Shown: positions 1-64,000 of the stretch, piece by piece | Layout of the letters: every line of letters starts with the position of its first letter | Position numbering within the stretch: position 1 is the stretch's first letter | The notes under the pieces: generated by a model | What the model saw: the letters and a program-made list of their open reading frames with translations, nothing else | What the model was told of the DNA's origin: nothing | The model's database searches: none | Origin: Patescibacteria group bacterium | Lineage (GTDB): Bacteria > Patescibacteriota > Doudnabacteria > UBA920 | Assembly: GCA_013387205.1 (NCBI GenBank) | Contig: WARV01000024.1 | Location: 11,283 to 75,282, forward strand | Length of the DNA: 64,000 nucleotides | Reading direction: 5' to 3' | Translations under genes and position numbers: made by a program

Positions 1-30
1 CTGACACACGTCAGCTGGCAGTCACTTAAT

Positions 31-68
31 ATCCATAAGATTCCCATCTGGATGGGAATCTTATGGAT
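31..68. repeat. Perfect palindromic hairpin (core GATGGGAATCTT), paralog at 16477-16515
   Basis: atccataagattcccatc/gatgggaatcttatggat, an 18-bp stem. It sits downstream of the rlmH stop, so it is probably a bidirectional terminator-like hairpin. Confidence 0.6.
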
Positions 69-81
69 ATTTTTATAAAGA

Positions 82-552
82 TTATTTATGATATTCTTTT
101 CCGCTTAGAATTGTGCACGCGCGGTATAATTGTTCTTCCAAAACTACTCTGGCCATATTATGAGGGAAAGTGAGAGGGGATAGGGAAACAGTGTAATTAC
201 TGTATTGCTTTAAAGATTGATGCAGGCCAATTCCGCTGCCCAAAACAAAAACAACTTCTTTGCCAAGCCCGCCAATGCGCTGTAAAAAATTAGAGAAATC
301 TTTGGAACCGCGCAGCGTTCCTTTTTCTTCAAGCAGAATAACAACCCCGTCTTGCGGCAATTGTTTGATGATTTTTTCGGCCTCCTGGAGCTTAATTTTT
401 TCCAAATCTTCATTTTTTCCGTAACCGATTTCCGGAATTTCCACAATCTTTATTTTGGCAAAAGGAGATAAGCGCTTTAAATATTCCGCTTCCAAAGCTT
501 TATAAGCCTGTTCTTTGAATTTTCCAAGCGCGATGATTTTTATTTTGAACAT
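82..552 (-). CDS. rlmH: 23S rRNA (pseudouridine1915-N3)-methyltransferase RlmH (SPOUT family)
   Basis: 156 aa. The length and the C-terminal LSPLTFPHNMARVVLEEQLYRA..HPYH motif are characteristic of RlmH/YbeA. Confidence 0.85.
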   Translation of the reverse strand: MFKIKIIALGKFKEQAYKALEAEYLKRLSPFAKIKIVEIPEIGYGKNEDLEKIKLQEAEKIIKQLPQDGVVILLEEKGTLRGSKDFSNFLQRIGGLGKEVVFVLGSGIGLHQSLKQYSNYTVSLSPLTFPHNMARVVLEEQLYRACTILSGKEYHK

Positions 553-560
553 GTAGATAT

Positions 561-662
561 ATAATCCTAATAACCCGAATTATTATCCAAATGCCCCAAA
601 TCCATCCTAATGGCCCCATTCATATTCGGGGCATTTGGATGAATTCGTAGATTCGGATTATG
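561..662. mobile_element. MITE-like palindromic repeat family A, copy 1 (ATAATCCTAATGCCCCGAAT ... ATTCGGATTATG)
   Basis: Shares terminal inverted repeats and an internal GCCCCAAA/CATTTGGAT core with copies at 3473-3562, 12538-12625 and 28076-28187. Confidence 0.75.
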
Positions 663-764
663 TAATGGTATTTACTACTTTATCATAATTCGCTAAAATA
701 TAACAGCAGAAATAAATTAAAACCAAGTACCCAAGGCCTGCCCTGCGAAGCCTTGGCGAAGCAG

Positions 765-838
765 GGGCCCGTAGTAAAGTGGCATTACGCGGCATTCGCA
801 TTGCTGAGGCGGGGGTTCGATTCCCCCCGGGTCCACCA
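765..838 (+). tRNA. tRNA-Ala (anticodon CGC)
   Basis: Cloverleaf parsed by hand. Acceptor is GGGCCCG/CGGGTCC with the G3:U70 Ala identity pair. D stem is GTAA/TTAC. Anticodon stem is CGGCA/TGCTG with loop TTCGCAT. T arm is GGGGG-TTCGATT-CCCCC. Discriminator is A, and CCA is encoded. Confidence 0.85.
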
Positions 839-841
839 AAA

Positions 842-869
842 ACCACCGAGTATTGCTCGGTGGTTTTTG
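842..869 (+). terminator. Rho-independent terminator after tRNA-Ala
   Basis: CCACCGAG-tattg-CTCGGTGG hairpin followed by TTTTTG. Confidence 0.75.
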
Positions 870-962
870 TATTTGATGATATAATTTAAGCAAACATTTT
901 GAATTATCGTACTCTTATTCGCGCGAATATGCGCATGGTGACATTATCACGAGGCTAAGATT

Positions 963-1199
963 ATGTTTTACTTTTATATTTTAAAATGCAAAGATGGGAC
1001 GCTTTATAGCGGGATTACGAACGATTTGGAAAAAAGGGGAAAGGCGCATAATGCCGGCAAAGGATCCAAATATGTCTGGGCGCACGGCGGGGGAAAAATG
1101 GTTTACAGCGAAAGGTTCCGCTCAAAATCCAAAGCCTTAAAACGGGAAGCTCAAGTGAAAAAAATTTCGCGGGCAGAAAAACTCAAGCTGATAAAATAA
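963..1199 (+). CDS. GIY-YIG nuclease family small protein
   Basis: 78 aa, MFYFYILKCKDGTLYSGITNDLEKRGKAHN..: the GIY...YIG motifs and conserved R/E of UPF0213-like GIY-YIG proteins. Confidence 0.85.
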   Translation: MFYFYILKCKDGTLYSGITNDLEKRGKAHNAGKGSKYVWAHGGGKMVYSERFRSKSKALKREAQVKKISRAEKLKLIK

Positions 1200-1200
1200 A

Positions 1201-1240
1201 ACTACACTTTTTCACGGCCGTGAAAAAGTGTAGTTTTATT
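1201..1240. terminator. Bidirectional terminator hairpin
   Basis: ACTACACTTTTTCACGG/CCGTGAAAAAGTGTAGT perfect stem followed by TTTTATT. It lies between the convergent GIY-YIG and DedA genes. Confidence 0.7.
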
Positions 1241-1247
1241 ATTGATA

Positions 1248-1817
1248 TCACAAAGTTTTCTTGAGGTGCTTGGCAGCCAGTATTTCTATTGTAATAATAA
1301 CGCCCACGAAAATTAAAATAAAAAATTCCGCGTACTTGAAATAGTGCTTTAATAAAACATAAGAAGCACTAAACGCAAACCCAAAAAATCCGATAATTAC
1401 CATCCAAATCAGCACCACCCACAGGGCTGTTTTTAAATATTGCCTAAAGGGAACCTTAAGCATCCCGGCCCTGGCCAAAATAGCACGATGCAAGCCGTAA
1501 ACAAATTTAGAAACCATGAGCGTGCGGAACAATTTTTCAAAAAAATGCCTGTCTAAAATTCCAACAGCATTATTGGTAAATCGGGAAATTTTCTTAAACC
1601 TGTTTATGTTTAAGCCAATCCAATACCACAGCAATTCTTCCAAATACGCGCCGCTTAAAACGGCAAAAAATGCAGGAGCGAAACTTAAAGTTCCCTGGGA
1701 AACCAAAAAACAGGCGGTTAAAAGCGTTAAAGTGGCCTCGAAAAACATCCCCAAAAAAAGCGAAAGATAAAGCCAGGCTCTAACATCCTGATTTTTAAGA
1801 ATTTCAAAAAAATCCAT
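1248..1817 (-). CDS. DedA/VTT-domain (SNARE-associated) family membrane protein
   Basis: 189 aa, multi-pass hydrophobic, with DedA-like motifs (..GAYLEELLWYWIG..; F..K..R.....A.....R). Confidence 0.6.
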   Translation of the reverse strand: MDFFEILKNQDVRAWLYLSLFLGMFFEATLTLLTACFLVSQGTLSFAPAFFAVLSGAYLEELLWYWIGLNINRFKKISRFTNNAVGILDRHFFEKLFRTLMVSKFVYGLHRAILARAGMLKVPFRQYLKTALWVVLIWMVIIGFFGFAFSASYVLLKHYFKYAEFFILIFVGVIITIEILAAKHLKKTL

Positions 1818-1843
1818 AGGTAACTATATTATAGCAAAATAAA

Positions 1844-1937
1844 CCCCGCTCTTTCTTAAAGTGGATAATCCACCGCTATCCATCAATTAATGTTTGACGA
1901 ATAGGCAGCGAATTATCTATATGAAGAAAGGGCGGGG
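1844..1937. repeat. Inverted-repeat element (CCCCGCTCTTTCT ... AGAAAGGGCGGGG) flanking the HTH-murA 3' side
   Basis: Arms at 1844-1856 and 1925-1937. A paralogous arm pair lies at 3654-3667 / 3737-3749, on the other flank of the same gene. Confidence 0.6.
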
Positions 1938-1945
1938 CAGTCCTT

Positions 1946-3469
1946 TTAAAAGCTATGGAGATTTTCTATCTTGGCTCCCAGCTTTTTCAGGCGGTTCACC
2001 AAGTCTTCGTAGCCGCGATTTATGGAATAGACATTGCGCAAAACTGACGTACCTTTGGCTGCCAGCATGGCAATTAAAATTATGGCTGCCGGCCGCAAAG
2101 CCGGAGGACAAATAATTTCTGCTGGTTTAAATTCGCTGGGGCCTTCCACAAAAACCCTGTGGGGATCGGCCAAAATAATATTGGCGCGAAGCTTGGTTAA
2201 TTCCATATAATAGATAGCCCGATTTTCATAAACCCAGTCATGGATTAAAGTGGTGCCCGTGGCTTTGGCGGCAATCGGCACGAAGAAGGGAAGGTTGTCT
2301 ATGTTCAAACCGGGGTAGGGCAGGGGATGGATTTTTTCCTCTAAGGCCAAAAGGCGCGATGGATAAGTTTTTATATCGGCCAAGTTTACGTGCCCGTTCA
2401 AGCCTTTGTATTTTTTCAAAATTTTATATTTAAAACCCATCTTTTCCAGTTTCAACAATTCCACTTCCAAAAAATATATCGGGCATCTTTCAATAGTAAT
2501 AGAAGAATCGGTAGTGGCGGCCAAAGACAAAAATAACATTGACTCAATCGGGTCTTCGCTCAAATAGTAACTGGTCGGATGGTTGATATCAGGCTTGCCG
2601 TACACAGTCAGTGTAGACGTGCCAATGCCTTCGATTTTTACGCCTAAGGCAGAAAGGAAATGGCACAAATCCTGTACCATGTAATTTGAAGAGGCAAACT
2701 TGATAACTGTCTTGCCGGGAATTTTACTGGCAGCCATAAGCGCGTTTTCCGTAACCGTATCGCCCATTTCATAAAGCGGGATTTCCGCAGCAGATAATTT
2801 TTCCACACTGACTTCATAATGGTCGTGGGTGGTGTTTATTTTAACTCCCAAATTTTCCAAAGCGAACAAGTGCGGACGCACGGTCCTGGCACCAAGTTTG
2901 CATCCGCCGGCCAAAGGCAGGGAAAAACGCTTAAATAAATGGATTAGCGGGCCAAGAAGCATGAGCACGCTCCTGGTCTTAACCGCTGCTTCAGCATCAA
3001 GCCTGCTTAAATCAAGTTTTTTTGGAGGATTCAACTCCAAATCCGGACCAACCCATTTTATGGCCACCCCTATACTGGTTAGCACTTCCACCAGGCGATG
3101 AACTTCTTCTATGCGAGGCACATTTTTTAAGGTGGTTTTTCCGGAATTAAGCAAGGAAGCGCAAAGTAAAGCCACAGCCGCGTTCTTGGATGTGTTAGTA
3201 GTGACTTTTCCGGACAATTTATGGCCGCCCTGAATTCTAAAGTTCACAGACTGGTCAGCCAAAGTGATAATTTCACGGTTTAAGACGCTGGAGATTTTAC
3301 TAAGCATCTCTGTGCTGAAGTTCTGCTGGCCTTTTTCCATCCTGGCCACTGCGCTTTGCGAAGTTTTCAAGGCTTTGGCGAATTCACCCTGGGTTAAGCC
3401 TTTTAACTCTCTTAACTCCGAAATGAATTTTCCTATTTTTTGCTGTTCTTGGATTGAATTATTTTTCAT
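1946..3469 (-). CDS. murA: UDP-N-acetylglucosamine 1-carboxyvinyltransferase (MurA) with an N-terminal XRE-type helix-turn-helix domain fused
   Basis: 507 aa. Residues 1-70 are a Cro/C1-type HTH (IGKFISELRELKGLTQGEFAKAL..SQSAVARMEKGQ). The rest is full-length MurA (FRIQGGHKLSGKVTTNTSKNAAVALL..). Confidence 0.85.
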   Translation of the reverse strand: MKNNSIQEQQKIGKFISELRELKGLTQGEFAKALKTSQSAVARMEKGQQNFSTEMLSKISSVLNREIITLADQSVNFRIQGGHKLSGKVTTNTSKNAAVALLCASLLNSGKTTLKNVPRIEEVHRLVEVLTSIGVAIKWVGPDLELNPPKKLDLSRLDAEAAVKTRSVLMLLGPLIHLFKRFSLPLAGGCKLGARTVRPHLFALENLGVKINTTHDHYEVSVEKLSAAEIPLYEMGDTVTENALMAASKIPGKTVIKFASSNYMVQDLCHFLSALGVKIEGIGTSTLTVYGKPDINHPTSYYLSEDPIESMLFLSLAATTDSSITIERCPIYFLEVELLKLEKMGFKYKILKKYKGLNGHVNLADIKTYPSRLLALEEKIHPLPYPGLNIDNLPFFVPIAAKATGTTLIHDWVYENRAIYYMELTKLRANIILADPHRVFVEGPSEFKPAEIICPPALRPAAIILIAMLAAKGTSVLRNVYSINRGYEDLVNRLKKLGAKIENLHSF

Positions 3470-3472
3470 TTT

Positions 3473-3562
3473 ATAATCCTAATGCCCCGAATTTTTATCC
3501 GAATGCCCCAAATGAGTCCTGTTTCGGGTCATTTGGATAGGATTCGGATAATTCGAATTATG
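3473..3562. mobile_element. MITE-like repeat family A, copy 2
   Basis: ATAATCCTAATGCCCCGAATTTTTATCCGAATGCCCCAAA...TTTCGGGTCATTTGGATAGGATTCGGATAATTCGAATTATG. Confidence 0.75.
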
Positions 3563-3653
3563 TTTATATCACATATGAGATAACAATAATAATTTACCAA
3601 TTCCAGCAGCTTTGGTCAATACAATAATCCACAATTTATATCATATATGACAA

Positions 3654-3800
3654 ATCCCGCTCTTTCTCCTTCTAAAAAAACAACAAAGAAACATGCATTG
3701 CTTTAATCAGCGCGGTAAAAAAATATTTACAATGAAAGAAAGGGCGGGATGACAAAACCCCGCCCTGAGCAAACCCGAATGGGTTGAAGGGCGGGGGTAG
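3654..3800. repeat. Inverted-repeat element (TCCCGCTCTTTCT ... AGAAAGGGCGGGA, plus extra GGGCGGG arms) flanking the HTH-murA 5' side
   Basis: Paralog of 1844-1937. Additional AAAACCCCGCCCTGAGC and GAAGGGCGGGGG arms lie downstream. Confidence 0.55.
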
Positions 3801-3826
3801 TAAAACCTTAAGTTAAATTGGTGTGT

Positions 3827-4051
3827 TTAGAAATGCAAAATTTTATCAAACCAATTTTCCAAATAATGTGTTTGCAAATTGGTATAATAAATAACCAACA
3901 CACCTGCCAAATATATTACATTTAAAGCCAATACCCTAAGCAGGTCATGCTTAATTACGCGGTATTCCGCGGCATGGTTTAAATACGCATTGGATGTTTT
4001 TTCCGGACTGCCGGATGAAATTTGCTGTTGTTTCTTGTGCTTTTTGCTCAT
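3827..4051 (-). CDS. Hypothetical small protein, one predicted TM helix
   Basis: 74 aa with a basic N-terminus and hydrophobic core. It occupies the position where rpsE would normally follow rplR. Confidence 0.4.
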   Translation of the reverse strand: MSKKHKKQQQISSGSPEKTSNAYLNHAAEYRVIKHDLLRVLALNVIYLAGVLVIYYTNLQTHYLENWFDKILHF

Positions 4052-4172
4052 ATACGAATTTATTGATACTAATATACGAATTAATGCTAATGATACTAAT
4101 GGCTACTAATGCGTACTAAGAAAGAATTAGTTATACATTCGTTTCATTAGTATTCATTGGTAGATTGGTATC
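4052..4172. mobile_element. MITE-like repeat family H, copy 1 (ACGAATT...CTAATGCGTACTAAG...ATTAGT...)
   Basis: Paralogs at 28445-28568 and 47916-48039 share a near-identical AATGCGTACTAAGA(A/G)AGAATTAGTT core. It fills the whole rplR-downstream spacer. Confidence 0.7.
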
Positions 4173-4179
4173 TTTATTG

Positions 4180-4536
4180 TTAAAACTTAAGTCCGCCTTC
4201 CCTGGCCCCTTCAGCCAAAGCTTTTACCCGGCCATGGTACGCGTATCCGCCGCGGTCAAAAACTACGGTTTCAACGCTTTTCTCTTTGGCTTTTTTGGCA
4301 ACCAGCTTGCCGACTTCGGAAGCAATCTCCGACTTTTTGGCTTTGGATTTAATCTCCATGCTGGAAGCGGCTGCTAAAGTCTTACCGCTCTGGTCGTCGA
4401 TCACCTGGGCATAAATATGGCTGTTGGCCCTAAAAACCGATAATCTCGGCCTCTGGCTGGTGCCGCTAACTATACTGCGGACCCTGGCGTGCCTTCTGGT
4501 TCTTTTAATAATTTTGGCTGCGTTGGAATTTTTCAT
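4180..4536 (-). CDS. rplR: 50S ribosomal protein L18
   Basis: 118 aa, [43 protein letters not shown]. Confidence 0.95.
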
Positions 4537-4568
4537 ATCCTATTATCTTTAAAACTAAATTCTTAAAA

Positions 4569-5123
4569 TTATTTGCCGCCTCCGACGACCTTAACAACCT
4601 TACCGGCTTTCCTGACAATGGTTTCATCCGCGTACTTGATGCCTTTGCCTTTGTAAGGTTCCGGCTTCTTGAGTTCCCTGATTTCTGCCGCAAACTGCCC
4701 GACTCTCTGCTTGTCCGCGCCGCTGACAGTAATAACGTTCTTATCTACCGCAACCGTTAGGTCTTTCGGCACCAAAACTTCCACCGGATGGGAAAAACCC
4801 AGGCTCATGGTCAACTTGCCGGCAGCTGCCGCAACCTTGAATCCTACGCCATTGACTTCCAATTTCTTTTCGTAACCTTTGGTAACGCCTTCGATTAAGT
4901 TAAAAATCAAGGACCTGAACAAGCCCCACAAGGCTTTTTCTTTCTTATCGTCCTTCTTTTTTACGTCCACCAAAATTTCTTTTTCCGAAACAGCAACTTC
5001 AACCTTAGGATGGATAAGCAAAGACAAGGAGCCCTTAGGCCCGGTAACGTTCAAAGACGAATCTTTCTTTTCGACTTTGACCCCGGATGGGATGATTACT
5101 GGTTTTTTTCCTATGCGTGACAT
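4569..5123 (-). CDS. rplF: 50S ribosomal protein L6
   Basis: 184 aa, MSRIGKKPVIIPSGVKV. Confidence 0.95.
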   Translation of the reverse strand: MSRIGKKPVIIPSGVKVEKKDSSLNVTGPKGSLSLLIHPKVEVAVSEKEILVDVKKKDDKKEKALWGLFRSLIFNLIEGVTKGYEKKLEVNGVGFKVAAAAGKLTMSLGFSHPVEVLVPKDLTVAVDKNVITVSGADKQRVGQFAAEIRELKKPEPYKGKGIKYADETIVRKAGKVVKVVGGGK

Positions 5124-5192
5124 ATTATTTCAAATACTTATATTAATCCTTAAACTTTATACTTGGTTTAAATAATGATAATTCCGCTGATT

Positions 5193-5298
5193 TCTCGCGG
5201 ATTACTACGCCCCAAAGGGGCCACTCTGTGGCGGATCTCACGCTGATATAATCTTTCCGCGTGTTATCTGCGTTGCTATCTGCGTCCGTTCCGCGGTT
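5193..5298. repeat. Dispersed repeat family G (CGCCCCAAAGGGGCCAC..GTGGCGG plus CTGCGTTGCTATCTGCG modules) in the rpsH-rplF spacer
   Basis: Reverse-complement paralogs at 18258-18290 and 19858-19915. The CTGCGTTGCTATC(C/T)GCG module recurs at 50690-50720. Confidence 0.65.
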
Positions 5299-5691
5299 CT
5301 ACCAGACCTGGCAAACAACTTCGCCGCCAACCCGCTCTTTCCTGGCCTGTTTGTCAGTCAACAACCCCTTGGGAGTGGAAACGACGGTGATGCCGAATCC
5401 GCTATTAGTCCTCGGGAGTTTTTCCATCGACAGATAGATTCTTTGTCCTGGCTTGCTGACTCTCTTTATTCCGGCAATTACCGGCTCTCCGTCAGATCCG
5501 TATTTAAGTTTTATCTGCAGCATCTTAAAGCGGCCTGTCAGTTCCGAGCAGGTGGAAATAAACCCTTCTTTTTCCAGAAGCTTGGCCAGGTTAGCCTTAA
5601 ACTTGGAATAAGGTAAAACCAGCTCTGCCTTGCGGGCACCGCTTGCGTTTCTTATTCTGGTTAACATGTCGGCTATTGGATCGGTATACAT
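5299..5691 (-). CDS. rpsH: 30S ribosomal protein S8
   Basis: MYTDPIADMLTRIRNA. The ATG at 5691 gives the canonical 130 aa. The longer ORF reaching 5730 starts with TTG. Confidence 0.9.
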   Translation of the reverse strand: MYTDPIADMLTRIRNASGARKAELVLPYSKFKANLAKLLEKEGFISTCSELTGRFKMLQIKLKYGSDGEPVIAGIKRVSKPGQRIYLSMEKLPRTNSGFGITVVSTPKGLLTDKQARKERVGGEVVCQVW

Positions 5692-5804
5692 AACATTGAT
5701 AATTTGCAGTTTCCAATTTTCAATTTTCAAACTCTTTATTCTATTGAAAATTGATTAATTGAAAATTCCTTGTAAATTGTAAATTGCTAATTGAAAATTA
5801 ATTA

Positions 5805-5999
5805 TTACCAGCTTGCTTTCACCACGCCCGGGATTTCTCCCTTGCTGGCCAGCTCCCTGAAGCAAATCCTGCAGAGGTCAAAATCCCTCATGTAAGCTGC
5901 TTTTCTTCCGCATTTCCAGCAACGCCTGATAACTCTGGTTGAGAATTTGGGCTTTATCCTGCTTCTTTTAGCTTTTGCGATATGTGCTTGTGTCGCCAT
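5805..5999 (-). CDS. rpsZ: 30S ribosomal protein S14, type Z (zinc-binding)
   Basis: [38 protein letters not shown]. The internal Met start gives about 64 aa. Confidence 0.85.
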
Positions 6000-6082
6000 A
6001 AATCTATCAAATCTCAAGATCCAAAATTCAAAATCCAAATTGGAAATACAACACTGGTTCTTGGATTTTGGTTCTTTAAATA

Positions 6083-6622
6083 TTATTTCTTAAATGGGAA
6101 ACTCATTAAACTTAATAATTCTTTTGCCTCTTCGTCCGTCTTAGCCGTAGTAACTATAGATACTTCGAGGCCGAAAATATTTTCAAGGGCAGCAGCCGAA
6201 ACTTCCGGAAAAACCAATTGCTCCTTAAGCCCTAAATGGTAATTGCCGCGTCCGTCAAAACCTTTAACCGAAACTCCCTGGAAATCGCGGACCCTGGGCA
6301 AAGCAACGTTAATCAGCTTATCCAAAAAACTGTACATCCTGTAGCCTCTTAACGTGGTCATGACTCCGACAACCTGGTTCTCGCGGACTTTAAAACCAGA
6401 AATGGATTTGCGGGCCAAAGTCTTAACCGGAGCCTGTCCGGTAATGTTGGTCAAATCGGCAGCAATCGCGTCAATCTTCTTTTTATCTTCCTTAAACTTC
6501 CCGACTCCGGCGCTGACAACCACTTTTATAATTTTCGGCACCTGCATGATGTTGGAGTATTTAAATCTGGTTTTTAAGGCAGGGATTATATTCTTATTAT
6601 ATTGTTCTTGTAATCGTTCCAT
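6083..6622 (-). CDS. rplE: 50S ribosomal protein L5
   Basis: 179 aa, L5 signature. Confidence 0.95.
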
Positions 6623-6707
6623 AAAATTAGCTTTTAGTTGATAGCTGATAGCTTTTAGGCCTTAATAATTTTATCCTAATGCCTATAAGCTATCAGCTAA
6701 TACCTAG

Positions 6708-7025
6708 TTATACTGCTTTTCCGCTGGCTTTGGCTACTCTTTGCTTGTTGCCGTTTTCCAAATACTTGTATCCAACTCTGGTGGTCTGCCCGGAATTACT
6801 GTCAACCAGCATTACTTTGGAAATGGGCAGTCCGGCTGGAAAAACAACCTTTTTGCCCGGCTGGCCGGCTTGGCGGCTTTTCTCAAACTTGGTGTGCAAG
6901 TTGATATTTTCCACCACTAACCTTGCGGCTTTGGGTAAGACAGACAAAACTTTGCCGGTCTTGCCTTTGTCTTTGCCAGAAATAACCTTAACCGTATCGC
7001 CTTTTTTAATCTTAAATTTAATCAT
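6708..7025 (-). CDS. rplX: 50S ribosomal protein L24
   Basis: 105 aa, KIKKGDTVKVISGKDKGKTGKVL (KOW). Confidence 0.95.
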   Translation of the reverse strand: MIKFKIKKGDTVKVISGKDKGKTGKVLSVLPKAARLVVENINLHTKFEKSRQAGQPGKKVVFPAGLPISKVMLVDSNSGQTTRVGYKYLENGNKQRVAKASGKAV

Positions 7026-7049
7026 ATATTTACTAAATACTAATTTTGC

Positions 7050-7442
7050 CTAAATTACTTCTGGTGCTAATGAAATTATTTTCTTATAGCCGTCTTCAAA
7101 TTCTCCCAGTGCTTTTTCGCGGATTTCCCTTGGGATAGGGCCGAAAATACGGGTGCCTTTCGGTTCGCCGGATTCCTTGTTCACCAAAACGCCGGCATTC
7201 TCGTCAAAACGGATATAGGAACCGTCGGCTCTCCTGGTCTCTTTGCGGGTGCGGACAATAACCGCGTAAACCTTGTCGCCTTTTTTGACCGAGGAGTTGG
7301 GCGCGGCCTGTTTGACTGACCCGGCCACAATGTCGCCTATGCGGGCATACCTGTTGCTGTTCTTGCCGTTAACGCTGAACACGTTGACTATTTTCGCGCC
7401 GGTATTATCTGCTATTTTTATCCAGGAACGTACTTGTAACAT
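7050..7442 (-). CDS. rplN: 50S ribosomal protein L14 (with short C-terminal extension)
   Basis: [17 protein letters not shown].. I placed the start at the internal Met; the ORF extends to 7502. Confidence 0.85.
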
Positions 7443-7521
7443 AGAATTGATTAAATATTTCGGATTTCGGATTGCGGTCCGCCAGCCGGCGGAAATCCGC
7501 AACGCGCAATTCGTATTTGAA

Positions 7522-7767
7522 TTAAATCTTTTTCAAAACTTTAAACTTCTTCTCTTTAGACATGGGGCGGATTGATTCCATAACCACCTTATCGCCTACA
7601 TGATACTCGTTATTTTCATCATGGGCCTTATACTTCTTGGTGATGGTATAAGCCTTCTTGTATTTGGGATGGCGTTTCCTGACATCGACTTTGACAACGA
7701 CTGTCTTGGTCATTTTATCCGAAACCACCATGCCGGTTATTTGCTGCTTTTTTGGTGCTGTATTCAT
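7522..7767 (-). CDS. rpsQ: 30S ribosomal protein S17
   Basis: 81 aa, [27 protein letters not shown]. Confidence 0.9.
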
Positions 7768-7772
7768 AAACT

Positions 7773-7958
7773 TTAGGCTTTTTGCTTAAGATAAGTTAAT
7801 ATTCTGGCAATATCTTTTTTAATAGCGCCAATCTTGTGCGTGTTCTTAAGCTGGTTTAAGCGCATCTTTACGGACATATCCTGGTATTCCTGCTGTAGTT
7901 CTTCCAGCAAATTGCGGATTTCGGCGTCGGTTTTGGCTTTTAATTCTTTAAACTTCAT
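7773..7958 (-). CDS. rpmC: 50S ribosomal protein L29
   Basis: 61 aa, MKFKELKAKTDAEIRNLLEEL. Confidence 0.9.
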   Translation of the reverse strand: MKFKELKAKTDAEIRNLLEELQQEYQDMSVKMRLNQLKNTHKIGAIKKDIARILTYLKQKA

Positions 7959-7960
7959 AG

Positions 7961-8090
7961 ATTTACTTCGTAAATTTTCTACTAAATACTAATTGATACT
8001 AAATGTACTAAATCTTATCCGAGTATACTTAATTGATATCACCGCTGGTATATAGCTTTAGTATATTTCGTATATTTTAGTATTTAGTAG
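7961..8090. mobile_element. MITE-like repeat family B, copy 1 (..CTACTAAATACTAA ... TTAGTATTTAGTAG)
   Basis: Terminal IRs plus a shared 5' leader AGATTTACTTCGTAAATTTTCTACTAAATAC that is identical to copy 3 at 22847. It fills the rpmC-rplP spacer and abuts the L29 start codon. Confidence 0.75.
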
Positions 8091-8095
8091 AGATG

Positions 8096-8506
8096 TTATT
8101 TCTCTTTTATTAAAAACTTGCTCTTTACCGGAAGCTTGTAGCTGGCAAGCCTCATGGCTTCCCTGGCCTGGGCTTCGGTCACGCCGTCCATCTCGAACAT
8201 TATCTTTCCTCTCTTAACAACAGAAACAAAGTGGTCCACAGCGCCTTTTCCGCCTCCCATGGGAGATTCGTTTCCGTGCACGGTCACTGGCTTGTCGGCA
8301 AATACCCTAATCCAAATTTTTCCGCCGCGCTGCACGTATCTGGTCATGGCGCGCCTGGCTGCTTCAATCTGCCTGGCGGTAACCCAGGAGCCTTCCATGG
8401 CTTTTAAGGCGAACCTGCCGAAAGATATTGTTTCTCCGGCAGTGGCCTTGCCCCAGGTGTCTCCCCTATGGTGTTTGCGGTGTTTTAACTTCTTTGGAAT
8501 AAACAT
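8096..8506 (-). CDS. rplP: 50S ribosomal protein L16
   Basis: 136 aa. Confidence 0.95.
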
Positions 8507-8509
8507 GAT

Positions 8510-8640
8510 AGTAAAATTATTCTAATTATTCTAATTATTCTAATTGACCTAAGTAATGTCTAATAATCTAATGCTTTGGGAATTGGGATTTGTTTAGAAT
8601 AATTAGGTTAATTAGGAATTAGGTTAATTTACAAACTCTG
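8510..8640. repeat. Palindromic spacer element (TTCTAATTATTCTAATT... / ...AATTAGGTTAATTAGGAATTAGG)
   Basis: Tandem TTCTAATTA units on the left mirror AATTAGG units on the right. It fills the rpsC-rplP spacer. Confidence 0.55.
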
Positions 8641-8641
8641 G

Positions 8642-9331
8642 TTAGGCTTTGGCTTTTTCAACGCTAGCTGCCTTGCTTTTGACTGATTGATTCTTTTCCC
8701 CAAAAATATCTCCTTTGTAAATCCAGACTTTTATGCCGACAGTGCCGTAAGTGGTAAAGGCAGTGGACCTGGCAAAATCTATATTAGCCCTTAAAGTATG
8801 AAGCGGGATTTTACCGGCTGAAAGATGTTCGGTCCTGGCGATTTCCGCCCCGTTAAGCCTGCCGCCTATGGCTACTTTGGCTCCCTTGGCTCCGGCGTTC
8901 ATTACCTGCTCCAAGGACTGCTTCATCAAGCGGCGGAACGCGACGCGCTTTTCAATCTGTTCGGCAATGCTGTTGGCTACGACTTGGGCCTGCAAGTTAA
9001 TATCGCGGACTTCTTCAATGTTGACTTTCAAATCTTTCTTGATGCCGAGTTTCTGCTTGATCTTTTTCTTGAGTTCTTCAATCCCCGCGCCGCCTTTGCC
9101 TATTATCAATCCAGGCTTGGTGGTTTTAACGATTACGGTAATGGTGCCGTCCCCGGTGCGTTCAATATCAATCCTGACCAGTCCGGCTCTCTTTAAATGG
9201 TCTTCCAAGTACTGCCGTATCTTTACGTCTTCCTGCAAGAGCTTAGTATAGCCGCTCTTGGAAAACCACCTGGATTTCCAGGTATCGGTTATTTTTATTC
9301 TGAACGATGTTGGGTTAATCTTATGGCCCAT
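8642..9331 (-). CDS. rpsC: 30S ribosomal protein S3
   Basis: 229 aa, KH domain. Confidence 0.95.
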   Translation of the reverse strand: MGHKINPTSFRIKITDTWKSRWFSKSGYTKLLQEDVKIRQYLEDHLKRAGLVRIDIERTGDGTITVIVKTTKPGLIIGKGGAGIEELKKKIKQKLGIKKDLKVNIEEVRDINLQAQVVANSIAEQIEKRVAFRRLMKQSLEQVMNAGAKGAKVAIGGRLNGAEIARTEHLSAGKIPLHTLRANIDFARSTAFTTYGTVGIKVWIYKGDIFGEKNQSVKSKAASVEKAKA

Positions 9332-9406
9332 AATATTTTGAACTTATAACTGATAATTTATAACTTATAACTGTTACTAGTTATCAATTAATTGTTATTA
9401 GTTAGT

Positions 9407-9982
9407 TTATACTCCTGCTTTACGGTTAAATAATCTCCTCTTCTGCTGAATTTTATTCATCTTGGTCTGTTCTTCAGTTTTGAAAACCTGGGACTTCTTA
9501 CCTTCCTTGGCCGGAGCTTTTTCTATGCTAGCAGTTTGCGTTTTTTCTCCCTTTACCTGTTCCGTTTCAGCGGATTTTTTGAATATTTCAAACCTGGAAG
9601 CTTTGGCTTTGGAGCGCTTTTTCTCTTCTAAAACTACGTGGATGTGGGACATTCTGCGGTGGATAGTGGAAGCGCTGCCGCGTGCCCTGGGAAAATACCT
9701 CTTCATCACTTTGCCGGCTTCGGCAGTAATGCTTTTGATCTGAAGGCTCTCAGGATCTATGGAAAAATTATGCTTGGCATTGGCGATTGCGGAATTGATA
9801 AGCTTGGTAACCATGCCCGCCGCTTTCTTGTTGGTGTGCTGGAGCTGGATAAGAGCGTCAGTAGCATACATGCCTTTGACCAAATTGGTAACCAGGCGGA
9901 TTTTCCTCGGGGAAATATGGAGATGCCTTGCATGGGCTGTCACCAATTTAGCGATATTTGATTGTTTAGTGTTATCTGCCAT
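9407..9982 (-). CDS. rplV: 50S ribosomal protein L22 with about 70-aa Lys-rich C-terminal extension
   Basis: 191 aa. The L22 core lies in residues 1-120 and is followed by EKKRSKAKASRFEIFKK...KRRLFNRKAGV. Confidence 0.9.
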   Translation of the reverse strand: MADNTKQSNIAKLVTAHARHLHISPRKIRLVTNLVKGMYATDALIQLQHTNKKAAGMVTKLINSAIANAKHNFSIDPESLQIKSITAEAGKVMKRYFPRARGSASTIHRRMSHIHVVLEEKKRSKAKASRFEIFKKSAETEQVKGEKTQTASIEKAPAKEGKKSQVFKTEEQTKMNKIQQKRRLFNRKAGV

Positions 9983-9989
9983 AAATTAA

Positions 9990-10086
9990 TTGAACAAAAT
10001 TTAAAAAATTAAATAAAATTGAACATAATTATAACTGCAGCTTATTTTTGTCTTTTATGTCAATTTTGTCATTTTTGTCATTCCCC
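9990..10086. repeat. Family C spacer element with phased 9-bp TTTTTGTCA/TGTCA direct repeats
   Basis: TAAATTAATTGAACAAAATTTAAA...ATGTCAATTTTGTCATTTTTGTCATTCC. It is about 90% identical to 10425-10528 and its repeats are shared with 38795-38865. Confidence 0.7.
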
Positions 10087-10419
10087 TTACTTCTTCTCCG
10101 GTTCCTTGGCTGCCTGCAGCTTGGCTTTTTCGGCCGCTGCCTTGGCTGCTTCCTGCTCTTTGGCCATCTTACCGCCATGCCTGATGAATTTCCTGGTTAG
10201 GGCGAATTCGCCGAGCTTGTGGCCGACCATATTTTCGGTAACGAATACCGGCATGTGGGCCCTGCCGTTATGGACCAAAAAGGTAAAGCCTACCATCTCA
10301 GGGGCGATTGCGGAATCGCGCGACCAGGTTTTAATCTGGTCTTTTCCCGGACGTCCGGCCAAAACCTTTTTCATTAATTTTGGATCAATAAATGGTCCTT
10401 TTTTTAGCGATCTAGACAT
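10087..10419 (-). CDS. rpsS: 30S ribosomal protein S19 with Ala/Lys-rich C-terminal tail
   Basis: 110 aa. Confidence 0.95.
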
Positions 10420-10424
10420 AAATT

Positions 10425-10528
10425 AATTGAGCAAAATTTAAATAATTAAATAAAATTGAACATAATTGATACTGCAACTCTTGCTTATATTTTTATCATT
10501 TATGTCAATTTTGTCATTTTTGTCAATT
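10425..10528. repeat. Family C spacer element, copy 2
   Basis: See 9990-10086. Confidence 0.7.
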
Positions 10529-11365
10529 CTACTTGCTTCTCCTCTTAACTATCATCCTATTGCTATATTTCTTCTTGGTTCTGGTCTTAACGCCAAGTGC
10601 GTGTCTGCCCCAAGGAGTTTTTGGATATTTCAAACCAATCGGGTTATGGCCTTCTCCACCACCATGAGGGTGATCAACAGGGTTCATCACTTTACCTCTG
10701 ACAGACGGCCTCCAGCCCATTAATCTCTTTCTTCCGGCCTTGCCTATCCGTACGTTCATCCAGTCGGAGTTCGCAACCTGGCCAATAGATGCCAAAGCAG
10801 TTTCCTTGATTTTCCTAATTTCGCCGCTGGGCATTTTAAGCAAAGCATATCCGGCTTCAATGTTCTGCAAAGTGGCGTAGCTTCCGGCGCTTCTGGAAAT
10901 CCTGCCGCCCTGTCCCGGTATCAATTCAATGTCATGGATCAAGGTTCCAACTGGTATCCTGCTTATAGGCAGCCTGTTGCCTGGCTTGATTTCTGCGCTT
11001 TCAGAATAAATAACAGTATCGCCGACTTTCAACCCTTCCGGAGCCAAAACGTATCTCTTAGTCCCGTCTTTGTAAGCGACTAAAGAAATAAATGCGCTGC
11101 GGGTCGGATCGTATTCCAAAGTCTGAACCTTGGCCGGAATATCTTTCTTGTCGATTCTGGAAAAATCAGTGATTCTCAAAACTCTCCTGAATCCCCCGCC
11201 CTGGTGGCGGACGGTAATTTTGCCGCTGTTATTGCGGCCAGCCTGCTTGGTTTTTGCCACGAGCAAATGGCGCGGAGTCTGGACATTCTTCTTTAAAACA
11301 GAATAATCCGTAACACTGTGAATACGCCTTCCTGCAGATGTTGGTTTGTAAATTTTTACGCTCAT
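10529..11365 (-). CDS. rplB: 50S ribosomal protein L2
   Basis: 278 aa. Confidence 0.95.
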   Translation of the reverse strand: MSVKIYKPTSAGRRIHSVTDYSVLKKNVQTPRHLLVAKTKQAGRNNSGKITVRHQGGGFRRVLRITDFSRIDKKDIPAKVQTLEYDPTRSAFISLVAYKDGTKRYVLAPEGLKVGDTVIYSESAEIKPGNRLPISRIPVGTLIHDIELIPGQGGRISRSAGSYATLQNIEAGYALLKMPSGEIRKIKETALASIGQVANSDWMNVRIGKAGRKRLMGWRPSVRGKVMNPVDHPHGGGEGHNPIGLKYPKTPWGRHALGVKTRTKKKYSNRMIVKRRSK

Positions 11366-11378
11366 ATGATTCGCTTTT

Positions 11379-11488
11379 CTACTAAATACTAATTGATACT
11401 AATTGTACTAAATATCATCAAATATACTTAATCGATCTCACTACTGGTATATGCTTTAGTATCTTTCGTATATTTTAGTATTTAGCAG
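11379..11488. mobile_element. MITE-like repeat family B, copy 2
   Basis: CTACTAAATACTAATTGATACTAATTGTACTAAATA...TTAGTATTTAGCAG in the rplB-rplW spacer. Confidence 0.75.
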
Positions 11489-11495
11489 AGATTGA

Positions 11496-11852
11496 TTAAA
11501 TAGTTTCTACCGTTCCTTCTATCTTGTCTCCGTCTTTTAAGGTTACCACGGCTTTCTTAAAACCGCTGGTCTTGCCGCTGACTCTGCCGTAATTCTTGGT
11601 TTTGCCTTTGATGTTTATCATGTTTACCATGACAACTTTGACCTGGTACGCGGTTTCCACTGCTTTCTTTACGGAAATCTTATTGGCAGACTTGGCTACT
11701 TTAAAGACATACTTGTTGCCGGCAACTAATTTTCCGGCTTTCTCGGAAATCCTGGGCTGAACCAAAACGTTTTGAAGCACCTTAGGAAGCTTTCCGGATT
11801 TAGGCTTATCAGCCTGCTTGCTGCCTTCTTCAGTTTTGTTAAAAATTGCCAT
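11496..11852 (-). CDS. rplW: 50S ribosomal protein L23 (N-terminally extended)
   Basis: 118 aa. Confidence 0.9.
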   Translation of the reverse strand: MAIFNKTEEGSKQADKPKSGKLPKVLQNVLVQPRISEKAGKLVAGNKYVFKVAKSANKISVKKAVETAYQVKVVMVNMINIKGKTKNYGRVSGKTSGFKKAVVTLKDGDKIEGTVETI

Positions 11853-11878
11853 ACTGTTTAAACCCTAAAAATTAAATG

Positions 11879-12520
11879 TTACTTTAAATAAGTTTTTTCT
11901 ATGACTTTCAAGCTGTCCTGCAACACTACAACTGAATCAGCCTTGAGCACTTCAACTACATTCAAGCTATTTGCCAGCTTCGGGGTAATTCCGGGAATGT
12001 TCCTGGAAGCCCTCTGCAGATTTTCGTCCTTTTTCGGCATCAAAAACATCTGTTTTTTGCCAATCTCTTTGACGGCTTTTTTCAAACCGGAAAGGATTTT
12101 GACGAACTCTTTAGTCTTAGGCTGGTCCAAAACCATTTCATTGATGACAATAAACTTGCCACTCTTGGCTTTGTCGGAAAGGGACATAAACAGCGCTTTG
12201 GTCTTAGCTTTCTTGTTAAGCTTTAATTCCCAGTTCTGGTTTGCTCTCGGACCGAAAGTGATACCGCCATGCCTCCAAATCGGGCTGCGGATAGATCCGG
12301 CTCTGGCGCGGCCAGTGCCTTTTTGCTTCCACGGCTTCTTGCCGCCGCCGCTGACTTCGCCGCGGGTCTTGGTGTGGGATGTTCCCTGGCGGGAGTTTAA
12401 CCTGGAAATCCTGACAGCTTCGGCCAGCAAATGCATCTGCGGTTTGACGTCAAAAATCTTGGAGTTCAATTCAATCTCGCCGACCACTTCTGCTTTTTGG
12501 TTATAGACATTTACTTTCAT
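11879..12520 (-). CDS. rplD: 50S ribosomal protein L4
   Basis: 213 aa. Confidence 0.95.
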   Translation of the reverse strand: MKVNVYNQKAEVVGEIELNSKIFDVKPQMHLLAEAVRISRLNSRQGTSHTKTRGEVSGGGKKPWKQKGTGRARAGSIRSPIWRHGGITFGPRANQNWELKLNKKAKTKALFMSLSDKAKSGKFIVINEMVLDQPKTKEFVKILSGLKKAVKEIGKKQMFLMPKKDENLQRASRNIPGITPKLANSLNVVEVLKADSVVVLQDSLKVIEKTYLK

Positions 12521-12537
12521 AAAAAAATATTGGTTAT

Positions 12538-12625
12538 ATAATCCTAATGCCCCGAATTCTTATCCGAATGCCCCAAACGGTTCCCTTTTCGGGTCATTTG
12601 GATGAATTCGTAGATTCGGATTATG
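12538..12625. mobile_element. MITE-like repeat family A, copy 3 (inside the S10 operon, rplC-rplD spacer)
   Basis: ATAATCCTAATGCCCCGAATTCTTATCCGAATGCCCCAAACGG...CGGGTCATTTGGATGAATTCGTAGATTCGGATTATG. Confidence 0.8.
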
Positions 12626-13324
12626 CTATTTTTTCTTCTTCTCTTCCTTTACTTCTGTTAATTTGACCAAAGGTTTTACTTTTCCGGTAGAGACAACCTT
12701 AATGGTGGCGTTGCGGTGTCCGGGAACTGCACCTTTAACTGTTATTAAATTCCTTGCTGGATCAACTTCCACAACCTGGAGATTCTTAACCGTAACTTGC
12801 TGGTTGCCCATATGGCCGGCCATTCTCAAGCCTTTGCGGACATGCTGCGGGAAACGCTGACCGATGGAACCGACGCTCCTGGGCTTGTTATGCCCGTGGC
12901 TGGCCGGGAAACCGGCGAAACCGTGGCGCTTAATGGCTCCGGCAAAACCGCGTCCTTTGCTTACTCCGATAACATCTACAACTTCGCCTATTTGGAAACC
13001 TGATAAATCTAATTTCTGGCCCTTTTGATAAGCACTGCTGTCATCAACCCTGAATTCAGCCAAAGCGGCAAAAGACCCTAATTCTTTCAAGTGTCCTTTT
13101 ATGGACTTGTTGGCTTTGACTTTTTTGCCCACGCCGACCTGTACTGCAGAATACTTGTCTTTGCCATCCTTGGCTTTAACCTGGGTGACAATCATTGACG
13201 AGCCCTTAATGACCGTAACTGGGATAACTGTCCCGCTTTGGTCGAAGTACTGGCTCATATTCAGTTTCTTTCCGATAAGAAAATTCATATTTTCCGTTAC
13301 TGTTTCCATTGCTCCGTTTAACAT
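12626..13324 (-). CDS. rplC: 50S ribosomal protein L3
   Basis: 232 aa. Alternative in-frame starts at 13309 and 13288 are possible. Confidence 0.9.
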   Translation of the reverse strand: MLNGAMETVTENMNFLIGKKLNMSQYFDQSGTVIPVTVIKGSSMIVTQVKAKDGKDKYSAVQVGVGKKVKANKSIKGHLKELGSFAALAEFRVDDSSAYQKGQKLDLSGFQIGEVVDVIGVSKGRGFAGAIKRHGFAGFPASHGHNKPRSVGSIGQRFPQHVRKGLRMAGHMGNQQVTVKNLQVVEVDPARNLITVKGAVPGHRNATIKVVSTGKVKPLVKLTEVKEEKKKK

Positions 13325-13384
13325 CTAAAGATATTAACCGTAGATAGGATTACTTAAATAATTAAATACTTTTAGCGTCTCTAT

Positions 13385-13409
13385 CCGCCTTCGCATAAAG
13401 CTTCGGCGG
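13385..13409. repeat. Repeat family K hairpin (CCGCC-TTCGCATAAAGCTTC-GGCGG)
   Basis: Paralogs at 18133-18155, 19236-19270 (rc), 19745-19775, 54866-54885 (rc) and 54941-54965 (rc). Confidence 0.6.
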
Positions 13410-13439
13410 ATTGTTCACTATGTATAAATTAATGTGAAC

Positions 13440-13465
13440 AAAAAAAACGGGTCTGATTTACCCGT
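13440..13465 (-). terminator. Terminator-like hairpin plus U8 tract between rpsJ and rplC
   Basis: The minus strand reads ACGGGTAAATCAGACCCGT followed by TTTTTTTT. Confidence 0.55.
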
Positions 13466-13577
13466 AATAAACTTAAATGGAAAACCATTTAAACTTTTAG
13501 GTAAATCGTTCTCTGGAATCTTGAGCTCTTGAAAGCTTTGGGATAACAGAACTAATCTACAGACATTTTAAGTTTTA

Positions 13578-13904
13578 CTAGCTCATCTTAATTTCCACAT
13601 CCACGCCGGCTGGAAGGTTCAGGTTGGTCAAAGCATCAATAGTCTTAGGAGTTGCTTCTAAAATATCAATTAATCTCTTGTGGACCCTCATTTCAAACTG
13701 TTCGCGGCTGTCTTTGTGCACGAAAGTAGAACGCAACACGGTATATTTGGTGTGTTCTGTAGGCAGCGGGATTGGTCCGGAGATTGTTGCGCCAGTCCTT
13801 TTGGCAGTTTCAACAATCTGCTTAGAGCTCTGGTCAATCAACTTATGATCGTATGCTCTAATCTTGATGCGTATTCTTGGCGGCTTATTTGCGTCCTTGT
13901 CCAT
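13578..13904 (-). CDS. rpsJ: 30S ribosomal protein S10
   Basis: 108 aa. Confidence 0.95.
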
Positions 13905-14117
13905 TTAGTTGTTGAAGGAATGAAGGTTAAGAATAAGTTATCCACCGTTTTTTCGGTGAAAATTGAATTACTTAAAATTTAAATCAAGTAGTTTAAATTT
14001 GAAATAATCCAAAAATAGGCTGTTTTTATATTCATTTAGCCACTTGGCATATATTACACTAGTGCAGTAATTTTGTCAAATCTTTAAGAAAAAGATTTTG
14101 CAATAAATTCCGCTCTA

Positions 14118-14146
14118 TTGACAAATAACTCAATGTGTGCTATAAT
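14118..14146 (+). promoter_or_regulatory. Consensus sigma-70-type promoter (TTGACA - 17 bp - TATAAT, with TGn)
   Basis: TTGACA at 14118-14123, a 17-nt spacer ending in TGC, and TATAAT at 14141-14146. Confidence 0.5.
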
Positions 14147-14328
14147 ATTTTATCAAAAATAATTTTGAAAATTAAAAGCCCCCTTATTTTAGAGCTTTTT
14201 AACACTAACAATATCAAACATATTAATGACCTATTCTTTATTAGTTTTATCCATCACTAATTCAATAAATTACATCATCACTGCAATTAATACTGCTGGC
14301 AGGTAAAACTCGCAATAAAAAAGCGTCT

Positions 14329-14364
14329 TAAGAGCTATCTGGAAAGATAGCTCTTTTAATTTTT
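14329..14364 (+). terminator. Hairpin plus T-tract (terminator/attenuator-like) in the leader upstream of the 98-aa ORF
   Basis: AAGAGCTATC-tggaaa-GATAGCTCTT followed by TTAATTTTTT. Confidence 0.5.
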
Positions 14365-14464
14365 TAAGGAGGATTCTCTTAGGGAAGTTTGCGCAGATTT
14401 TTTGATACGCAGACTCCCCTAAGAGAACTTGTTTTAACCTTAGGCGGAATGGGAGAACCCAAGC

Positions 14465-14761
14465 ATGAAGATTAATGTAATGATTCTGGAAGCTGCGCTG
14501 GCAGGCCTTGAAAAAAGAAAACGCAAAGTCGAGGAGCAGATTACTGAAGTAGAAAATCTCCTTCTCGCAAATCCTCCGAAAAAGCCGATGTCTATTGCAA
14601 CCCATGCCAGGGCCGGCAAGCGCCATATAAACGCTGAAAGCCGCGAACGAATCGCAGAGGGACAAAAAAAACGCTGGAACAAATGGCGCAAACAGCAGAA
14701 GAAGGCCAAAAGAGCGCCAACCTTGCAGACTAAAACTTCTGCGGACAGAAAAAACAGGTAA
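14465..14761 (+). CDS. Hypothetical highly basic small protein (K/R-rich C-terminus)
   Basis: 98 aa. GGGAGA SD 8 nt upstream. The overlapping minus-strand ORFs have implausible composition. Confidence 0.5.
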   Translation: MKINVMILEAALAGLEKRKRKVEEQITEVENLLLANPPKKPMSIATHARAGKRHINAESRERIAEGQKKRWNKWRKQQKKAKRAPTLQTKTSADRKNR

Positions 14762-14941
14762 GATGCAGGCGGCATACCGCCAAAAGTTCACAAGACGGCG
14801 CAAAGCTTTGCGCCGTCTTTCATTTTGCCCATTAATATTATTATTTCGATATTATTCTAAGTCCTGGTGATCCTTAAAATACTATACAGTATTGTGGTTT
14901 TGCCGAAATTTGATGCCGCAACAAAACTCTGACATTACTTC

Positions 14942-14975
14942 ACTGCTTCGAAGCAGTGAAGTAATGTCAAGAAAA
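14942..14975. repeat. Hairpin repeat family L (CATTACTTCACTGCTTCGAAGCAGTGAAGTAATG)
   Basis: Perfect palindrome. Paralogs at 25039-25072 and 25574-25602. Confidence 0.65.
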
Positions 14976-14980
14976 TTAAA

Positions 14981-15009
14981 ACCCCTCCCGGAAGGGAGGG
15001 GTTTTTCTA
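14981..15009 (-). terminator. Bidirectional rho-independent terminator downstream of tuf
   Basis: AAAACCCCTCCC-ggaa-GGGAGGGGTTTTT. Confidence 0.8.
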
Positions 15010-15035
15010 AACGCTAAGCGCTGTACGCTAAACGC

Positions 15036-16226
<1,191 letters not shown>

Positions 16227-16476
16227 GAGAAGTGTTTCCTTTCTTTCGTCCCGAGAAACCCTAAGCCTTGCGTCTATCGATTTGGCGCAAGGCCAAGGGT
16301 TTTTCTCTTTTTTTCCTAACCTGCCATGTCCCAAATCCGCCAACTGGCGGATAGGACGGTCGGATCGGAATCCAGGGACGATTATGCCACTTTTAGGTGG
16401 CAATATTAATTGTTATACGCATGTTAAATTTTAAAGAATTTTTCCCATCCTGTCAAACACCATAAAATAACAAAAC

Positions 16477-16515
16477 GATGGGAATCTTCTGGGGCAGCCC
16501 CAGAAGATTCCCATC
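16477..16515. repeat. Palindromic hairpin (GATGGGAATCTTCTGGGGC/GCCCCAGAAGATTCCCATC)
   Basis: 19-bp perfect stem with the same GATGGGAATCTT core as 31-68. It lies just downstream of the lipoprotein gene stop. Confidence 0.6.
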
Positions 16516-16526
16516 AAGGAAACTCA

Positions 16527-17636
16527 TTATTGTCCTGACGGCTTTATTAATTCCGTTGATACGTTTAAAGACTTTACAATGTCGGTTAAATTAGACTCAG
16601 GAGTTTTTTGCCAAACAACCACATAATTTCCCCCGGTTTGCGGCGAGAAAATAATCCACTGCTCGCTTCCCTTGGCAAAACTTTGCATGTCTTTCGCATT
16701 CTGGATTTCAATTTTATTTTCAGCCTTTTTGCAATCGGGACAAGGCTTAACGGCATTCCAATATTCCAAAGCACTGGAAGCCCCAATGGCATCGTTGCTG
16801 TAAAACCCGATCTTCAACAAATTATTTTTGCTTTTGTCGCTCAGGATTAAATAATTATTTTGTTTAGTGATTATATATTTGTCTTTTGGATAATTTAGGC
16901 TGTAATGGAACCGGGTTACATATCCTTCGTAATTGGCGTCATGCGTCCCGGAGTAATTCGCCTGCTTTGAATCAGAGATGAACTTAAACGTGCCGAGTAC
17001 CTGATCCAGCCTGTTCCAAACTTCCGTCTGGTTAAATTCTTTAATCGTTCCTTTAGGGTAATTGTCGATGTTGGTATTAGCAACGCGCTGCATTATTTCG
17101 TAGCAGGTGTTATTATGGAAACTCCTGTAAACTTTAACACTGTCAAAATGCCCTAAGGCTGCACCACCGCCAGTGGCCGAATGGAAATCAGTATTATTGA
17201 TTTTTACAATGCCGGCGTCTTTTTGAGCTTCGTTGGTTGAAACGTTAAAGTTATAGCACTGGCTTTGGGTATTTAAATCTTTCAAGATATTTACCGAAAC
17301 TCCGGCGCTGTCAAAATTCGTGCCTGAATATTTATCCTTGGTTAAATACGCACATGCAGCCGTTGTGTCATCACAAGCCGGAATATAAGAAAGCGGGCGG
17401 ATTTTGCTTATATCCGTGTTAAACCCAAAATCATTTGGGTACTGGATAGAAAACCCATACTTAGCAGGACTGGTATAAGTGTTCCAGCCATTCTTGTTGC
17501 CTTGGGGAAGATTTTGGGAATTATCACTGGTTAATGTGGATTGATTAGTCTGTTTTGGCTCGTTTTTTTGCGCCTGCTGATTACATGAAGCAGCAAGCAG
17601 TACTATCGCTGAAACCAAAAATAGATATTTCTTCAT
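16527..17636 (-). CDS. Hypothetical secreted protein / putative lipoprotein
   Basis: 369 aa. N-terminal signal peptide MKKYLFLVSAIVLLAASC with a lipobox-like AASC, then an N/Q/S/T-rich mature region. Confidence 0.5.
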   Translation of the reverse strand: MKKYLFLVSAIVLLAASCNQQAQKNEPKQTNQSTLTSDNSQNLPQGNKNGWNTYTSPAKYGFSIQYPNDFGFNTDISKIRPLSYIPACDDTTAACAYLTKDKYSGTNFDSAGVSVNILKDLNTQSQCYNFNVSTNEAQKDAGIVKINNTDFHSATGGGAALGHFDSVKVYRSFHNNTCYEIMQRVANTNIDNYPKGTIKEFNQTEVWNRLDQVLGTFKFISDSKQANYSGTHDANYEGYVTRFHYSLNYPKDKYIITKQNNYLILSDKSKNNLLKIGFYSNDAIGASSALEYWNAVKPCPDCKKAENKIEIQNAKDMQSFAKGSEQWIIFSPQTGGNYVVVWQKTPESNLTDIVKSLNVSTELIKPSGQ

Positions 17637-17669
17637 AAAATCGCCGATCTAATTATTTGAGCTATCCTG

Positions 17670-17743
17670 GACCCCGGATCAAGCCCGGGGTGGAAACCAA
17701 GGGTACCATCCCGGAATTTTTCAGGGCTGTGAAAAATATCCGG
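17670..17743. repeat. 74-bp direct repeat, left copy, flanking a GIY-YIG gene
   Basis: CAAGCCCGGGGTGGAAACCAAGGGTACCATCCCGGAATTTTTCAGGGCTGTGAAAAATATCCGGGATCCAGTAC, about 80% identical to 18161-18234. Confidence 0.7.
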
Positions 17744-17792
17744 GATCCAGTACTTATGCTTTAATCCTGAATCAAGTTCAGGACAGGCTCTA

Positions 17793-18086
17793 TTAAATAA
17801 TTTTATTATATAAATCTTCCCAATTAGGATTTATCTTCTCAATTAATTCCAATTTCCATTTTCGATACCATCTTTTTAACTGTTTTTCCCGCTTTATGGC
17901 TTCTTCCCTGTCTTCAAAGACTTCATAATAAACCAATCGATGAACCTGGTATTCTTGAGTAAATCCTTTGACAATGTTGTTTTTATGGGTAAAAACCCTG
18001 TTTACAAGATTATTTGTAAAACCGGTATACAAAGTCCCATTCCTATGACTGGCCAGCATATAAACATAATACACTTTATTATCCAT
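17793..18086 (-). CDS. GIY-YIG nuclease family small protein
   Basis: MDNKVYYVYMLASHRNGTLYTGFTNNLVNRVFTHKNN.. The upstream in-frame extension of the ORF runs into the repeat and is probably not translated. Confidence 0.8.
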   Translation of the reverse strand: MDNKVYYVYMLASHRNGTLYTGFTNNLVNRVFTHKNNIVKGFTQEYQVHRLVYYEVFEDREEAIKREKQLKRWYRKWKLELIEKINPNWEDLYNKII

Positions 18087-18120
18087 TGTTTTTGTATTTG
18101 TTTCTGGCTTTTTCCTGGAC

Positions 18121-18300
18121 CTCGGGTCCCATCCTTCGCATAAAGCTACGGCGGGCACAGCAAGCCCGGGGTGGAAACCGAGGACACCATCCAGGAATTT
18201 CGAGTGTATCGGAGAAATATCCGGGATCCAGTACATATTCGCATTGTATAATTCAGCCACGAAGTGGCCCCTTCGAGGCGTACTTATCGGCGACGTTTCT
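18121..18300. repeat. Composite repeat block (family K hairpin, right 74-bp direct repeat at 18161-18234, family G module)
   Basis: CCTTCGCATAAAGCTACGGCGG, then the CAAGCCCGGGGTGGAAACC..CCGGGATCCAGTAC repeat, then CAGCCACGAAGTGGCCCCTTCGAGGCG. Confidence 0.7.
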
Positions 18301-18305
18301 GCGGT

Positions 18306-18701
18306 CTAGAAATCTTCAAACTCCACTTTCGGGCCTTCGAAGTTGAAACTAGTGTCTATAACTTCTTCTTTAACAATTACTTCTTCGCGCAGGTCCTGAA
18401 AGCGTGAAGGAAAAACCTGGCGGGTAGATTGCACTTGAGGCGCAACTGTTTTCCTAAATGGAGTTTCCACTACAGGTTCAATAGTATCTTTTTCCGTCAA
18501 TTGCGCTTTAATAATTTCTTTGTTGATTTTTTCAATATCTTCCGCCTGCTGGACAACCTTCTGCTGCAATTTGCCGAGCAGTAATTTTTGATATTCGTTA
18601 ATAGGCAATATCACCAGCTTAGCATCCCCTGCCTCATCCATAACAAAAAACTTCCCTCCGTCAGCCTTTGCCAGATTGATTAAATCTTGTAATTTTGACA
18701 T
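18306..18701 (-). CDS. Hypothetical protein with Phd/YefM-antitoxin-like N-terminal domain
   Basis: 131 aa. N-terminus LINLAKADGGKFFVMDEAGDAKLVILPINEYQKLL resembles the YefM/Phd fold. It has an acidic C-terminal extension. Confidence 0.45.
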   Translation of the reverse strand: MSKLQDLINLAKADGGKFFVMDEAGDAKLVILPINEYQKLLLGKLQQKVVQQAEDIEKINKEIIKAQLTEKDTIEPVVETPFRKTVAPQVQSTRQVFPSRFQDLREEVIVKEEVIDTSFNFEGPKVEFEDF

Positions 18702-18707
18702 ATTATT

Positions 18708-18783
18708 TTTCCACTAATTCACGAATTTACACAAATCACACTAAATACCAGTTTAGTGATATTAGTGAATTCGTGGATAAGTA
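18708..18783. mobile_element. MITE-like repeat family I, copy 1 (CACTAATTCACGAATT ... AATTCGTG)
   Basis: About 85% identical to 23413-23493. Both copies abut a start codon (the YefM-like ORF here, rpsL there). Confidence 0.7.
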
Positions 18784-18868
18784 ATTTTTGTATTCCCATT
18801 ATACCCCCATTCCCTCAGCTTTACAATCCCCTACAGATTTGGTATTCTAGGATGTTTAGGAGGAAAAA

Positions 18869-19138
18869 ATGGAAAGCAATGAAGAGCAGATTCTGCAAAG
18901 CTTACGGGAAAGGACCAAGGAAACACATGCTTCCCAGCGAGTCACTTTGCTCCTGGTCTATGGCCACAAAGTGAAAGGAGAACTGTATCATGTGGGCGAA
19001 AAAGACATCACCCTGCGTGTCACCCCGTGGTGGCGATCCCTGTTCGGGCTGGGTGCCATATTCTTCCACTGCCACCCGAGCAAGATTGTGGGCTATGCTG
19101 CCCAGTTCATCGACCGTAGCGGCTCTGTTCTCGACTGA
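18869..19138 (+). CDS. Hypothetical small protein
   Basis: 89 aa with a strong SD (AGGAGG, 7 nt upstream). Its GC content is higher than the flanks. Confidence 0.5.
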   Translation: MESNEEQILQSLRERTKETHASQRVTLLLVYGHKVKGELYHVGEKDITLRVTPWWRSLFGLGAIFFHCHPSKIVGYAAQFIDRSGSVLD

Positions 19139-19235
19139 CTACTGGTTATTAGCCTACGATTACCTTAACACGGCCCCCGCCGGAATTACCGGCGGTGGGC
19201 TTTTTCTTTTTGCCTTGTCACGCCGAAGCCTTGCC

Positions 19236-19272
19236 TTGCCCGCCATAGCTTTACGCGAAGGCTGGGGCGAAG
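19236..19272. repeat. Family K repeat (reverse orientation)
   Basis: CCGCCATAGCTTTACGCGAAGGCTGGGGCGAAGGCGG. Confidence 0.55.
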
Positions 19273-19349
19273 GCGGATGCTTTACAATTCCCTGCCCTTT
19301 TGTTATTCTAACCATCGCAATATGGTCTCAGACGAGAGGAGGAACATTA

Positions 19350-19595
19350 ATGGCAGGTTCCGTTATTTCTGCAGCCGTGCATTATGAATGCACAGATCCG
19401 AAAAAAGATAACTCTGGGTATCTAATCATGGTGCCGGTAGTTGAAGGCACCAATATCCCAGACGTCACCAAGACTGGCACAATTGTTGCAAAAAGAGAAT
19501 CCGGAGATATCACCGTAGAGGCAAGGATTCCAAACATCAATTACTGCCCGGAATGCGGTGCGCACATTCACGACGATCCGATACCGCGACGCTGA
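19350..19595 (+). CDS. Hypothetical small protein with C-terminal CPECG zinc-ribbon-like motif
   Basis: 81 aa. GAGGAGG SD 7 nt upstream of the ATG at 19350. Confidence 0.5.
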   Translation: MAGSVISAAVHYECTDPKKDNSGYLIMVPVVEGTNIPDVTKTGTIVAKRESGDITVEARIPNINYCPECGAHIHDDPIPRR

Positions 19596-19744
19596 ATTTC
19601 CTTTTGCCCTAACCGCCCAATCCCGACTTTTTGGGACAAGCGGTTCAGGGCTTTTCTTTTTGCTTGAATTACGTAATCTTTTTGTCATTGCGAGGAGACA
19701 AAGGGCTTTATCTTTGCCGACGAAGCAATCTTTTCATGATTAAG

Positions 19745-19915
19745 ATTGCTTTCACCTTCGCTAAAGCTACGGCGGACAAGTCGGCTGCACTCATAAGACA
19801 TCTAGCCAATTTTAAAGGGCCAACCGTTAGGTTGGCCCTTTCAACTTCAGCGATATATCCGCCACGAAGTGGCCCCTTTGGGGCGTTGCTATCCGCGAGT
19901 AATCCGCGGTACTAC
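19745..19915. repeat. Composite repeat block (family K plus family G modules) downstream of fusA
   Basis: CCTTCGCTAAAGCTACGGCGG ... CCGCCACGAAGTGGCCCCTTTGGGGCGTTGCTATCCGCGAGTAATCCGCGG. Confidence 0.65.
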
Positions 19916-22035
19916 ATACCCTTTCTCACATTAACGCCAGCGCGGGATTCAATAATCTTCTGCGCAATATTGCGAGGCACTTCGGCGTAGTGGTCGAATT
20001 CCATAGTGTAGGATGCTTGTCCCTGCGTCATGGAACGCAAAGTTGTGGCGTAGCCGAACATTTCGGACAGCGGCACAAAAGCGTCAATAATCTTAAGATG
20101 CAAGCGGTCAGTCATTTCGTTAATCTGCGCGCGCTTGGAGTTAAGGTCGCCGATAACGTCACCCATGTTGGTTTCCGGAGTGGTAACTTCCACTTTCATA
20201 ATCGGCTCCAAAATAATCGGATCAGCTCTCTTAATCACATCTTGAAGTCCCTTGGAAGCGGCGATTTTAAATGCCATTTCAGAAGAGTCTACTTCGTGGT
20301 AAGAACCGTCGTAAACGGCAATTTGAAAGTCCACCAAAGGATATCCGGCAATAACGCCGTTGGCAGCAGATTCCTGAATACCTTTATCAATCGGTTTGAT
20401 ATATTCTTTAGGAATAACACCGCCGACGATTTCATCAAGGAATTTATAACCTTCGCCTCTGGCAAGCGGCTCGGCACGCAAGTAAACGTGCCCGTACTGC
20501 CCGCGTCCGCCGGACTGGCGGATGTATTTGCTTTCCGCGGTGGCCGTACTCTTGATGGTTTCCTTGTAAGCGACTTCCGGCTTTCCGACGTTGGCTTCCA
20601 CTTTAAATTCGCGCTTCATGCGGTCCACAATGATTTCCAAGTGCAATTCGCCCATTCCGGCAATAATTGTCTGCTGGGTTTCTTCGTTGGTAGACAACTT
20701 GAAGGTCGGATCTTCTTCAGCCAGCTTGGACAAAGCAATGCCCATTTTTTCCTGGTCAGCTTTGGTCTTAGGCTCAACAGCCATGTGAATGACCGGATCT
20801 GCGAACTTAATGGCTTCCAAAACAATCGGCTTGTCCATATCGCAAAGCGTGTCACCGGTAAAGGTGTCTTTGGGCCCAACGAGCGCGCAAATGTCTCCGG
20901 CAAAAACTTCCTTGACTTCGTCGCGCTGATCCGCGCGCATGCGCACAATACGTCCTACGCGCTCTTTATTTTGGGTACGCGCGTTAAGAACGTAAGAGCC
21001 AGCTTCCAGCTTCCCCGAGTATACGCGGAAGAAAGCCAAGCGTCCGACGAACGGGTCAGTGGCAATTTTAAAAGCCAAAGCCGTAAATGGTTCATCATCG
21101 GAAGGTTTGCGTTCTAACGGCGCTTCGGTTTTTGGTTCATGGCCTTTTACCGATCCCCTGTCAGTCGGGCTAGGCAAAAAGTTGGTAACAGCGTCCAAAA
21201 TGGTCTGCACAATAACCCCGCGTCCGTCTCCGCCTAAAACCGGGAAGAATTTTCCGCCCTGCACGGCCTTGCGGATAGCAGTCAAAAATTCCTGTTCGGT
21301 CAATTCCTGTCCGCCTAAGTATTTTTCCATCAAAGCATCGTCGCTTTCCACAACTTTTTCCATGAGCTTATGGCGATATTCTTTGGCTTTTTCCATCATA
21401 TCTGCCGGCACTTCTTCGATAGTGAATTCTTTATCAGTAAAATCTTTGTAGGTGTAAGCCTTCATGTTAATCAAGTCCACGACGCCGCGAATTTCTTTTT
21501 CAAAACCGATTGGGATTTGAATAGGAAAAGCGTTCGGAGACAATCTCTTGTGGATGGAATCGAGCGAGCGGTAAAAATCGCCGCCGGTCTGGTTGATCTT
21601 GTTGATAAAGCACATGCGAGGCACCTGATACTTGTCAGCCTGGCGCCAGACAGTTTCGGACTGCGGCTCCACGCCCATCTTGCCGTCGAACACGACTACG
21701 GCGCCGTCCAAGACGCGCAAAGAGCGCTCCACTTCCACGGTAAAGTCCACGTGGCCCGGAGTGTCAATAATGTTGATTTTGTGCTTGGTGTCGCCGCCGA
21801 GCTTTATAAAGCGCGGGGTCCAATAGCAAGTCACGGCCGCGGAAGTAATGGTAATTCCGCGTTCGCGTTCCTGCTCCATCCAGTCAGTCACGGTCTCGCC
21901 TTCGTGCACCGCGCCGATCTTATGGATCATTCCTGTGTTATATAAGATACCTTCGGTAACCGTGGTCTTGCCGGCATCAATGTGCGCGATAATCCCAATG
22001 TTACGAGTTACCTCAATAGGATACTCTCTTGGCAT
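19912..22035 (-). CDS. fusA: Elongation factor G
   Basis: 707 aa, [16 protein letters not shown].. Confidence 0.97.
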
Positions 22036-22139
22036 AAAATAATTTAGTGATTAAATAATTTTTTGATTTATTGATTTTACTTGATGTCCGATAAACCTAA
22101 TAAGGCTTATCATGACCTATATTAACGGTTAAATCCTAA

Positions 22140-22297
22140 TAAGTTTGCGTTTTAGCCGTTCTTTTATACCACCTCCCCCTCGCTTCGCTCGGGTACTCCT
22201 CCTAATATTAGGAGGAGAGACTGCAGTTCTCCCCTCCTGCAAAGGAGGGGTGCCCCGACTTGTCGGGACGGGGTGGTATATTCGTAGATTCGATTTC
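22140..22297. repeat. Nested-hairpin structured spacer between rpsG and fusA
   Basis: Perfect palindrome TCCTCCTAATATTAGGAGGA. Also CCCCTCC-tgcaaa-GGAGGGG, and long-range TATACCACCTCCCCC / GGGGTGGTATA arms. Confidence 0.55.
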
Positions 22298-22846
22298 TTA
22301 TCTTCTGTTAAATCTCGCAAAGTGCGCGAAAGCCTTGTTGGCTTCGGCCATGCGGTGGGTGTCGTCGCGCTTCTTGACTGCAGCGCCAATCTTGTTGTAG
22401 GCATCCATAATTTCCGCGGCGAGCTTTTCACGCATCGGGGCGCCTTTTCTGGACTGGGCAGCGGCAATCATCCACTTCATTCCCAAAGTGGTCCTTCTTG
22501 GTTCCATGACTTCCATCGGAACCTGATAGTTGGACCCGCCAATGCGGCGGCCTTTAATTTCCATCAACGGGGAAACGTTTTTCAAGGCAATGTCAAAAAC
22601 CTGGCGGCCATCCAAAACTTTTTCCTTATTCCCTTCGCCTTTGGCAGCAGGCGCTGGTGTAGCGGCTGCCGGGGCTGATTTCATTTTTTCAGTGACAATC
22701 TCCAAAGCATCGTAAAAGATTTTCCTGGCCACGTTCTTCTTGCCGTTCTGCATCATGTAATTGATGAATTTGGCGTATTTGACGCTGCCGAATTTCAGGT
22801 CAGGAAGCGGAGTGTGTTTGTCGTAACTTCTAGATTTTCTTGGCAT
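22298..22846 (-). CDS. rpsG: 30S ribosomal protein S7 (with Ala/Pro-rich insertion)
   Basis: 182 aa. Confidence 0.95.
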   Translation of the reverse strand: MPRKSRSYDKHTPLPDLKFGSVKYAKFINYMMQNGKKNVARKIFYDALEIVTEKMKSAPAAATPAPAAKGEGNKEKVLDGRQVFDIALKNVSPLMEIKGRRIGGSNYQVPMEVMEPRRTTLGMKWMIAAAQSRKGAPMREKLAAEIMDAYNKIGAAVKKRDDTHRMAEANKAFAHFARFNRR

Positions 22847-22990
22847 AGATTTACTTCGTAAATTTTCTACTAAATACTAATTATTACTAATTGTACTAAA
22901 TATTATCAACCAAGCTTTATTGATATCACTGTTGGTATATAGCTTTAGTATATTTAGTATCCTTTAGTATTTAGTAGAAGTATTAGTAGA
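22847..22990. mobile_element. MITE-like repeat family B, copy 3 (rpsL-rpsG spacer)
   Basis: AGATTTACTTCGTAAATTTTCTACTAAATACTAATTATTACTAATTGTACTAAATA...TTAGTATTTAGTAG. It abuts the S7 start. Confidence 0.75.
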
Positions 22991-22994
22991 GAGA

Positions 22995-23408
22995 TTATTT
23001 AGCTTTTGCTCCATATTTGCTTCTGCCGCGTTTTCGACCGTCAACGCCTAAGGTATCTAATTTGCCGCGGACAATGTGATAGCGAACGCCTGGAAGGTCC
23101 TTAACCCTTCCACCGCGGATCATGACCACGCTGTGTTCCTGCAAGTTGTGGCCGATTCCTGGAATGTAAGCAATAACTTCCATTCCGTTGGTGAGTTTGA
23201 CTTTTGCCACCTTGCGCAAAGCCGAGTTCGGCTTTTTCGGGGTGGTGGTGTAAACCTTTAAGCACACGCCGCGCATAAAAGGAGCGCCGGTTTTGATGTG
23301 CAAGGTTTTGTTCTTAATCAGGTTGACGCGGCGCAAAAGTGCCGGAGACTTGCTCTTGGCCAAAAGCGGGCGCCTGCCTTTTCGAACTAATTGGTTAATT
23401 GTTGGCAT
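22995..23408 (-). CDS. rpsL: 30S ribosomal protein S12 (with about 13-aa internal insertion)
   Basis: 137 aa, [13 protein letters not shown].. Confidence 0.95.
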
Positions 23409-23412
23409 ACTT

Positions 23413-23493
23413 CTCCACTAATTCACGAATTTACACGAATCACACTAAATACCAGATTAGTGATATTAGTGATGATTAGTGAATTCGTGGATA
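23413..23493. mobile_element. MITE-like repeat family I, copy 2 (immediately upstream of rpsL)
   Basis: CCACTAATTCACGAATTTACACGAATCACACTAAATACCAGATTAGTGATATTAGTGATGATTAGTGAATTCGTGG. Confidence 0.7.
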
Positions 23494-23783
23494 AATAATA
23501 TTCTTGAATAAAAAAACTCCGCAGCAAAACTTGAGGAGCTTTTGCTACTTCGCCTGTTTGGTACCGGCTGAAAGCCGTCCGCCGATGAGGCGGATCTCCC
23601 GAAACCTGTGGGAGTAATCTTCCCGAACATTGCGACTAATATAGTAATACTTCTTCGCGATATTTGCGCAATCTGCGCATCCGCGAATAGGGTTTCTTAT
23701 TCAATTACCAATATTATACTATATTGACAAAAAAAGTCAATAACTTTAAGCTACACATAACACAGTCAGAATGGGAGGATTTA

Positions 23784-24173
23784 ATGACGGTTAAACAGGA
23801 TATTGGGACACTGGCATTATTCTATCATGTAGGGTTTTTTCTGTTCTGGTCAGATCTGCACAATAAAACTAATGCGGCAACACAGCCTCTTGAAGGCCTC
23901 ACTGAGATTACTTGCACCATCGCTATCTTAGTTTGGGGTATAGCCACCGCAGTAGTCAAGATCGGGATGATCTGCGGAGCCTGGAAGAAACTGCGACACA
24001 TAAGTGCTGTTAGTATTACTGCTTTTACGCTTTCCATCATCCTCTCAATGTTTATTACGAACGAGAGGTCATGGCAACCCACGGCATTACAAAGAACACT
24101 GGGCGAGATTGACATACTGAGCCAAGTAATGATCGACTTGGTTATCCTTATCAATTTTCGCCGACAATCCTAA
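23784..24173 (+). CDS. Hypothetical integral membrane protein
   Basis: 129 aa from the ATG at 23784 (GGGAGGA SD). It has 3-4 hydrophobic helices. Confidence 0.5.
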   Translation: MTVKQDIGTLALFYHVGFFLFWSDLHNKTNAATQPLEGLTEITCTIAILVWGIATAVVKIGMICGAWKKLRHISAVSITAFTLSIILSMFITNERSWQPTALQRTLGEIDILSQVMIDLVILINFRRQS

Positions 24174-24180
24174 TATTCAC

Positions 24181-24222
24181 CCGCGCTACCCTGCCCTATA
24201 GTAGCGCGGCTTTTTTATTGGC
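24181..24222 (+). terminator. Rho-independent terminator
   Basis: CCGCGCTAC-cctgccctata-GTAGCGCGG followed by CTTTTTTATT. Confidence 0.75.
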
Positions 24223-24443
24223 AAAAAATGTCAACTAATTATACTATAAGGCCTTGCACGAGGCAATCGGCGCAATAATCACGCTGTCGGAAGACAAAGT
24301 TTGACCCTCTAAAACGACCGCGAGGTTACCTAACGGTAGCCCGCGGCGTTTTTTATCAATATCTCCCATACACTGGAGTATGGGATAATTTACATTGTGA
24401 CAAAATTCATTCGATATTCGTCAAATACAAACAAGGAGGATGC

Positions 24444-24884
24444 ATGAAAATTCCGCTATCAAAGCTTTTGCATCGGTTTGAGCACGTAATAGGCAAAATC
24501 ATAACTGCTTTTTTAAAAAGAAAAGGATATATAGCTGACAAAAGATTCGCGCATGTCAGTATTACCTTAAATAACCGGCCATTTAATGACGACCAAATGT
24601 TTAAATTCGCCGACAATGAACTGAGGCAAATCCGCCATTTTGATTGGCGGCTGAATTTCGGGATGATGCGCCAGGAAGTAATAGTGCTGGTGGAAAACAT
24701 CGCGAGAAATAAAAATAACCCGACTCTGCTTCCGTGCGGCGCCATTGATTTGGAAAAAGCGAATAGATTTCTTTTAAAAGTAGGGTTTCCGTATAGGCTT
24801 GCATTAGCGCACGGATTAAACAATTCCGCGCTTGCCGAATACCGCCTGCGTAAAATAAAAGAAATTGATAGCGAACAGTCCTAA
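24444..24884 (+). CDS. Hypothetical protein
   Basis: 146 aa with an AAGGAGGA SD. Confidence 0.5.
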   Translation: MKIPLSKLLHRFEHVIGKIITAFLKRKGYIADKRFAHVSITLNNRPFNDDQMFKFADNELRQIRHFDWRLNFGMMRQEVIVLVENIARNKNNPTLLPCGAIDLEKANRFLLKVGFPYRLALAHGLNNSALAEYRLRKIKEIDSEQS

Positions 24885-24926
24885 GCGCGACTTAAAACCG
24901 CTTTTTCTTTTTTAATGATTATTTCT

Positions 24927-24964
24927 ATTCCCGGATTTCGAGCGATCGCTCGAAATCCGGGAAT
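24927..24964. repeat. Perfect 38-bp palindrome ATTCCCGGATTTCGAGCGATCGCTCGAAATCCGGGAAT
   Basis: Stem-loop or terminator, or an operator-like site. Confidence 0.6.
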
Positions 24965-25038
24965 AGATCAATTTCACTTTTCTGACATTTCTCCAATACT
25001 ACATAGTATTGTACTTTTGTCAGAGTTTGATGATACAA

Positions 25039-25072
25039 CATTCCTTCACTACTTCGAAGTAGTGAAGAAATG
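25039..25072. repeat. Hairpin repeat family L, copy 2
   Basis: CATTCCTTCACTACTTCGAAGTAGTGAAGAAATG. Confidence 0.65.
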
Positions 25073-25142
25073 TTCAAGTATTGACAAAGGAGGTAAGATA
25101 GATGAAAATTATACTTAAAACCCAAAGATCCAAGGAGGAAAC

Positions 25143-25487
25143 TTGCCGGAAAAATTATTGCTTAAAGGGCGCCACTGGAATCAGTTGAAGTTAAGACGGA
25201 AACCATCCAGAAAAGCGCCAGAAAAAATCCAGCTGAGCGATGACCAGTGGGAAGAACTGGTTAAAATCCAAATTCCTGAATGCTATAATAAGCGACTAGT
25301 TGAACAATATATCAAGGAAGCATATCGCCAGCATAAAGAAGGGCAAATAGGAATTTTCATCCCTCCCAATGACCTTGAAAAAGTCAACGAGTGCCTGCGC
25401 AGCGCCAATGTCAAGTTTTTTTTCAGCTGCATTCACGCCCCAGCAGTCGGCAGTAATGAGAGAATGTGCTGGTTTTTTGTTGCTTAA
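25143..25487 (+). CDS. Hypothetical protein (TTG start)
   Basis: 114 aa. AAGGAGG lies 5 nt upstream of the TTG. Family L hairpins flank it on both sides. Confidence 0.45.
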   Translation: MPEKLLLKGRHWNQLKLRRKPSRKAPEKIQLSDDQWEELVKIQIPECYNKRLVEQYIKEAYRQHKEGQIGIFIPPNDLEKVNECLRSANVKFFFSCIHAPAVGSNERMCWFFVA

Positions 25488-25573
25488 AGCCAACAATGCC
25501 GGCACCACACCCAACGCTGCTTAAAGCCCCTAATAAGGCTCGGCAGCGTATTTCTTTTCCATCAAACTCAAAC

Positions 25574-25602
25574 ATTTCTTCACTACTTCGAAGTAGTGAA
25601 GT
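25574..25602. repeat. Hairpin repeat family L, copy 3
   Basis: CATTTCTTCACTACTTCGAAGTAGTGAAG. Confidence 0.65.
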
Positions 25603-25618
25603 TTTGTAAAAATTTTAT

Positions 25619-26233
25619 TTATATCAACTTAATATGGAAAATGTTTTCGAATAAGATTATTGCGGGTAGGAGGATTTTATCCAATAAACCCAGATACAAA
25701 AACACCAGCACCAGGATAAACCCGTAACGTTCCCATTCTAAAATTTTATACATTATCTCATCTGGCGCCAGCGAGGCCAAAATTTTGCTGCCGTCCAAAG
25801 GAGGAATGGGGACCAAGTTAAAAATTCCCAAAACCAGGTTAAGCAAAATGGCCTGGTATAAAATCGGTTCTGCAATGCGGTTTGACAGGCCAAGCTTAAT
25901 TGGTATTACAAAAAGCACAGCCAAAATGAAATTTGCCATAGGACCGGCCAAGCTGACTAAAGCCATCCCGCTTTTTGGGCGCCTCAAATTATTAAAATTG
26001 ACCGGCACGGGCTTGGCCGCGCCAAATATTATCGGCGAACCGGCCAACATCAACAAGAGAGGCAAAAGGACAGATCCAAAAGGATCAATATGAGGTATGG
26101 GATTTAAGGTAATCCTACCCGCTTCCCTGGCCGTATCATCGCCAAGTTTTTCCGCTACTATCCCGTGACTGACTTCGTGGACTATCGCGGAAAAGATTAA
26201 AATAACGAATGTAATAATGATATTCATAAACAA
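25619..26233 (-). CDS. Site-2 protease family (M50) zinc metalloprotease
   Basis: 204 aa, HEVSHG (HExxH) ... NLVPIPPLDGSK (LDG motif), multi-pass membrane. Confidence 0.8.
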   Translation of the reverse strand: MFMNIIITFVILIFSAIVHEVSHGIVAEKLGDDTAREAGRITLNPIPHIDPFGSVLLPLLLMLAGSPIIFGAAKPVPVNFNNLRRPKSGMALVSLAGPMANFILAVLFVIPIKLGLSNRIAEPILYQAILLNLVLGIFNLVPIPPLDGSKILASLAPDEIMYKILEWERYGFILVLVFLYLGLLDKILLPAIILFENIFHIKLI

Positions 26234-26414
26234 AATGATAAAAATTTGTTTTTAACTGATCGTGAGATAATTCATACCCCCTCTTGCTAATTATAACAAA
26301 TTATGTTAGACTATGTAAGAACTTCAGAATTGGGTTTAAATTCTGAAATCTTAAATCATAAATCCCGCCTTCTCTGGCGGGTCGCCGATGAGGCGACTTA
26401 AATCGAAATTATTT

Positions 26415-26588
26415 ATGCCAAGAATGTGCACAATTTGCGGTAAGACTTACTCTCGCACCATTAAGCGCTCCCATAGCATGCGCGCTTCCATTGTCAGGCT
26501 TCTTCCTAACTTGCAGTGGACCCGCCACAACGGGAAAAGAGTAAAAGCTTGCACCCGCTGCATTAAGACAAAAGCCAAGACTAAATAG
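26415..26588 (+). CDS. rpmB: 50S ribosomal protein L28
   Basis: MPRMCTICGKTYSRTIKRSHSMRASIVRLLPNLQ.. matches the L28 family. The ORF could start 27 nt earlier, at 26388. Confidence 0.75.
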   Translation: MPRMCTICGKTYSRTIKRSHSMRASIVRLLPNLQWTRHNGKRVKACTRCIKTKAKTK

Positions 26589-26603
26589 TTTTGCAAACAT
26601 TCC

Positions 26604-26640
26604 CCCGCCTTTCGACAACACACAAAGGCGGGGTTTTTGT
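26604..26640 (+). terminator. Rho-independent terminator after rpmB
   Basis: CCCGCCTTT-cgacaacacac-AAAGGCGGG followed by GTTTTTGT. Confidence 0.8.
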
Positions 26641-26683
26641 TTATAAACAAATTTGATATAATAAAATAACCGTGAGATAATTT

Positions 26684-28075
26684 TTGAAACAAAAAATGAG
26701 AGAAAAGATAAAAATATTATTTGCTAAAGCAAAAGAAAAAATTTTGGGGTTTTTAAAAAAATGTTTTAATTTTAAAACCTTACCCTGGATTTTAATAGGA
26801 TTGGTTTTGCTCGGAGCCGCTGGCGTTGGCGGATATTTTTTGTACCAAAAAAAATATCCCAAAAAAATCCAATTACAGGCTGTAAAAAACCAAAATATTT
26901 ATATGGCATTCCTGGATGAAATTTACGGCATAATCCAAACCAATTACTGGGAAAAAATTTCTGACGAACAATTGACCGAGCTTTATCGCCTGGCAGTGGA
27001 AAAAGTCAGCGGGAAACCTGCAACGCTTCCGGCAAAAAACCGCGAAGCTCTGGACAATTTGCTTTTAAGCAACATCAACTCACTGGAAAATAATGGCAAG
27101 AAAAAAGAATTCGCTGCCAATGTTGCAGACGTGGTGCTGGCAAATTTGCAACCCTTTGGCCGCAGCCGGCTTTATACCCAAAAACTCCAGCAGGATTTAA
27201 GCAACGCGGTAAATAATATAGATCCGACCGCAAACCTTTATGCCGACTTGGGGGTAAAAAAAGATTCCAAACCCGAAGAAATCAAACAAGCTTACGAGCA
27301 AAAAGCAAATGAACTTGCAAAAGATACGAGCGAGGGAGGAAAACAAAAACTGGCACAGGTCAACCGCGCGTACGAGGCTTTAAAAACTCCTGAACTGAAA
27401 AACCGCTATGACCAGACCGGGGCTGAACCAAGCGTTATTGGCGAGCGGCTTGGCACAAACATCGAGCATATTTGGATAAAGAGGTTCTCCCCGACAACCA
27501 TCCAGGACTTGGTGTCTGTAGCAGACGAAGCGGACAAGAATGGCGGCAAAGATTTAAATACTTTAATTTTAGACTTGCGCGGAAACATCGGCGGGGCTAT
27601 TGACCAACTCCCCTATTTTTTGGGGCCATTTGTCGGGCCGGACAGGGAAGCTTACCAGTATTACCACCAGGGAGAAAAATTACCGTTTCGAACTTTGGCA
27701 GGATGGCTGCCCAGCCTGGTCAGATATAAAAAAGTAGTAATTATGACGGACGAACGCTCGCAATCATCAGCAGAAGTAATGGCGGCATCTTTAAAGAAAT
27801 TTAATGTTGGGGTGCTGGTTGGAACCAAAACCAAAGGCTGGGGCACGATTGAAAGAGTGTTTGATATAAAGACGCAAATCGACCCGAATGAAATTTACGC
27901 CGCGTTTTTGGTACACACTATCACTTTGCGCGACGACGGCCAGCCCATTGAAGGCCGCGGCGTAGATCCGGCAATAGATATTACGGCCAAAGATTGGGGC
28001 AAACAGCTGGAAGATTACTTTAACTTCCCTCCCCTAATCCAGGCCGTACAGAAAGTTTGGAATGAAAAATATTAA
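26684..28075 (+). CDS. C-terminal processing (S41) peptidase with N-terminal TM anchor and an internal degenerate J-like domain
   Basis: 463 aa. LILDLRGNIGG is the S41 signature. Residues near 180-250 (LYADLGVKKDSKPEEIKQAYEQKANELAKD..RAYEALKTPELKNRYDQ) resemble a DnaJ J-domain lacking HPD. Confidence 0.75.
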   Translation: MKQKMREKIKILFAKAKEKILGFLKKCFNFKTLPWILIGLVLLGAAGVGGYFLYQKKYPKKIQLQAVKNQNIYMAFLDEIYGIIQTNYWEKISDEQLTELYRLAVEKVSGKPATLPAKNREALDNLLLSNINSLENNGKKKEFAANVADVVLANLQPFGRSRLYTQKLQQDLSNAVNNIDPTANLYADLGVKKDSKPEEIKQAYEQKANELAKDTSEGGKQKLAQVNRAYEALKTPELKNRYDQTGAEPSVIGERLGTNIEHIWIKRFSPTTIQDLVSVADEADKNGGKDLNTLILDLRGNIGGAIDQLPYFLGPFVGPDREAYQYYHQGEKLPFRTLAGWLPSLVRYKKVVIMTDERSQSSAEVMAASLKKFNVGVLVGTKTKGWGTIERVFDIKTQIDPNEIYAAFLVHTITLRDDGQPIEGRGVDPAIDITAKDWGKQLEDYFNFPPLIQAVQKVWNEKY

Positions 28076-28187
28076 CATAATCCGAATTACCCAAAAAATA
28101 TCCTAATAACCCGAAAACAAGACCAACCAAAGGTTGGTCTTGTTTATTTAGGGGCATTCGGATGCTAATTCGGGGCATTAGGATTAC
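28076..28187. mobile_element. MITE-like repeat family A, copy 4 (reverse orientation)
   Basis: CATAATCCGAATTACCC...GGGGCATTCGGATGCTAATTCGGGGCATTAGGATTAC. Confidence 0.75.
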
Positions 28188-28189
28188 AT

Positions 28190-28444
28190 TTACAACGCGC
28201 CTTCTTGTTTTAAAATTTGCTGCTTGCGCCTGCGGCCGCGATTGTAGCCGCCGGGTTTTCCATCTGCGCGAATAACACGGTGGCAAGGAATTTCGGGGTT
28301 ATAATTTTTGCTTAAAATATTTCCGACAGCTCTAAAAGCTCCGGGGCTTCCGGCGAATTCCGCCACTTCCCCATATGTCAAAGTCTGGCCTTTGGGGATT
28401 TTTTTGACGATTTCGTATACGCGTTGGGTAAAAGTCTTGTTCAT
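28190..28444 (-). CDS. MGMT-family (O6-alkylguanine-DNA alkyltransferase C-terminal domain) protein
   Basis: 84 aa with PCHRV active-site motif. It is the Ogt/Ada C-terminal domain only. Confidence 0.8.
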   Translation of the reverse strand: MNKTFTQRVYEIVKKIPKGQTLTYGEVAEFAGSPGAFRAVGNILSKNYNPEIPCHRVIRADGKPGGYNRGRRRKQQILKQEGAL

Positions 28445-28568
28445 AATTACGAATTATACTGACCAATCTACTAATGTAACGAATAAAGCGAATGACAACT
28501 AATGCGTACTAAGAGAGAATTAGTTGTCATTGGTTATTATTAGCATGAATTCGTTGATTGGTTAATCC
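28445..28568. mobile_element. MITE-like repeat family H, copy 2
   Basis: It fills the entire spacer between the MGMT start and the DUF3048 stop. Confidence 0.7.
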
Positions 28569-29648
28569 TTATTTCCAGCTAACTTGGCTTGTTAACTCTT
28601 GGGGCACCAATTCAACCCAGGTCGTACCGCGGTTGAATTCTATCTCTTTCCCTGACGTATCATAATACCTGGTCCTGTCACCTCCCTGCTTTTTCCAGGT
28701 TCCTGCCATGGCTTTTCCGTCTAAAAACACAATCGCCTTGCCGCCACTTTTTAAATCCATGCCTAATGACAGCGGGGTATCTGTTTTAACGGGAAAAGTT
28801 TGGACAAATTGCACAACAATATTTTTTGTAAAAATCTGGTTTTTTGTATCCAAATCAACATGCGGCTTTCCGGCCAGCAATCGCTGGTAGTTATTATCCT
28901 TTTGGTTATAGATATAAGTTATCGCATACTCGGGAAAAGAAAAGTTTATATTAATATTTTTTGCGGGCAACTGCGCATACGTTAAAGCATCACCAGCTGC
29001 CTTATCATCTTTAAACTTCCAAGGATTAAATGAGGCGACATCGCTATATTTATGGAAATTCGCAAACGCCAGAAGCTTCTCCATTGAAGAATACATGTTA
29101 TGAGGCGCGAATCTGGTTTTTATGCGATGGAAAAAAGTGCCATCGTCCATAAATTCATCGCCGTTGGAAATTTTTTTATAAACCCCCAGTTTGATATTTT
29201 GCAGAACGTCGCTATTACCGCCAACATGGACATAAATAGCATTAAGCTCGTCCGCTAACTCTGCAAAATATGTTCTGGCAGACCTGATAGGCCCAATATT
29301 AACCGGGGACTTGGTTTGGTAAACAGCCATAAACCTTGTAATGCCGCCTTCGGCCAAAGTTTCGTAAACCAAATCCGCGTCAGTAAGGCCCGATTGCGGC
29401 CTGCTATCCGGATGGTTTTCCACCATCACTGCCACTGGTCGTTTTTTTGCCGTGGCTTCTTCAACGGGCAAACCGTTTATGCTAATAAATTTCTGTTCGA
29501 TTTTCCCCGTTTCAACCGCTTTCTGTTCCTGTTTCAAACCCAGAACCGGAGACTCGCCAGGTTTTTTGTCCGATTTTTTCCTGGCAAAAACAAATGTTAC
29601 GCTTAAAATTATTACCGCAGTGGCGATAATCAGATATTTTTTTCTCAT
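28569..29648 (-). CDS. DUF3048-domain (YerB-like) secreted/lipoprotein
   Basis: 359 aa with a signal peptide. AVMVENHPDSRPQSGL..ADLVYE.LAEGGITRF matches DUF3048. Confidence 0.7.
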   Translation of the reverse strand: MRKKYLIIATAVIILSVTFVFARKKSDKKPGESPVLGLKQEQKAVETGKIEQKFISINGLPVEEATAKKRPVAVMVENHPDSRPQSGLTDADLVYETLAEGGITRFMAVYQTKSPVNIGPIRSARTYFAELADELNAIYVHVGGNSDVLQNIKLGVYKKISNGDEFMDDGTFFHRIKTRFAPHNMYSSMEKLLAFANFHKYSDVASFNPWKFKDDKAAGDALTYAQLPAKNININFSFPEYAITYIYNQKDNNYQRLLAGKPHVDLDTKNQIFTKNIVVQFVQTFPVKTDTPLSLGMDLKSGGKAIVFLDGKAMAGTWKKQGGDRTRYYDTSGKEIEFNRGTTWVELVPQELTSQVSWK

Positions 29649-29882
29649 GAGAATTTCAATTCTTAATATAAAATTTTTACTAATTTTGCCATATTTGTAT
29701 TATAACAAAATTTTTCGTTTATTTTCCGAAATTGCCGTTTTTGTTTTTGTTCATGGGAAAAAATCTGCCATTATTTTGGTGTAACCATGAGGGTTTTTTA
29801 CCGTCAGATAAAACAACCAAAGGGTATGGAGTTCCCCCAGCTTCATACCCCGTGGTACTATACCGATTTTGATATCAACCAT

Positions 29883-29910
29883 AAAAAACGCCCTTATGGG
29901 CGTTTTTTAT
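29883..29910 (-). terminator. Bidirectional terminator after the sigma factor gene
   Basis: AAAAAACGCCC-ttat-GGGCGTTTTTTAT. Confidence 0.8.
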
Positions 29911-29915
29911 TCTTT

Positions 29916-30425
29916 CTAATTTTTAAATTTTACTTTTAGCGCTTTTACCGCGCGGTTTATTTTTACCGAAACATTGTTGGCATTGGTATCTAATATCTTG
30001 GCTATTTCTTTTGGATCCAAATCATTAACATATCTCAATACCAAAATTTCTTTATAATCCGGAGGCAGGTCTTTCATGCCGTCAACCACTTCGTTAAACA
30101 AAACTTTTTTCTCTATGCTTTTATTGCCTTCGTATGACGGTTCAAAAGCGGGAGATTTCTCCATGAGGACTTCAAGGCTCTCTTCTTTCTTTTTGCGCGA
30201 TTCATCTATTATCAAATTATTGGCCACCCGGTACAGGAAAGCGCGCAAATTTTCCACTTTTTTGCCCTGCATCAAGTATTGCCAAACCCGCATGAAAGTT
30301 TCTTGGACTAATTCTTCCGCCCGGGTCTTGCTGTAAACCCTGAAAAAGCAATGCCTGTAAATGGCTTCCGAATAATTTTCGTAAGCGGAAAGAAATTGTT
30401 GTTGAATTTCGTCCGTCATATTCAC
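29916..30425 (-). CDS. RNA polymerase sigma-70 factor, ECF subfamily
   Basis: 169 aa with region 2 (LVQETFMRVWQ) and region 4 (DLDPKEIAKILDTNANNVSVKINRAVKALK). Confidence 0.85.
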   Translation of the reverse strand: MNMTDEIQQQFLSAYENYSEAIYRHCFFRVYSKTRAEELVQETFMRVWQYLMQGKKVENLRAFLYRVANNLIIDESRKKKEESLEVLMEKSPAFEPSYEGNKSIEKKVLFNEVVDGMKDLPPDYKEILVLRYVNDLDPKEIAKILDTNANNVSVKINRAVKALKVKFKN

Positions 30426-30847
30426 CTCCAGAGCTTCTGTAAAAGCAGAAGCTTTATTGCTTAATCCCCCAGAGAAACAAAAAAAGTCTAATCTAATAAA
30501 TAAATTTTATTTCGTGATTAAACTTTTCAATTGGAATTAAAATATTTTGTCGGTTTATAGTTACATAAAATTGTTAATACCTCGTGGGCTTTTCCAGTAA
30601 ATCTTTTGCTATTATTTTTATCCTACAATAATTAAAAACCAATGTCTAGCCAAACTGTGGATAACTTTAGATAGATAAAAGTAAAAATATTTTATTGTTT
30701 TTTCCTATGGGAGATAAAAAAAATTCCCTGATTGAAGGAAATTCGGTTAAAACTATAATTAATTGATTGTTATAAATTAGTCTCAATGTTTAAAATAAAA
30801 ATACCACATACAACTTACTTAAACTATTATGGTCGGGCTGCTGGGAA

Positions 30848-30881
30848 CCCGCCTCTTCGGCGGGCCCGCCGAAGAGGCGGG
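30848..30881. repeat. Perfect 17/17 palindrome CCCGCCTCTTCGGCGGG|CCCGCCGAAGAGGCGGG
   Basis: A GC-rich island in a 28%-GC spacer, adjacent to a GIY-YIG gene. Confidence 0.6.
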
Positions 30882-30925
30882 TCGAACAACCATTAATACT
30901 TATAAATAAACCATCTTTATAACGA

Positions 30926-31192
30926 CTATTTATGCATTCTAATATAGTTTTCCAGTTTATCATTCAACACTTCTCTCCCGTAGCCAGTTTTAAAAAATCT
31001 CTCTGATTTCATTGCATCAGCTTTCTCTAAATAAGCTTCGTAATATATTAATTTGAATGGTGCATGTTTCTTTGTATAACTACCGCCTCTCTTTCTGTTA
31101 TGCTCTGACAAAAATCTTCTTTTTAAATCATCAGTATAACCTTTATACAAAGCCCCATCTTTTAAACTTTCTAACACATAAAAATACCACAT
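30926..31192 (-). CDS. GIY-YIG nuclease family small protein
   Basis: 88 aa, MWYFYVLESLKDGALYKGYTDDLKRRFLSEHN. Confidence 0.85.
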   Translation of the reverse strand: MWYFYVLESLKDGALYKGYTDDLKRRFLSEHNRKRGGSYTKKHAPFKLIYYEAYLEKADAMKSERFFKTGYGREVLNDKLENYIRMHK

Positions 31193-31216
31193 TTTTAATC
31201 CTTTTTAGGATTTCTT

Positions 31217-31290
31217 TGGTCGGGATGCCGAGAATCGAACTCGGACTACATGCACCCCATGCATGCGTACTACCACTATACTACATCCCG
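31217..31290 (-). tRNA. tRNA-Pro (anticodon GGG)
   Basis: Minus strand reads CGGGATG-TA-GTAT-AGTGGTA-GTAC-G-CATGC-ATGGGGT-GCATG-TAGT-CCGAG-TTCGATT-CTCGG-CATCCCG-A-CCA. The C1:G72 pair is typical of bacterial tRNA-Pro. Confidence 0.85.
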
Positions 31291-31326
31291 TTAATTACTG
31301 GTTAAATATAAATTGAAATTTGGTTT

Positions 31327-31366
31327 GATTGCGTATCTGCCTCATCGGCAGCTATACTACAACCCG
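31327..31366 (-). other. Partial duplicate of tRNA-Pro 5' half (tRNA remnant)
   Basis: Minus strand reads CGGGTTGTAGTATAGC.., which matches the tRNA-Pro acceptor and D arm (CGGGATGTAGTATAG), then diverges. Confidence 0.4.
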
Positions 31367-32093
31367 AAAATGTGATAATTAACTAACTTATTATAGCAAA
31401 AGAAATATATTAAAAAAAGTGGCGCCCCGGAAATCCACTTGTTGCCTGGTAAGGCTGTTGGATTAAATCCGGGGCATAATGTAATGTTATTTCACCGCTT
31501 GAGATGTTCGGCGGGTATATAAACCAAGGGCGGTTGGCCTGGCAGACTCCCGCAACTTACACACCTGTTGTCTATTGGATTACACTCTTGATCAGAACCA
31601 CAGCAAGAGCAAAATCTTATCTTTACAGGACCGCTCAAAGCGGAACTCTTCAAAGATGTTTCCGACATCGTTCCTCCTAAAATATCACTTGCTACAGCAA
31701 GCAGCTACGCCTTGCAGATTTGGACGGCATATCTCATAGGGGGCGAGGCATGACTTGCATACATCTTCCCCTGATTTCGGGTCTTCCTTTACTTCTGTGA
31801 CCTTTCCGCAAAACCCGCAAAACCTCTTGTCGACCTGATTCTCTTTATTCATCCTGAATCCCCCTTATTCTAACTGCAAAACTTGGTCTAAAATTTTAGG
31901 CAAAATTTTCCAGTAAGAAAGTGTTGCCAGGCTCAACACTTTATGAAAAATCTTTGGTAGAAAGATATCCACAAAGGTGTTGAGCCTGGATTGCGCGCGG
32001 GAGCCGGTTGGCTTTGCGCAAAATGGGTGGGTGGAATGCATGGCCAGTGTTACGGCTGATCAGCCGACAAAAGACGCTTCCCCGTCCACAAAA

Positions 32094-32396
32094 TCATTGC
32101 TCCGTGAGCTCCAAGTAATTCAAAATCTCCGAAAAAGTTGCCGGCGTGGCATTCCTGACGCAATTTGTCCGACAAGCCAGCGTTTCCTTACGGTCTGACG
32201 TCCTGATCAAAGCAAATGGTATTTTTGATCTAGTGACCTCATAACTGTTCGGGCAATGCGGACACTTCACATCAAGCTGATAAATTTTCTGATTTCTGTC
32301 CCTTTTCGCTTGGAACTCTGGTTTTCTGGGTACTTCTTGAATTAGAACTATCCGCACCTCGATCTCATCAAAATCAAGGTGCGCCAACGTGCTCAT
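32094..32396 (-). CDS. Hypothetical protein with CPHC...CRTNC zinc-ribbon-like motifs
   Basis: 100 aa with a strong AAGGAGGA SD. Confidence 0.5.
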   Translation of the reverse strand: MSTLAHLDFDEIEVRIVLIQEVPRKPEFQAKRDRNQKIYQLDVKCPHCPNSYEVTRSKIPFALIRTSDRKETLACRTNCVRNATPATFSEILNYLELTEQ

Positions 32397-32743
32397 GAGC
32401 TTAGTCCTCCTTAAATTCCAAACTCACTTCTGATGCAATCCAATTTAATCCCAAAGCTTTAGGACGAAATCGGATTGCGCCAGTTATTTTAAAGAGCTAA
32501 TCCTTTTAAAAAACCTGCCCTTTTTTGGGGCAGGTTGTAAGCTTCTTTTTCAAGTAAAGCTACTTACCCTTTTGCCCCGCAAAACCCTACGTTAAGGACA
32601 GCCTTAGTAACAAAGGCTACGACGGAGGAATTAATTTGGCGGGCAAAGTTGCTCATAAAAGGGTTCTTCAAAAAATACTGTTTAAAATATTATAAACAGC
32701 AATAAAAAATGTGTCAAATGATATTCATTCAACTATCAAGGGG

Positions 32744-32780
32744 ACACCTTGTACTGCACTAGGTGTCCCCTTGAAATACC
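32744..32780. repeat. Palindromic hairpin family M (CAAGGGGACACCTTG ... CTAGGTGTCCCCTTG)
   Basis: Downstream of the parB stop. Paralog at 52748-52787. Confidence 0.6.
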
Positions 32781-32834
32781 CAATAAAATCAGGTATTTTA
32801 AATGGCTCAACCTAGGCTCAAGCCATTCATTTTT

Positions 32835-33857
32835 CTATACGGTTAGATAAGAGCCCCCTTGCTCTGATGATTCCTGTGCCATCTTGTGGATAAGCTCATC
32901 AAGTTCTTCATCACTAAAGAATTCTATGGTAATCCTACCTCCTCTACCCTGGCGCTGGATTTTCACCTGGGTTCCGAGCTTGCCGCGCAACTCAGTTTCC
33001 ATGGCCATAAGTTTTGGGTCAGGAGCGGCGGCATCCATCTGCCTCTTTAAGGTCAACTCCCTGACTTTGGCTTCCACCTGCCTGACGTTAAGGCCCTGGT
33101 CCAAAACCATTTTGTACATCAAAAGAATTTTTTCCGGATCTACCAACCCAAGCATTGCGCGGGCGTGGCCTTCGGTAATCTTTTCTTCAATCACCCCGCG
33201 CTGGATTTCCGCCGGCAAATTAAGCAAGCGAACCGTGTTTGCCACAGCAGGCCTGGACTTGCCGACTTTCTTTGCCACCTGCTCCTGGGTCATGTTAAAG
33301 GTTTTCATCAGCCTTTCATAAGCCTGGGCTTCCTCTATGGGATTCAACTCCTTGCGCTGGATGTTTTCAATTAACGCCACTTCCAATTTAGTCTGGTCAA
33401 CCATGGCTTCTTTTATGATAGCCGGAACTTTTTCCAATCCTGCCAACTGGCTGGCCCTGAACCTTCTTTCTCCCACGACCAATTCAAACCCAACCGGCGT
33501 CCTGGTAACCACCAAGGGCTGAATGACTCCATGCTCTTTTATGGATTCCGCCAACTCCTTTAAGGCATTTGGTTCAAAAATTTTCCTGGGCTGATAAGGA
33601 TTCGGAGCGATTTTGGCAACTTCAATTTCCTGAATTTGCGCGTCTTCATAGGAAACCCTGTCTGGATTTGCGGGTTTTTGCTGAAGCTCTGGTGCTACAG
33701 GCTGACTGTCTGCAGCCTGGTTTTCTGTTTGGCTGACGGTCGTCGTCTCAGGCACCTGCGTAATAGGCTGCTGCACTGCGACTACAGACTGCGACACTCC
33801 TATGTTGTCTAAAGATTGTATTGTTATGTTTGGCTGGCTGGCAATTTGGTCTTCCAT
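32835..33857 (-). CDS. parB: ParB/Spo0J-family partition protein with about 70-aa low-complexity N-terminal extension
   Basis: 340 aa with GERRFRA, an HTH (MTQEQVAKKVGKSRPAVANTVRLL) and a C-terminal dimerization motif. No parA is adjacent. Confidence 0.85.
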   Translation of the reverse strand: MEDQIASQPNITIQSLDNIGVSQSVVAVQQPITQVPETTTVSQTENQAADSQPVAPELQQKPANPDRVSYEDAQIQEIEVAKIAPNPYQPRKIFEPNALKELAESIKEHGVIQPLVVTRTPVGFELVVGERRFRASQLAGLEKVPAIIKEAMVDQTKLEVALIENIQRKELNPIEEAQAYERLMKTFNMTQEQVAKKVGKSRPAVANTVRLLNLPAEIQRGVIEEKITEGHARAMLGLVDPEKILLMYKMVLDQGLNVRQVEAKVRELTLKRQMDAAAPDPKLMAMETELRGKLGTQVKIQRQGRGGRITIEFFSDEELDELIHKMAQESSEQGGSYLTV

Positions 33858-34152
33858 GTCATTTGTTTCTTATGATTTTCTAAGGCTTTATTCTTGTAAA
33901 ATCTTAACAAATTTTACGGCTTTGGGCAACTTGAACCCGGGCTTTACGAAATTCCCAAACATTGCTAAAATATATAAGAATCTGTTAGAAAAATAATTTT
34001 TAGGCGATATTTTAGAATTTCGAGGCAGTCGGACATAACAAATTTCGATGTTTAGCCGTAGGCTAAGCGGAGGAATTTTTATGGCCGAATGGCCGAAATT
34101 ATAAAATTGCAGCCAAGAAGTATTTTTCTAACAGGTTCATGAAGTTAATATT

Positions 34153-34237
34153 GGCCGAGTGGCGGAATTGGCAGACGCGCACGACTCAAAATCGTGTATC
34201 GAAAGGTGTGAGGGTTCGACTCCCTCCTCGGCCACCA
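34153..34237 (+). tRNA. tRNA-Leu (anticodon CAA), type II with long variable arm
   Basis: GGCCGAG-TG-GCG-GAATTGGCAGA-CGC-G-CACGA-CTCAAAA-TCGTG-TATCGAAAGGTGTG-GAGGG-TTCGACT-CCCTC-CTCGGCC-A-CCA. Confidence 0.85.
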
Positions 34238-34395
34238 CGTACCAGTCGAAAACCTAACGGTTCGAGAATGGTGCATGCCGTGTACCGAAGTCACTTTAGT
34301 GACGAGTGGTTCACGGCTGTCCGTGTTCGCTCGGGTACATGGCACAGCCATGTACATGACAATGCGAGTGGTACATGAAAAAAGATTAGTTTAAT
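34238..34395 (+). ncRNA. Candidate structured RNA / tRNA trailer co-transcribed with tRNA-Leu
   Basis: A GC-rich (about 55%) stretch of about 150 nt with several local hairpins (GTCACtttaGTGAC; CATGGCacaGCCATG). It runs from the tRNA to a terminator at 34396-34424 and has no coding potential. Confidence 0.3.
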
Positions 34396-34424
34396 TTCCC
34401 CTACTCCTAGAACTGGGAGTTTTT
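34396..34424. terminator. Bidirectional terminator (ACTCC-tagaactg-GGAGT plus T6)
   Basis: It lies between the convergent tRNA-Leu transcript and uppP. Confidence 0.65.
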
Positions 34425-35269
34425 TATTTGCCTAAAATCTTATTTAACCAGAATTGAAGTTCCCCCCTATTCAACACTATAAGCACTATCAACACGGCTA
34501 ATATCAACCTATACCAAATAAACAGCGCGAACCCGTGTTTCGATAAGTAACGAATTAAATATTTAATGGCAATAAACCCGAAGACCGCAGCAGAAACAAA
34601 ACCAATTATCAACTCCTGGGTCGTAACTCCTTCGTGAAGGTGGTTGATATTTAAAATACCAGCCCCCAAAATAATCGGGATAGACATCAAAAAGGAAAAC
34701 CTGGCTGCATCAGCGCGCTTAAAACCCAAAGCCACCCCCGATGCGATTGTACTGCCGCTTCTTGATACTCCAGGGATTACAGCCAAAGCCTGGCTTAAGC
34801 CGACTAATAAAGAATCAAACCATGTGATGCGGTCTAAATTTTTTATCTTTTTCCCATAATAATCCGCCAACCAAAGCAGAAGAGCAAAACCGCTGATCGT
34901 AACAGCAATGAGCAGCGGATTCCTAAAAGCATTTTCTGCATCCTGTTCGAGCAGCTTGCCGATTATCGCTCCGGGAACGGAAGCGATAATTAAAAACCAG
35001 GCAAGTTTTTGGTAGATATTATTCTCGAAATCGCGGGTAGATTTAAACAGCGAATGCCAGAAGCCTTTAATCAGCAGCCAAATATCCTGCCAAAAATACG
35101 CAAGCACGGCTGCCAAGGTTCCAAGATGCAGGGCAACGTCAAAACCTAAGCCCGGATCGCTCCACCTGAAAAACCACGGTGCCAATATTAAATGCGCAGA
35201 TGAAGAAATCGGCAAAAACTCCCCCAAACCTTGAATAGCTCCTAACACTGCTGAATGCAATATAGTCAT
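34424..35269 (-). CDS. uppP: Undecaprenyl-diphosphatase
   Basis: 281 aa with GLGEFLPISSSAHL and a C-terminal PGxSRSG motif. Confidence 0.9.
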   Translation of the reverse strand: MTILHSAVLGAIQGLGEFLPISSSAHLILAPWFFRWSDPGLGFDVALHLGTLAAVLAYFWQDIWLLIKGFWHSLFKSTRDFENNIYQKLAWFLIIASVPGAIIGKLLEQDAENAFRNPLLIAVTISGFALLLWLADYYGKKIKNLDRITWFDSLLVGLSQALAVIPGVSRSGSTIASGVALGFKRADAARFSFLMSIPIILGAGILNINHLHEGVTTQELIIGFVSAAVFGFIAIKYLIRYLSKHGFALFIWYRLILAVLIVLIVLNRGELQFWLNKILGK

Positions 35270-35296
35270 ATAAGATATAGGATTTAAGATTTAAGA

Positions 35297-35650
35297 TTAA
35301 GATTTTTTTCCTGCGGAATTTTTCGTAGAAAACATTATTGCTGTAATTTCATCAGCTTCCTTTAATAATGGTTCAACTAAATTTATTTTCATCAATTTTG
35401 AATCAATTATCATTTCCAACCAAAAACAACTTTCATCTGATTCTTCAACCACTATTCCGATTTTCGCAACGAATTCCTGTTTTGATCTTGATCTGCAAGC
35501 AGCGCGATAATTAACCGCTACTGCAGTCCCAGATCTCAGTAATTGATTTCCTATTACCCTACCTGCATCATTTCTTGGTAAAGCTTGGGTTAACTTAATA
35601 ATCCTAAGAGCGAATTGTTTCGTCCTATTTTTTAGATCTTGTTTATCCAT
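35297..35650 (-). CDS. Four-helix-bundle protein (TIGR02436 / 23S rRNA intervening-sequence protein family)
   Basis: 117 aa, ..QLLRSGTAVAVNYRAA..SKQEFVAKIGIVVEESDESCFWLEMI. Confidence 0.8.
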   Translation of the reverse strand: MDKQDLKNRTKQFALRIIKLTQALPRNDAGRVIGNQLLRSGTAVAVNYRAACRSRSKQEFVAKIGIVVEESDESCFWLEMIIDSKLMKINLVEPLLKEADEITAIMFSTKNSAGKKS

Positions 35651-35685
35651 ATATCTTAAATCATATATGATAAATCCTAAATTAT

Positions 35686-36936
35686 TTATTCAATTCCCGG
35701 AACCGGAAAATTTAAGGAGAATTCTTTGACTTGCTGTTTTATTTCAGCGAGTTTGTTTTCGTCGTTACGGCTTGCCAAAGCTTGATCCATTAAATCCGCC
35801 ACGGTTTGCATTTCTGCTTCCAACATTGCCCTGGTGGTAATGGCCGGAGTACCCAGGCGTACGCCGGAAGGATCCAGCGGCTTTCTTGGGTCGTAAGGAA
35901 TCATGTTTTTGTTGATGGAAATACCTACGTGCTCCAAAGTTTTTTCCGCTTCCTTGCCAGTAATGCCTTTGCTGCCAAACATATCAACTAACATTAAATG
36001 ATTATCTGTGCCGCCAGAAATTATACGGTAGCCTTTTTCCTGCAGAGCTGTTGCCAAAGCTTTGGCATTTTTAATAATCTGCGCCGCATAATCCTGGAAC
36101 TCAGGCTTTAGCGCTTCTCCGTAAGCCACGGCTTTGGCCGCGTTAATGTGGTCATGCGGGCCGCCTTGCACTCCCGGAAAAACTGCCTTGTCTATTAAGG
36201 CAGCAAACTTTTCCTTGCACATAATCATAGCCCCGCGCGGCCCGCGCAAAGTTTTGTGCGTAGTCGTGGAAACCACATCAAAATAAGGTACCGGGTTTTC
36301 CAATTGTTTTCCGGCAATTAGTCCTGCAATATGGGCAATATCGGCAAAAGTAAAAGCACCAATCTTGTCCGCAATTTCCTTAAACCTTTTCCAATCCATA
36401 TTCCTGCTATATGCGGAAAAGCCTGCCAAAATCATTTTGGGTTTTTCCCGCAAGGCAATTTCCTCCACTTCATCCATATCAATAATTTCAGTTTCCTTTT
36501 TGGCAAAGTAAGGAATGATGGTGTATAGCTTGCCGCTGAAATTTAAAGGGTGGCCGTGCGACAAATGTCCGCCCTGGTCCAGAGAAAACCCCAAAACTTT
36601 ATCGCCGGGATTAAGCAGAGCCATATAAACCGCCAAATTAGCCGGACTGCCGGACAAAGGCTGTACGTTTACATGCTCTGCATCAAATAACTGCTTGGCC
36701 CGCTCTATAGCCAAGCCTTCTGCCTGGTCGATTATTTCATTGCCGCCATAATATCTTTTTCCCGGATACCCTTCGCTGTACTTATTGGCTAAGACGGATC
36801 CCATAGCCTCAAGCACAGCCTTGGAAACATAATTTTCAGAAGCAATTAGTTCAATTCCCTCTTTTTGTCTTTGCTCCTCGCGTTTGATAATTTCGTAAAG
36901 CGCGGGGTCTTGTTGTTGTATACCAGAATAATTCAT
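35686..36936 (-). CDS. glyA: Serine hydroxymethyltransferase
   Basis: 417 aa from the ATG at 36936. The ORF extends to a TTG at 36981. Confidence 0.95.
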   Translation of the reverse strand: MNYSGIQQQDPALYEIIKREEQRQKEGIELIASENYVSKAVLEAMGSVLANKYSEGYPGKRYYGGNEIIDQAEGLAIERAKQLFDAEHVNVQPLSGSPANLAVYMALLNPGDKVLGFSLDQGGHLSHGHPLNFSGKLYTIIPYFAKKETEIIDMDEVEEIALREKPKMILAGFSAYSRNMDWKRFKEIADKIGAFTFADIAHIAGLIAGKQLENPVPYFDVVSTTTHKTLRGPRGAMIMCKEKFAALIDKAVFPGVQGGPHDHINAAKAVAYGEALKPEFQDYAAQIIKNAKALATALQEKGYRIISGGTDNHLMLVDMFGSKGITGKEAEKTLEHVGISINKNMIPYDPRKPLDPSGVRLGTPAITTRAMLEAEMQTVADLMDQALASRNDENKLAEIKQQVKEFSLNFPVPGIE

Positions 36937-37045
36937 TGATTTAAAGAAATTAATAATCTGAAAAATTATACAATTGTACAAATTTTCAGTTTATCACAAA
37001 TTTAGTTCATGGTATTTAATTTGCAGCTTATTCTTTTGCATGTAT

Positions 37046-37465
37046 TTAGAATTTAATTTCAAACTCCTCGTTATTATCTAAATCAACATACCTAATCAAT
37101 TTTGGCAAAACTTTAAAATAACAGTTTCCGGGTATTTTGGAATATTTTTCAAAACTCGGTTTTTTCTTTATGTGAACGCTCACGTATTTTTCCCTTTCCT
37201 GATCAAAAACTTCTTTAGCGGCACCTTCGTATTGGATAGTTTTACTGTCATTTCCGCCTACTACAAAAGAAATACTTGGATTGTTTTGCAGGTTTTTATA
37301 TTTTCTGGTGCTATTAAAACATCCGAATACCAGTTCCAAATCTTCAGTCTCCCCAAAACCCACCAGCGCACTTTCCGGCAAATTATCTAATGCTACAGTG
37401 GATAGCACTCCAAGGGTATATCTCTTAAATACTGCTAGTATCTTGCTTTTTTGTTGCGGTTCCAT
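37046..37465 (-). CDS. Pyridoxamine 5'-phosphate oxidase-like (FMN-binding split barrel) family protein
   Basis: 139 aa. The pattern resembles general-stress-protein-26 / PNPOx-like proteins. Confidence 0.55.
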   Translation of the reverse strand: MEPQQKSKILAVFKRYTLGVLSTVALDNLPESALVGFGETEDLELVFGCFNSTRKYKNLQNNPSISFVVGGNDSKTIQYEGAAKEVFDQEREKYVSVHIKKKPSFEKYSKIPGNCYFKVLPKLIRYVDLDNNEEFEIKF

Positions 37466-37497
37466 ATCTTACATCTTATATCCTAAATCTTAACTCT

Positions 37498-38646
37498 CTA
37501 TATGTACATATACAGCAAGCTAAACACCGCTGCTAGTATGAATAGTACCATAAAACTGCCGGTCAGGCTAAAAAGGATTATGCCTAAAATACAGGCTATT
37601 AATTTGCCAATAGCCAAGCTTTGCTCGAAAAACACGGCATAAGGCACTACATGCGTGGCTTCTGCCCGAAGGTAGGTTAGCGTGGAAATAGGAATAAAGT
37701 CTATTTCCTTGCTGGCGCGGGACAAAGAATCAATCACAAAAACTGACATAACGCTGGTAGCTATAAACCTGGCAACCCAGACCAAGCTAGACATGAACGC
37801 GCCAATCTTTATTAATATCCTTTTGGTATACTGATCGGTAATTTTACCTAAAAATAGAGCAAGCAAAGCAGCGGCCAAGCTAGCCATTGTTGCCAAAAAA
37901 CCCGTGCCTTCATAATCTTTCACGATCAAATAAATAAATATAGGCCAGATGGTCAGCACAATTAATTCTTCCCCAAATCCCAAGTAACCGATGAATTTTT
38001 TCGGATACGATTTATACAATTCCAAAGTGTCGCTGAATTTGTATATTTTGGGAATAAAAATTTCTTGTGCCGTAAGAATAGGAATAATACTACAGCAATA
38101 CAAAACCGCGGAAAACAAAAACGCGGCAGGTATTCCAAAATATTGGGAGAGCAGTCCTCCAACTAGCGGCCCGACAACATGCGAAATGCTGATAATGGCA
38201 TAGACCATGGAAAATTCCCTGCCGACCTGCTCTTGTTGGCCGTACCTGGCCATGACCGAATGAAAACCTGGCCAATAAAAAGATTTTTGGATACCAAAAA
38301 TCACAGCCCCAAAAAACGCCAAATTTGGATGATTGACGCTAGAGAGCAAGGCAAACCAATAAAAAACCTGGAAGGGAACGCTTAAAGCAATACTGTGACG
38401 GTAGCCGAAGACGCTGGCAAACTTGGCGCCGTAAGGAATGGTAATAATATACACAGCATAAACCACTGCCATGAAAAGCAGGATTTTCGGCACCGTGTAG
38501 TTTAAAACCGAATATAGGAAGATAGGCTCAAACAGCATGACTACAGCCAATGCCATGTTCGATATTGCCGAGGAAGCATACAGCTCCCCTATCTCCCTGC
38601 GCACGCTTTTATTGAAGTATTGTGGAAGATGAAAATTTAAAAGCAT
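37498..38646 (-). CDS. MFS transporter
   Basis: 382 aa with about 11-12 TM helices and a G..SQYFG motif. Confidence 0.8.
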   Translation of the reverse strand: MLLNFHLPQYFNKSVRREIGELYASSAISNMALAVVMLFEPIFLYSVLNYTVPKILLFMAVVYAVYIITIPYGAKFASVFGYRHSIALSVPFQVFYWFALLSSVNHPNLAFFGAVIFGIQKSFYWPGFHSVMARYGQQEQVGREFSMVYAIISISHVVGPLVGGLLSQYFGIPAAFLFSAVLYCCSIIPILTAQEIFIPKIYKFSDTLELYKSYPKKFIGYLGFGEELIVLTIWPIFIYLIVKDYEGTGFLATMASLAAALLALFLGKITDQYTKRILIKIGAFMSSLVWVARFIATSVMSVFVIDSLSRASKEIDFIPISTLTYLRAEATHVVPYAVFFEQSLAIGKLIACILGIILFSLTGSFMVLFILAAVFSLLYMYI

Positions 38647-38865
38647 AGATTAAATGACAAAATTGACAAAATTTAAATAATTAACATAAATGACGCTTGG
38701 CGTCATCCTGAGCGAATGCAGCTGAGCGAAGGATCTCTTGAGCAACAAGAGAAGATTCCTCGGCTGCACTCGGAATGACAACTTCATATAAAATAAGGTT
38801 TGTCATTTTTGTCATTTATGTCATTCTCGTCGTTTTTGTCATTTGGATTATTTTTGTTTCCATAT
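38647..38865. mobile_element. Composite palindromic element: TGACAAA(A) 9-bp direct-repeat arrays flanking a GTCATCCTGAGCGAATGC...GCACTCGGAATGAC inverted-repeat core
   Basis: The core at about 38690-38790 is paralogous to in-frame insertions at 41181-41325 (leuS) and 49920-50070 (M24 peptidase). The flanks share TTTTTGTCA units with family C. Confidence 0.7.
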
Positions 38866-38901
38866 TTTTCCTAATATCTAAAAACTAAAACCTATAACCT
38901 G

Positions 38902-41900
38902 TCAAATTACCAGGTTAATGAGTTTGTTTGGCACATAAATTACGCGTTTTATTTCACTTGTGCCGACTGCTTTTTTTACCTGCTCTACCACCAACGCCTC
39001 TGCCTTGACTTCGTCCTGGCTGCTATCCCGCTTAATGGACAGCTTAGCTTTAACTTTTCCGTTGACCTGTACAACAACATCAACAGTCTGGTCTATCACC
39101 AAAGCAGGATTATATTTTGGCCATTCGTGCTCTTGCAAAGATTTTTTATTGCCGAATAAAGAATACAGTTCTTCGCAAAAATGCGGGGCAAACGGGTACA
39201 TTAAAGCCAAAAAAGTTTTTAAAGAATCTAAAGTTATAAAGTCCTGCTTTATTTCATTATGGAATTCCATAAAGCTGGAAACAGCGGTGTTAAACCTCAT
39301 ATTTTCCAAATCTTCCGTAACCTTTTTAATTAGCTTATGCAAAGCTTTTTCTACTTTTTCCGTATCTTTAACTCCCTGATTATTTTTCGCATGAGGAGAA
39401 CTAATAACTTCATTCGCCCAAACCCAAACCCTGTCTAAAAACCTTCTCACGCCCAAAATCCCCTTATCGTTCCATGATACGGTCATTTCGTGCGGCCCCA
39501 AAAAAGGCTCGTACATCCTTAGAGTATCAGCTCCGAACTTTTTAACCACTTCGTTGGGATTAACCACATTTCCGCGGCTTTTAGACATCTTCTCGCCGTC
39601 CGCGGCTAAAATGATTCCATGAGGCTTTCTTAATACATAAGGTTCTTTGGTAGTAACCAACCCCTGGTCGTATAAGAACAGATTCCAAAAACGGGAGTAC
39701 AGCAAATGCAAAGTCGTATGTTCCATTCCTCCAAAGTAAACATCCACCGGGATCCAATACTTCTGCTTCTTTTTGTCAGAAAAAACTTTTTTATCTTTAG
39801 GGTCAATATACCTTAACCAATACCAAGAAGATCCTGCCCATTGCGGCATAGTATTGGTCTCGCGCTTGGCCGGCCCTTTGCATTTTGGACATTTTACATT
39901 TACCCAAGTCTCAATTGCGGCCAAAGGAGACTCCCCTGTCCCAGTCGGTTCGTAATTCTCAACCTCCGGCAATTTAACCGGCAAATCTTTTTCCGGCACC
40001 GCAACGATGCCGCACTTTTCGCAGTGAATTATAGGAATTGGCTCGCCCCAATATCTTTGCCTGCTAAAAACCCAATCTCGCAGCTTGTACTGCACGGTTA
40101 ATTTTCCGAACTCTTTTGCCATTTTTTCAATCGCTTGTTCTGAACCTAATCCGGAAAATTTTCCGGAGTTTATAAGCGTACCGTATTCCACGGAAGCCTT
40201 AGCTAATACCGGGGATGCAATGGCGCTGTCGATTATTTCATCCATTAATTCCGGAAGTTCTTTTAATCCCGACGATGTACCAAAATGGCCCTTGTTTTTC
40301 AAGACAACTGTATTCGCTTGCATATCTCTTTCGTATAAATCCTTTACCGACAAAGGTATATGTTCGTCGTTATCAGAAAACAAAGCAGTCGTTCCGGCTA
40401 CTAAATCCCGGATTTTTTCCCAATCCAAAGAAGCCTGCGAAACTTTCTGGATAGCTTCTGCTGGAGAATCGGCATGGTTGTCGCGATACCATTCCCAATC
40501 CATATCCGGATGGGTTGGTGCAACTAAAAATAAATGCCTAATCTTTTTGTTGAATTTCATCAGAAACTGCAAAGCGGTAGGCGCTCCCAAACTATACCCT
40601 ATAACAAGGGAGTTCTCATTTATCTCATCTTTATACTTTTCCAAAACCTTCAGTCTTTTATTTAAATCCGGGGTTCCCTGGTCATTCATATCAGGAGATA
40701 TCACTTTATATCCCAAGGCAGATAATTTTTCAGAAAGCCATGGAAACCAATTATTTTTGCCGTTACCGTTAGTCCCATGCAGCAACAAGACCGTACCGAC
40801 ATATTGCGGACGGACCACCTGGGTTATGGGCAAATTAAATTTTTGGGCAAACTCGAAATCGCGCTCGTCGTGTGCCGGCACAGCCATAATCGCGCCCGTG
40901 CCATAACCCCACAAAACGTAATCCGCAACCCATACCGGAATTTCTTCCTTCGTCGCGGGGTTAATTGCTTTTATACCTTTTAGTTCAACGCCGGTCTTTT
41001 CTTTTTCCAAAGACGTCCTTTGTGTTTCCGTTTCGCTCTTTACATCCTCGATATACTTTCTGACTTCCCCATAATTCTTAATTCTTGATTCTAAATTCTG
41101 CACCAACGGATGTTCAGGCGCCACAACCATATAAGTCGCGCCAAAAATAGTATCCGGGCGGGTAGTAAAGACTTTAATCTTCATGGCGTCATCCTGAGTC
41201 CCGGATGCATCTGAGGGACGAAGGATCTCTTTATTTGACTGAGGGTGAGATTCTTCGCTCGGCTGCACTCGCTCAGAATGACGCCGAGAGGATAATATCA
41301 CTTCGCCTTTTGCACTCCTCACAATGACACCGAAATCTATTTCCGCGCCAACGCTTTTTCCAATCCAGTTTTCCTGCTGCAGCTTAACAGCCTCCGGCCA
41401 CTCCGGCAGATTTTTTAACCCTTCCAAAAGCTTTTCGGCGTAAGCCGTAATTTTCAAATACCACTGCCTTAACTCTTTTTTTACAACAACAGTTCCGCAC
41501 CTGTCGCATTTGCCGTCAATCACTTCTTCGTTAGCCAGCCCGGTTTTATCTTTAGGGCACCAGTTTATAAGCCCGGTAGCTTCGTAAGCCAAGCCTGCTT
41601 CAAAAAACTTCAAAAAGATCCACTGCGTCCATTTATAATAGTCAGGATCCGTGGTGTTTACTTCCCTGCTCCAATCGAAACTAGTTCCCCAGGATTCAAG
41701 CTGGGCTTTGGCATTTTTGATATTTTTTGCCGTGGAAATGCTCGGATGGATATGGTGCTTTATTGCAAAATTTTCCGCAGGCAAACCAAAAGCATCCCAA
41801 CCGATTGGGTATAATACTTCATGGCCTTTCATGCGTAAGAAGCGGCTGTAAATATCCCCGGCAATATAAGGGCGCAAGTGTCCCATGTGCAAACCTTCGC

Positions 41901-42033
41901 CGGAAGGGTAAGGAAATTCCACCAGCACATATTTTTTCGGATTTTTTGAAAAATCTTTAGCGACAAAAGTTTTTTTCTGCTGCCAATATTTCTGCCACTT
42001 CTTTTCAATTTGTAATGGGTTATATTTCTTCAT
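38902..42033 (-). CDS. leuS: Leucine--tRNA ligase carrying two in-frame insertions (an RPE-like palindromic insert and an RBBP9/YdeN-like alpha/beta-hydrolase domain)
   Basis: HMGH and KMSKS class I motifs, a CP1 editing domain, and the anticodon-binding C-terminus. The ORF is 1062 aa from a TTG at 42090; I placed the start at the ATG at 42033 (1043 aa). Confidence 0.95.
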   Translation of the reverse strand: MKKYNPLQIEKKWQKYWQQKKTFVAKDFSKNPKKYVLVEFPYPSGEGLHMGHLRPYIAGDIYSRFLRMKGHEVLYPIGWDAFGLPAENFAIKHHIHPSISTAKNIKNAKAQLESWGTSFDWSREVNTTDPDYYKWTQWIFLKFFEAGLAYEATGLINWCPKDKTGLANEEVIDGKCDRCGTVVVKKELRQWYLKITAYAEKLLEGLKNLPEWPEAVKLQQENWIGKSVGAEIDFGVIVRSAKGEVILSSRRHSERVQPSEESHPQSNKEILRPSDASGTQDDAMKIKVFTTRPDTIFGATYMVVAPEHPLVQNLESRIKNYGEVRKYIEDVKSETETQRTSLEKEKTGVELKGIKAINPATKEEIPVWVADYVLWGYGTGAIMAVPAHDERDFEFAQKFNLPITQVVRPQYVGTVLLLHGTNGNGKNNWFPWLSEKLSALGYKVISPDMNDQGTPDLNKRLKVLEKYKDEINENSLVIGYSLGAPTALQFLMKFNKKIRHLFLVAPTHPDMDWEWYRDNHADSPAEAIQKVSQASLDWEKIRDLVAGTTALFSDNDEHIPLSVKDLYERDMQANTVVLKNKGHFGTSSGLKELPELMDEIIDSAIASPVLAKASVEYGTLINSGKFSGLGSEQAIEKMAKEFGKLTVQYKLRDWVFSRQRYWGEPIPIIHCEKCGIVAVPEKDLPVKLPEVENYEPTGTGESPLAAIETWVNVKCPKCKGPAKRETNTMPQWAGSSWYWLRYIDPKDKKVFSDKKKQKYWIPVDVYFGGMEHTTLHLLYSRFWNLFLYDQGLVTTKEPYVLRKPHGIILAADGEKMSKSRGNVVNPNEVVKKFGADTLRMYEPFLGPHEMTVSWNDKGILGVRRFLDRVWVWANEVISSPHAKNNQGVKDTEKVEKALHKLIKKVTEDLENMRFNTAVSSFMEFHNEIKQDFITLDSLKTFLALMYPFAPHFCEELYSLFGNKKSLQEHEWPKYNPALVIDQTVDVVVQVNGKVKAKLSIKRDSSQDEVKAEALVVEQVKKAVGTSEIKRVIYVPNKLINLVI
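40216..40809 (-). other. Alpha/beta-hydrolase (Ser_hydrolase/RBBP9/YdeN-like) domain inserted in the LeuRS leucyl-specific domain
   Basis: Residues near 428-625: VLLLHGTNGNGKNNW (HG oxyanion), VIGYSLGA (GxSxG nucleophile elbow), FSDNDEHIP (acid), KGHF (His). Flanked by canonical LeuRS ..FNLPITQVV and GTLINSGKFSGL. Confidence 0.75.
41181..41325. mobile_element. RPE-like palindromic element inserted in frame in leuS
   Basis: GGCGTCATCCTGAGTCCCGGATGCATCTGAGGGACGAAGGATCTC ... GATTCTTCGCTCGGCTGCACTCGCTCAGAATGACGCC. It encodes the low-complexity segment IVRSAKGEVILSSRRHSERVQPSEESHPQSNKEILRPSDASGTQDDA, between the conserved IDFGV and KIKVFTTRPDT. Confidence 0.75.
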
Positions 42034-42086
42034 AATAGTATATTCATTATTTCCTCTCCCTTTAGGGAGAGGGTGGGGTGAGGGGG

Positions 42087-42452
42087 TCAATTTTTCAAAA
42101 ATTGATAAATTCTATTTAAAACCCCTTCTAAATTTTCATCTAAGTCATTATCCCAAAATCTTAAAACAATATATCCTTGATCTCTCAAAAGTTTATCTCT
42201 TAATGAATCGGTAATTTTTTTCTGAAGATGATGACTACCATCTAATTCAATGATTAATCTTTTTTTGATACAAATAAAATCAACTATAAAATTTCCAATC
42301 GGATACTGCCTTCTAAATTTAAAATCTTTAAACCTTCTATGTCGCAGAAGATACCATAATTTTTGTTCCCAAGGAGTTTGATTTATCCTTAACTTCCTGG
42401 CTGCTTGTATCAAATTTTGGTTTTCAATCCCCCTCATCCGTCCTCCGGCCAC
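42087..42452 (-). CDS. DUF559 (endonuclease-domain, Vsr-like fold) protein
   Basis: 121 aa, ..NQTPWEQKLWYLLRHRR..FKFRRQYPIGNFIVDFIC....IIELDGSHH....D..RD..L...GY.VLRFWDNDL. Flanked by CTCCCTttaGGGAGAG (42055-42070) and CTCCCTcaGGGAGAAGG (42455-42475) hairpins. Confidence 0.8.
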   Translation of the reverse strand: MAGGRMRGIENQNLIQAARKLRINQTPWEQKLWYLLRHRRFKDFKFRRQYPIGNFIVDFICIKKRLIIELDGSHHLQKKITDSLRDKLLRDQGYIVLRFWDNDLDENLEGVLNRIYQFLKN

Positions 42453-42460
42453 CTTCTCCC

Positions 42461-43348
42461 TCAGGGAGAAGGAAATAAGAAAAGTTTTTTTGCATTCTCT
42501 GTCGTCATCTTCTCAACCTCGGCAAGTTCCAAACCAAGGACTTCCGCCACCCTTTGAGCCACGTACTTTACGTACGCTGGCTCATTTCTTTTGCCCCGGT
42601 TCGGAACCGGAGCCAGATAAGGGCAATCGGTCTCCAAAACAAACCTGTCCAGCGGCGCCTGTTTGACCAGTTTTTCCATGTTTCCAGTCTTATCAAATGT
42701 AATTATACCATTAAAGCTTATGTAGCCGCCAAGCTTATAAAATTCCTGCATCAGCTCCGGGCTTCCGGTATAACTATGAAGTACAAACCTGATATCAGAT
42801 TTAAGATTTAAGATTTCTGATTTAAGAATTTCTAAAATATCAATTGCGGCATCATCTGTACCCTTTGATGAACGGGAGTGAATAATCAACGTTTTATCTA
42901 ATTCTTTTGCCAAATTAATCTGGGCGATAAAAGCTTGTTTTTGCTTTTCTTTGATAATATCCAAACTTTCCAGATGGTCCCCATCCTGATGGGGACCATC
43001 TGGAACAGGTAACCGATAATAATCCAAACCGCATTCCCCTATTCCCACAACTTTGGGATTCTCCGCCAGACTTCGATACATCGATGTATCGAAGTGCTCT
43101 TCGCGGGTTAAAAAATGGGTTTCTTCTTCATCGACATGCTGCGAATGGGTGTGCTCGGGATGCAATCCCACAGCCGCGTACACTCCTTTCTCGAACATGT
43201 TTGCTAATTCCACTGCCTGCCTGGATGTGTCAATTTGCGAGCCAATGTTAATAACCCAAACGCCTTGGTCCATTGAGCGCTTGAGCACTTCCTTGGCATC
43301 ATCCTTAAACCCGCGAAAATTTACGTGAGCATGGGTGTCGATGAGCAT
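42461..43348 (-). CDS. tatD: TatD-family metal-dependent hydrolase (DNase) with a short microsatellite-derived insertion
   Basis: 295 aa, IDTHAHVN..; the metG-tatD linkage is conserved. (AGATTTAAG)n at 42795-42830 encodes LKSEILNLKSDIRF. Confidence 0.85.
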   Translation of the reverse strand: MLIDTHAHVNFRGFKDDAKEVLKRSMDQGVWVINIGSQIDTSRQAVELANMFEKGVYAAVGLHPEHTHSQHVDEEETHFLTREEHFDTSMYRSLAENPKVVGIGECGLDYYRLPVPDGPHQDGDHLESLDIIKEKQKQAFIAQINLAKELDKTLIIHSRSSKGTDDAAIDILEILKSEILNLKSDIRFVLHSYTGSPELMQEFYKLGGYISFNGIITFDKTGNMEKLVKQAPLDRFVLETDCPYLAPVPNRGKRNEPAYVKYVAQRVAEVLGLELAEVEKMTTENAKKLFLFPSP

Positions 43349-43365
43349 GAATTATGAAGTATGAA

Positions 43366-44808
43366 TTAAGAATTAAGAATGCGGGGAAACAGTGGTTCAG
43401 CTTTGATAATGGGATATTTTTTCAGATGATCTAATATTTTTAGACTGGATTCTGGCAAAAACGGTTCTAACTGTTCGGCCACAAAATAAATTCTTGCTAT
43501 GAGATGGTGGGAAACGTCGCTGAATTCCGCCAAATCAGATTTTGCCAAATCCCATAATTTCTTTTCATCAACAATTTTATTCGCAATAATAACCTGCTCC
43601 CAAATTTTCGATAACGCCGTATGAAAACGGAAATTTGCTATTTCTGCTTCAATCTCTTTTTTTTCCTTGCTAAAATCGCAATAAAAAATATTTTTCTGGC
43701 TTTCGTATTTTCCACCGAGATATTTCTCTGCCAATGTGGTGACGCGGCTAACTAAGTTACCCAAACCATTTGCCAGTTCGCCCTCATAGCGAGTTTTTAA
43801 TTTCTCTTCGCTTACATCCCCGTCATCGCCGAACGCCACTTCGCGCAAAAGCAAATAACGCACGGCGTCCGCGCCGTACTTAGCCACCCAATCGTTCGGG
43901 TCAATTACATTACCAATGCTTTTGGACATCTTTTCTCCGCCAACAGTCAAATAACCATGCACAACAACCTCTTTAGGCAAAGGCAGTCCGGCTGCAAGCA
44001 AAATTGCCGGCCAAATTATGCAATGAAATTTGGAAATATCCTTGCCGATAATATGGCAGTTTGCCGGCCACCAATCTTTTCCATTTTCATCTTTGGCGCC
44101 GGTAACGTAATTAATAAGCGCATCCACCCATACATACACGGTCTGCTCTTTATCCCACGGCAGAGGTATTCCCCATTTCACGTTCGGCCTCGATATGGCA
44201 ATATCGTTAAAACCTTGCTCAAGCAAACTTAAAATTTCATTTTTGCGCTCAACCGGCCAAATTTTCAATTCATCTTTTTCAATTGATTCCTTAATTTTTC
44301 CGGTAAATTCTGACACTTTCAAAAACCAGTTTTTTTCCGTAACAAGTTCCGGCTTGGTTTTATGGATTGGACACAAGCCGTCTATTAAATCTTTTTCCGG
44401 ATAAAACGTCTCGCAAGATACGCAATACAAACCGCTATATTCTCCTTCATAAACATAACCATTGTCCTTTATCTTTATCAGTAAATCTTCAACGGTCTTA
44501 ATATGGTCAGCATCAGTTGTACGGATAAGCCTGTCAGGCTGGATATTAAGCTGGTCCCAGGCAAAACTAAACTGGGCGGCTGTCTGGTCAGTAAACTCTT
44601 TTAAAGCCACACCGGATGCCGCAGCAGCTTTTTCGATTTTCGAGCCATGCTCGTCTGTCCCGGTTAAGAATCGCACTCTATCTCGCCCGTACTTAGCCGA
44701 ATAAAACCTGGCCAACACGTCGGCTGCAACTTTCTCATATGCATGGCCAATGTGCGGCTTGGCGTTAATGTAATCTATTGCGGTTGTAATAAAGAATTTT
44801 TCAGTCAT
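43366..44808 (-). CDS. metG: Methionine--tRNA ligase (short form, no C-terminal tRNA-binding domain)
   Basis: 480 aa with an HIGH-type motif (INAKPHIGHAYEKV) and KMSKS. Confidence 0.95.
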   Translation of the reverse strand: MTEKFFITTAIDYINAKPHIGHAYEKVAADVLARFYSAKYGRDRVRFLTGTDEHGSKIEKAAAASGVALKEFTDQTAAQFSFAWDQLNIQPDRLIRTTDADHIKTVEDLLIKIKDNGYVYEGEYSGLYCVSCETFYPEKDLIDGLCPIHKTKPELVTEKNWFLKVSEFTGKIKESIEKDELKIWPVERKNEILSLLEQGFNDIAISRPNVKWGIPLPWDKEQTVYVWVDALINYVTGAKDENGKDWWPANCHIIGKDISKFHCIIWPAILLAAGLPLPKEVVVHGYLTVGGEKMSKSIGNVIDPNDWVAKYGADAVRYLLLREVAFGDDGDVSEEKLKTRYEGELANGLGNLVSRVTTLAEKYLGGKYESQKNIFYCDFSKEKKEIEAEIANFRFHTALSKIWEQVIIANKIVDEKKLWDLAKSDLAEFSDVSHHLIARIYFVAEQLEPFLPESSLKILDHLKKYPIIKAEPLFPRILNS

Positions 44809-44903
44809 AAATTTAAATTATACCTTTAAATTATAGCGTTTTTTGCAGTAAAAAGGAAGGCCGCCGCAAGTACTTGCGGCGGCCTATAAGACACATTTCT
44901 TGT

Positions 44904-45911
44904 TTATGTCGTTGATCTGGCCGAATAAATTTCCCTGAAGACAATTGTTATGGCAGTGGCCAGCGGCACGGAAATTAACACCCCCACCACTCCGGCTAAT
45001 TTCAAGCCTATTAATAAAGCCAGTAACACCACAAGCGGCGAAGTACCCACGGTTTTTTCCATAATCTTGGGCACTAAAACATATCCTTCAAATTCATGCA
45101 CTAAAATATATAAAACAATTACCGCTATGGCTAAAGACGGCTGCTGGCTAAAAGCCAGCAGCACGGCCGGGACAGCCGAAAGGAAAGGCCCGATATACGG
45201 AACCAGCTCAAACAAACCGGCCAGCAGCGCCAGGACCAGGGCATACTTAACATGCAAAATCGTCAGGCCGATGAATGTAAAAAGAAAAATGCCGAAACAA
45301 ATAATTACCTGCCCAATAACCCACAACCCCATCTTTTTTTGGATCTTATCAATAAGGTTCATTGTAAATTCATGATGGTGTTTCGGCACCAAAGAATCCA
45401 CAAAAGATTTCATGCCCTTTTCTTCCACCAGAAGGTAGATAGAGATGATTAACACCGCAATGAAAGAAAGGACACCGTTAAAGAATACGAATGTTTTTGC
45501 CAAAACCCCTCCTCCGCTGGAAATGCCGGATGTCAAATTTTTCAGAATGTCTGAAATATTATAATTACTTGGGATTATTGCCCCAAAATACTTGTGGATC
45601 TCCCCATTATACATTGGCAAATTATCCCGCAAGAAAGAAGCCTCCCTTAAGACCGGCGGAATTACCAAATACACAATTAAGACAGCTACGGCCAAAACCA
45701 ATCCGTAGACAGCCAGGACGCTGACAATGCGCGGGATTTTTATCTTATTCAAATAATTAACCAGCGGGTCCATGGCCGACCCTAATATCAAAGACAATAA
45801 AATAATCACGACAATGTCGCGGATTAGCCATAAAAAAACCAAAGCCAAAAATGCAAAAATGACCTTTAAAATTATTTTCGTGCTGGTATCTAACTCGTTG
45901 TAATATCTCAT
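44904..45911 (-). CDS. AI-2E family transporter (UPF0118/PerM)
   Basis: 335 aa from the ATG at 45911, with 7-8 TM helices and the conserved PYIG and SVP motifs. Confidence 0.8.
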   Translation of the reverse strand: MRYYNELDTSTKIILKVIFAFLALVFLWLIRDIVVIILLSLILGSAMDPLVNYLNKIKIPRIVSVLAVYGLVLAVAVLIVYLVIPPVLREASFLRDNLPMYNGEIHKYFGAIIPSNYNISDILKNLTSGISSGGGVLAKTFVFFNGVLSFIAVLIISIYLLVEEKGMKSFVDSLVPKHHHEFTMNLIDKIQKKMGLWVIGQVIICFGIFLFTFIGLTILHVKYALVLALLAGLFELVPYIGPFLSAVPAVLLAFSQQPSLAIAVIVLYILVHEFEGYVLVPKIMEKTVGTSPLVVLLALLIGLKLAGVVGVLISVPLATAITIVFREIYSARSTT

Positions 45912-46065
45912 ACCCTGTAGAATTTCTTTGCAATTGTTCGCTGTCCGCCAGCTGGCGGATACCGACAACGAAGATTATTGCAATGTAAGTGAATTTGACG
46001 TCCCTTATAGGCTAACCTATTATTTACCGCTCACAACAGGAGGTTTGCAAAGAAGCTCTACAGGG
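45912..46065. mobile_element. MITE-like repeat family J, copy 1 (CCTGTAGAATTTCTTTG ... CAAAGAAGCTCTACAGGG)
   Basis: Terminal IRs are identical to copy 2 at 52562-52700 but the internal sequence differs. Both copies directly abut a start codon. Confidence 0.75.
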
Positions 46066-46105
46066 CATGCCTTTATTTTACACTTTAACCAGTAAAAAAT
46101 CCAGC

Positions 46106-46330
46106 TTAAACAGCTGGATTTTCTTGTGATTGTTCGTCTAAAATTTTTCTGGCTTTTTCTATCTGTTCATCGGCTCTTTTAATCCCTTCCAAGCAATAAG
46201 ACTTGATTTGCTCTCGCAAAAAGTCATTCAGGCCTTCGGCTTGCAAATCCCTGACTAAGATATCCTTTATGGTCTGGTCTAACTCGGAGCCTTGGATCAA
46301 ATCTGTGATAATTTGAATTTTCTCGTCCAT
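46106..46330 (-). CDS. Hypothetical small acidic protein
   Basis: 74 aa. Its start overlaps the stop of the upstream 46-aa ORF (TAAcATG). Confidence 0.4.
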   Translation of the reverse strand: MDEKIQIITDLIQGSELDQTIKDILVRDLQAEGLNDFLREQIKSYCLEGIKRADEQIEKARKILDEQSQENPAV

Positions 46331-46332
46331 GT

Positions 46333-46473
46333 TAAACCGCCTCCTCTACTTTAGCCAGGATTGTCTGAAACCCTTCCTTAGCTTTAACCGGATTTTCAAA
46401 GTTATGCCATGGAGCTTCCGGCGCAGGTGGAAGTTCGCTGACAGGATGCATTCTTGCTTCAAGATTATCCATT
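46333..46473 (-). CDS. Hypothetical small protein (46 aa), translationally coupled to the 74-aa ORF
   Basis: MDNLEARMHPVSELPPAPEAPWHNFENPVKAKEGFQTILAKVEEAV. It is not in the ORF track because it is under 60 aa; I read it by eye. Confidence 0.3.
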
Positions 46474-46488
46474 TGCTTGCCTTTCTTT

Positions 46489-47373
46489 TTATTTCTTGAG
46501 ATTATCCCTCAAGCTCTTTAAAAGTTTAATGTCTGCTTCCACTTTATCATGCTCTGTTTCTAAAATCAAGGGGAAAGGTGACATTTTACCTTTAACCTTC
46601 GACATTTGACTAAAAAATTCCAAAATAGACTTAAACCCTTCAACACCAATCTCTCCATCGCCTATATGCTGGTGCCTATCTTTCCTACTGCCCAAAGGAG
46701 TTTTGGAATCGTTGATATGGCTCATTTTCAGGTGCTTTAGGCCTATTACCTTATCAAACTCACTGAACACCTCAACTGCTCCGCCAGTTGGCGGATGAGC
46801 CATTCGCAGGTCATACCCGCTGGCAAAGGCGTGCTGGGTATCAAAGCAAACGCCGCCAAAACCTTTAAATTTCACCAATGGCTCCATAATCTCTGCCAAC
46901 TCCTCAAAAGTGTCGCCGATAATATTTCCGCCGCCTGCCGCAATTTCCAGCAAAAGCTTAGTTTCGCCTTCATAGTCTTCCAAAACCTTTTTTAGCCCGT
47001 CTTTGGTTTGTTTAAAGGCATCCTTTTCACCCAAATCCTTAAAACTGCCTAAGTGCGTCATGACGTACAAAGCACCAAGCTTATCGGAGCGCTCCAGTTC
47101 CTGCCTGACCACGGAAATCGAGCCGTGGTAAATCCTCGGCTCTATGGAACCAAAGTTGATGTAATAAGGAGTATGGACCACGAATTCCTTAAATCTATAA
47201 TTTTCCATTTCGGCTTTAAACCGTGCCGAGGTTTTATCGTCTATTTCCGCGCCCTTACCTCCCTGCGGCGGCCGGGTAAAAATCTGGAAAGTTTCGCAAT
47301 TCAAATCCGCCGCGTTTTTAGGCGCGTTCCAAACTCCCCCAGCAGCTGAAACATGGCAGCCGATTTTTAACAT
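46489..47373 (-). CDS. nfo: Deoxyribonuclease IV (endonuclease IV, AP endonuclease family 2)
   Basis: MLKIGCHVSAAGG.. with conserved metal-binding H/D/E residues. Confidence 0.85.
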   Translation of the reverse strand: MLKIGCHVSAAGGVWNAPKNAADLNCETFQIFTRPPQGGKGAEIDDKTSARFKAEMENYRFKEFVVHTPYYINFGSIEPRIYHGSISVVRQELERSDKLGALYVMTHLGSFKDLGEKDAFKQTKDGLKKVLEDYEGETKLLLEIAAGGGNIIGDTFEELAEIMEPLVKFKGFGGVCFDTQHAFASGYDLRMAHPPTGGAVEVFSEFDKVIGLKHLKMSHINDSKTPLGSRKDRHQHIGDGEIGVEGFKSILEFFSQMSKVKGKMSPFPLILETEHDKVEADIKLLKSLRDNLKK

Positions 47374-47915
47374 ATCTTTTCCAACCATTGTTTTATCTTA
47401 AGTTGATTGCTTAAAGTGCAAGAGTTGCACCAATTTTCAGGATGGGATAATAATTCCTTATTATATTCATCCATATTATACCATTTCGCGCCAATGATTT
47501 CCCCATCATTGAATATTAATTGGCTTATGTCGCTATTGAACAAATATGCGTAGTTTTCGTAAAAATGCATCCATGGTTCGTATTTGCCTTTATCAATTAA
47601 TACTAAACCGGATTCTCTTACAGCAAGCCCGACTTCTTCCTCCAGTTCAGCAAGCGCGGTTTTTAAAAAAGATGACCCGGCTTTAACATGGCCGCCCAAA
47701 TAACTTTGCCATTTTCCCGGATTACCGGACAAGTGCAAAGCCCGCCTTGTGCACAAAATCTGCCCTTGCTTGTTTACCAGCCAAATGTTTGCCACGGCAT
47801 GCCACTGCCTGGTGCCATCCCTACAGACCAAACTGCGCGGCTTTGGTTCGGTTAAATTTCCCTGTTCATCGAAACAAGACAAAAGCTCGTCATTTGGGTT
47901 TGTTTTTGTTTCCAT
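47367..47915 (-). CDS. NUDIX hydrolase
   Basis: 182 aa. Nudix box GGHVKAGSSFLKTALAELEEEVGL. Confidence 0.8.
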   Translation of the reverse strand: METKTNPNDELLSCFDEQGNLTEPKPRSLVCRDGTRQWHAVANIWLVNKQGQILCTRRALHLSGNPGKWQSYLGGHVKAGSSFLKTALAELEEEVGLAVRESGLVLIDKGKYEPWMHFYENYAYLFNSDISQLIFNDGEIIGAKWYNMDEYNKELLSHPENWCNSCTLSNQLKIKQWLEKIC

Positions 47916-48039
47916 ATTAACGAATTAGCTTGACTAATCAACTAATGTAACGAATATTACCAATGATAACTAATGTTATCTAAGTAAGGATTAGTTGCCA
48001 TTAGTTATTATTAGTATGGATTCGTAGATTAGTTAATTA
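47916..48039. mobile_element. MITE-like repeat family H, copy 3
   Basis: It fills the NUDIX-M16 spacer exactly, from start codon to stop codon. Confidence 0.7.
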
Positions 48040-49308
48040 TCACACCTTCAATATCTTTTTGAACATCTTCTCGTTTTTGTACGGGCCGATAATTGCCAGG
48101 CTTAATTTTTCATCCTTAAAAACGTCATTAGCGACTTTTTGGATATCTTTGGCCGTAATTTTATCCAATTTATCAAAAGCCATGGTGGGCGTTTCAATCT
48201 TTTTATGGAAAGCCGCGCGCTCCAAAAACCAATCCAACCTGACCTGATTATCTTCCAATGCTAACGTGGTTTTTCCTTTTATGTATTCTTTTGCCTTAAT
48301 AAGCTCTCTCTCTTCAACCGGAACTTCCTTAATTCTCTTAAGTTCGCTTAAAATAACCTGCAACGCTTCGGCTGCTTTATCCACCTGCACTCCGCTGGTA
48401 ATGGTAAAAGATCCTGTGTCCTGATAGCTGCCGGGCATGGCCCTGACATAATAAGCCAATCCTCTTTTTTCCCTGACTTCAGTAAACAGCCTGCTGGACA
48501 TGCCTCCGCCTAAGACAGATCCTAAAACCAGCAAAGCGGTGTTGCGCGGGTCGCCGTAAGCATAGCTTTTGAAACCCAATGCCATGTGCGCCTGTTCGGT
48601 TTCCTTGAAAGAAATTTTCAGACGCGCTGAGCTTTGCTTATCTAAGGCCTTTCCCCACCCGTCGTGATTTTTTTTGGGATGGTTTGACCAGTATTTTTTC
48701 ACCAGGCCGTCAAATTGTTTTTGGTTGTATTTTCCGGAAATCCCCAATATCATATTAGGCGCCTGGTAATGCCTGGAAACGTAATCCATGAACATTTCTT
48801 TAGTAAACTTGGTGACTGTCTCCTTGCTTCCGGCAATATCCCGCCCAAGGGCGTCTTTTGGCCACATGGTCGATTCCAAAACGTTCTCAATCTCGGCAAT
48901 AGGCGTATCTTTATACATGTTTATTTCTTCCACAATCACGCCTTTCTCCCTTTCCAGTTCGTCCCGATCAAGCAGCGGGCACTGGACCATATCTGTAAGC
49001 ACTTCAAAAATCAAAGGCAAATATTTGCTGGCTGCCTTGATGTAATATTGCGTATGCTCCTTGCCGGTGTTGGCGTTCATTTCCCCGCCTATGGAATCTA
49101 TAAGTTCGGAAATAGCCAAAGCCGACGGATATTTTTTCGTTCCTTTAAATAAAAAATGTTCCAAAAAATGCGAGATGCCGTTTTCTTTGGCAGATTCGCA
49201 CCTTGAGCCTGTTCTGACAAAAAAATCCACCACCACGCTTTCCGCGTCGCTCCCCGGCACTTCCATAATTGTCAATCCATTTGGTAATTTACTCTTTTTG
49301 TAATTCAT
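48040..49308 (-). CDS. M16-family (insulinase/pitrilysin-like) zinc peptidase
   Basis: 422 aa with the HFLEH inverted zinc motif. Confidence 0.85.
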   Translation of the reverse strand: MNYKKSKLPNGLTIMEVPGSDAESVVVDFFVRTGSRCESAKENGISHFLEHFLFKGTKKYPSALAISELIDSIGGEMNANTGKEHTQYYIKAASKYLPLIFEVLTDMVQCPLLDRDELEREKGVIVEEINMYKDTPIAEIENVLESTMWPKDALGRDIAGSKETVTKFTKEMFMDYVSRHYQAPNMILGISGKYNQKQFDGLVKKYWSNHPKKNHDGWGKALDKQSSARLKISFKETEQAHMALGFKSYAYGDPRNTALLVLGSVLGGGMSSRLFTEVREKRGLAYYVRAMPGSYQDTGSFTITSGVQVDKAAEALQVILSELKRIKEVPVEERELIKAKEYIKGKTTLALEDNQVRLDWFLERAAFHKKIETPTMAFDKLDKITAKDIQKVANDVFKDEKLSLAIIGPYKNEKMFKKILKV

Positions 49309-49630
49309 TGTTTTGATTAATAAACCTTCCTTCTTTTAATAACTCAGACTGTAACTGGATACTGTCAACAAATTCATTAAAATTTTTCTCGTAGTATCCG
49401 TCTTCAGTCATCTGTTTTATTTGTTTTATTTGGCTAAGCAGTTCATTGGCTACTAAAAAATGCGTTTCACTGGCGCCAGGTTTTAATTTATGGCCGGTCG
49501 GATTAATTTCCGCAAATTTTTCCCTGGTTGCCGTTAAATCTCGTTCAAGCTTATCCAGCCTAGATTGCAACTCCTGCTTTTCAGCAAAAGGCTCTTCTGG
49601 CTTTAAACCCTTTACTTCTAAATTACTCAT
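49289..49630 (-). CDS. Hypothetical coiled-coil protein
   Basis: 113 aa. Confidence 0.4.
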   Translation of the reverse strand: MSNLEVKGLKPEEPFAEKQELQSRLDKLERDLTATREKFAEINPTGHKLKPGASETHFLVANELLSQIKQIKQMTEDGYYEKNFNEFVDSIQLQSELLKEGRFINQNNELQKE

Positions 49631-50844
49631 ATAATGTTGTCTTTTAATTTTGTTGAAACATTTATAAATTTTTTAATCTGGCCCTTTTCTAAATATACCA
49701 AATCTTCAATCCTTATGCCACCGATTTTCGGCAGGTATACGCCGGGTTCTACGCTGAACACCATGCCATTTTTTATTATATCTTTTGATTTAGGGGATAA
49801 ATTCGGCAGCTCGTGGATTTCAAGGCCCGTGCCATGCCCGAGGCTATGTATGAAATATTTATCAAGATTTTTCTCGGCTAAAATCGCCACGGCTTTTTGG
49901 TAAACCTGGTCTCCTGTCACCCCCTTGTCATTGCGAGCCACGAGTGCAGCCGAGTGGCGCGGCAATCTTTCCCTTGTAATAAGATTGCTTCGCTCGGCCG
50001 TTCGGCTTTGCTCAGGCCGACTCTGAGTAGAATCGAATGGGTCGAATGCACTTGCTCGCAATGACATAAAGTCTATGCATCCCCAATACGCCTTCTCCAC
50101 CTGGTTATAAGCCGCTTCCAATTTTGCCGGAGCTTTTTTTAAAAACACTGTCCTGGTAAAATCGCTGCAATAATTTTTATACTTAAAGCCGAAGTCCAAA
50201 ATTACGGATTCTCCCGGTTTTAGCTTTTTCTTAGACGGCACATGATGCGGAATGGCAGCATTAGGCCCGCTTGCCACAATCGGCGGAAAGCTTATGTCTT
50301 GCGCCCCAAACTTTAGGCCTGTTTGTTTGATAAACTCCGCCAATTCTATCTCTGTAGGGACGAGAAGCGGCCACCCGCTACGCAAGCGGCGCTTAACCTG
50401 AAAAAAAACCTGCTCCACGATTTTCATCGATTTCCCAATCAAGGATATTTCTTCCGGTTCTTTAATCATCCTCTGAAAATCAACCGGGTCGTGTTTAATA
50501 TTCACCTTAATTCTTAAATCTTTGCTCTTTACTCTTATATATCTGACTTCCGCGTAAGTGAACTCCCCAAATACGTCCAAAACTTGCCTGGGATGGATAT
50601 ATGTTCCTATATTTTTCAAAAAATCCGAATGGATCCCCTCTATCCTTTCCAATCCATCCCCCAAGAAGATAACTGATGGGTTTCCGCGCTGATCTGCGTT
50701 GCTATCCGCGTGTTTCCGCGGCTTCACTAATAAATACCCATGCATAAAAGAACGACCTGTTAAATATAACAGGTTTTCTTTTTTCTTTATCAGCAACGGC
50801 TGCTTTAAAGAAAATTGGAGTTGTTTTATCCTGCTTCTGTCCAT
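49627..50844 (-). CDS. pepP: M24-family Xaa-Pro aminopeptidase carrying an in-frame RPE-like insertion
   Basis: 405 aa with the C-terminal pita-bread motifs HSLGHGTGLEIHE and VEPGVY. Confidence 0.85.
   Translation of the reverse strand: MDRSRIKQLQFSLKQPLLIKKKENLLYLTGRSFMHGYLLVKPRKHADSNADQRGNPSVIFLGDGLERIEGIHSDFLKNIGTYIHPRQVLDVFGEFTYAEVRYIRVKSKDLRIKVNIKHDPVDFQRMIKEPEEISLIGKSMKIVEQVFFQVKRRLRSGWPLLVPTEIELAEFIKQTGLKFGAQDISFPPIVASGPNAAIPHHVPSKKKLKPGESVILDFGFKYKNYCSDFTRTVFLKKAPAKLEAAYNQVEKAYWGCIDFMSLRASAFDPFDSTQSRPEQSRTAERSNLITRERLPRHSAALVARNDKGVTGDQVYQKAVAILAEKNLDKYFIHSLGHGTGLEIHELPNLSPKSKDIIKNGMVFSVEPGVYLPKIGGIRIEDLVYLEKGQIKKFINVSTKLKDNII
49920..50070. mobile_element. RPE-like palindromic element inserted in frame in the M24 peptidase gene
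   Basis: GTCATTGCGAGCCACGAGTGCAGCCGAG ... GGGTCGAATGCACTTGCTCGCAATGAC. It encodes ..SLRASAFDPFDSTQSRPEQSRTAERSNLITRERLPRHSAALVARNDKGV.. Confidence 0.7.
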
Positions 50845-51234
50845 CTATGCTGCGTACTGCTTAAATATTTGCAAAGCTTCTTCAATCCTATTTTTTAAAA
50901 CCATTATATCATCGCCAGCAACACTATCTTCGTTCCTCATTGCAAAATATTTGTCGGATATTTTCCTTAAATCCGCATGGCAAGCATTGACTATGCCTGC
51001 ATGCTGGGGTTTTAGGTTTTTTCCTATATAGAAATAAATGTTCTCAAATTTCGAAACTGCACGTGATACTTCCTCTGCGGTTATCGCATTATCCTCTAAG
51101 AGCAAAAATTCATCCAATTTTTCTTTGCCGCTTGCGAACTCTGTTTCATGACGCAAGGCATCCTTTGCTATTTGGCCCTGTGTTAAATTTTGATCCTCGT
51201 ACTCCAAGACCCCTTCGGGACTCATATTACTCAT
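50845..51234 (-). CDS. Hypothetical protein
   Basis: About 129 aa from the ATG at 51234, just downstream of the glyQS stop. Confidence 0.4.
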   Translation of the reverse strand: MSNMSPEGVLEYEDQNLTQGQIAKDALRHETEFASGKEKLDEFLLLEDNAITAEEVSRAVSKFENIYFYIGKNLKPQHAGIVNACHADLRKISDKYFAMRNEDSVAGDDIMVLKNRIEEALQIFKQYAA

Positions 51235-51238
51235 ATGT

Positions 51239-52561
51239 TTATAAGCTGTTAATGTTCTTTTGCAAATAAGATTGCAAATCATCAATTTTCACCCTGGGCT
51301 GCTCTTTGGTGTCGCGGCTACGCACGGTTACGCTTCCGTCTTCCAAAGTCTGGAAATCCACGGTAATGCCAAATGGCGTGCCTATTTCGTCCTGGCTATA
51401 ATAACGTTTGCCCACGTTCCCCCTGTCATCCCAGGCCGTGGAAAAGTGCTCTTTAAGCTGGTCGTAAATTTCGCGCGCTTTGGCAACCAATTCCGGCTTG
51501 TTCTTTAACAGCGGAAACACCGCAACTTTATACGGAGCCAAACGCGGCGGCAGAGCCAAATACACGCGATCCTCTTCTTCGCGGTAATGCTCGCACAAAA
51601 CCGCCAAAACCGTGCGGTCAACTCCCCAGGTCGGCTCTATTACGTGCGGCAAATATTTCTCGGAAGTGTAAGGGTCAGTATATCTCAAGTCCTGGCCGGA
51701 TTTTTCCTGATGGTTCTTCAAGTCAAAATCCGTGCGGTAAGCCAAGCCGTAAAGTTCGCTCACGCCGAACGGAAAATGGTACTCAAAATCTATGGTACGC
51801 TTGCTGTAATGCGCCAATTCGTCCTTAGGCACTTCCAGTTCATGGACATGAGTCAAATCTATCCCCAAATCCTTATTGATCCAGGACAGCATGTTCTCGC
51901 GCCACATCTCAAAATACTTATTCCATTCCGCGTCCTCTTTCGGGACCGGGATGAAATATTCAATTTCCATCTGTTCGAATTCGCGCGTGCGGAAAATAAA
52001 ATTTCCCGGGGTGATTTCATTGCGGAAAGCCTTCCCAATTTGCCCAATGCCGAAAGGTACGGTCTTGCGCGAAGTATCCAAAACATTCTTAAAATCCACG
52101 AACATGGCTTGCGCGGTCTCCGGCCTGAAATACGCAATGTTCGCCTGCTCTTCCGCCGGACCGATAAAAGTCTTGAACATCAAATTAAACATCTTGGCTT
52201 CGGTAAATCCGGCGGACTTATCGCAAGAAGCACAAGGTTTGGTTGTATCAATCTGGTCAGCGCGAAAACGGGTGTGGCAGTTCTTGCATTCCACCAAAGG
52301 ATCGCTGAAATTTTTCAAATGGCCGGATGCTTCCCAAACTGCCGGCTTCATAATTAAAGCCGCATCAATGCCGACCATGTCATCCCTGCCTTGCACAAAT
52401 CGCTTCCACCACAACTGCTTAATGTTGTTTTTCAATTCCACTCCGACAGGACCGTAATCCCAAGAATTAGCAAACCCGCCATAAATCTCGCTGCCCGGGA
52501 AAATAAACCCTCTTCTTTTGCACAAAGACACTATTTTATCCATCAAATCGTTGTTATTCAT
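51239..52561 (-). CDS. glyQS: Glycine--tRNA ligase (alpha2 dimeric class II type)
   Basis: 440 aa, FPGSEIYGGFANSWDYGPVG.. Confidence 0.95.
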   Translation of the reverse strand: MNNNDLMDKIVSLCKRRGFIFPGSEIYGGFANSWDYGPVGVELKNNIKQLWWKRFVQGRDDMVGIDAALIMKPAVWEASGHLKNFSDPLVECKNCHTRFRADQIDTTKPCASCDKSAGFTEAKMFNLMFKTFIGPAEEQANIAYFRPETAQAMFVDFKNVLDTSRKTVPFGIGQIGKAFRNEITPGNFIFRTREFEQMEIEYFIPVPKEDAEWNKYFEMWRENMLSWINKDLGIDLTHVHELEVPKDELAHYSKRTIDFEYHFPFGVSELYGLAYRTDFDLKNHQEKSGQDLRYTDPYTSEKYLPHVIEPTWGVDRTVLAVLCEHYREEEDRVYLALPPRLAPYKVAVFPLLKNKPELVAKAREIYDQLKEHFSTAWDDRGNVGKRYYSQDEIGTPFGITVDFQTLEDGSVTVRSRDTKEQPRVKIDDLQSYLQKNINSL

Positions 52562-52700
52562 ATCCTGTAGAATTTCTTTGAAATTCCCGATATAATCGGG
52601 ACGACAATGCTAGATATTAATTAAGTAAATTGATGCCTAAGCAGAACTGTTTTTGAATTCCAAAAATTATCTTAAAGTTCTCAAAGAAGCTCTACAGGGC
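52562..52700. mobile_element. MITE-like repeat family J, copy 2 (abuts the glyQS start codon)
   Basis: TATCCTGTAGAATTTCTTTG...CCCGATATAATCGGG...CAAAGAAGCTCTACAGGGC. Confidence 0.75.
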
Positions 52701-52747
52701 ACAAAAATATTATAACAAATTGCCTTATTTGCAACAAATCAAGCTTA

Positions 52748-52787
52748 TAAGAGGACACCTTGCAATATTGCAAGGTGTCCTCTTGTT
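52748..52787. repeat. Palindromic hairpin family M, copy 2 (AAGAGGACACCTTGCAATATTGCAAGGTGTCCTCTT)
   Basis: Perfect 36-bp palindrome. It is followed by a second hairpin, GGCTAAATCCTAAatttATTAGGATTTAGCC, at 52801-52832. Confidence 0.65.
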
Positions 52788-52883
52788 TATCAACCAAACG
52801 GCTAAATCCTAAATTTATTAGGATTTAGCCGTTGAAAAAGAGCCTGAATTTGTATCCAGGCTCCTTCTGCGCAAAGCGCAGGC

Positions 52884-53366
52884 CTACTTCTCTTTGATTT
52901 TGTAGTCGTCGCGGGTGACCTTTAACTCACCGGTAACGCCGTCATAAGCAGCGTGATATGCAAATGTCACAATTACATGCACGGTGTTCCCGCACAGCAA
53001 CTTAAGCGATCCGCGCGAGGAGTATGTAAACCCTTCGGCCGAGCCGCTGAAATTGTACGGCTGCTCTTCATTCAATATGCAGCTGTTGCCGGAAAACAGC
53101 TCCCTGCCAGACGCGACAACCTGCTGTTTCCAGTTGACGTGGACCGTATCGCCAATCATCACCCGATGAAAACTACTGGTTATCTTCCCCTCGTCTAAGA
53201 CTGTTAGCCCTTTGGAGCTAAAAATTAAAACCATGTTCGACGGAGTGAGATACACCACATCCGTATTTTTGAAGTTGTCGGCCTGCGCGTTTAAGGCGGC
53301 AGGCAAAAAGGAGACGAGAACCGCGGCGATGAAAATCGCCAAAAAACCCGAGACGACTCGATTCAT
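52884..53366 (-). CDS. Hypothetical secreted protein
   Basis: About 160 aa from the ATG at 53366 (AAGGAGGA SD), with signal peptide MNRVVSGFLAIFIAAVLVSFLPAALNAQA. Confidence 0.5.
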   Translation of the reverse strand: MNRVVSGFLAIFIAAVLVSFLPAALNAQADNFKNTDVVYLTPSNMVLIFSSKGLTVLDEGKITSSFHRVMIGDTVHVNWKQQVVASGRELFSGNSCILNEEQPYNFSGSAEGFTYSSRGSLKLLCGNTVHVIVTFAYHAAYDGVTGELKVTRDDYKIKEK

Positions 53367-53513
53367 GCTGTCCTCCTTATTTTTTGAAACACAAGGCCGC
53401 AATAATAACTACTTTGACTCAACGGGCCATAACAACTTACCTCTTGACTTCGCTCGAGACGGCATCTGTATAGTCTTTATAACTCATCACCCTTCACAAG
53501 CTCAGGATAAAAG

Positions 53514-54827
53514 CTATTGATTAGTATAATCTTTATAGTTTTTCACCATCTCATCAAAATACTCGTAAGTTATTGCGTTGCGGATTTTATCCATTAAGTT
53601 CAAATAAAACCTCAAATTGTGCATGCTGGCCAAACGGATAGCTAAGGGTTCGCCTACCGCAAACAAGTGGCGGAGATAAGCTTTGGTATGGTTCAAGCAA
53701 AGGTAGCAGTTGCAGGTGTTGTCCACCGGCGTAAAGTCTTCTTTGTATTTCTCCAGGCGGATATCGATTGTTTGATAACCCTCGACGGTAGAAGCATCTT
53801 GTAGCGGGCGGATACTATCCGCCCCTACGGCCGGTTTTTCGATATTCCTTGCCGCAATATACAATCTTCCATGCCTCGCTTCCCTTGTCGGGATAACGCA
53901 ATCAAAAGTGTCACAGCCCCGCGCCACGCCTTGGACGATATCAAACGGCGTTCCTACCCCGAGCAAATGCTTAGGCGCAGTAACCGGCAGAAAAGGCACG
54001 GCGTATTCTACGGCTTTCATCATTTCCTCGTGCGGTTCGCCCACGGCCACGCCGCCAATCGCAAACCCTTCAAAGCCAAAACCGGCCATGTCCAAAGCGG
54101 ACTGCTTGCGCAAATCTTCAAAGCTTGCGCCCTGGACAATCCCCCACAACTTTTGGCCGGGGTTGACCGGATCGCCGCTTTGCGTAATTCTTTGGTGTTC
54201 TTTAATGGCGCGCTCAGCCCATCTTTTAGTCAGTTCAATGGATTCCTTGCTGCGTTTGTGCTCAAACGGATAACCCGGGAAGTCATCTAATATCAAAGCA
54301 ATGTCGCTGCCTAAATTGGCCTGAATGTCCACGGATTTTTCCGGAGACAACACTTCCTGCTTGCCGTCCAAATCGAACTGGAACAACACCCCGGCTTCCA
54401 TCACCTTGCGGAACTTGGCCAAAGAAAAAACCTGGAAGCCGCCGCTGTCCGTAAAAATCGGTCCCTTCCAGTTCATGAATTTATGCAAGCCTCCTGCTTT
54501 ATAAATAAGCCCGTCGCCCGGCCTCTGCCACAAATGGTAAGTGTTGGCCAAAACCATGTCCGCGCCCCAAAACTTTAACTCTTCAGATGTGACAGATTTC
54601 ACTGTGCCGCGGGTGCCGATTGGTAAAAACGCCGGGGTCTTTACATCCCCGTGCGCGGTATGGATTACGCCTGTGCGAGCTTTGGATGACTTGCCCCGCA
54701 CTAATTCTTGATGTCCCTTTGATGGCTTTTCTTTTTCACCACGCTTAAAATCATCTTCATCAGACTGTTGATAATCATGAAAATTAGTGCGGGGTGAATC
54801 AGGTTTTAAAATATCGAAATAAGACAT
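53514..54827 (-). CDS. tgt: Queuine tRNA-ribosyltransferase (tRNA-guanine transglycosylase) with about 50-aa N-terminal extension
   Basis: 437 aa with zinc site CxCxxC..H (CNCYLCLNHTKAYLRH). Confidence 0.9.
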   Translation of the reverse strand: MSYFDILKPDSPRTNFHDYQQSDEDDFKRGEKEKPSKGHQELVRGKSSKARTGVIHTAHGDVKTPAFLPIGTRGTVKSVTSEELKFWGADMVLANTYHLWQRPGDGLIYKAGGLHKFMNWKGPIFTDSGGFQVFSLAKFRKVMEAGVLFQFDLDGKQEVLSPEKSVDIQANLGSDIALILDDFPGYPFEHKRSKESIELTKRWAERAIKEHQRITQSGDPVNPGQKLWGIVQGASFEDLRKQSALDMAGFGFEGFAIGGVAVGEPHEEMMKAVEYAVPFLPVTAPKHLLGVGTPFDIVQGVARGCDTFDCVIPTREARHGRLYIAARNIEKPAVGADSIRPLQDASTVEGYQTIDIRLEKYKEDFTPVDNTCNCYLCLNHTKAYLRHLFAVGEPLAIRLASMHNLRFYLNLMDKIRNAITYEYFDEMVKNYKDYTNQ

Positions 54828-54829
54828 AA

Positions 54830-54990
54830 ATGCAGTGGCGTCATTCCGCTTGTCCTCCGTAGCTTTAGCGAAGGTGGAAGCGAGCGAGGAATCTCTTTGT
54901 TTAAAATATCCAGATCCTTCACTGTGTTCAGAGCCTGCCCCGGACTTGCTGTGCCCGCCGTAGCTTTATGCGAAGGCTGGGATCCGGGGA
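54830..54990. repeat. Composite repeat block (family K hairpins in reverse orientation plus a partial 74-bp repeat)
   Basis: CCTCCGTAGCTTTAGCGAAGGTGG ... GCCCGCCGTAGCTTTATGCGAAGGCTGGGATCCGGGGATGAAGCCCGTG. Confidence 0.65.
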
Positions 54991-55052
54991 TGAAGCCCGT
55001 GAACCATTATACCAAAAAAGCTCCGGCTTGTCACCGGAGCTGAAATCTTTGA

Positions 55053-55490
55053 TTAGTTTTTATTTTGCATTAAATCCTGAAAACTTGGTTGCTGAGGAAT
55101 ATCTAAATGATAACTAATACCTAAAAAATTATTAATCTCACCTGAAATTTTACTTTGTATCACAACCCTATCCTTTGAATTCACCGAACTATTGCGATAC
55201 TGGCTGCTATGGATAAAATTTATCCTTTGGGATTTTGGTACAATAGTTCCTTTCTCTAAAATTTCCTCAGGCCTTCCTGTGATAATATCTTTATGGAACG
55301 AAGTTTTGCCTATTATAATATCACCGTCACTGGTTACTATAAAAGCCCTGGTATGGTTATGTTTTAATGCATTGGTAATTTCTTCACGATTTGAATATTC
55401 GCAATTTACCAAAAACCCAAAAGGAATTTCGATATTATTATGCCACGGTTCAAACGATGAACTTTCAGCTCTAAAACCTTCCTGATACAT
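55053..55490 (-). CDS. Hypothetical protein (AT-rich)
   Basis: 146 aa from the first in-frame ATG that clears the upstream gene. Confidence 0.35.
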   Translation of the reverse strand: MYQEGFRAESSSFEPWHNNIEIPFGFLVNCEYSNREEITNALKHNHTRAFIVTSDGDIIIGKTSFHKDIITGRPEEILEKGTIVPKSQRINFIHSSQYRNSSVNSKDRVVIQSKISGEINNFLGISYHLDIPQQPSFQDLMQNKN

Positions 55491-55587
55491 AAGATATAAG
55501 TTATTTTCCTTAAGTATATCACAAATTTTCAAATTTAAAACAAACGGCTGCGGATCTTTTTTGAGATCCGCAGCCGCACTTGAAACG

Positions 55588-56331
55588 TTACTTCTTTTTG
55601 AGTTTGGGCAGCAACACCACTGCAAGCAGCCCTGCTCCAGCCAGGAATGTTGTTCCTGGTTCGGGCGCTTCCGAGGTGCCGGGGTCATCGCCGGGTATCC
55701 TTGGCTCGCTGAGCGCAGTGCCATACTGGAATTGCACGCCGCTGATGTTGCTGGCGTTAAATCCTTCAGGCAGCCCGCTTAGAGTGAAAATCACGCTGTT
55801 TTTGATTAGCGCGTTATCGCCAGTCACGGGCGAGTTGCCGGTTGTGGCATTATCGCCTTTTGACGTTATGCCATACTGCAGGCCGTCAGGGTTTGTTGGC
55901 CCTTGAAGGTTATTGCCGGGAAACAGGTTCCCGGGACCGAACAATCCAAGGCCGGAGCTGGAAATACCGCACGGTCCCGGCGCAGATGCGCCAAGGCCGC
56001 AGGCAAAGCCCCACTCGCCTCCGACAGATCCGCCCGGATCAGTACCTCCGTATACCACGGAACTGCCCGGCGACAAAACCGCGGAAAGAGGCATGAGCCC
56101 CGAAGGGACACCGGAAAAAAATACCGCAGTCAGTACGTCCGCAGGCACCATCACGTCGTCCATGCTTGTATTGGTGAGTTTTACCACCAAATTCGTGCCC
56201 TGGACTTCAAACACCGCTTCTGCGGCCAAATCGCCGCTGTGGCCGGTGTACATAATCGTGCCGGCAAAAGCCGAAGCCGAAATACCCAACAACAAAGCAA
56301 CTGTAAGCAACACTGCTCTTACAAACTTCAT
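55588..56331 (-). CDS. PEP-CTERM sorting-domain secreted protein (Gly/Ser/Pro-rich)
   Basis: 247 aa. Signal peptide, then C-terminal PEPGTTFLAGAGLLAVVLLPKLKKK (PEP motif, TM, basic tail). GC is about 58% against about 40% in the flanks. Confidence 0.75.
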   Translation of the reverse strand: MKFVRAVLLTVALLLGISASAFAGTIMYTGHSGDLAAEAVFEVQGTNLVVKLTNTSMDDVMVPADVLTAVFFSGVPSGLMPLSAVLSPGSSVVYGGTDPGGSVGGEWGFACGLGASAPGPCGISSSGLGLFGPGNLFPGNNLQGPTNPDGLQYGITSKGDNATTGNSPVTGDNALIKNSVIFTLSGLPEGFNASNISGVQFQYGTALSEPRIPGDDPGTSEAPEPGTTFLAGAGLLAVVLLPKLKKK

Positions 56332-56431
56332 TCTTTAACTTCCTCCGCTAGATTGGAATTTGCTTCGAGACAAAAAACTATCCGAAACTAAGCCAGTTTA
56401 CCATAAAATCTAGGTTTTGTCCACCATAACA

Positions 56432-56461
56432 AAAACGTCCCGATGGAAACGGGACGTTTTA
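56432..56461. terminator. Bidirectional terminator between pnp and the PEP-CTERM gene
   Basis: AAAAACGTCCCG-atggaa-ACGGGACGTTTTAT. Confidence 0.75.
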
Positions 56462-56470
56462 TAATATCTA

Positions 56471-58780
56471 TTATCTATCGAAGTTTCTTCTTGGCGGGCG
56501 GGAACCTCCGTGGCCTCCCCTGCCTCCGCCATGGCCGCCGCGATGGGAACCTCCGCCCATGCGCGGGCCGCGGTATTCATCGTATTCGGCATGAGCACCT
56601 GCCCCAGCTCCTCTGCTTCGCTCGGAACCTAAGCCAGCCGGCGCGGCTTCGGCAAAAGGCTTGTGGGTCAAGTTAATCCTTCCCTGCTCGTCAATCTCGC
56701 TGACCTGGACTTTTAACTTATCGCCAATCTTAACCACGTCTTCCACGCGGTTCACTCTGTAATTGGCCAATTGCGAAATATGCACCAGGCCTTCCTTGCC
56801 TGGCAAAACTTCCACGAACGCGCCAAAGTCCATCAGCCTGGTCACCTTGCCTTCATAAATTTCGCCCGGCTCGACTTCTTTAACAATGTTCTGAATCCAT
56901 TCCACCGCTTTCTTGGCGCTTTCTGCGTCGGTCGATGTCACCATAACCAAACCATCATCTTCAATATCTATTTTAACGCCCGGACAGTTGGCAATAATTT
57001 CGTTAATAGTCTTGCCGCCGCTTCCGATAACTTCGCGGATCTTGTCCGGCTTAATCTTAAAGCTGGTAATGCGCGGGGCATACGGGGAAAGATCGGGACG
57101 CGGCGCAGGTAAAGCTTCTTTCATCTTGGATATAATGTGGATACGCGCCGGCTTGGCTTGGGCCAAAGCTTTAGCCAAAATTTCCGGAGTCAATCCTTTA
57201 ACTTTGATATCCAATTGCAAAGCAGTTACGCCTTCTTCGCTTCCTGTTACTTTAAAGTCCATGTGGCCGTTAAAATCTTCTATTCCGGCAATGTCAGTTA
57301 ACACTTTAAAGTGCTCGGGATTGCTTTCGTCCATAACAAGCCCCATGGCACAGCCGCCGATAATGTGCTTAATAGGCACGCCGGCATCCATAAGTGCAAG
57401 TGTCGACCCGCAAGTAGAAGCCATAGAAGTTGATCCATTGCTGGACATTATTTCAGAAACCAAACGCATGGTATAAGGGAATTCTTCCTGGGCAGGAAGC
57501 GTAACTTCTACAGCGCGTTCGGCTAATGCGCCGTGGCCGATTTCGCGGCGGCCAGGGCCGCGGATTGGAGCGACTTCGCCTACGGAATAACCTGGAAAAT
57601 TGTAATGGTGGATATATCTCTTGGCGCGACCCTCTATCGGATCTTCCATTCCGTCCAAAGTCTGCTCATCGCCCTTGCTGCCCAAAGTGATGGTTGTCAA
57701 AGCCTGGGTCTCGCCTCTTGTAAACAGCGCGCTGCCATGGGTTCTGGGCAAAACGCCGACTTCGCAGGTTATGGGGCGAGTTTCATCTAATTTCCTGCCG
57801 TCCACGCGGCGCTCGTGCTCTAAAATCTGCTTCTGCTGGAATTTTTTCAGAATTTTATCAATGCATTTATCCACTTCTTTTTCAATATTCACACCTTCCA
57901 GTTCTCCGAGTTCAGATGCCACTTTTTCCAAAATTTGTTTGGAAATATTATCGATATTTTCTTCGCGCTGCTCTTTACTCTTTACATAAACAGCCGGCTC
58001 AATAACACCGGAAGTCAGCAAGCTGCTGACTTTGGCAAAAACCTGTTCGTTGGGTTTTATAATGACCGGTTCAACTTTTGCCGTGCCTATTTCTTTGCTG
58101 AAATCTTCCTGGCATTTGACCAGCGCGCCCAAAAACGGCTGCGCGAATTTTATAGCTTCCACAATTTCTTCTTCGCTGACCAAATTGGCGCCGGCTTCCA
58201 CCATTATAATATGCTCGCCGGTTCCGCAGACAATCAAATCCATGCTGCTTTTTTCCTGCTGCTCGTGAGTCGGGTTTATTACGTATTGGCCGTCAATTTT
58301 TCCCACGCGGCATCCGGCAACCGGGCCGTCGTAAGGGATTTTGCTTATGGCCAAAGCCATGCTGGCAGCATTGACCGCCACAATATCAGGTTCGTTTTCA
58401 CCGTCAACGGATAAAACCGTGGCAATTACTTGCACGTCATTTCTCATTCCTTCGGGGAACATGGGCCTAAGGGTCCTATCTATAACCCTACCTTTTAAAA
58501 TGGCTCCATCAGTGGCACGGCCTTCCCTTTTGACCCAGCGGCTGCCCTTTATTTTGCCGGCAGCGTATAATCTTTCCTCGTAATCTACTAAGAGCGGAAA
58601 AAAGTCCACGCCTTCGCGCGGGGTTTTTCCCATTACCACAGTGGCTAACACCACGGTATCGCCCAAGCGGGCAACCACCGCGGCATCGGCCTGTTTGGCA
58701 ATTTTTCCTGTTTCAAATACAAAATCCTTCTCGCCAACCTTGCACGAGACTTTCTTGGACACTATTTGGTTATTCTCCAT
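56471..58780 (-). CDS. pnp: Polyribonucleotide nucleotidyltransferase (PNPase) with C-terminal RGG/Gly-His-rich tail
   Basis: 769 aa from the ATG at 58780 (AAGGA SD), with two PH domains, KH and S1. Tail: ..GAGAGAHAEYDEYRGPRMGGGSHRGGHGGGRGGHGGSRPPRRNFDR. Confidence 0.95.
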   Translation of the reverse strand: MENNQIVSKKVSCKVGEKDFVFETGKIAKQADAAVVARLGDTVVLATVVMGKTPREGVDFFPLLVDYEERLYAAGKIKGSRWVKREGRATDGAILKGRVIDRTLRPMFPEGMRNDVQVIATVLSVDGENEPDIVAVNAASMALAISKIPYDGPVAGCRVGKIDGQYVINPTHEQQEKSSMDLIVCGTGEHIIMVEAGANLVSEEEIVEAIKFAQPFLGALVKCQEDFSKEIGTAKVEPVIIKPNEQVFAKVSSLLTSGVIEPAVYVKSKEQREENIDNISKQILEKVASELGELEGVNIEKEVDKCIDKILKKFQQKQILEHERRVDGRKLDETRPITCEVGVLPRTHGSALFTRGETQALTTITLGSKGDEQTLDGMEDPIEGRAKRYIHHYNFPGYSVGEVAPIRGPGRREIGHGALAERAVEVTLPAQEEFPYTMRLVSEIMSSNGSTSMASTCGSTLALMDAGVPIKHIIGGCAMGLVMDESNPEHFKVLTDIAGIEDFNGHMDFKVTGSEEGVTALQLDIKVKGLTPEILAKALAQAKPARIHIISKMKEALPAPRPDLSPYAPRITSFKIKPDKIREVIGSGGKTINEIIANCPGVKIDIEDDGLVMVTSTDAESAKKAVEWIQNIVKEVEPGEIYEGKVTRLMDFGAFVEVLPGKEGLVHISQLANYRVNRVEDVVKIGDKLKVQVSEIDEQGRINLTHKPFAEAAPAGLGSERSRGAGAGAHAEYDEYRGPRMGGGSHRGGHGGGRGGHGGSRPPRRNFDR

Positions 58781-58898
58781 AATTATCCTTTGCCCTTGTT
58801 TTAAACAAGGGCACATGAAATGATTTGCGCGTTGACGATGACTTGGTTTAAGTCCTCGCTGTACCCGCAAACCATTTCTTAATTATTTTTAAAAATTT

Positions 58899-59303
58899 TC
58901 AACTTATTGTGACGGCTGGATTAGCCAAGACTTCCTTTATCTTTTCCAAAATTTCGTTCGGGGTAAAGTATGCTTTCACCAAAAAAGCCTGGGCGTTTAA
59001 CACTTTGGCTTTTAAGATATCCTCATTGCTCCACAGGTTGCTTAAGACAATCACCGGGGTTTTAGCAATAGATTGGTCTTTGTTGCCCCTTAAAATATCC
59101 AAAATTTGGAAACCGGAAAGTTCCGGCAGCATCAAATCCAGCATGACCAGGTCTGGTTTTTCTTTTAAGATTAAATCCAAGCCCTTTTTCCCGTCCTCCC
59201 CTGCCTTTATGTCAAAACCAGCCGTGCTTAACTTGTGGGATATTATTTCCCTCATAGCCATGTCGTCTTCCACCATGACAATTTTGTATTTTTTATCAGC
59301 CAT
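58899..59303 (-). CDS. Single-domain response regulator (CheY-like receiver)
   Basis: 134 aa with the conserved D13/D57/K107 positions. Confidence 0.8.
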   Translation of the reverse strand: MADKKYKIVMVEDDMAMREIISHKLSTAGFDIKAGEDGKKGLDLILKEKPDLVMLDLMLPELSGFQILDILRGNKDQSIAKTPVIVLSNLWSNEDILKAKVLNAQAFLVKAYFTPNEILEKIKEVLANPAVTIS

Positions 59304-59433
59304 AAATTTTTGATTTCAATTTATAGGTATATTATATCAAAACTAACGGATTTTTGCAAAATAAACCAAGGCTTATCAAAACCAGACAACCTTATTTTTT
59401 TCATTTGGAAAAAGCTTGGCTGGCTCAGTTTTA

Positions 59434-59895
59434 TTAGGAAGAAAAAACTTCTTTTCTTTGATTTATTTTAAAAAAATCAGATATTGGGATTTCTTGATCC
59501 TGTACTAAATTTATCTCCAAAGCCTCTTTAGGTGGAAACCAAGAATATTCTGAATGTTCAGCAATGTTCAATGCGACTTCCGGTTTACTATCTATTTCTA
59601 TAGCAAAAATATAAAACATAAAATCCGTATCGCCATGCCTCACATAATAGCATCTTTCGTACTTAGTTATTTTATCCATAGTGACGTTTATGCCTGTCTC
59701 TTCAAAAGTTTCCCTGCAAATAGCATCTTCCAAACTTTCCCCGTTGCCTACTTTTCCTGCCGGAGGCCCCCATTTCTTTTCTTGAGGCTTGCCTGCCTGT
59801 CTTTTAAGCATCAATATCTTTCCATCATTTATTATAAACAACGACACCACATCAAACTTTTTACTAAAACCTTTTATGGGATTAATAGATATCAT
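59434..59895 (-). CDS. NUDIX hydrolase
   Basis: 153 aa. Nudix box GKVGNGESLEDAICRETFEETGI. Confidence 0.8.
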   Translation of the reverse strand: MISINPIKGFSKKFDVVSLFIINDGKILMLKRQAGKPQEKKWGPPAGKVGNGESLEDAICRETFEETGINVTMDKITKYERCYYVRHGDTDFMFYIFAIEIDSKPEVALNIAEHSEYSWFPPKEALEINLVQDQEIPISDFFKINQRKEVFSS

Positions 59896-60056
59896 ATAAA
59901 TGAAATAAATTATGCTTATGTTATACCAAAACTGGAGTTTTTATGCAAAATATGCTATAATTTCTAATAGTTTGAAGGCTTATAATGATACAAATAACAA
60001 ATAATCCTCCATCCATAAAAACGTAAAGGCAGCAAAACATCATTAATGAAATCTTA

Positions 60057-61148
60057 ATGTTCTCTGAATTTAAAGAATTTGATAACCATGAGTTGCTCAT
60101 ACATTTCAACGACAAAGATACAGGATTAAAAGGCTTTATTGCCATACATAATACGACTTTAGGGACTGCTACTGGGGGAACCCGCTACCGCATTTACCAG
60201 ACAGAAGAAGATGCTTTAAAAGACGTGTTAAGGCTTTCTCAAGCCATGACATACAAGTGTGCTTTGGCAGACGTTCCTTTTGGTGGCGGAAAAGCGGTGA
60301 TAATGGCCGACCCGAGGCAAACCAAAAACGAAGAAATCCTTTTTGCTTATGCACGCAAAATCAATTTTTTAAAAGGGAGTTTTACAACCGGCGAAGATGC
60401 CGGGTTAAATGACGAAGATGTAAAAGTATTAAGCAAGGTATCGCCTTACATAAACGGAGCCTCTTGCGGGCAGGAAGGACTGTCTTTTTGGGCAGCCAAA
60501 GGAGTTTATGAGGCAATGAGGGCAGGATTAAAATTTAAATGGCATGCGGATAGTTTTGCAAATAAAACCATAGCCATAAAAGGCTTGGGCAAACTTGGTT
60601 TTGCCCTTTGCGGTTTGCTTGTAGAAAGTGGCGCTAACGTTATCGCTGCTGACATAGACCTGGAAACTGCAGCCCGCGCATTAAAAAAATATCCGAACAT
60701 TAAAATAACTGACGCACAGACTATTCACAAACAAGAAGTAGACATCTTTAGCCCTTGCGCTTTAGGGAACGATATAACGCCAAAAACTATCGAAGAACTT
60801 AAATGCGGTATGGTGTGCGGAGGAGCTAACAACCAGCTGGCTGACAAAGAATGCGGACAACGTCTGCACGAGCGAGGTATCCTATACATACCGGATTATG
60901 TAGCTAATGCCGGAGGACTCATTAGGGCAGTAGCAGACATGACAGTTAAGGGCGGCGATGTCCACAACTGGGTTGAAGCAAAAGTAAAAAATATATACGT
61001 AACCTCAACTGTGATAATTTATGAATCAATCAAAAATAATTTATCAACAAGCGATGTTGCAAATCGCCTGGCTCTAGAAAAATTAGCTGCCGGAGCCAAA
61101 ATAAAAGAAAAAGAAAAATATGAGCTCAAACTTTCCAAAGCAATTTAA
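60057..61148 (+). CDS. Glu/Leu/Phe/Val dehydrogenase family amino-acid dehydrogenase (leucine/phenylalanine dehydrogenase-like)
   Basis: 363 aa with the catalytic-Lys motif VPFGGGKAVI and an NAD Rossmann motif GLGKLGFALCGLL. Confidence 0.8.
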   Translation: MFSEFKEFDNHELLIHFNDKDTGLKGFIAIHNTTLGTATGGTRYRIYQTEEDALKDVLRLSQAMTYKCALADVPFGGGKAVIMADPRQTKNEEILFAYARKINFLKGSFTTGEDAGLNDEDVKVLSKVSPYINGASCGQEGLSFWAAKGVYEAMRAGLKFKWHADSFANKTIAIKGLGKLGFALCGLLVESGANVIAADIDLETAARALKKYPNIKITDAQTIHKQEVDIFSPCALGNDITPKTIEELKCGMVCGGANNQLADKECGQRLHERGILYIPDYVANAGGLIRAVADMTVKGGDVHNWVEAKVKNIYVTSTVIIYESIKNNLSTSDVANRLALEKLAAGAKIKEKEKYELKLSKAI

Positions 61149-62643
61149 TTGCCAAGAAGCTGACTTAGTAATTAGGCAAATCCAAAAATTCAACGGATTT
61201 TTTTGGGATCGCGTACGAAAAAAAAGGATGCTGCAGCTGTTTCATCAGGCGGCCCATAATGTACCTGCCTACAAGGATTTTTTGAAAAAAAATAAAATTT
61301 CTCCAGATAAAATTAAAACCCTCGCCGATTTTCGGCTAGTACCGCCGGTCACTAAAAAAAATTATTTAACCCAATACCCTCTTGAACTGCTAACTTGGAA
61401 AGGGTCAGATAAACAGACTACTATTTTTACCTCTACCTCTGGTTCTACAGGCCAGCCCTTCTACTTTCCCAGACAATACCAGCTGGACTGGCAATCATCT
61501 ATCACTCACGAATTATTTTTAACCAGCGGAACCCACGACTTAAAAAAACCTATTCTGATTATAGACAGCTTCGGGATGGGGGTTTGGATAGGAGGACTGA
61601 TAACTTATAAAGCTTTTGAGTTAGTGGGACAAAGAAAAGAAATTCCGCTTTCAATTATCACCCCTGGCATCAACAAAATAGAAATTTTTAAAACAATTAA
61701 AAATCTTACGCCGTATTTCAAGCAAATAATTTTGGCAGGGTATCCCCCGTTCATTAAAGATGTAATAGACGAAGCAATAGCGCAAGGTATTAATCTCAAA
61801 CAGCTTAAAATCCGCACATTATTTGCAGCGGAGCCGTTTAGCGAAACATTCAGGGAACACCTCGCTAAGCAGGCAGGCATAAAAAATATTTTTTTAGATA
61901 CAGCAAACATTTATGGTTCCGCGGACTTGGGAACCATGGCTTCCGAAACCCCAACTTCCATTTTAATACGGCGAATTGCCCACCAGCACCACGATATTTT
62001 CAAACAATTATTTTCCAATATAAACAAAACTCCTACACTTGCGCAGTACAACCCATTTTTCATAAATTTTGAGTCAGAAAACGAAGAAATTTTTATTACG
62101 GGCAATAACACCCTCCCCCTAATACGGTACGGCATAGGAGACCACGGCGGAGCCTTAACCTTTAATGAAGTAGAAAGCCTACTGGCAAAAAACAGTGTGA
62201 ATTTAATTTCAGAGGCCAAGAAAAACCATTTATTACACCACGTATATAAATTGCCGTTTGTGTATGTTTACGAAAGAAAAGATTTTTCCACCACGCTGTA
62301 TGGCCTGCAGGTTTATCCGGAATATATCCGCGAACCTCTGCTGCAGGCCCCTTTAAACAAAAATTTAACCGGCAAGTTTTTGATGGAAACAAAATTCGAC
62401 AAAAAACATAACCAATATCTGGAAATAAACCTAGAACTGCAGAAAACCAGACAAGCCACCGAACGCTTACTCAAAACTGCCACGCAAAAAATTATGCACG
62501 GTCTGACATCCAAGAGTTCAGAATACAAGGAACTTTACCATCATTTAAAAAAGCGAGCTATACCAAAACTGGTATTTTGGCCTGCTGAACATCCTTTATA
62601 TTTTAAGAAAGGAGTTAAACAAAAATGGGTACAAAACCATTAA
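61120..62643 (+). CDS. PaaK / coenzyme-F390-synthetase-like adenylate-forming enzyme (ANL superfamily)
   Basis: 507 aa with an AMP-binding P-loop analogue FTSTSGSTGQPFYFP, YGSAD and RYGIGD. It overlaps the upstream gene by 29 nt. Confidence 0.7.
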   Translation: MSSNFPKQFNCQEADLVIRQIQKFNGFFWDRVRKKRMLQLFHQAAHNVPAYKDFLKKNKISPDKIKTLADFRLVPPVTKKNYLTQYPLELLTWKGSDKQTTIFTSTSGSTGQPFYFPRQYQLDWQSSITHELFLTSGTHDLKKPILIIDSFGMGVWIGGLITYKAFELVGQRKEIPLSIITPGINKIEIFKTIKNLTPYFKQIILAGYPPFIKDVIDEAIAQGINLKQLKIRTLFAAEPFSETFREHLAKQAGIKNIFLDTANIYGSADLGTMASETPTSILIRRIAHQHHDIFKQLFSNINKTPTLAQYNPFFINFESENEEIFITGNNTLPLIRYGIGDHGGALTFNEVESLLAKNSVNLISEAKKNHLLHHVYKLPFVYVYERKDFSTTLYGLQVYPEYIREPLLQAPLNKNLTGKFLMETKFDKKHNQYLEINLELQKTRQATERLLKTATQKIMHGLTSKSSEYKELYHHLKKRAIPKLVFWPAEHPLYFKKGVKQKWVQNH

Positions 62644-63770
62644 TCTTCAACGCGAAAGAAATCTCAGTTGAAAATATAAAAAAACAGGTTAATCCTGCCA
62701 AAGTTCTGGATTCATTTTCTGAACAGTTACATGAATTGTTTTTAATCCGCAATCCCCGCTTCCGCTTTAATAAAGATTTCGCCCAGGAACTCGAAACTTT
62801 TATTAACGATTTTAGGCAAGAAAAAACACTGGAAGAAACAGGTTATTGGGTATTTTTTCCTTGGAACGAAACTCTAGTTCATTATTTACCGGAAGTTGAA
62901 CACCTGGAACTAAGAACAGCTAGAAATAAAAACCTGATTTCCGGCCAAGAGCAGGAAAAATATTATAACGCGACAGTTGGAGTTGCAGGCTTGAGCGTAG
63001 GCAGCCACGCAGCCCTGACTTTGGCCATGACTGGCGGGGCCAAGAACATCAAACTGGCTGACCCGGACACTATTTCCGTTTCCAATTTAAACCGCCTCCG
63101 CTATGGGGCCATGCAAGTCGGTCTTAACAAAACAGAAGCTGCCGCTCATTTCATATACGAAATTAATCCCTATTCCAATATTTTTCTTTATCCCGAAGGG
63201 ATAAATCAAGACAACATTGAAGAATTTGTAAAAGGGTCGGTATCTGTTCCTAAACTTGATATTCTTTTGGAAGGCGTGGATAATTTAGAGATGAAAATTC
63301 TGCTCAGAGAGTATGCCAAAAAAGCCGGCATTCCCGTGGTTATGGCTACGGATAACGGCGACGGAATTATTGTCGATGTGGAGAGATACGACTTGGAGCC
63401 CGACTTGTTATTATTTAACGGCGCGCTGGGAAATTTCAGTATTGAGGATTTCCGGAATTTCCCTCCGCAGCAGCTGCCCCAGCTTGCCACTAAAGTCGCA
63501 GGGCCTGATTATGTGGTACCAAAAATGCTTGCCTCGGTATTTGAAGTAGGAAAAAGTTTATATTCTTGGCCACAGTTAGGCACAGCGGCGACTTTTACAG
63601 GAGTAGCTACTGCATACCTGACAAGAAACATTATTAACAACAAGAATATCAAAAGCGGTAAATACGACATAAATTTAGACTCTATCTTTGAAAGCGATTA
63701 CACAAACCTGTCTATTGCCCAAAACCGCCAGGAAGAAAGAAAATCTTTGCTAAAAAATTTAGGTTTATAA
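62625..63770 (+). CDS. E1-like / ThiF-MoeB-family adenylyltransferase with about 130-aa N-terminal extra domain
   Basis: 381 aa with a Rossmann motif VGVAGLSVGSHAALTLAMTGG and the E1 signature DPDTISVSNLNRLRY. It overlaps the upstream gene by 19 nt. Confidence 0.75.
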   Translation: MGTKPLIFNAKEISVENIKKQVNPAKVLDSFSEQLHELFLIRNPRFRFNKDFAQELETFINDFRQEKTLEETGYWVFFPWNETLVHYLPEVEHLELRTARNKNLISGQEQEKYYNATVGVAGLSVGSHAALTLAMTGGAKNIKLADPDTISVSNLNRLRYGAMQVGLNKTEAAAHFIYEINPYSNIFLYPEGINQDNIEEFVKGSVSVPKLDILLEGVDNLEMKILLREYAKKAGIPVVMATDNGDGIIVDVERYDLEPDLLLFNGALGNFSIEDFRNFPPQQLPQLATKVAGPDYVVPKMLASVFEVGKSLYSWPQLGTAATFTGVATAYLTRNIINNKNIKSGKYDINLDSIFESDYTNLSIAQNRQEERKSLLKNLGL

Positions 63771-63774
63771 AATT

Positions 63775-64000
63775 ATGGATCCCATCCCCCGAGACCACAT
63801 TTACAAAATTTTGGAAGCTGGAGGGCAAGCACCTTCGGGAAGCAATTCACAACCTTGGAAATTTAAGGTAAACGGCAACACCATAGAAATTATTGCCTTA
63901 CCGGAAAAAGACCATCCTATTTTGAATTTCAGGTATCGTGGCACTTGGATTGCGCACGGTGCACTAATAGAAAACCTACTAATAGCCGCATCTGCATTGG
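63775..64000 (+). CDS. Nitroreductase-fold protein (5' partial; runs off window end)
   Basis: MDPIPRDHIYKILEAGGQAPSGSNSQPWKF.. is the classic nitroreductase N-terminal motif. It starts 5 nt after the E1-like stop. Confidence 0.7.
   Translation, partial: MDPIPRDHIYKILEAGGQAPSGSNSQPWKFKVNGNTIEIIALPEKDHPILNFRYRGTWIAHGALIENLLIAASAL

Follow-up and report, generated by a model that had tools for sequence, protein, structure and literature searches.

The last four genes of the DNA analyzed here, a 64,000-nucleotide stretch of a Patescibacteria (CPR) genome (the window), are best read as a CPR-widespread variant of the recently discovered oxazolone pathway, equipped with a different acid-activating enzyme. 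The chances are slightly better than even that this cassette is the CPR version of the route from N-acyl amino acids to oxazolones known from OxzAB, TyzACB, and TrzAS, the chemistry of which we infer from characterized homologs and gene context. Its interest lies in its breadth across CPR genomes and in a constant link to a sensor kinase.

Layout and conservation of the cassette

The ORF positions confirm four genes in the plus-strand block 60057–64000. ORF1 (60057..61148, 363 aa) encodes an ELFV-family NAD(P)-dependent amino-acid dehydrogenase of the Leu/Phe/Trp-DH type (Pfam PF02812 and PF00208), ORF2 (61120..62643, 507 aa) a PaaK-family adenylate-forming enzyme of the ANL superfamily (NCBIfam, AF2 model, and Foldseek), ORF3 (62625..63770, 381 aa) a predicted ThiF/E1-like ATP-dependent adenylating cyclase whose counterpart in TrzS (Rv1355c) is the N-terminal half (Pfam ThiF and NCBIfam), and ORF4 (63775..64000) the N-terminal 75 aa of a predicted flavin-dependent oxidase (FDO) belonging to the nitroreductase superfamily, corresponding to the C-terminal half of TrzS (NCBIfam and motifs). 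ORF1 and ORF2 overlap by 29 nt, ORF2 and ORF3 by 19 nt, ORF3 and ORF4 are 4 nt apart, and the block contains no terminator-like site on the plus strand; the translationally coupled functional cassette proposed by the first-pass annotation is thus borne out. Because short median gaps recur across 80 related loci (ELFV–PaaK, 2 nt; PaaK–ThiF, 7 nt; ThiF–FDO, 3 nt), such tight coupling is not peculiar to the source genome.

These 80 representative Patescibacteria loci made up the neighborhood survey, in which homologs of the four genes were indeed co-localized, as the same annotation had anticipated. In 64 of them, PaaK-like gene, ThiF, FDO, and 7TM histidine kinase follow one another colinearly, with median gaps of 3–7 nt, and a PaaK-like gene adjoins or lies near the ThiF gene in 73. 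The ThiF gene is carried by 211 GTDB species representatives, and the ORF2 family comprises 747 clusters (50% identity, E ≤ 1e-30). Fusions join ELFV, PaaK, and ThiF in one polypeptide, namely ELFV~PaaK (P0256), PaaK~ThiF (P0265), ThiF~PaaK (P0334), and ELFV~PaaK~ThiF (P0344), the last of which is identical in two independent assemblies. The operon almost certainly runs past position 64000 into the remaining FDO codons and a gene for a polytopic (7TM) histidine kinase. TrpRS and AspRS genes are found 3′ of the cassette in about 20 loci; such aaRS and DnaK/DnaJ/GrpE neighbors change with lineage, and the PaaK–ThiF–FDO–kinase order stays constant.

ORF3 and ORF4 compared with TrzS

The sequences show ORF3 and ORF4 to be a TrzS-type enzyme split in two. 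ORF3, which has a Pfam ThiF domain, scores 291 bits on the N-terminal half of NF005901 (the NCBIfam "Rv1355c family", Rv1355c being TrzS), against at most 82 bits, the score of the next best ThiF model, on all other E1/ThiF models, including housekeeping TcdA and MoeB at about 46–51 bits. It aligns over residues 21–351 with a TrzS-type fusion protein (L091, 846 bits; E 7e-53), and therefore the N-terminal extension is common to ORF3 and TrzS. The extra N-terminal domain that had been noticed earlier is real; it spans residues ~1–100, is well modeled (pLDDT ~90), and includes the TrzS-specific hairpin region WxxFPW...H. As for the ATP site, said to combine GxGxxG with SNLNR, the SNLNR motif (within SVSNLNRLRY) and the prediction of an intact site hold, but the glycine loop reads G-V-A-G-L-S-V-G-S rather than a strict GxGxxG. 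The invariant D219 aligns with the catalytic D217 of TrzS, whose D217A variant loses cyclase activity (PMC12856293), and R157 of SNLNR, K169, and D146 are invariant as well. These motifs mark ORF3 as ThiF-like and its ATP site as intact.

ORF4 starts at the ATG at 63775 and leaves the window after 75 of the 350–357 aa typical of its homologs. This fragment matches positions 374–441 of NF005901, NF011424, and the Acg family (NCBIfam; nitroreductase fold), and it contains the APSG-N-QPW motif, G53, G59, and N64, which TrzS and 69 CPR homologs conserve as well. On NF005901, the ThiF half (306 bits) and the FDO half (179 bits) of L014, the nearest relative that shares the gene order, add up to 486 bits, exceeding the 476-bit cutoff of this full-length equivalog model. 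FDO domains of ThiF–FDO fusions are the nearest matches of the FDO half; the two genes are separated by a median of 3 nt (70 pairs) and are fused in 3 CPR loci.

TrzAS, which yields N-acyl tryptazolone in Mycobacterium tuberculosis, M. smegmatis, and Rhodococcus (Rv1356c/Rv1355c; PMC12856293), therewith provides the best family match for both ThiF-like cyclase and FDO, whose genes are adjacent or fused in either system. Signaling genes adjoin both as well, those for c-di-GMP turnover at TrzAS in M. tuberculosis and the kinase at the CPR cassette. The CPR enzyme is split in two genes except in a few loci, its identity to TrzS is only ~32%, which counts against the oxazolone model, and it comes from a CPR bacterium, not from an actinobacterium with mycolic acids. 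Added to it are an amino-acid dehydrogenase or aminotransferase and a co-operonic 7TM histidine kinase, and a PaaK-family ligase takes the place of the TrzA-type N-acyltransferase. The failure to find a TrzA-like enzyme in the CPR neighborhoods fits with such a replacement, but since an upstream N-acyltransferase defines the Oxz, Tyz, and Trz clusters, its absence also weighs against the model. In the oxidase, the position of TrzS Q651 is occupied by H or Q in CPR homologs, whereas the pocket residue R540, replacement of which renders TrzS desaturase-deficient (R540A), is Ala or Met. Given that R540 is not conserved, the substrate of the CPR oxidase may be another one, or its reaction may be of another kind. 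One lineage (L007) has, in place of the FDO-A-type gene, an Acg-family paralog that sits at a different position, a further point against the model.

ORF1 and ORF2 as proposed suppliers of the substrate

ORF2 has no Pfam match, and TIGR02155 (PaaK) matches its N-terminal half weakly, far below the equivalog cutoff (63.7 versus 646 bits). Its AF2 model (pLDDT 87.7) finds PaaK1 (2y27) as best Foldseek PDB match (E 5e-24, TM 0.81 to the target), followed by BT_0428 and then by the CoA-independent PaaK-family ligases NatL2, AjiA1, and ClxA. With these proteins and PaaK 2y4n, ORF2 has in common the two-domain ANL/PaaK fold (TM 0.8 to PaaK1) and intact adenylation motifs, the family invariants being the P-loop TSTSGSTGxPFYFP, the YG-x-AD and RYxIGD motifs, and a C-terminal Lys. 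It differs from them in its low identity (15–18%), in being ~75 aa longer, and in carrying an insertion at residues ~345–378 and a C-terminal helical extension. NatL2, AjiA1, and ClxA dispense with CoA in making ester or amide bonds, and their presence among the structural neighbors lends support, by analogy, to a CoA-free acyl-joining role of ORF2; against an amide-forming role counts that ORF2 is structurally nearer to the CoA ligases PaaK1 and BT_0428.

ORF1 is the accessory first gene of the operon. In 27 of the 80 loci an ELFV gene directly precedes the PaaK-like gene, in 16 a HisC-like aminotransferase gene occupies the same slot, and no locus has both, a mutual exclusivity that counts in favor of the model. 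With its ELFV_dehydrog_N and ELFV_dehydrog domains and counterparts of catalytic K68, K80, and D115, ORF1 is complete in its ELFV fold and keeps the Lys/Lys/Asp catalytic set of leucine, phenylalanine, and tryptophan dehydrogenases, ScyB among them; against the ScyB cutoff of 600 bits, however, it scores only 287. Among solved structures, LeuDH (6acf, 252 bits) is the closest overall, followed by TrpDH (5b37, 231 bits) and PheDH (1bw9, 176 bits), but the pocket positions differ: ORF1 has Gly where LeuDH has A113 and Leu where it has V291; of the 27 cassette-linked ELFV homologs, all share the Gly and 22 the Leu. This combination we take to be the PheDH pattern (G124/L307), and an aromatic or bulky substrate of ORF1 is therefore likely. 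Unlike the known dehydrogenases, enzymes of this type are embedded in, and sometimes fused into, the cassette.

Proposed pathway, competing readings, and a probable signaling link

In the characterized systems, oxazolones arise from N-acyl Tyr, Phe, or Trp through the ThiF–FDO pair (PMC10404671; PMC12856293; bioRxiv 10.1101/2020.06.11.147165). The logic proposed for the CPR cassette is that of TyzACB (Rv2336, Rv2337c, and Rv2338c) and of OxzAB from Pseudoalteromonas rubra, which produce tyrazolone/phenazolone by ATP-dependent cyclization of an N-acyl aromatic amino acid and subsequent flavin-dependent desaturation (PMC10404671; bioRxiv 10.1101/2020.06.11.147165). TyzB and TyzC are separate proteins, like the CPR ThiF and FDO; however, the N-acyltransferase of these systems, of FeeM/AHL-synthase fold, uses acyl-CoA as donor, and the family models covering their ThiF parts score much lower on ORF3 (NF011424 and NF011425, 47–55 bits; NF006077, 70 bits). 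Position, conservation, and fusions suggest that ORF1, or elsewhere the HisC-like aminotransferase, would interconvert an amino acid, probably aromatic or bulky, and its 2-oxo acid, thereby supplying one of two partners. ORF2, standing in for the absent N-acyltransferase, would by analogy activate a carboxylic acid as acyl-AMP and join the acyl group, directly or via a thioester, to the amino group of the amino acid. From here on characterized homologs are the guide: ORF3 would adenylate the α-carboxylate of the N-acylated amino acid, the amide oxygen would close the 5(4H)-oxazolone ring, and the FDO would desaturate the Cα–Cβ bond to a conjugated alkylidene- or arylidene-oxazolone. Oxygen is a difficulty for this scheme, in that characterized FDOs require O2, which many CPR bacteria do without.

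The same enzymes could lead to another product, which we regard as possible though unlikely: ThiF would adenylate the carboxylate of the PaaK product, a nucleophile other than the amide oxygen would capture it to give a lactam, an ester, a hydantoin-like ring, or an amide linking a second molecule, and another redox step would fall to the FDO. The loss of R540, the acyl donor enzyme from a different family, and the extra gene that some variants carry between FDO and kinase, for an α/β-hydrolase (L092–L094) or a methyltransferase-like protein (L052, L056, and others), would all fit, as would the varied nucleophile capture for which ThiF-like enzymes are known (review PMC12596934). Against it stand the clear proximity of the ThiF half to TrzS, down to the hairpin region, and of the FDO half to the fused FDO domains. 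Moreover, oxazolone formation is, to our knowledge, the only characterized function of this pairing.

Decidedly improbable is a housekeeping or RNA role, with ORF3 either dehydrating tRNA t6A like TcdA or activating a sulfur carrier like MoeB/ThiF, and with its neighbors unrelated or devoted to the breakdown of aromatic amino acids (from amino acid through arylpyruvate to aryl-acyl-CoA, the last by PaaK). Homologs do carry the labels "tRNA threonylcarbamoyladenosine dehydratase" or "molybdopterin/thiamine biosynthesis adenylyltransferase" in some sources, TcdA too forms an oxazolone ring, the TrpRS and AspRS genes would suit such a role, and an aminotransferase or dehydrogenase paired with PaaK recalls aromatic amino-acid fermentation. 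Yet ORF3 falls far under the cutoffs for TcdA (46 versus 304 bits), MoeB (50 versus 266), and ThiF (82 versus 159) and does not cluster with these enzymes; it has no cysteine, which excludes a CxxC zinc site and thiol chemistry; no ThiS/MoaD-like gene lies nearby; the nitroreductase is not NfsB-like; the aaRS and chaperone neighbors are lineage-dependent, in contrast to the constant core order; and the fusions tie ELFV, PaaK, and ThiF together. The RiPP-like cassette raised as a possibility by the first-pass annotation, in which the E1-like enzyme activates a peptide C-terminus (as in MccB, PaaA, or TOMM docking proteins) and a SagB/McbC-type nitroreductase dehydrogenates azolines, shares with the cassette a Rossmann core of E1 type and a partner of the nitroreductase superfamily but is largely refuted and scarcely credible, since ORF3 belongs with an intact active site to a small-molecule cyclase family, its N-terminal domain superposes on neither the MccB nor the PaaA clamp and gives no RRE match, the leader (59896–60056) holds only a 30-aa ORF not conserved in relatives, and the 80 neighborhoods show no recurrent YcaO, Ubl, JAB, or conserved small ORF. 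The broad class suggested at the same time, an amino-acid-derived small molecule, was well chosen.

In relatives, the cassette almost always shares its operon with the 7TM histidine kinase, and therefore the product or an intermediate, an oxazolone under the favored model, is probably tied to membrane signaling. CqsA/CqsS, LuxM/LuxN, and AgrBD/AgrCA are gene pairs of autoinducer synthase and membrane sensor kinase. The CPR cassette resembles them in gene arrangement alone, with small-molecule biosynthesis genes sharing a transcript with a polytopic membrane histidine kinase devoid of a soluble sensor domain and a response regulator nearby; neither synthases nor sensors are homologous. The regulator in the window is a 134-aa receiver-only protein (58899..59303, minus strand; Pfam Response_reg only), divergent from the operon, which synteny makes a candidate partner of the kinase expected just past the window end. 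In the nearest relatives (L013, L014, L058, L075, and L082), its orthologs (45–64% identity) likewise lie 5′ of the ELFV gene in divergent orientation; a receiver gene is co-directional before the PaaK-like gene in L011, L020, and L057 and lies ~0.75 kb upstream of it in L065.

Gene organisation and conservation of the cassette

The cassette consists of four plus-strand genes, encoding an ELFV dehydrogenase (ORF1, 60057-61148, 363 aa), a PaaK-like protein (ORF2, 61120-62643, 507 aa), a ThiF/E1-like protein (ORF3, 62625-63770, 381 aa) and the start of a nitroreductase-fold flavin-dependent oxidase (FDO; ORF4, from the ATG at 63775 to the window end, 75 codons visible). The positions and tight coupling reported in the first-pass annotation were recovered with the same coordinates: ORF1 and ORF2 overlap by 29 nt, ORF2 and ORF3 by 19 nt, and a gap of 4 nt separates ORF3 from ORF4. 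No terminator-like site is found on the plus strand inside the four-gene block, and because all genes in the 20 kb upstream of 60057 lie on the minus strand, this position is the start of a new transcription unit. Divergently upstream, on the minus strand, is a gene for a receiver-only response regulator (58899-59303). Between it and the operon start, a NUDIX hydrolase gene (59434-59895, minus strand) was considered as a member of the system and rejected, since related loci give only weak, scattered matches. The same strand carries a PNPase-like ORF of 799 aa (56471-58870) that ends in a long Gly/Arg-rich tail (…RGGHGGGRGGHGGSRPPRRNFDR), unusual for a bacterial PNPase.

Relatives of the ThiF-like and PaaK-like proteins number about 1,800-2,400 each in the protein database, and their named top matches are all from Patescibacteria (Doudna-, Magasanik-, Wolfe-, Kaiser-, Lipton- and Paceibacteria), the taxon labels being those of the deposited MAGs; in a pattern scan, 211 GTDB species representatives carry this ThiF gene. 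A tblastn census combined with unbiased all-against-all ORF clustering covered the 80 loci returned, with the PaaK-like gene in 73 and the FDO gene in about 75. The neighbourhood conservation that the first-pass annotation had made a check of its reading is evident, as the homologs are co-localised and 64 of the 80 loci add a gene for a polytopic histidine kinase, the genes being invariably arranged as PaaK, ThiF, FDO, kinase. Median gaps along this order are 7, 3 and 4 nt, with ORF starts set mechanically and negative gaps possibly over-called. In relatives, 7-9 hydrophobic segments of the kinase lead straight into its HisKA and HATPase domains, and a soluble sensor domain is lacking. The receiver-only response regulator is divergently upstream in the closest relatives as in the window, is co-directional before the PaaK-like gene in L011, L020 and L057, and is located ~0.75 kb upstream of the PaaK-like gene in L065.

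The flanking TrpRS/AspRS, GrpE-DnaK-DnaJ and ArgRS genes vary by lineage. TrpRS/AspRS and GrpE-DnaK-DnaJ were rejected as functional partners and assigned to lineage synteny, since they change while the four-gene order from PaaK to kinase stays constant. TrpRS and AspRS genes are found downstream of the kinase, directly or a few genes on, in L016, L017, L046 and about 18 more loci of one lineage of the candidate phyla radiation (CPR); a TrpRS beside a possibly tryptophan-derived pathway deserves remark, though it is read as synteny. In nine loci (L052, L056, L063, L064, L078, L080, L086, L015 and L023), an extra ORF of 310-340 aa with only weak methyltransferase-domain matches separates the FDO from the kinase.

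The ThiF-like protein and its oxidase partner

N-acyl oxazolones are the products of OxzAB in Pseudoalteromonas rubra, TyzACB in M. tuberculosis and TrzAS (Rv1356c/Rv1355c), systems in which an N-acyltransferase loads acyl-CoA onto Tyr, Phe or Trp as step one, and a ThiF-like enzyme carries out an ATP-dependent cyclisation (PMC10404671; PMC12856293; bioRxiv 10.1101/2020.06.11.147165). Oxazolone biosynthesis by ThiF plus FDO was first described in 2021-2025, from Proteobacteria and mycobacteria. In TrzS, the D217A substitution abolishes cyclisation, and R540A impairs desaturation (PMC12856293).

ORF3 is a ThiF-family protein by Pfam, in the HMM search that had been proposed for the E1-like protein, and among NCBIfam models its best match is NF005901 ("Rv1355c family protein"), with 291 bits over profile positions 30-341 of 722, the N-half; other E1/ThiF models reach at most 82 bits (the best conventional ThiF model), MoeB and TcdA scoring 46-51 bits. 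The reference fusion, a PGAP-annotated Rv1355c-family protein of TrzS type encoded by a Rhodococcus plasmid (L091; NF005901, 846 bits), aligns with ORF3 residues 21-351 at 32% identity (BLASTP, E 7e-53). The extra N-terminal domain noted at first pass is therefore real and common to the TrzS family, and its likening to an MccB/PaaA-type peptide clamp did not hold: in the structural comparison that had been suggested, which also led to the rejection of an RRE identity, the N-terminal clamps of MccB and PaaA contribute nothing to the match. Among solved structures, the closest relative is AclA (9egb), for which a literature search found no paper. TrzS residues were located through the mutagenesis primers in the supplement of the TrzS paper, and D217 (primer context VEEC[D]SLD) corresponds to D200 of the Rhodococcus protein (EEC-D200-SFD) and to D219 of the window protein (EGV-D219-NLE), which is invariant in 27 CPR ThiF sequences. 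The adenylation site of ORF3 is intact as judged from its sequence, and both the NF005901 scores and the BLASTP alignment place its ThiF-like domain in the TrzS/OxzB/TyzB cluster, not with MoeB, ThiF, TcdA or MccB. A further architecture of the family is seen on Kitasatospora plasmid NZ_CP108248 (L090:6137-7987), where, in a 616-aa protein, a TrzS-like ThiF half (NF005901, 414 bits) is preceded by a 257-aa N-domain without assigned family; the gene is followed by one for a ketoacyl-ACP synthase III and has no adjoining FDO.

The 75-aa start of ORF4 matches both NF005901, at positions 374-441, and the Acg family of FMN oxidoreductases (NCBIfam). Because ORF3 and ORF4 match the same model, they are a split Rv1355c-type ThiF-nitroreductase fusion, each homologous in sequence to one half of TrzS. 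Searching for homologs with the 75-aa fragment gave short fragments only. On the C-half of NF005901, full-length FDO homologs reach 172-179 bits, and in L014, the closest relative with identical gene order, the ThiF (306 bits) and FDO (179 bits) halves sum to 486, over the full-length cutoff of 476 bits. The APSG-N-QPW motif at the FDO N-terminus, kept in TrzS and 69 CPR homologs, is present in the window fragment. In the window and its relatives alike, the ThiF gene either has the gene of a nitroreductase-superfamily FDO as its immediate neighbour or is fused with it: the spacing is 4 nt in the window and has a median of 3 nt over 70 pairs in related loci, and three ORFs are ThiF~FDO fusions (natural fusions being written with "~"). 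In two Doudnabacteria loci (L007:3143-4150 and L008), no FDO follows the ThiF gene. A TrmB-like regulator and, after it, a nitroreductase of the Acg family (NF047509, 202 bits; cutoff 199) are encoded upstream of ELFV instead; the nitroreductase gene looks like a paralog replacement of the FDO.

Like TrzAS and TyzACB, then, the cassette has the ThiF half, the adjacent FDO and the catalytic Asp. Unlike in TrzS, R540 is not kept in the CPR FDOs, where its position is mostly Ala or Met, and the Q651 position is His or Gln, so that one of the two pocket residues is not conserved; the comparison is one of CPR homologs, the window FDO ending at residue 75, and statements on these two residues, the full FDO and the kinase rest on relatives at 45-65% identity. 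The lack of conservation at R540 warns that the oxidase may act on a different substrate, and the main alternative to an oxazolone, though an improbable one, is that the same enzymes build a different ring or conjugate. A housekeeping role of the MoeB/ThiF/TcdA kind, or a catabolic one, is very unlikely: the corresponding models fall far under their cutoffs, no ThiS/MoaD partner gene recurs in the 80 neighbourhoods, and ORF3 contains no Cys at all, hence neither a CxxC zinc motif nor a catalytic Cys, so that the zinc-ribbon, thioester and persulfide chemistries of MoeB/ThiF/E1-type enzymes are excluded. The RiPP/TOMM cassette proposed in the first-pass annotation, with a peptide-activating E1-like enzyme, can hardly be sustained, since the ORF3 N-domain is neither clamp nor RRE, no conserved precursor ORF was found, and neither YcaO nor Ubl nor a conserved small ORF recurs in the 80 neighbourhoods.

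The PaaK-like ligase, its fusions and the upstream amino-acid enzyme

Pfam finds nothing in ORF2, and its NCBIfam matches, to PaaK and F390 synthetase on the N-half, are weak. Its AlphaFold model (pLDDT 87.7) is closest to PaaK1 (2y27; Foldseek E 5e-24, TM 0.81 to target), followed by BT_0428 and then by the PaaK-family ligases NatL2, AjiA1 and ClxA, and the family profile finds PaaK in the PDB at E 3e-11. With adenylation motifs that are intact, and invariant across the family, the modelled protein folds as a two-domain ANL enzyme of PaaK type. ORF2 scores far below the phenylacetate-CoA ligase equivalogs (TIGR02155, 63.7 bits against a cutoff of 646; NF041878, 57 against 700). NatL2 and ClxA form ester or amide bonds without CoA, and their PDB entries show these PaaK-family ligases in complex with aromatic acid substrates and the corresponding adenylates.

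A profile search of 1.84 billion representatives returned 747 PaaK-like clusters at E<=1e-30, among which are natural ELFV~PaaK, PaaK~ThiF, ThiF~PaaK and ELFV~PaaK~ThiF fusions. Some of these could be assembly or frameshift artefacts; the triple fusion recurs, identical, in two independent assemblies, and its locus carries the FDO upstream and an alpha/beta-hydrolase and the 7TM kinase of the cassette downstream. FDO, hydrolase and kinase are all retained in the ThiF~PaaK variant as well. All four genes, together with the kinase in relatives, are to be seen as coupled at the operon and fusion level, judging from gene order and fused reading frames. In the fused-gene variants L092:9732-10607, L093:4550-5425 and L094:7681-8556, the hydrolase, of 291 aa, is encoded between the cassette and the 7TM kinase, and could be an oxazolone- or ester-processing enzyme.

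The slot directly upstream of the PaaK-like gene is occupied by an ELFV dehydrogenase in 27 of the 80 loci and by a HisC-like class I/II aminotransferase in 16, and never do both occur in one of these loci. Both enzymes interconvert amino acids and 2-oxo acids, which argues for this interconversion as a step of the pathway. ORF1 has both ELFV dehydrogenase domains (Pfam), and its solved relatives are leucine dehydrogenase 6acf (252 bits), the closest, then tryptophan dehydrogenase 5b37 and phenylalanine dehydrogenase 1bw9. The catalytic Lys/Lys/Asp (K67, K79 and D114 equivalents) are present in 27/27 cassette-linked ELFV homologs, and ORF1 is predicted to be a catalytically complete ELFV dehydrogenase. 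At the position of A113 in leucine dehydrogenase, all 27 cassette-linked proteins have Gly, and at that of V291, 22 of them have Leu, a combination that we take to be the phenylalanine-dehydrogenase pattern (G124/L307).

Database names for the cassette proteins are generic or wrong, and the assignments made here correct annotations such as "molybdopterin/thiamine adenylyltransferase", "tRNA t6A dehydratase" and "phenylacetate-CoA ligase" in roughly two thousand or more entries per gene family.

A proposed variant oxazolone pathway and a possible link to signalling

Unlike TrzAS and TyzACB, the cassette has no adjoining N-acyltransferase and carries the PaaK-family ligase in its position. An N-acyl amino acid synthase of OxzA/TyzA/TrzA type (FeeM/AHL-synthase-like) is not recurrent in the 80 neighbourhoods, and the putative TrzA-like protein of the Rhodococcus plasmid locus, as a phmmer query, retrieved nothing from the CPR loci at E<=1. 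Because the cassette departs from the known systems in the N-acyltransferase and in R540, it is best described as a variant rather than a plain member of the oxazolone group. In the proposed route, the dehydrogenase or aminotransferase would supply the amino acid or a 2-oxo-acid acyl partner, with the existence of ELFV~PaaK fusions suggesting a hand-over from the ELFV enzyme to the ligase. The ligase would convert a carboxylic acid through an acyl-AMP into the N-acyl amino acid, replacing the acyl-CoA-dependent N-acyltransferase. The ThiF-like enzyme would then adenylate the alpha-carboxylate, allowing the amide oxygen to close the oxazolone ring, and the FDO would introduce the C-alpha/C-beta double bond.

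Secondary and lipid metabolism are believed to be nearly absent from CPR bacteria, and the core oxazolone chemistry is probably widespread among them. A PaaK-family ligase with a dehydrogenase or aminotransferase in place of the N-acyltransferase would suit cells that lack fatty-acid or CoA metabolism. No paper tying Patescibacteria or the candidate phyla radiation to the oxazolone pathway was found in a literature search.

The most interesting aspect of the system is how constantly the operon is tied to a membrane sensor kinase and to a single-domain receiver. It is tempting, if a long shot, to view the operon as a synthase-receptor unit, in which the oxazolone, or an N-acyl (dehydro)amino-acid precursor or hydrolysis product, made from scavenged amino acids, would be sensed as a membrane-active or reactive molecule by the co-transcribed 7TM kinase and signalled through the adjacent single-domain response regulator. 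If so, Patescibacteria would possess a widespread circuit of their own for sensing a quorum or contact with a host, and oxazolones, which still await a physiological role (PMC12856293), would gain a dedicated receptor. With the kinase as a starting point, the purpose of oxazolones and the way in which episymbiotic CPR cells perceive their environment can be addressed directly. That oxazolones are signals has already been a matter of speculation in the Trz and Oxz papers, which also point to c-di-GMP genes adjoining trzAS (PMC12856293); on the Rhodococcus plasmid (L091), a GGDEF gene adjoins the TrzS-type fusion.
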